Origin: Promethearchaeota archaeon
GTDB taxonomy: Archaea; Asgardarchaeota; Lokiarchaeia; Sigyniarchaeales; SOKP01
Assembly: GCA_048938855.1 (NCBI GenBank)
Contig: JBHLLT010000050.1
Location: 1 to 11,807 of the forward strand
Length of the DNA stretch: 11,807 nucleotides
Direction of reading: 5' to 3'
Made by a program: the position numbers and the translations under genes. Of the stretch, positions 1 through 11,807 are shown one piece after another. How positions within the stretch are numbered: the stretch's first letter is position 1; the number at the start of each line of letters is the position of its first letter. The notes below the pieces were generated by a model, which worked only from the letters and a program-made list of their open reading frames with translations, was not told the origin of the DNA and searched no databases.

Positions 1-20
1 ATGATATTGATTTTTAAATT

Positions 21-26
21 GGAGGT
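21..26 (+). promoter_or_regulatory. Shine-Dalgarno site of the AOR gene
   Basis: GGAGGT 6 nt upstream of the ATG at 33. Confidence 0.75.
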
Positions 27-32
27 TAGAAT

Positions 33-1910
33 ATGTCAGAAAAAATGTTCGGATATAATGGCAAGATTGCTTATATTAACATAAGCAATGAAATTGTAGA
101 AAACAAAGATTTAGACGTACAAAGCGCTCAATTTTATCTTGGTGGAACTGGTTTAAGTGCTAAAATTGTATATGATTTATTAAAAGACGAAGATTATAAT
201 GTTCTAAGGGATAATCCTTTCAACGAGATAAATCCCTTAGTTTTTGCAACAGGTCCGTTAACAGGAACTTTAAGACCTTCTTCAGGGCGCTACTCTGTAT
301 CTGGAATTTCACCATTAACTGGAATTTGGGGTGAAGGTACTTCTGGAGGTTTTTTTTGTACGTCTTTACATAGAAGCGGATTTGATTCTATAGTTATTAC
401 CGGTAAAGCAAATAAACCCATTTATCTATATATACACGATGAAACTGTTGAGTTCAAGGATGCCAATAATGTATGGGGTAAAAATACTTATGAGACTCAA
501 GAATTAATCAAACAAGAATTAAACAACGATAAAGTAAAAATTGCATGTATAGGAGCTGCTGGTGAAAATTTGGTAAAATATGCAGCAATTATAAATGATG
601 AAGGTAGAGCACAAGGGAGATGTGGATTAGGAGCTATAATGGGTTCTAAGAATTTAAAAGCATTAGCTATTCATGGAACAAAAAGAATTGAAGTTTATGA
701 TATTGAGAAAATGAAAGCCGTTAGAAAATTAGAAGAAGATTTAGTTAAAGGCAATTTAATAAAAATGGCAGGACAAGCTTTATATAATTTATTCGGTTCT
801 AATGGGTATCTTGATCTCGGAATGGCGCAAGGCGATACTCCAGCTTATTATTTTACTGAAACAGAATTTCCAGCGGATAAATTAGTAGGAAAAACCATAA
901 AAGAAACCTTTCCTCAGTTTGATTATGGCTGTGCTGGTTGTACATTAAGATGTGGAAAAGTTACTGTGATTGAAGTTGGAAACAAAGAGATAGAAGTAGA
1001 TGGACCTGAATATGAATCTGTAGCTTGTTATGGTCCAATGCTGGGATTGTTCGATCCTAAACCAGTAATTTTAGCCCATCACATATGTAATGAATTAGGG
1101 ATTGATACAATTTCAAGTGGAGTCAGTATATCATTTTTACTTTACTTGGTGCAAAATAATTTAGCAGTCGCACAAATTAAAAATTATCTTAATGATATTA
1201 AAATTGAAGATATAAAATGGGGGAACGGTGATTTAATCTTAAAACTAATCAATAAAATCGCAAATAGGGAAGGAATTGGAGATCTGCTGGCTGAGGGTGT
1301 TAGGTTTATGGCTGAAAAGCTTGGTATCGATCCAGAATTAGCTGCTCATGTAAAAGGACTGGAAATACCTATGCACGATCCAAGAGCGTTTGCAGGACAA
1401 GCTTTGAATTATATGACTAGTTGTATCGGAGCCAGTCATGAAAAAGCAGATTGGTTCAATGTAGAGATAAAAATGGTTGAGGAAACTAAATTAAGAATAA
1501 AAACAGGAGATAGATTCGATATTACAAAAAGGGAGAGGGGCGTTGTAGCCTTACAGGATATTAGAGCAATTGACGATGCTGCGGTCAATTGTAATATTTT
1601 GGGACCTTCATTTGATCATGTAGTCGATTTTATTAATGCTGCAACGGGTTTCAATTATAATAGCAAAGGTTTAATCAGAGTCGGTGAACGAATCAATAAT
1701 ATCAAAAGAATAATTAATTGTAATTTAGGAATAACTCGTGATGATGACAAATTGCCAGCAATTGTGTTAAAACCATTAAAGACAGGAGGGTCAAGAGGAG
1801 TAAAGTTAGATTTAGAGGATAATCTAAAGGTGTACTATAAAAATCGCGGTTGGGCTTGGGAAACAGGTAGACCTACAGATGAAAAATTAAAAGATTTAGG
1901 AATAATTTAA
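33..1910 (+). CDS. aor: Aldehyde:ferredoxin oxidoreductase family protein (tungstopterin, 4Fe-4S)
   Basis: 625 aa with AOR-family motifs SPLTG, GRxGLGAIMGSKNLKA, CxxCxxxC (CAGCTLRC), GPEYES, GIDTISSG, HVKGLEIPMHDPR, a distal Cys in DAAVNC, and C-terminal YYxxRGW...GRPT. Substrate subfamily cannot be assigned by eye. Confidence 0.95.
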   Translation: MSEKMFGYNGKIAYINISNEIVENKDLDVQSAQFYLGGTGLSAKIVYDLLKDEDYNVLRDNPFNEINPLVFATGPLTGTLRPSSGRYSVSGISPLTGIWGEGTSGGFFCTSLHRSGFDSIVITGKANKPIYLYIHDETVEFKDANNVWGKNTYETQELIKQELNNDKVKIACIGAAGENLVKYAAIINDEGRAQGRCGLGAIMGSKNLKALAIHGTKRIEVYDIEKMKAVRKLEEDLVKGNLIKMAGQALYNLFGSNGYLDLGMAQGDTPAYYFTETEFPADKLVGKTIKETFPQFDYGCAGCTLRCGKVTVIEVGNKEIEVDGPEYESVACYGPMLGLFDPKPVILAHHICNELGIDTISSGVSISFLLYLVQNNLAVAQIKNYLNDIKIEDIKWGNGDLILKLINKIANREGIGDLLAEGVRFMAEKLGIDPELAAHVKGLEIPMHDPRAFAGQALNYMTSCIGASHEKADWFNVEIKMVEETKLRIKTGDRFDITKRERGVVALQDIRAIDDAAVNCNILGPSFDHVVDFINAATGFNYNSKGLIRVGERINNIKRIINCNLGITRDDDKLPAIVLKPLKTGGSRGVKLDLEDNLKVYYKNRGWAWETGRPTDEKLKDLGII

Positions 1911-1941
1911 TTTTATTTTTAATTTATTTTTCAAATTTTTT
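1911..1941 (+). terminator. T-rich archaeal-type terminator after aor
   Basis: Successive T tracts (ttttattttt...ttttt...tttttt) directly after the stop codon. Confidence 0.5.
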
Positions 1942-2008
1942 CCTTTTAGCGTAAGGGTTCAAATAAAAATTGGTAAAAGAAAGTTTGCCCACCAGTAACC
2001 CTAAAAGG
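1942..2008. repeat. Intergenic stem-loop element, copy 1 (related to 11502-11569)
   Basis: ccttttag 1942-1949 pairs with ctaaaagg 2001-2008, agggtt 1954-1959 with aaccct 1997-2002, and tggt 1971-1974 with acca 1991-1994. Core motif aaagtttgccc at 1980-1990. Confidence 0.55.
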
Positions 2009-2087
2009 TGAAATCCTTAAAATTTAATTTTCTTTTAATTTAACTTGAAAAAAAATATTTCACTATTCCATATATCTTTTTTTTCTT

Positions 2088-3929
2088 TTATGTTTCTTCG
2101 TCAGATTTGATTAAATCTTTCTTATCCTCATCAATATTAACTTCGTGTTCGATTTCATATTTCTTCGCATCATCTACATCTTTTCTCATAAGGATTTCTC
2201 TTCGAGATGCTACGTATTTATTAGGTTTAAATTTTAGAACTGGTATTCCTGTATAAATCCAGCCAGGTTCAAGAACTTGGTCAGTTGTAGTAGTGGAAAT
2301 TGCACCAACTATTGTTTCTTTACCTATGATTGTTCCGGGTACAATAGTTGTATGGCCTCCGACCATTACATAATCATCAAATATTACTTTTTTAATGATT
2401 AAATATTTGCCAATCACCATAGAAGACATAATTGTTGCTCCCTGACCGATTAAGTTTTTCCTGCCAAATTTGATGAATTCACCATCGCACCAAGTATCGT
2501 TAAGATGACTGGACATATCCATGTTAATCCCAAATAATTTAAAAACAAGTACATCTAACCATGGAAATGGAGAATATCGCATAAACCATAAAACTATCTT
2601 TTTTAATTCAGTTCTTAACATCCAGAATTCAAAATCCTTATCACCAATCTCAGCTTTAAATACACCTTCTTTAGGTTTATGGATTAAATTAATGAGAATT
2701 AAGAACAACCAGCAAAAGAGCATACAGGAAAAAATAAAAAAATAAATTGAACCAAAAATGGTAAATGGAAGAAATAAAATAACAGTTAACCAATTTCCTC
2801 CAGAAAGATACCAATACCAAAATATTGAAATTATTAAACCTGATAGCCAAAAAATAGGGATATAAACAGCAAGAAATTTCAAATTTACTCTACTGATAGC
2901 AGAACTTGTAGCAAAATCAATTTCTAGATCTTTTTCTGTTAAACTTTCAACATCTATTGGAGTTTCGGGTAATTGATTAATCAATTCTGGAACAAATTGT
3001 TTTCTTTCTTCAAGTTCTTTAGCTTTTAACTTATTTAATAAATCTTTATGCATATATCCTTTAATATTTTCGTTTTTCTCTAAGTCTTTTACTGTTACAC
3101 CTAGATATTTAATCAATTTTTTTCTAAATATGCGTCTTAATGGCATACCCCAATAATAATTGATTTGATCAGGTTTCCCTATAATACTGTGCTTGGTCGC
3201 GCATGCTAAGGGAAGCATATATGAATTATCCCGAACTTCGCACCCTGGTCCAATTAAATTCGTTGTCGCACCAGTAACATTGTCACCTACTTTAACTTTA
3301 AAATACGAGATATTTCCGAATATCCCTTCCACTACATGAGTTGCGAAGGCAGAGTTTACTCCTAAATAACAATTTTCCCCAAATTCGAGAAATTTATCAT
3401 TTACAACAGATTCCTCTAAGACGGTTCCTTTCCCTATTTTGCTTGTCCCTACAAAATTAAAAAACCAATTACTCAACCAAGGAAAAACTCCTTTATTAAA
3501 TGCATTTTTTCCATATTTAATCATAAACCCTCGAATATGATAATAATTTGCTGCTCTGCTGCTAATATTTCGCGGAATTATTCCTTCTTTTGATGGGGAT
3601 ACTTTTTCAGATATTTTCCAAAAGATTTTAGTAGATATTCCTATGAGAAGCAAATGTAGTAAATAGCAACCAATTAGAACAAAGGGCATTAAAAGAAATG
3701 TAATTAAGGGCTCCAATTGAAAAAAAATAAGGAAAAAATTCGTTGTTTCTAAAAAAATTGGAATAAAAAATTGAAGAAAATACCAAAAAAAGAAAACACC
3801 AGGAACTACCCATGAACTATAGAAAATTATGAAAAAAATAAAAATGTAAATATGATATTGGAGTTTTATCTCTTCCTTTATTATCCCGTCAGGATTTCTT
3901 GACTTTTTTTTTTCTGGTTTTTCAGTCAT
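2088..3929 (-). CDS. Membrane protein with two [2TM + hexapeptide-repeat LbH acyltransferase-like] modules
   Basis: 613 aa. Hydrophobic helix pairs near residues 25-100 and 350-415, each followed by a (P/S)KEG motif, hexapeptide repeats (IGKGTV, FGENCYLG, VGDNVT; FGRKNLIG, IGKETIVG) and a terminal YxGxP. Module 1 has THVVEG (His198). Confidence 0.85.
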   Translation of the reverse strand: MTEKPEKKKSRNPDGIIKEEIKLQYHIYIFIFFIIFYSSWVVPGVFFFWYFLQFFIPIFLETTNFFLIFFQLEPLITFLLMPFVLIGCYLLHLLLIGISTKIFWKISEKVSPSKEGIIPRNISSRAANYYHIRGFMIKYGKNAFNKGVFPWLSNWFFNFVGTSKIGKGTVLEESVVNDKFLEFGENCYLGVNSAFATHVVEGIFGNISYFKVKVGDNVTGATTNLIGPGCEVRDNSYMLPLACATKHSIIGKPDQINYYWGMPLRRIFRKKLIKYLGVTVKDLEKNENIKGYMHKDLLNKLKAKELEERKQFVPELINQLPETPIDVESLTEKDLEIDFATSSAISRVNLKFLAVYIPIFWLSGLIISIFWYWYLSGGNWLTVILFLPFTIFGSIYFFIFSCMLFCWLFLILINLIHKPKEGVFKAEIGDKDFEFWMLRTELKKIVLWFMRYSPFPWLDVLVFKLFGINMDMSSHLNDTWCDGEFIKFGRKNLIGQGATIMSSMVIGKYLIIKKVIFDDYVMVGGHTTIVPGTIIGKETIVGAISTTTTDQVLEPGWIYTGIPVLKFKPNKYVASRREILMRKDVDDAKKYEIEHEVNIDEDKKDLIKSDEET

Positions 3930-3979
3930 TATTTAAGTAACACTAAAAATTATCTTTATTCTCCTATTATTTTTTCTTA

Positions 3980-4930
3980 TTAGATGTTAAATCCATCATC
4001 TATATCATCCCATTCTTCTGTAGCAAGATCGAATCTTTTCTTCTCTTTCTCTTTCTTTTCTTTTTTCATCTCACGGCGATCTTTACGTGTTAATTCATCA
4101 TATCGCCGAGTATACATTTGCTCATATTTTTCTCTCAAGGCTTCAACATCTTCAACATGCCCGATTTTATCTTCTAACCCATCTTCAAAAAAATAGTTTC
4201 TTTTAAACTTTTTAGCTGGAATTCCAGCATAAATATAACCTTTTTCTAAGTCTTGTCCTACAGTTGTTACTGAATTTGCTGCTAGGATACAATTATATCC
4301 AATATGAGTTCCAGGCATAACTATTGCATGTGACCCTATTCGTACATTATCCTCAATAATCGTTTTTCTGATTATTAATAGATTCCCTATTATCACTGCA
4401 GATTGTACAATCGCTCCCTGTCCTACTACGACATCTTTCCCGAATTCTATAAATTCAGTATCGACCCAGCCTTCAAATAAAGAATTGCTAATTTTTGTTT
4501 TTACTCCAAATGTCTTAAAGCATATATTATCCATAATCCCTGGGAATGGAAATCTATGAGCAAGCCAAATTGGCCAACGTTTAATAGTATTTCTTAGACT
4601 CCAATATTGATAATCACGATCTTCTGGAACTCTTAAAAATACTCCTTCTCGGGGTTTATGTATTGCATTAACAATAAGTAGAAGGAGTTTAGCAAAAAAA
4701 ATTCCAGAAAATATAATTGTTATATACATTAAAACACATAAAAGTGGAAGGAATGTATAAAAATGAACTGGTCTATCATATCTCCACAAAAAATGCCAAT
4801 ACGTCCATAACTCTAAGAGTAAAGGTATGATGCTTGCCCATATCAGGAAAAAGTAAAATAGTAAATAACTTTTCTTTACTAATACAGTTGGTGTAAATGG
4901 ACCAACCCTCATAGTATTAGGAACGCTCAA
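3980..4930 (-). CDS. Membrane protein with a single [2TM + LbH acyltransferase-like] module
   Basis: 316 aa with a TTG start and GAGGT about 10 nt upstream. Two TM helices, HKPREGVF, hexapeptide repeats (FGKDVVVG, IEDNVRIG, IGYNCILA), YAGIPA and a charged C-terminal tail. Clearly homologous to module 2 of its neighbours. Confidence 0.85.
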   Translation of the reverse strand: MSVPNTMRVGPFTPTVLVKKSYLLFYFFLIWASIIPLLLELWTYWHFLWRYDRPVHFYTFLPLLCVLMYITIIFSGIFFAKLLLLIVNAIHKPREGVFLRVPEDRDYQYWSLRNTIKRWPIWLAHRFPFPGIMDNICFKTFGVKTKISNSLFEGWVDTEFIEFGKDVVVGQGAIVQSAVIIGNLLIIRKTIIEDNVRIGSHAIVMPGTHIGYNCILAANSVTTVGQDLEKGYIYAGIPAKKFKRNYFFEDGLEDKIGHVEDVEALREKYEQMYTRRYDELTRKDRREMKKEKKEKEKKRFDLATEEWDDIDDGFNI

Positions 4931-5082
4931 TTTTCTTCTACCTCTTCATTTATTTTAATAAAACATGAATTATAATATATTATGGCAAACATAAGGATGT
5001 ATAAATGAAACTGGAGACTGACTTCTTCTTTAATAACTTCATTATTGTCAGGAGGATCATCTTCTTCAGAATCTTTAATCAT
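4927..5082 (-). pseudogene. 51-aa internally deleted remnant (or microprotein) of a further two-module LbH membrane paralog
   Basis: Manual translation: MIKDSEEDDPPDNNEVIKEEVSLQFHLYILMFAIIYYNSCFIKINEEVEEN*. VIKEEVSLQFHLYILMFAIIYYNS matches IIKEEIKLQYHIYIFIFFIIFYSS of the 613-aa protein, and the tail FIKINEE resembles its C-terminus LIKSDEE. The TGA overlaps the next TTG (TTGA). Confidence 0.75.
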
Positions 5083-5219
5083 TTCTACCCAACATTCCAA
5101 GCTCTAAATTAATTATTATAAATCTTATTCTATTAAAAAGCAATTGAAACTTATTTACTTTAGTAGATATTTTTTTTTCCTTTTAAATATATTATTTGCA
5201 CGAAAAATAATAAAATCTC
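5083..5219. promoter_or_regulatory. Divergent AT-rich promoter region
   Basis: Lies between divergent starts (5082 minus, 5220 plus). TATA-like boxes at about 5113-5122 (ttattataaa) and 5181-5190 (ttttaaatat); exact elements cannot be assigned. Confidence 0.4.
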
Positions 5220-5615
5220 ATGAAAAATCTATGTGAAAATTGCGGAGAGTGTTGTATAGGAACAGAAATGATATTATCTCCTCACGACATTGATTTAATA
5301 ATAAAATATTATCCGAATAAGATAACCAAAAAACAGTTTGTATTAAAAAATGAAGATGGTAATTATCAAATCAAAAATGTTGAAAATCACTGCGTATTTT
5401 TAGACTTATCAACAAAAAAATGCAAAATATATAAAAATCGTCCTCAAGGATGTAGATATTATCCTCTTATATACGATTTCCAAAAAGGTAAGTGTACCTT
5501 TGATAAAGATTGCCCTAGAACTCATTTATTTTATCAAAATAGGAGGATTTTAAATGAAACGTGTAAAAATTTAAAGGATTTTATTAAGGACCAATTAAAA
5601 TTTGTTTTAGATTAA
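5220..5615 (+). CDS. YkgJ family (CxxCxxCC) cysteine-cluster protein, putative Zn/Fe-S binding
   Basis: CENCGECC, CVFLD, CKIYKNRPQGCRYYP and a later CxxxxxCP. The stop overlaps the stop of the convergent gene (5612-5615). Confidence 0.9.
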   Translation: MKNLCENCGECCIGTEMILSPHDIDLIIKYYPNKITKKQFVLKNEDGNYQIKNVENHCVFLDLSTKKCKIYKNRPQGCRYYPLIYDFQKGKCTFDKDCPRTHLFYQNRRILNETCKNLKDFIKDQLKFVLD

Positions 5616-7378
5616 ACAAGATCTTTTTTATCTTCTTCAACATTAATATCTTGATCAATTTCAAACTTCTTTTCTTTAATAACGTCTCTCTTTATTATTT
5701 TATCGCGACGTTGCTCTGCATATTTATTTTTCTTCAATTTGACCACAGGCATTCCAAAATACACCCATCCTGGTTCTAAAACTTGATCATATACACTATA
5801 TGATAGGGCTCCAACTAAAGTGTCTTTTCCTATAATTGTACCTGGTACAATCGTGGATTCCCCTCCAACAAGAACGTAATCTCCAAATATAACTTTTTTA
5901 ATAATAAGATATTTACCAATAACCATCGAAGACATAATTGTTGCTCCCTGACCAATTAATACTCTCCTTCCGAAATGAATGAACTCAGTATCACACCAGG
6001 AATCATATAAAGCACAAGAAAGACTCATGTTTATGCCAAACCATTTAAAAACTAATATATCCATCCACGGTAGGGGCCAATTTCTTACAAGCCATAATAC
6101 AATTTTCTTTAATTCTGTTCTTAAGCACCAGAATTCGAAATCATGGTTACCTTTTTCTGCTTTAAAAACTCCTTCTTTTGGTTTATGAATTAAATTTATT
6201 AAAGTTAGAAATAATTTACTAAGGAATAGACATCCTACAATAAAGATAAACCACAAAATAAATATCATAACTGGGAGAAAGAAGACAAACAATATTCCAT
6301 TTATAGCATAAAAAGAATAGACATAAAATATTATGGCATCCAACATTCCTGAAAGCCAAAAAATTGGGATATAGATAATTAAAAATTTTATATTGATTCG
6401 GCTTATTGCGCTACTTGTGACAAAATCAATAGCTAAATCTTTATCTTTTTTTTCATCTAGGACTTCTTTAACTGTTTGGGTTGGTTCAAGATTTTCTGCT
6501 ATTGGGTTTAAAGTTTCTGGATCTATTTTCAGATAGTTTTTCACATTTCTTTTGGATACTTTGCTTAAGGGTCTGGCACCACTTGAAAAATAATAATTCT
6601 TTCCTTGTAGTAAACTATGTTTTGGAGTGGAAGCCATAGGGAGTAAAATTGCATTATCTTTTATCTCAGTACCAGGAGCTATTAAGTTTACTGCTGAGGC
6701 AGTAACATTGTCTCCCAGTTTAACCTTAAAATAGGTAATATTTCCAAAAATTCCATCAATCATATGACTAGAAAATGCTGAATTAACTCCGAGATAGCAA
6801 TTTTTTCCAATCTCTAAATATTTATCATTAACTACAGATTCCTCTATGGTAGTACCTTTCCCTATTTTGCTAACCTTCATAAAATTATAAAGCCAAGGTG
6901 TCAACCATGGGAATAATCCTTTAGAAAACGCATTTTTTGGGTATTTTAATATAAAAGATCTTATGTGGTAATAGTTTAATGTCTTACTTGGGAAGTTTCT
7001 AGGGATAATCCCTGGTTGAGATGGAGATTTTTTTTCAGTTAAAGCCCAAAACAAGCGAGCAATAAAACCAATTAGAAATAATCGAAGTAAATAACACCCT
7101 ATAATAACTAAAGGCATAGTTATTAGTGCTATAAGAGGTTTTAAATCAATAAAAATTGAAAAGACGTTTGGTGATTCTAAAAATGAAGGTATAAAAAAGA
7201 AAAAAAAATAAGTCATGAAGAAAATAGCGGGAGTCAAATTTGAAATTAAATATATTGTAAATAGTACAAAAAGATACCAAAAGTATTGGAATTTAACGTC
7301 TTCTTTAATAATTTTTTTTTCGGAACCTTTTTTACGGACGATTGTTTCAGATTTTTCCATATCAATCCTCGGAATCAT
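5612..7378 (-). CDS. Second two-module [2TM + LbH] membrane protein, paralog of 2088-3929
   Basis: Collinear with the 613-aa protein: GIIPRN, YYHIR, EESVVNDK, SHMIDGIFGNI, TSSAISR, HKPKEGVFKAE, and an identical IGQGATIMSSMVIGKYLIIKKVIF. The true start may be the ATG at 7360 (MEKSET), which has GAGGA just upstream. Confidence 0.85.
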   Translation of the reverse strand: MIPRIDMEKSETIVRKKGSEKKIIKEDVKFQYFWYLFVLFTIYLISNLTPAIFFMTYFFFFFIPSFLESPNVFSIFIDLKPLIALITMPLVIIGCYLLRLFLIGFIARLFWALTEKKSPSQPGIIPRNFPSKTLNYYHIRSFILKYPKNAFSKGLFPWLTPWLYNFMKVSKIGKGTTIEESVVNDKYLEIGKNCYLGVNSAFSSHMIDGIFGNITYFKVKLGDNVTASAVNLIAPGTEIKDNAILLPMASTPKHSLLQGKNYYFSSGARPLSKVSKRNVKNYLKIDPETLNPIAENLEPTQTVKEVLDEKKDKDLAIDFVTSSAISRINIKFLIIYIPIFWLSGMLDAIIFYVYSFYAINGILFVFFLPVMIFILWFIFIVGCLFLSKLFLTLINLIHKPKEGVFKAEKGNHDFEFWCLRTELKKIVLWLVRNWPLPWMDILVFKWFGINMSLSCALYDSWCDTEFIHFGRRVLIGQGATIMSSMVIGKYLIIKKVIFGDYVLVGGESTIVPGTIIGKDTLVGALSYSVYDQVLEPGWVYFGMPVVKLKKNKYAEQRRDKIIKRDVIKEKKFEIDQDINVEEDKKDLV

Positions 7379-7430
7379 TTATAATTTTTAAGTTTTGATT
7401 AACTAGAGAATATAAATCGTGAAAAATGCC

Positions 7431-8438
7431 CTAAATGGTTATAATTGTTTTTATATGGTCTCTACTTAAATTGTAGGATTCAAATGCTTTATTTATATCA
7501 TCTAAAGAGAATCTCTTTGATATCAAGCCATCAACCTTAATTTCACCGGATTCCAACCCTTCAATTGCTTTATTAAATGGTCCACACCTACTACTGTATA
7601 GTGTGAGCTCACGAACTACAATATCAGTAAGATCTATTGGAGTTTCAATTCCATGTGTGCTTTTTACATGAATTTTTCCTCTGGTTCTACAAGATTCTGT
7701 AACATCTTTTAAAGCTTTAGGATTTCCAGTCGTATCTACAACAATATCTGCACCTAATCCTTTAGTGAGATTCTTAATTTCTTTTGGAATATTTTTACAC
7801 TCTAATCTATTTATAAGATATTGGGCTCCATATTTCTTAGCTAAATCAAGTTTAATATTTGAACCATCTATCACAATTAACTCTAATCCTTTAGACAGAG
7901 CTACCTGAGTAACTAGTAATCCTAACTTTCCTTGGCCAAATATAGCTAATATATGATCCTTCTTGCCAATTGGCATCATTTCAAAAATCTGATAAGCCGC
8001 AGCAAGGGGTTCAATGAATGTAGCTTCATCATATGTTATTATATCAGGTATTTCATGTAAGAGATATGACTCTAAGGCAATATATTCCGCAAGGGCACCA
8101 TCAATATCAATACCAATTGCTTTTCGAGATACACATTGAGTATATAATCCTTGTTTGCAGTAATAACAATTAAAATCAACATTACTATTTATTTCAGATG
8201 TTACTCGTTTGTTAAGCCATGAATTTTTAACATCTTTACCTAATTTCACTACTTCCCCCACAAGTTCATGGCCAAGAATTATAGGGGTCGGAGTTTCTAA
8301 ATTTCCTCGTATAATTGCTAAGTCTGTTCCACATAAACCTACAGCTTTTACACGAACTAGAACTTGAGAATTACTTATAATCGGTTCAGCAATCATTTTA
8401 ATTTTAATTTCCTTATTATCAAATACTGCTGCTTTCAT
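7431..8438 (-). CDS. Zinc-dependent medium-chain alcohol dehydrogenase (MDR family)
   Basis: Catalytic Zn ligands GLCGTD and GHELVG, structural Zn lobe D-x2-C-x2-C-x7-C, EPLAAA, Rossmann motif GQGKLG and SRCGPF. Confidence 0.93.
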   Translation of the reverse strand: MKAAVFDNKEIKIKMIAEPIISNSQVLVRVKAVGLCGTDLAIIRGNLETPTPIILGHELVGEVVKLGKDVKNSWLNKRVTSEINSNVDFNCYYCKQGLYTQCVSRKAIGIDIDGALAEYIALESYLLHEIPDIITYDEATFIEPLAAAYQIFEMMPIGKKDHILAIFGQGKLGLLVTQVALSKGLELIVIDGSNIKLDLAKKYGAQYLINRLECKNIPKEIKNLTKGLGADIVVDTTGNPKALKDVTESCRTRGKIHVKSTHGIETPIDLTDIVVRELTLYSSRCGPFNKAIEGLESGEIKVDGLISKRFSLDDINKAFESYNLSRDHIKTIITI

Positions 8439-8650
8439 CGTTTATAATTAAAATTAAACACTTCATATGCAATTTAGAAAAAATAATTAATATTACATAA
8501 ATATAGATTATAATTAACCTTTCTACCTATAATTTTTATATAATCTAAGCAAAAAATTTTATTTATTACGAAAAAAATATCTATCAATGTGGCTTTAAAA
8601 GCTGCTCATTAATTATTTCAAATTGAATTACAAAATAAAAATTTAAAATT
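8439..8650. promoter_or_regulatory. Divergent AT-rich promoter region (dehydrogenase / membrane protein)
   Basis: 212-nt very AT-rich spacer between divergent starts, with a TATA-like ttttatataa at about 8534-8543. Confidence 0.4.
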
Positions 8651-9199
8651 ATGAAGAAAACAATTTTAAAATGGGAAGTAATAGGAATTATATTTGTTGT
8701 TTTAATTGGAGCTTTATTCCATTTTATGTTTGCATTATTGAATTATTGGAGTCCTCTAGGGGTTGTTTTTCCTGTTAATGAAAGTGTTTGGGAGCATCTT
8801 AAGCTACCATATTGGCCATTAATCATATACTCACTGATTGAATATAATTTCATTAAAGATAAAGCTAATAATTTAATTATAGGCAAACTAATTTCATTCC
8901 TAATAAGTATTGGTACGATTTTAATTGTCTTTTATGCATATACTGCCATACTTGGAGCAGAATTACTAATTGTGGATATATTAAGCTTTGTACTAGGCGT
9001 CGTTATTGGACAATTGGTAAGTTATAAAATCTTGACGATAAAAGAATTATCTAAATGGTATAGCATTACCTCTTGGATAATTTTCATTGGATTTGGAGTG
9101 TTATTTGCAGTTTTTACATATTTTCCTCCACATTTACCAATATTTCAGGATTCTGAGACTGGTCTATATGGTATTATTACGCATTTTATAACATTGTAG
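8651..9199 (+). CDS. Multi-pass membrane protein, DUF6512-like
   Basis: 182 aa with about 5 hydrophobic helices. Motifs GxLxHF, PVNESVWEHLKL and C-terminal FTYxPPxxPIFxD, which I recall as the DUF6512 signature (not verified by search). Confidence 0.75.
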   Translation: MKKTILKWEVIGIIFVVLIGALFHFMFALLNYWSPLGVVFPVNESVWEHLKLPYWPLIIYSLIEYNFIKDKANNLIIGKLISFLISIGTILIVFYAYTAILGAELLIVDILSFVLGVVIGQLVSYKILTIKELSKWYSITSWIIFIGFGVLFAVFTYFPPHLPIFQDSETGLYGIITHFITL

Positions 9200-9204
9200 G
9201 ATAA

Positions 9205-9229
9205 TTATTTATTTTTTTTCTCTTTTCTT
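9205..9229 (+). terminator. T-rich terminator after the DUF6512-like gene
   Basis: ttatttattttttttctcttttctt immediately after the stop. Confidence 0.45.
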
Positions 9230-9246
9230 ATTATAATTAAAATATT

Positions 9247-10890
9247 TTGATTGCATTGAATTTCTTCGATTTTGATTTAGGAGTTCAAAACATATTCGAT
9301 AAGCAATTTTCCAATATTCCTTCTACAGACTGGAAAAAATGGCTTGATATATCTTCAAAAGAAGAGTATGAGGATCTTAGTTTAAGAAATTCTGGATTAT
9401 CATCAATTGATGATATATTTGGGAGGATATTAAAAGATAAACTAAATTCGAAATATCTATCTGTTGAACGACATAGTTATTTAGAGAAATATAAGGGATC
9501 TAGAACTTTAATTATATGTCACAGTTCAGGTACCACGAATAGCGATTTAGCTGCCCTTAAATGGCTCCCTATGACAGAAAAAATCATTCAACATTATTGG
9601 GCTCCAGGAATGCAAGCTATCTTCGAATCAAGTGGACTAAATAGAAAGAGTTCAGTAATAATATTTGTTCCATCCCGAATTAAAATAGACGGGCTTCAAT
9701 CATACCAGGGTCAAGATTACATTTCATTATATTCATCAGAGTTTTCGCAAAGAGTCATGCTTTCAATAATAAAACCCCTTTCCTATACTTTTTTTGAATA
9801 CAAAAATTCAAAGAATTTAGACGTAATATCAAAAATCCTTAGTTTAGATAATGTTTCTGTTATTTCTGCTCCAGCGATCACTATTTTAGGATGGGCAGAT
9901 TTGGAAAAGTTTCAGATAGGAATAAAAAAATCATTAGAGAATTTACCAAAAGAAAAAAGCTCCCTTCTTGAAGAATTACTAGTAATTATAAAAAAGGAGG
10001 GTGTTGAGAAAGGGGCTAAAATTATCCAGGCAAAATTATCTGAAAAATTTTCTAAAGCAACAATTATTTTTAGTATTAGTTCCCTTTCAGAACAAAATTG
10101 GATACTTATCCGTAAATTTATGAAATGGCAAAAAGGAAAAGAAAAATTTACGAATCTCTATGTAGCATCAGAGATTGGGCCATTTGCGGCTAGTATCTCA
10201 AAAGGAGATTATGAACTTTCTCGTTTAAATAGAATGTATGTTTTTCCATTAACATTAGCTGTTCTTGAATATAAAAAAAAAAGAAATTTAATATCAAATT
10301 TTTCAGATCAGATAGGAAGGCTTTATGTTTCACGAATGGGAGATTCTGGAGCTTTAATAAATATTGATATTGGAGATATTATTACTATTAAAAAATCAGA
10401 GGGATTGCCTCAAATTGATGGGACTATCATTAGATCAAGTTTTGAATTAAAATATAATGTAAAATTATCCGATAATATTAAGAAACCAGATAAATATAAT
10501 ATTTCAGCAGGAGACTTTTTCTCATTTGATAACTTTAATATAAGTCATCCAAGAAATTTATTGCATTGTTTGAAACGTAGCTGCAAATTAGAAACCGATG
10601 CTCTACTGTTAATTCAAGAATCGAATCAATCTTGGAAATTAATATTACCGTCAAATTTAGATGAGAAATGTTTTGATGATAAAATTATAGAAATTATATC
10701 GAAATGTCCAACTCAAAAGGAATTATATCAAGCAATTGTGAATAATTTTATAAAAATTAATTTTATTGAAGATCAACCAATTGATTTCTTAGCCACACGA
10801 CAAGAGATTTTGAAATTGGTGCGTAATGGGCAAAAGCCTAAAGGAATACTAAAAAAATGGCCGTTATATGTCATGTCAACCTTAAAATAA
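9247..10890 (+). CDS. GH3-like / ANL-superfamily adenylate-forming enzyme (acyl-AMP ligase)
   Basis: P-loop HSSGTT (SSGTT at 9523-9537) followed by KWLPMT (GH3-type KxxPxT), YVASEIG, DIGDII and a Lys-containing C-terminal GQKPKGILKKWP. Start is uncertain (TTG 9247 or in-frame TTG 9256). Confidence 0.7.
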   Translation: MIALNFFDFDLGVQNIFDKQFSNIPSTDWKKWLDISSKEEYEDLSLRNSGLSSIDDIFGRILKDKLNSKYLSVERHSYLEKYKGSRTLIICHSSGTTNSDLAALKWLPMTEKIIQHYWAPGMQAIFESSGLNRKSSVIIFVPSRIKIDGLQSYQGQDYISLYSSEFSQRVMLSIIKPLSYTFFEYKNSKNLDVISKILSLDNVSVISAPAITILGWADLEKFQIGIKKSLENLPKEKSSLLEELLVIIKKEGVEKGAKIIQAKLSEKFSKATIIFSISSLSEQNWILIRKFMKWQKGKEKFTNLYVASEIGPFAASISKGDYELSRLNRMYVFPLTLAVLEYKKKRNLISNFSDQIGRLYVSRMGDSGALINIDIGDIITIKKSEGLPQIDGTIIRSSFELKYNVKLSDNIKKPDKYNISAGDFFSFDNFNISHPRNLLHCLKRSCKLETDALLLIQESNQSWKLILPSNLDEKCFDDKIIEIISKCPTQKELYQAIVNNFIKINFIEDQPIDFLATRQEILKLVRNGQKPKGILKKWPLYVMSTLK

Positions 10891-11023
10891 AAAGAGATCT
10901 AATACCCAACTATCAAAAATAATTATATTTAAAGTTCAATCTTCAATTTTGAAAGACTAAATTATTTAGGAATGCGAATTTTTTCCTATTTAAATTATTA
11001 ATAAAAACTGAAGTGAAATCAAA

Positions 11024-11500
11024 ATGAAAGATAAATTCAATTTGGTTGGCACAAAAATCGAACAGTTTAGTTTACCAAATTCTAGAGGCGAAACAATCAA
11101 TATTAGAGACTTAGAAAATAAAAAAAACGTAATACTTATATTATTTAGAAATATAAATTGACCTTTTTGTCGATGGCATGCTGCGAGGTTAAGACGGGAT
11201 CTTGAAAAATTTGAAGAATTGGATGGGTATTTGTATCCAATTTTAGTGGATAATGAAAATAATGCAAAAAAAATGGAACAGAAATATGCTAGAAAGTACG
11301 CTATATTTTATGATGAATCAGAAAAAGTAGCCAAGATGTTAAAACAAGAAATAAGATGGATAAAATTTGGTCGTATGCCTGGATTATTAGTAATTGATAA
11401 GAAAGGGATCATTCAATATGCCTATTACGGTAAGAATATGCATGATATACCAGAAAACAATGAAATTTTAAAGGTTCTTGAAAAAATTAATGAAGTTTAA
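11024..11500 (+). CDS. Peroxiredoxin-like (AhpC/TSA, thioredoxin fold) probable selenoprotein with UxxC motif
   Basis: ATG 11024 (preceded by GAAGTGA) is in frame with the listed 11219-11500 ORF. It reads MKDKFNLVGTKIEQFSLPNSRGETINIRDLENKKNVILILFRNIN-TGA(11159-11161)-PFCRWHAARLRRDLEKFEELDG...MPGLLVIDKKGIIQYAYYG..., 158 aa. The TGA falls exactly on the first Cys of the CPFC motif. Confidence 0.88.
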
Positions 11501-11501
11501 G

Positions 11502-11569
11502 GATTTGGAGGGAATAAAATAAAAAATGTGAGATTTTATTCTTTAAAGTTAGCCACACTTTTCCAAATC
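11502..11569. repeat. Intergenic stem-loop element, copy 2 (3' UTR of the selenoprotein gene)
   Basis: gatttgga 11502-11509 pairs with tccaaatc 11562-11569. Inside, either gaataaaat/attttattc (11512-11520/11533-11541) or gtg/cac (11528-11530/11556-11558) can pair. Core motif aaagttagcca at 11545-11555. Confidence 0.5.
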
Positions 11570-11625
11570 AAATTTTTATTTAACTCAAATATCCGAAATT
11601 TATTAGACTCGAAATTTTAAAAAAT

Positions 11626-11805
11626 TTAAATTGATTTTAATCCAATTGGGTCTTTAATTTGTCTAAATTTATAAATAAGTTGATCTTTTGCTATAACTCC
11701 ATCCCATCCTTTAGTTTTTTCAAAACCGTGTACAGATAGGAAATTTTCTGAGTATTTACCACGAGCAGATTTGACCATTTGATTAATAATTTTATTTCTC
11801 AAAGT
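11626..11805 (-). CDS. 3' end of an unidentified gene entering from beyond the window
   Basis: Open minus frame from the window edge: TLRNKIINQMVKSARGKYSENFLSVHGFEKTKGWDGVIAKDQLIYKFRQIKDPIGLKSI*, with TAA at 11628-11626. The other two minus frames stop at once. Confidence 0.65.
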   Translation of the reverse strand, partial: TLRNKIINQMVKSARGKYSENFLSVHGFEKTKGWDGVIAKDQLIYKFRQIKDPIGLKSI

Positions 11806-11807
11806 AT

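Follow-up and report, generated by a model that had tools for sequence, protein, structure and literature searches.

A family of split membrane-hairpin and beta-helix modules in Loki-type Asgard archaea with kinship to the terminal domain of Pls/PosA synthetases

Three genes encode five modules of three fixed kinds

The window, by which we mean the whole 11,807-nucleotide stretch of DNA analyzed, comes from a Loki-type Asgard archaeon and carries three genes that together specify five modules. Each module joins a membrane hairpin to a beta-helix and belongs to one of three fixed kinds, called N, C, and S. Two genes encode an N module followed by a C module and are designated NC(a) (613 aa, 2088-3929, minus strand) and NC(b) (588 aa, 5612-7378, minus strand). 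The third encodes a single S module (316 aa, 3980-4930, minus strand). The modules, each ending in a left-handed beta-helix (LbH), and the remnant of another gene are arranged as follows:

2088..2939, minus strand: C-type module of NC(a) (approximately residues 331-613), with Ser-Ser at the His column
2940..3929, minus strand: N-type module of NC(a) (approximately residues 1-330), with the invariant His198 (codon 3336-3338) and then a loop insertion
3980..4930, minus strand: S-type single-module gene, 316 aa, TTG start; two TM helices, linker, and LbH, without His at the catalytic column
4927..5082, minus strand: 51-aa relic that preserves the N-terminus of an NC gene lost by deletion; its stop and the TTG start of the S gene overlap
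5612..6433, minus strand: C-type module of NC(b), a paralogue without its own S gene
6434..7378, minus strand: N-type module of NC(b), with His205 (codon 6764-6766)

The two-module proteins share 55% identity over their full length. The count of 1 + 2 + 2 modules is real because the 316-aa protein matches both halves of both of these proteins, with 36% identity to the C-terminal halves (E values of 2e-50 and 3e-50) and 22% identity to the N-terminal halves (5e-9 and 1e-9). Every module has the make-up that an initial annotation of the locus had proposed: two long membrane helices (seen by hydropathy and in AlphaFold2 models), a P-x-E/x-G motif that follows TM2, a segment of the form aromatic...R, and an LbH with a terminal Y-x-G-x-P. 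In all three proteins, the C-terminal LbH is recognized by Pfam Hexapep, with PF00132 E values of 2.4e-10 and 8.7e-10. The orthologues of the S gene begin M-S-V-P-N at the same codon as the TTG start.

Over 40 aa, the 51-aa relic shares 50% identity with the N-terminal end of a two-module orthologue (E = 3e-12). It was left by a tandem duplication that created an NC-S-NC arrangement, followed by deletion, and this arrangement is intact at another locus (L026). Thus, the proposed inventory of a one-module gene, two two-module genes, and a relic is borne out by the open reading frames, the module homology, and the relic match. The annotation had also placed the single-module gene upstream of the two-module gene. 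This is true in the window, but the S gene lies downstream in most relatives, and the order seen here is derived.

Gene order and fusions point to one three-module unit

Gene order was compared across 72 related Asgard loci, to which all locus counts in this report refer. An NC gene adjoins an S gene at 59 of them, usually with overlapping start and stop codons, and an overlap of 4 nucleotides is the most frequent NC/S junction (27 cases). Coupled triplets of N, C, and S (n = 17) are invariably found in that order. The same cyclic order, N-C-S, is held in all split states, which include NC+S, N+C+S, SN+C, and an SNC fusion. The natural SNC triple fusion (P0124) is 797 aa in length and is present in at least two MAGs. 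Elsewhere in the host genome, one contig carries an N+C+S set (C63) and another an SN fusion (C24). The adjacency, the fixed cyclic order, and the SNC and SN fusions uphold the earlier proposal that the one-module and two-module genes form one three-module unit with six TM helices.

The pairing is looser when genes are counted. At 21 loci the arrangement is NC NC S, and a strict 1:1:1 relationship fails at the gene level because NC genes outnumber S genes. Given that the extra NC genes in these loci lack an S gene of their own, it is plausible from gene content that NC proteins could serve as exchangeable two-module subunits on a common S protein.

A candidate catalytic His is confined to N modules

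In a module tree, the modules split into N, C, and S clades with support of 98-100, and split and fused forms are interleaved. The family is strongly conserved (55-80% identity between genera), and there are three to five paralogous sets per genome. A candidate catalytic His is present in 136 of 136 N modules, in none of 136 C modules, and in none of 81 S modules. This residue aligns with the catalytic His, within the A-Y-H sequence, of maltose acetyltransferase 3srt, by a weak alignment with a domain E value of 0.84. The LbH regions of C and S modules have no invariant His, and those of N modules have a single one.

This distribution bears on the possibility that each product acts alone as a homo-oligomer (S3, or NC proteins as inter-chain LbH trimers), with the paralogues being separate membrane O- or N-acetyltransferases for different substrates. 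LbH acyltransferases are normally homotrimers, and both the surplus of NC genes and the existence of lone N-like genes, such as one located between genes for an MFS transporter and a PIG-L deacetylase (C70), would suit such independence. However, an S3 enzyme would be without the usual catalytic base because S modules never carry the His, and C modules never carry it either. The fixed cyclic order, the overlapping junctions, the SN, NC, and SNC fusions, and the high pTM of the triple-fusion model (see below) also argue against independent enzymes, and we judge this explanation distinctly unlikely.

The modules might instead form a non-catalytic or gamma-carbonic-anhydrase-like assembly, serving as a structural or regulatory membrane complex in the manner of the complex I gamma-CA heterotrimer. 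When the S protein is compared with PDB sequences, gamma-CA subunits of complex I rank among the best matches, and the LbH module of that complex is known to be a heterotrimer made up of paralogues. Against this, the zinc-ligand His triad of gamma-CA is absent from the LbH of C and S modules, and the strict single His of N modules points to acyl transfer. Since the best structural matches are also CoA-dependent acyltransferases, a gamma-CA-like role appears highly improbable.

Structure models reveal an acyltransferase-like fold

An AlphaFold2 model of the SNC fusion P0124 (pLDDT 85.8, pTM 0.69) was built on a 62-row colinear alignment; a 103-row set and a second row set collapsed all modules onto one. 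Each module in this model comprises two TM helices, a beta-strand, two helices, and an LbH. A published model of PosA has the same order of elements, and its three LbHs are packed with approximately threefold symmetry (PMC10522769). On the basis of the pTM value, the fusions, and the PosA model, the three LbHs of the Asgard unit are predicted to pack side by side. The AlphaFold2 model of the 613-aa protein from the window, made with 40 close homologues, has a pLDDT of 59.8, which is too poor for domain packing.

The best structural matches of the LbH are CoA-dependent acyltransferases (VIA Z 14-16.6), and maltose/galactoside acetyltransferases (MAT/GAT) align across the entire soluble part of the module, or approximately 150 residues. 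A Foldseek search with the triple-fusion model yielded no match to the whole architecture, and searches of PDB sequences, whether by single proteins or by the module profile, matched LbH parts only, with no Pls structure among the matches.

The modules are related to Pls/PosA but triplicated in parallel

A relationship between the modules and the Pls/PosA terminal domain, as had been suggested at the outset, is evident from the match of the module profile to a Pls/PosA-family NRPS (P0268, E = 1.6e-29) and from a profile-profile alignment of the linker alone with Pls/PosA linkers (hhalign E = 1.4e-5). An HMM of the TM and linker regions alone gives no significant match to Pls-like proteins at whole-library scale. 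The modules are not ordinary full-length sugar O-acetyltransferases, to which their sequence likeness is confined to the LbH. The TIGR02353 model scores the three window proteins at 36.4, 38.8, and 46.2 bits, over the LbH part only and far under its curated cut-off of 423.1, and no protein of the host genome exceeds this cut-off. Scores with the YvoF model (NF058585) are similarly low, at 27.9-58.5 bits versus a cut-off of 300.

The further suggestion that the one-module and two-module genes rebuild Pls does not survive the module tree, in which all Asgard N, C, and S modules fall opposite all bacterial and Pls modules with an SH-aLRT support of 95, albeit on long branches and from a quick search. 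Because the Asgard modules branch apart in this manner, the triplication was parallel, and the three-part layout does not represent a Pls that has come apart. The analysis also rejected a one-to-one correspondence between N, C, and S and the C1, C2, and C3 modules of Pls. A homologue search for longer proteins (1074-3065 aa) returned no matches.

AMP-binding and PP-binding domains have no match on the three window proteins, and neither a PP-binding carrier (PF00550) nor an ACPS phosphopantetheinyl transferase (PF01648) was found in the 97%-complete host genome. Pls chemistry therefore cannot run as in bacteria, and a carrier-dependent mechanism of that type is ruled out.

Neighboring genes include a candidate donor-activating enzyme

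Four other genes lie among or beyond the module genes:

5220..5615, plus strand: CxxCxxCC (PF03692) gene, found between NC(b) and NC(a) at 63 of 72 loci; linked by synteny only
7431..8438, minus strand: Zn-dependent alcohol/polyol dehydrogenase gene, syntenic at 55 of 72 loci; linked by synteny only
8651..9199, plus strand: gene for a DUF6512 protein, syntenic at 36 of 72 loci
9247..10890, plus strand: gene for a 547-aa protein with an S-S-G-T-T motif, a loosely linked neighbor

The 547-aa protein has no Pfam match and no PDB sequence match. Its structure in the Atlas model is similar to PaaK/CapK/AMP-binding adenylate-forming enzymes (TM 0.50-0.58), making it a candidate donor-activating enzyme, and a gene for a protein with such a model lies within 8 kb at 33 of the 72 loci. 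Phyletic sampling downgraded its link to the system: the gene is absent from genomes of one genus (g2) that have the NC family, and it is present in a family (f19) where the query used here recovered no NC proteins at E <= 1e-40. Around the paralogous N-C-S loci of the host genome, the neighbors differ from one locus to the next, and no conserved partner emerged.

The same gene is central to an explanation in which the N-C-S unit is a carrier-free, Pls-like polymerase that makes a homopoly(amino acid) or some other amide-linked polymer, or decorates a surface polymer, with the PaaK/GH3-like enzyme (9247-10890) providing an acyl- or aminoacyl-adenylate in trans. The modules are kin to enzymes that polymerize diamino acids, the only ones with this layout to have been studied, and the proximity of the adenylate-forming-like gene at nearly half of the loci fits this scheme. 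However, the missing carrier and ACPS, the uneven occurrence of the adenylating-like gene among g2 and f19 genomes, the other N-C-S sets of the genome without such a neighbor, and the lack of orthology between the Asgard modules and C1, C2, and C3 all weigh against it. We consider a polymerase of this kind quite unlikely.

A proposed pseudo-threefold membrane acyltransferase

The explanation we favor, and regard as probable, is that NC and S proteins assemble into an LbH acyltransferase that is anchored in the membrane, has pseudo-threefold symmetry, and bears one active site at an N interface. Each module would present a cytoplasm-facing LbH that resembles a whole maltose/galactoside acetyltransferase and is attached to the membrane by a hairpin of two helices. 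The beta-helices of one N, one C, and one S module would lie side by side, as in LbH homotrimers, above a six-helix membrane bundle. In the window, this unit would consist of the 613-aa NC protein and the 316-aa S protein, and the 588-aa NC(b) probably pairs with the same S subunit. A single active site is expected at an N interface because the His and the loop that follows it are kept only in N modules, and the C and S modules would provide a scaffold and help to bind the substrate. The probable donor is a CoA thioester, or else an activated carboxyl of another kind that does not depend on a carrier protein, and the acceptor would be an amine or a hydroxyl located at the membrane or within it.

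We also speculate, while viewing the scheme as a whole as unlikely, that Loki-type Asgard archaea possess several heterotrimeric LbH machines in their membranes, all independent of carrier proteins, by which polymers or lipids with amide or ester linkages are built or decorated at the cell surface. Swappable NC subunits on a common S would set specificity, a PaaK/GH3-like enzyme would supply the activated donor, and the layout would have evolved in parallel to that of bacterial Pls/PosA from a single-module homotrimeric ancestor.

To our knowledge, the membrane domain with which Pls and PosA polymerize lysine or ornithine has no solved structure and no established catalytic residues. In the Asgard family, nature has divided this layout among three distinct subunits, and a candidate catalytic His is retained in just one of them. 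The family thereby offers a genetically separable model for the workings of pseudo-trimeric LbH machines. If the subunits assemble as proposed, it is also a clear case of the conversion of a homotrimer into a fixed-order heterotrimer that evolved in parallel. Moreover, the family is prominent among the membrane enzymes of those archaea that are closest to eukaryotes and whose envelope chemistry is little known. We found no published description of the Asgard split system, nor any in the literature of an archaeal or stand-alone form.

Comparison with known systems

Maltose/galactoside O-acetyltransferases, the sugar-nucleotide N-acetyltransferases PglD, QdtC, AntD, and VioB, and serine acetyltransferase share the LbH fold with the Asgard modules (Z 14-16.6). 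In contrast to the latter, these enzymes are soluble homotrimers with three identical active sites and no membrane hairpin, and the sequence likeness covers the LbH only (profile positions 135 onward). The gamma-CA heterotrimer of mitochondrial complex I (CA1/CA2/CAL) is what we take to be a precedent for three diverged LbH paralogues in one membrane-attached trimer with at most one active site. However, it belongs to zinc hydration chemistry, lacks TM hairpins of the Asgard type, and is not close kin.

The closest likeness is to the C-terminal domain (TIGR02353) of the Pls/PosA synthetases, which make epsilon-poly-L-lysine and delta-poly-L-ornithine. This domain (TM1-2/C1, TM3-4/C2, TM5-6/C3), like the Asgard set, has three modules of two TM helices, a beta-strand, two helices, and an LbH of approximately five turns, and the linker motifs are in register. 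The six TM helices reside in one chain in Pls/PosA, whereas in Asgard archaea they are contributed collectively by S and NC, or by one chain in the SNC fusion P0124. Unlike Pls/PosA, the Asgard proteins lack A and T domains, their unit is divided among two or three genes, and the modules are larger (approximately 300 aa versus approximately 230 aa).

Bacterial stand-alone three-module proteins of approximately 650-680 aa, such as MBK8576353.1 of Elusimicrobiota (P0255), likewise lack A and T domains but consist of one chain, and an SDR-fused form also exists (P0226). Their TIGR02353 scores of 157-184 bits are above those of the Asgard proteins. In four of the five bacterial proteins examined (P0194, P0199, P0262, and P0226), the His is present in only one module.

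Three Module Kinds in a Single Order

The N-C-S system is real and strongly conserved. It is composed of three module kinds, N, C, and S, each with two transmembrane (TM) helices, a linker, and a left-handed beta-helix (LbH), and NC denotes a protein in which the first two kinds are fused. The window, an entire 11.8-kb contig (C10) from a genome of 3.95 Mb with 30% GC, carries the following members.

2088-3929, minus strand: NC(a), two-module gene, 613 aa
3336-3338: codon for His198 in the N module of NC(a)
3980-4930, minus strand: S, one-module gene, 316 aa, TTG start
5082..4927: relic of a lost two-module gene (N-terminus), 51-aa ORF (50% identity over 40 aa, E 3e-12)
5612-7378, minus strand: NC(b), two-module gene, 588 aa
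6764-6766: codon for His205 in the N module of NC(b)

The NC(a) and NC(b) proteins are 55% identical from end to end, and the S protein matches both their C-terminal halves (36% identity, E 2e-50) and their N-terminal halves (22% identity, E 5e-9). Each module has two long membrane helices according to hydropathy and AlphaFold2, followed in every case by a P-x-E-G type motif, an aromatic...R segment, and an LbH with a Y-x-G-x-P end. The 316-, 613-, and 588-aa genes belong to one family. The initial annotation had described a one-module gene, two two-module genes, and a relic, and this description is borne out by the ORFs, cross-module identities, TM helices, and motifs.

The two-module protein has 429 homologues, and the best 120 of these are all ~615 aa long with 58-96% identity, and are from Asgard archaea wherever the source is named. 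We fetched 72 loci from species-representative genomes and typed all ORFs with module queries. In a tree of 114 modules, N (module 1 of long proteins), C (module 2), and S (short protein) form three clean clades, with C and S as sisters and with split and fused forms intermingled. Among locus patterns, “NC NC S” is the most frequent (21), followed by “N C S NC S” (9), “NC S” (7), and “NC NC NC S” (5). NC adjoins S in 59 of the 72 loci, and the junction is most frequently an overlap of 4 nt (27) or 14 nt (8). Likewise, the 17 fully split, coupled triplets are ordered N, C, S without exception. A third arrangement, present in several genomes, places an SN fusion (~540 aa) before a separate C, and probably occurs in the window genome as well, where contig C24 ends and contig C41 begins. 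An SNC triple fusion is represented by P0124 (797 aa) in the representative library, and at least two Promethearchaeota MAGs on record carry it. NC+S, N+C+S, SN+C, and SNC each give a cyclic reading of a single order, as a closed three-part assembly predicts.

In the window, S lies ahead of NC. An intact NC-S-NC arrangement is kept in locus L026 (5154-9845), and therefore a tandem duplication with a later deletion explains both the window order and the relic. The L026 arrangement is the duplication intermediate that accounts for the relic and for the placement of S before NC, which the window shares with loci L027, L028, and L047.

The window genome holds at least four further sets or partial sets, on contigs C63, C24/C41, C74, and C70. 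The SN-fusion paralogue at C24:37496-39109 (L022) lacks an ATG, GTG, or TTG codon at the start position of its orthologues; its frame opens I-S-L-P-A-S-L-R-V-G on ATT, opposite M-S-V-P-N-T-M-R-V-G, which may reflect a non-canonical start or a point change. Two paralogues are deep-branching: a coupled pair directly followed by a metallophosphoesterase (C74:16838-18457, L023), and a solitary N-like module that bears the His and is flanked by genes for an MFS transporter and a PIG-L family deacetylase (C70:27954-28757, L024).

A Candidate Catalytic Histidine

One LbH column holds His in 136 of 136 N modules, Ser-Ser in 136 of 136 C modules, and His in 0 of 81 S modules. The N-module His and the loop behind it align with the A-Y-H and next loop of Clostridioides difficile maltose O-acetyltransferase, a weak match (domain E 0.84). 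The His of this A-Y-H is catalytic in maltose and galactoside acetyltransferases. Most stand-alone bacterial three-module proteins also confine the His to one module. Given this distribution, the most economical reading is a complex that is asymmetric and has a single catalytic interface.

Split clusters with two consecutive N genes (N, N, C, S) occur at L074:168-3863 and L087:1882-5570, and the two N genes may encode alternative catalytic subunits that share a single C+S pair.

Neighboring Genes

Synteny at the main locus is kept (547-aa protein, DUF6512, Zn-dehydrogenase, NC(b), CxxCxxCC, NC(a), S), with each neighbor in 33-63 of the 72 loci.

9247-10890: 547-aa protein, conserved Asgard family, Atlas model resembling PaaK/CapK/GH3 adenylate-forming enzymes

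The 547-aa protein has no Pfam match and no PDB sequence match. By Atlas model it is similar to PaaK/CapK/AMP-binding enzymes (TM 0.50-0.58), and the second-ranked feature cluster (score 0.97) has GH3 on 24% of members. In a sample of 121 genomes from the phylum, NC was detected at E <= 1e-40 in families f1 (15/15) and f2 (2/2) and in no other, and the 547-aa family was detected in f1 (11/15) and f19 (3/6). The 547-aa family did not turn up in any of the three genomes of genus g2 within f1, and NC was not found in f19 with the query at E <= 1e-40. With such a distribution, and with unrelated neighbors around the other N-C-S sets of the window genome, a connection to an adenylating enzyme counts as a lead rather than a finding.

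The ORF at 11219-11500 (93 aa as called) covers only positions 69-142 of the Redoxin profile, and the call therefore truncates the gene on the 5′ side, in agreement with the putative in-frame TGA upstream that was proposed earlier.

Structural Models

The 613-aa protein yielded a poor AlphaFold2 model (pLDDT 59.8; 40 close homologues). The natural SNC fusion P0124, modeled from a 62-row alignment checked for colinearity, reached pLDDT 85.8 and pTM 0.69, with disorder limited to the N-terminus and two inter-module linkers. Each module runs TM helix, TM helix, short strand, two helices, LbH. This element order is identical to that of the AlphaFold/RoseTTAFold model of the terminal domain of PosA, the bacterial delta-poly-L-ornithine synthetase, in which three five-turn LbHs pack with approximate threefold symmetry on a set of six bent helices in the membrane (PMC10522769). 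Together with the fusions and the pTM of the SNC model, the PosA study leads us to infer that the Asgard LbHs would adopt trimer-like packing.

Individual LbHs match CoA-dependent acyltransferases (Z 14-16.6; Foldseek and VIA-align), and maltose/galactoside acetyltransferases align over the whole soluble part of one module (~150 residues). Structure comparison gave no match to the whole architecture among solved chains, and a sequence search found no Pls (epsilon-poly-L-lysine synthetase) structure in the PDB. Most likely, the system is a membrane acyltransferase of heterotrimer-like build, with one predicted active site.

Relationship to Pls and PosA

The window proteins match TIGR02353, the NCBIfam model of the Pls/PosA terminal domain, only weakly (36-46 bits versus a cut-off of 423). 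A 43-sequence module profile run against 1.84 billion representatives recovered 139 proteins at E <= 1e-30. Among the best 150 matches, those with three matching stretches include bacterial stand-alone triples (650-680 aa), an SDR-fused triple, and two NRPSs. One of these NRPSs, P0268, has A and T domains and exceeds the TIGR02353 cut-off (471 bits); its match to the module profile (E 1.6e-29) spans positions 30-269 of the profile. An HMM of the TM helices and linker on its own gave no significant match at library scale. Profile-profile comparison of the pre-LbH segments aligned 72 columns with motifs in register (probability 80%, E 1.4e-5). By these profile and pre-LbH matches, the Asgard modules are relatives of Pls-type modules and not simply generic LbHs. 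Of the Pls-like system initially proposed, the module kinship stands.

The fused triple P0226 (960 aa, metagenomic) joins a short-chain dehydrogenase to a three-module Pls-like domain, a further carrier-less architecture within the wider family.

In a module tree, one branch (SH-aLRT 95) separates 34 of 34 Asgard modules from 21 of 21 bacterial and Pls modules, with long branches and a quick search; bacterial m1, m2, and m3 are mutually orthologous. By this tree, the three-part layout evolved in parallel, starting from an ancestor with a single module.

The PosA survey covered only proteins of 1100-1800 aa (PMC10522769), and our literature searches turned up no account of archaeal forms, whether stand-alone or split. 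No PP-binding domain or phosphopantetheinyl transferase was found in the window genome (97% complete), and therefore a carrier-tethered aminoacyl donor is ruled out. The N-C-S system cannot perform the carrier-based chemistry of Pls and PosA. It works like their terminal domain and is related to it, yet stands outside that family.

Follow-up and report, generated by a model that had tools for sequence, protein, structure and literature searches.

A PrxL selenoprotein gene of a Promethearchaeota archaeon and the three-armed RNA without an AUGA/GA core that follows its stop codon

The gene and its in-frame UGA codon

The window analysed in this study is a stretch of DNA of 11,807 nucleotides from a Promethearchaeota archaeon. 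Near its end, on the + strand, lies a gene (11024..11500) of 158 codons plus a TAA stop, whose product has an AhpC/TSA (BCP-like peroxiredoxin) fold. Directly upstream of it, on the same strand, is an open reading frame of 547 aa (9247-10890, +), for which no Pfam family was found at E <= 0.001. The gene starts with an ATG at 11024, and its frame is broken solely by a TGA at codon 46 (11159..11161, +). In the read-through translation this codon falls within the motif N-I-N-U-P-F-C-R, where the UGA, read as selenocysteine (Sec, U), takes the first position of a U-P-F-C redox box. The fourth position is Cys49 (TGT, 11168..11170, +), the presumed resolving partner of Sec46; it is the only cysteine among the 158 residues, and none was found outside the redox box. 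An initial annotation, made from the sequence alone, had stated that an ORF caller returns just the last 93 aa and that the gene carries a single in-frame TGA and no other lesion. Both statements are borne out by our analysis: the list of open reading frames splits the gene into 11024-11161 (45 aa) and 11219-11500 (93 aa), and reading through the TGA joins them into one intact frame of 158 codons. The same annotation had placed the product among the AhpC/TSA-type proteins, in agreement with the Pfam comparison, in which the 158-aa read-through product matches AhpC-TSA (PF00578) over residues 8-132 with an E value of 4.2e-20 and Redoxin with an E value of 2.7e-13.

The selenoprotein encoded here is already known; it is PrxL, a Prx-like thiol:disulfide oxidoreductase (Mariotti 2016; Huang 2024). 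Loki selenoproteins have been described that resemble peroxiredoxins and contain a CxxC-type redox box with Sec at the first or at both positions and no other Cys (Mariotti 2016, PMC4989117). Among the Asgard archaea that use Sec, 43% were subsequently reported to have Prx-like selenoproteins (Huang, Xiao & Zhang 2024, PMC11227280), and a 2026 review (PMC13188914) lists them as 'Prx-like thiol:disulfide oxidoreductase, PF00578, UxxC, UxxU'. The DIN-X-PFCRWHAARLRRD core of the protein in the window was found in the supplementary FASTA of the 2024 study, in the entries Lokiarchaeia_GCA_013375485_U_3, GCA_016839585_U_3 and GCA_019058425_U_2; the motifs KDKFNLVGT, CRWHAA, GRMPGLL and IQYAYYG are present in its Prx-like FASTA, and the same supplement holds related sequences from Sifarchaeia and Jordarchaeia (Huang 2024, PMC11227280). 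The fold family (PF00578), the UxxC box with Sec in first place and the lack of Cys outside this box are shared with published PrxL, and the protein itself shows no difference from it. The gene is a further instance of an Asgard selenoprotein that is already in the catalogues, and nothing new is learned from the protein; the description of it as a 'hidden' selenoprotein in the initial annotation does not hold, as it belongs to a published family.

The gene does illustrate two faults of annotation, namely the truncation of such genes and a Trp that is wrongly shown at the Sec site in many public entries. Truncation during annotation is a known fate of PrxL-type selenoprotein genes. Public entries that lie on long contigs are fragments of 88-106 aa, named 'redoxin' or 'peroxiredoxin' and derived from Lokiarchaeota or Promethearchaeota MAGs. 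Those on contigs of mostly <2 kb are full-length, and all of those inspected except two have Trp in the place of Sec; dozens of such full-length copies with Trp (P0002-P0070) were seen, almost all of them on contigs <2 kb. The Trp is most likely an artefact of gene calling with a translation table in which TGA stands for Trp (table 4). Among the public proteins there is also one true Cys homolog (P0071, C-P-F-C, 47% identity) and one Asp form.

Conservation of the UGA codon and the Sec machinery of the genome

A six-frame search for orthologs in 60 relatives returned sequences at 40-90% identity, nearly all of which contain exactly one in-frame TGA. When 30 orthologous loci (47-90% identity) were excised and translated, the TGA was in the same column in 29 of them, with the motif U-P-[F/Y/H]-[C/A], which is far more than chance would give. 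When the search was extended to 400 genomes of the phylum, matches at E <= 1e-20 were obtained in 103. Full-length matches contain one TGA almost without exception; UxxU forms, of which there are a few, contain two, and only Asp-for-Sec forms are without a TGA at the site. The initial annotation had proposed that homologs be inspected for Cys or TGA at this column, and among the 60 relatives, the 30 loci and the 400 genomes the codon found is TGA, rather than TGT or TGC. In a comparison with 16 orthologs of the same genus, third-position changes upstream of the TGA numbered 226, against 92 and 16 at positions 1 and 2, and downstream of it 534, against 166 and 51. The TGA is unchanged throughout these 16 orthologs and the codons next to it vary synonymously (AAT/AAC, CCT/CCA/CCC). 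Judged by this substitution pattern, both halves of the gene are under purifying selection. TGA also serves as an ordinary stop codon in this genome, where it ends 215 of 1634 long open frames (13%). None of the other 8 genes of the window contains an in-frame TGA, and in several orthologs UGA is used both as codon 46 and as the stop codon.

The initial annotation had further suggested that the genome be searched for Sec machinery, and this search was successful. A tRNA-Sec was found at C49:41348-41436 of this genome (G000), scoring 61.1 bits against an Rfam cut-off of 47; ARAGORN likewise reports it as SeC, with the anticodon tca. The gene for SepSecS (463.9 bits) follows 70 nt downstream, and a candidate for the elongation factor EFSec lies about 5 kb from these two genes, the three being clustered within 7 kb (G000:C49:35767-42808). 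This candidate scores 232 bits against an NCBIfam cut-off of 242, with selB as its best family, and a PSTK candidate on contig C1 scores 133 bits against a cut-off of 290, with PSTK as its best family. Both remain below the curated cut-offs; as the NCBIfam models were presumably built largely on non-Asgard sequences, it is nevertheless plausible that they are the orthologs. Two adjacent SelD genes (G000 C34:253707-255755; 183 and 168 bits) contain one in-frame TGA each. What the initial annotation had named as speaking against Sec, a genome without Sec machinery together with homologs that have TGT/TGC, is the reverse of what we find here.

Two explanations that do not involve Sec have to be considered. 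Seen in isolation, a single TGA one base removed from TGT or TGC could be put down, in a genome assembled from a metagenome, to a nonsense mutation or to an error of sequencing or assembly; the gene would then be a Cys-type redoxin gene that is either a pseudogene or truly has TGT/TGC at this place, and the P0071 protein demonstrates that a true Cys homolog exists. However, about 100 assemblies made independently of one another share this TGA, with identities as low as 40%, and it is fixed while neighbouring codons vary within a gene whose two halves are both under purifying selection. A TGA in the same column in about 100 orthologs, selection on both sides of it, the use of TGA as an ordinary stop codon and the presence of Sec machinery lead us to conclude that the TGA is not a lesion, an explanation to which we give practically no weight. 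It could also be argued that Sec has no part in the reading of UGA, which would stand for one of the standard amino acids Trp, Cys or Gly, be it through a genome-wide code like 4 or 25 or through near-cognate suppression. The dozens of full-length public entries with W at the site would be in line with this, and Sec at codon 46 is in our case deduced from sequence. These W entries, however, are almost all on contigs <2 kb and most likely stem from gene calling with table 4, while the same gene on long contigs is called as a fragment of 88-106 aa. In addition, TGA ends 13% of the long frames and is absent from within the other 8 window genes, SepSecS and the EFSec and PSTK candidates, several orthologs use UGA at codon 46 as well as for their stop, and an apparently complete Sec pathway is present together with a SECIS-like RNA, which makes decoding as a standard amino acid very improbable.

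Fold and active site of the encoded protein

An AlphaFold2 model of the protein, for which 45 homologs were used, has a pLDDT of 95.8 and places Sec46 immediately before a helix formed by residues 47-58. The start of this helix is the usual location of the nucleophile in thioredoxin-fold proteins. In a search with the model, the nearest solved folds were the BCP peroxiredoxins 3drn and 3hjp, with TM scores of 0.84-0.88. Aligned with 2cx3, the protein has Sec46 in the column of the Ser of S-P-V-C, Cys49 in that of the peroxidatic Cys and Arg42 in that of the signature Pro; when it is aligned with 3drn, Arg117 occupies the position of the active-site Arg. The protein therefore has the fold of the BCP/PrxQ peroxiredoxins (Sulfolobus Bcp1, 3drn, and Bcp4, 3hjp; Aeropyrum BCP, 2cx3), with Cys49 in the column of their peroxidatic Cys and the active-site Arg kept, but in these alignments the classical signature PxxxT/SxxC is absent and is replaced by RxxxUPxC, with Arg42 for Pro and Sec46 for Thr/Ser, which results in a thioredoxin-like UxxC box. 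The statement in the initial annotation that the TGA sits where the first Cys of CPFC belongs is thus right for the CxxC-type Prx-like subfamily and does not apply to classical peroxiredoxins, in which the Sec column holds the Ser/Thr of T/SxxC.

At orthologous loci Cys49 is changed to Ala or Ser in U-P-x-A variants and to Sec in UxxU variants. Since the U-P-x-A variants retain Sec yet lose Cys49, Sec is the indispensable residue of the two. A sub-branch with U-P-[Y/H]-A or U-P-Y-S (L043, L045, L047, L078-L080 and L091-L093) has kept Sec and lost the resolving Cys, and its members would, going by their sequences, be one-Sec enzymes. Loci of this sub-branch carry the same three-armed RNA that is described below, some with GA directly after its P2 helix. 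The same family includes UxxU forms that have two Sec codons, such as U-G-H-U and U-A-N-U (the second genes of L066 and L067, and L068, L084 and L090); they use the three-armed element without the core as well, and some stand in tandem with a UxxC copy.

A three-armed RNA behind the stop codon

A 68-nt RNA element (11502..11569, +), a putative SECIS, begins 1 nt past the stop codon and forms three arms in its minimum free energy fold. The closing helix P1, GAUUUGG/CCAAAUC, pairs 11502-11508 with 11563-11569 and is followed on its 5' side by the junction AGG (11509-11511). P2 (11512..11541) is a 9-bp helix, GAAUAAAAU/AUUUUAUUC, in which 11512-11520 pair with 11533-11541; it is capped by the 12-nt loop AAAAAAUGUGAG (11521-11532), which matches the apical loop pattern of lokiSECIS elements. 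P3 (11545..11561), a side hairpin of AAAGU/ACUUU, has the loop UAGCCAC, of which the motif UAGCCA is kept across the phylum. Directly after the element the sequence has a T5 tract (11573..11577), which is likely an archaeal transcription stop, and T-rich runs follow the element in most orthologs. In all orthologs the element starts 0-30 nt past the stop codon.

A covariance model, R1, was built on 23 orthologous 3'UTRs and locates the element after the stop codon of 64 PrxL genes; across the whole genome it found no second significant site. In the resulting 64-row alignment, which was fitted to the covariance model and is thereby biased in favour of structure, 94.7% of the cells are paired and 18 of the 21 pairs are changed on both sides. 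None of 500 shuffles of the alignment reached the observed pairing and covariation values, and sliding the pairing partners lowered pairing to 27-54%. At one pair of P3, 14 sequences have G-C to C-G swaps. The same three arms are returned by independent single-sequence folds, and GC-rich orthologs that the model had missed rebuild every helix with other bases, P1 being CCUGGCC/GGCCAGG, GAUGC/GCAUC or UCAAAC/GUUUGA. The P3 loop of all three GC-rich orthologs contains UAGCCA, and several of these divergent orthologs share the AGG junction. The folding energy of 11502-11569 by itself is unremarkable (z -1.9), and the 64-row alignment gave no covariation for a possible tertiary pairing of the junction GG with the CC in the loop of P3.

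The element is absent behind two Asp-for-Sec relatives, namely L048 (G058) and the second gene of L089 (G057:C126:6218-6688), the latter of which stands in tandem with a Sec copy that bears the element. These relatives, which have the motif G-L-M-D-L-F-C and no TGA at that position, are natural negative controls; they come from two genera of one family and do not count as independent. The most distant Sec ortholog (L088, G038:C168; 39% identity) has a 9-bp stem with the 12-nt loop GAUAAAAACGAG, and its side hairpin is located 5' of this stem, not 3'.

Several other approaches and candidates were set aside. Plain MAFFT and RNAalifold on the 3'UTRs recovered P2 alone, with distant rows misaligned, and were replaced by the covariance model. 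Weak R1 matches at C34:296078, C45:40918 and C28:30458 were inspected, and none is behind a UGA gene. A hand-written three-arm descriptor with no core requirement gave 84 matches, mostly spurious, and was dropped. An Rfam scan of 10900-11807 with E values up to 10 gave chance-level matches only (aspC, mir-5360). An alternative hairpin candidate at 11602-11641 was rejected (-3.2 kcal/mol, z -0.2), its structure not being conserved in orthologs.

Comparison with known SECIS elements

The lokiSECIS has been defined as AUGA, a 9-bp stem, an 11-nt loop whose first five residues are adenines and whose last are AG, and a GA after the stem (Mariotti 2016, PMC4989117). The type I eSECIS-like model for Asgard archaea requires GA_[G/A]A (Huang 2024, PMC11227280), and in both studies the AUGA/GA core is treated as the hallmark of Asgard SECIS elements. 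Canonical lokiSECIS elements are present in the genome studied here, behind two VhuD genes, HdrA and a second PrxL gene (G000:C34, FFRGNW-U-SHC). An example reads AUGA-GACUGAGUU-AAAAAAAAUGAG-AACUCAGUU-GA, and a 12-nt loop, AAAAAAAAUGAG, is likewise present in the canonical element on contig C62. Every canonical element of this genome has, in addition, a closing helix and a side hairpin on its 3' side. In the family of the second PrxL, 22 of 30 loci have the strict AUGA...GA pattern and most of the others fail only by extra stem mismatches; two distant loci (31-32% identity) are without such an element.

Like the lokiSECIS, the element in the window directly follows the stop codon and has a 9-bp stem, an A-rich loop that ends in (U/C)GAG, a side hairpin and a closing helix. 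It differs in that it has AGG in place of AUGA and UUUA in place of GA; the junction, of which the 5' strand is the 3-nt AGG and the 3' strand is rich in U, is partly Watson-Crick or wobble paired. While the published PrxL elements follow the AUGA, 9-bp stem, 11-nt loop and GA pattern, the subfamily to which the gene in the window belongs is without this core: AUGA before the stem together with GA or AA after it occurs in 0 of 64 aligned elements, and the region from -600 to +700 nt around 30 orthologs holds no canonical lokiSECIS. With the loose 2024 pattern, a weak fold, (A)UGA-UUUGGUG...UAAUAAA-AA, is matched in 30 of the 64 elements; it conflicts with the covarying helices P1 and P2, and the window does not contain it. 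With euryarchaeal SECIS elements (Methanococcales/Methanopyrus) the element shares the 3'UTR location and an archaeal Sec system with SepSecS and, as a candidate here, PSTK, but their GAA_A bulge and three G/C pairs of the upper stem are absent here, where the upper stem consists almost entirely of A-U pairs.

Discussion

In this study, we revisited a redoxin gene that standard annotation truncates at an in-frame UGA codon. On the basis of the observed conservation of this UGA, which is of the recoding type, the Sec machinery of the genome, the fold of the protein and the covarying RNA that is tied to the Sec copies, we infer that Sec is the residue inserted and that the RNA acts as the SECIS, and we propose a catalytic cycle with a peroxide or a disulfide as its substrate. 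Our reading of the locus is that it holds one PrxL selenoprotein gene of 158 residues, whose UGA-46 is decoded as Sec under the direction of the RNA at 11502-11569 and whose product works through a Sec46/Cys49 cycle; we put its probability at roughly 0.93. The proposal made in the initial annotation, a Sec46 enzyme of 158 aa that is truncated by standard annotation, was supported by every one of its suggested checks that was run.

According to the mechanism we propose, the archaeal elongation factor specific for Sec would deliver Sec-tRNA(Sec) for decoding of the UGA at codon 46, and the recoding would be directed by the three-armed RNA (11502-11569) that starts 1 nt after the TAA. Within a BCP-peroxiredoxin fold, Sec would take the place of the Thr/Ser in T/SxxC. 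By analogy, Sec46, with which the first long helix begins at its N-terminal end, may be the residue that attacks the substrate, a peroxide or a disulfide; Cys49 could then resolve the oxidised selenium to form a selenenylsulfide, which in turn would be reduced by a thioredoxin-type reductant. Arg117, the conserved active-site Arg of peroxiredoxins, is retained. The cycle is drawn by analogy, as PrxL proteins are without biochemical characterization (Mariotti 2016, PMC4989117).

The new point of this study is the three-armed RNA without the core behind the gene, the selenoprotein itself being known. Most likely, by comparison with the canonical elements, it is a functional SECIS; with the AUGA/GA core being absent, this role is based on association and resemblance. 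It might instead be a terminator, or a hairpin that acts in mRNA stability or regulation in this gene family, with Sec insertion directed by some other signal. The lack of the core, the T5 run after the element, its unremarkable folding energy (z -1.9) and the fact that R1 finds it behind this one gene family only could all be explained in this way. On the other hand, no canonical lokiSECIS that could provide such a signal lies within -600 to +700 nt of the 30 orthologs, and every copy of the gene with Sec is followed by the element, its helices preserved by compensatory changes, whereas neither of the two Asp-for-Sec copies is. The stem, loop, side hairpin and closing helix of the element match those of the canonical elements that follow VhuD, HdrA and the second PrxL gene. 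Archaeal terminators, moreover, do not need a three-way junction of such a kind. We consider a role other than that of a SECIS unlikely, albeit less so than the two explanations of the UGA codon discussed above.

With the element taken as the SECIS, it seems reasonably probable to us that the MKDKF-type PrxL genes, from Lokiarchaeia to at least 3 other families of the phylum, use a SECIS without a kink-turn core, whereas other selenoprotein genes in the same cells, including the second PrxL family, keep the core. The determinants would then be the 9-bp stem with an A-rich loop ending in GAG and the three-way layout with its UAGCCA side hairpin. A literature search for kink-turn-less or three-way SECIS elements in Asgard archaea found no description of them, the SECIS assignments in the supplement of Mariotti 2016 and in Table S4 and Fig. 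S10 of Huang 2024 lying outside that search. The view of Asgard archaea as a bridge between the Sec insertion of archaea and that of eukaryotes is founded on the AUGA/GA kink-turn core of their SECIS, and a widespread, covarying SECIS without this core beside canonical ones in one genome would provide a natural experiment on the features that the Asgard machinery reads. It also suggests that pattern-based SECIS searches that demand GA_GA miss or mis-fold a part of the selenoproteome.

Other features of the window

A long hairpin, CCUUUUAG...CUAAAAGG, with an inner GGGUU/AACCC, is located at 1941-2008 of the window, after an aldehyde:ferredoxin oxidoreductase gene that has no UGA. Its folding energy is unremarkable (z about -1). 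That this hairpin is a relative of the three-armed element was not supported, as it has a different layout and is not matched by the SECIS model R1. The window also contains three paralogous genes, all on the - strand (2088-3929, 3980-4930 and 5612-7378). Most of each of the three proteins is without a Pfam match, and there are weak matches to left-handed beta-helix (hexapeptide) repeats near their C-termini. These paralogs also contain internal DNA repeats, at 2839-2940 and 6348-6449, that are 75% identical.
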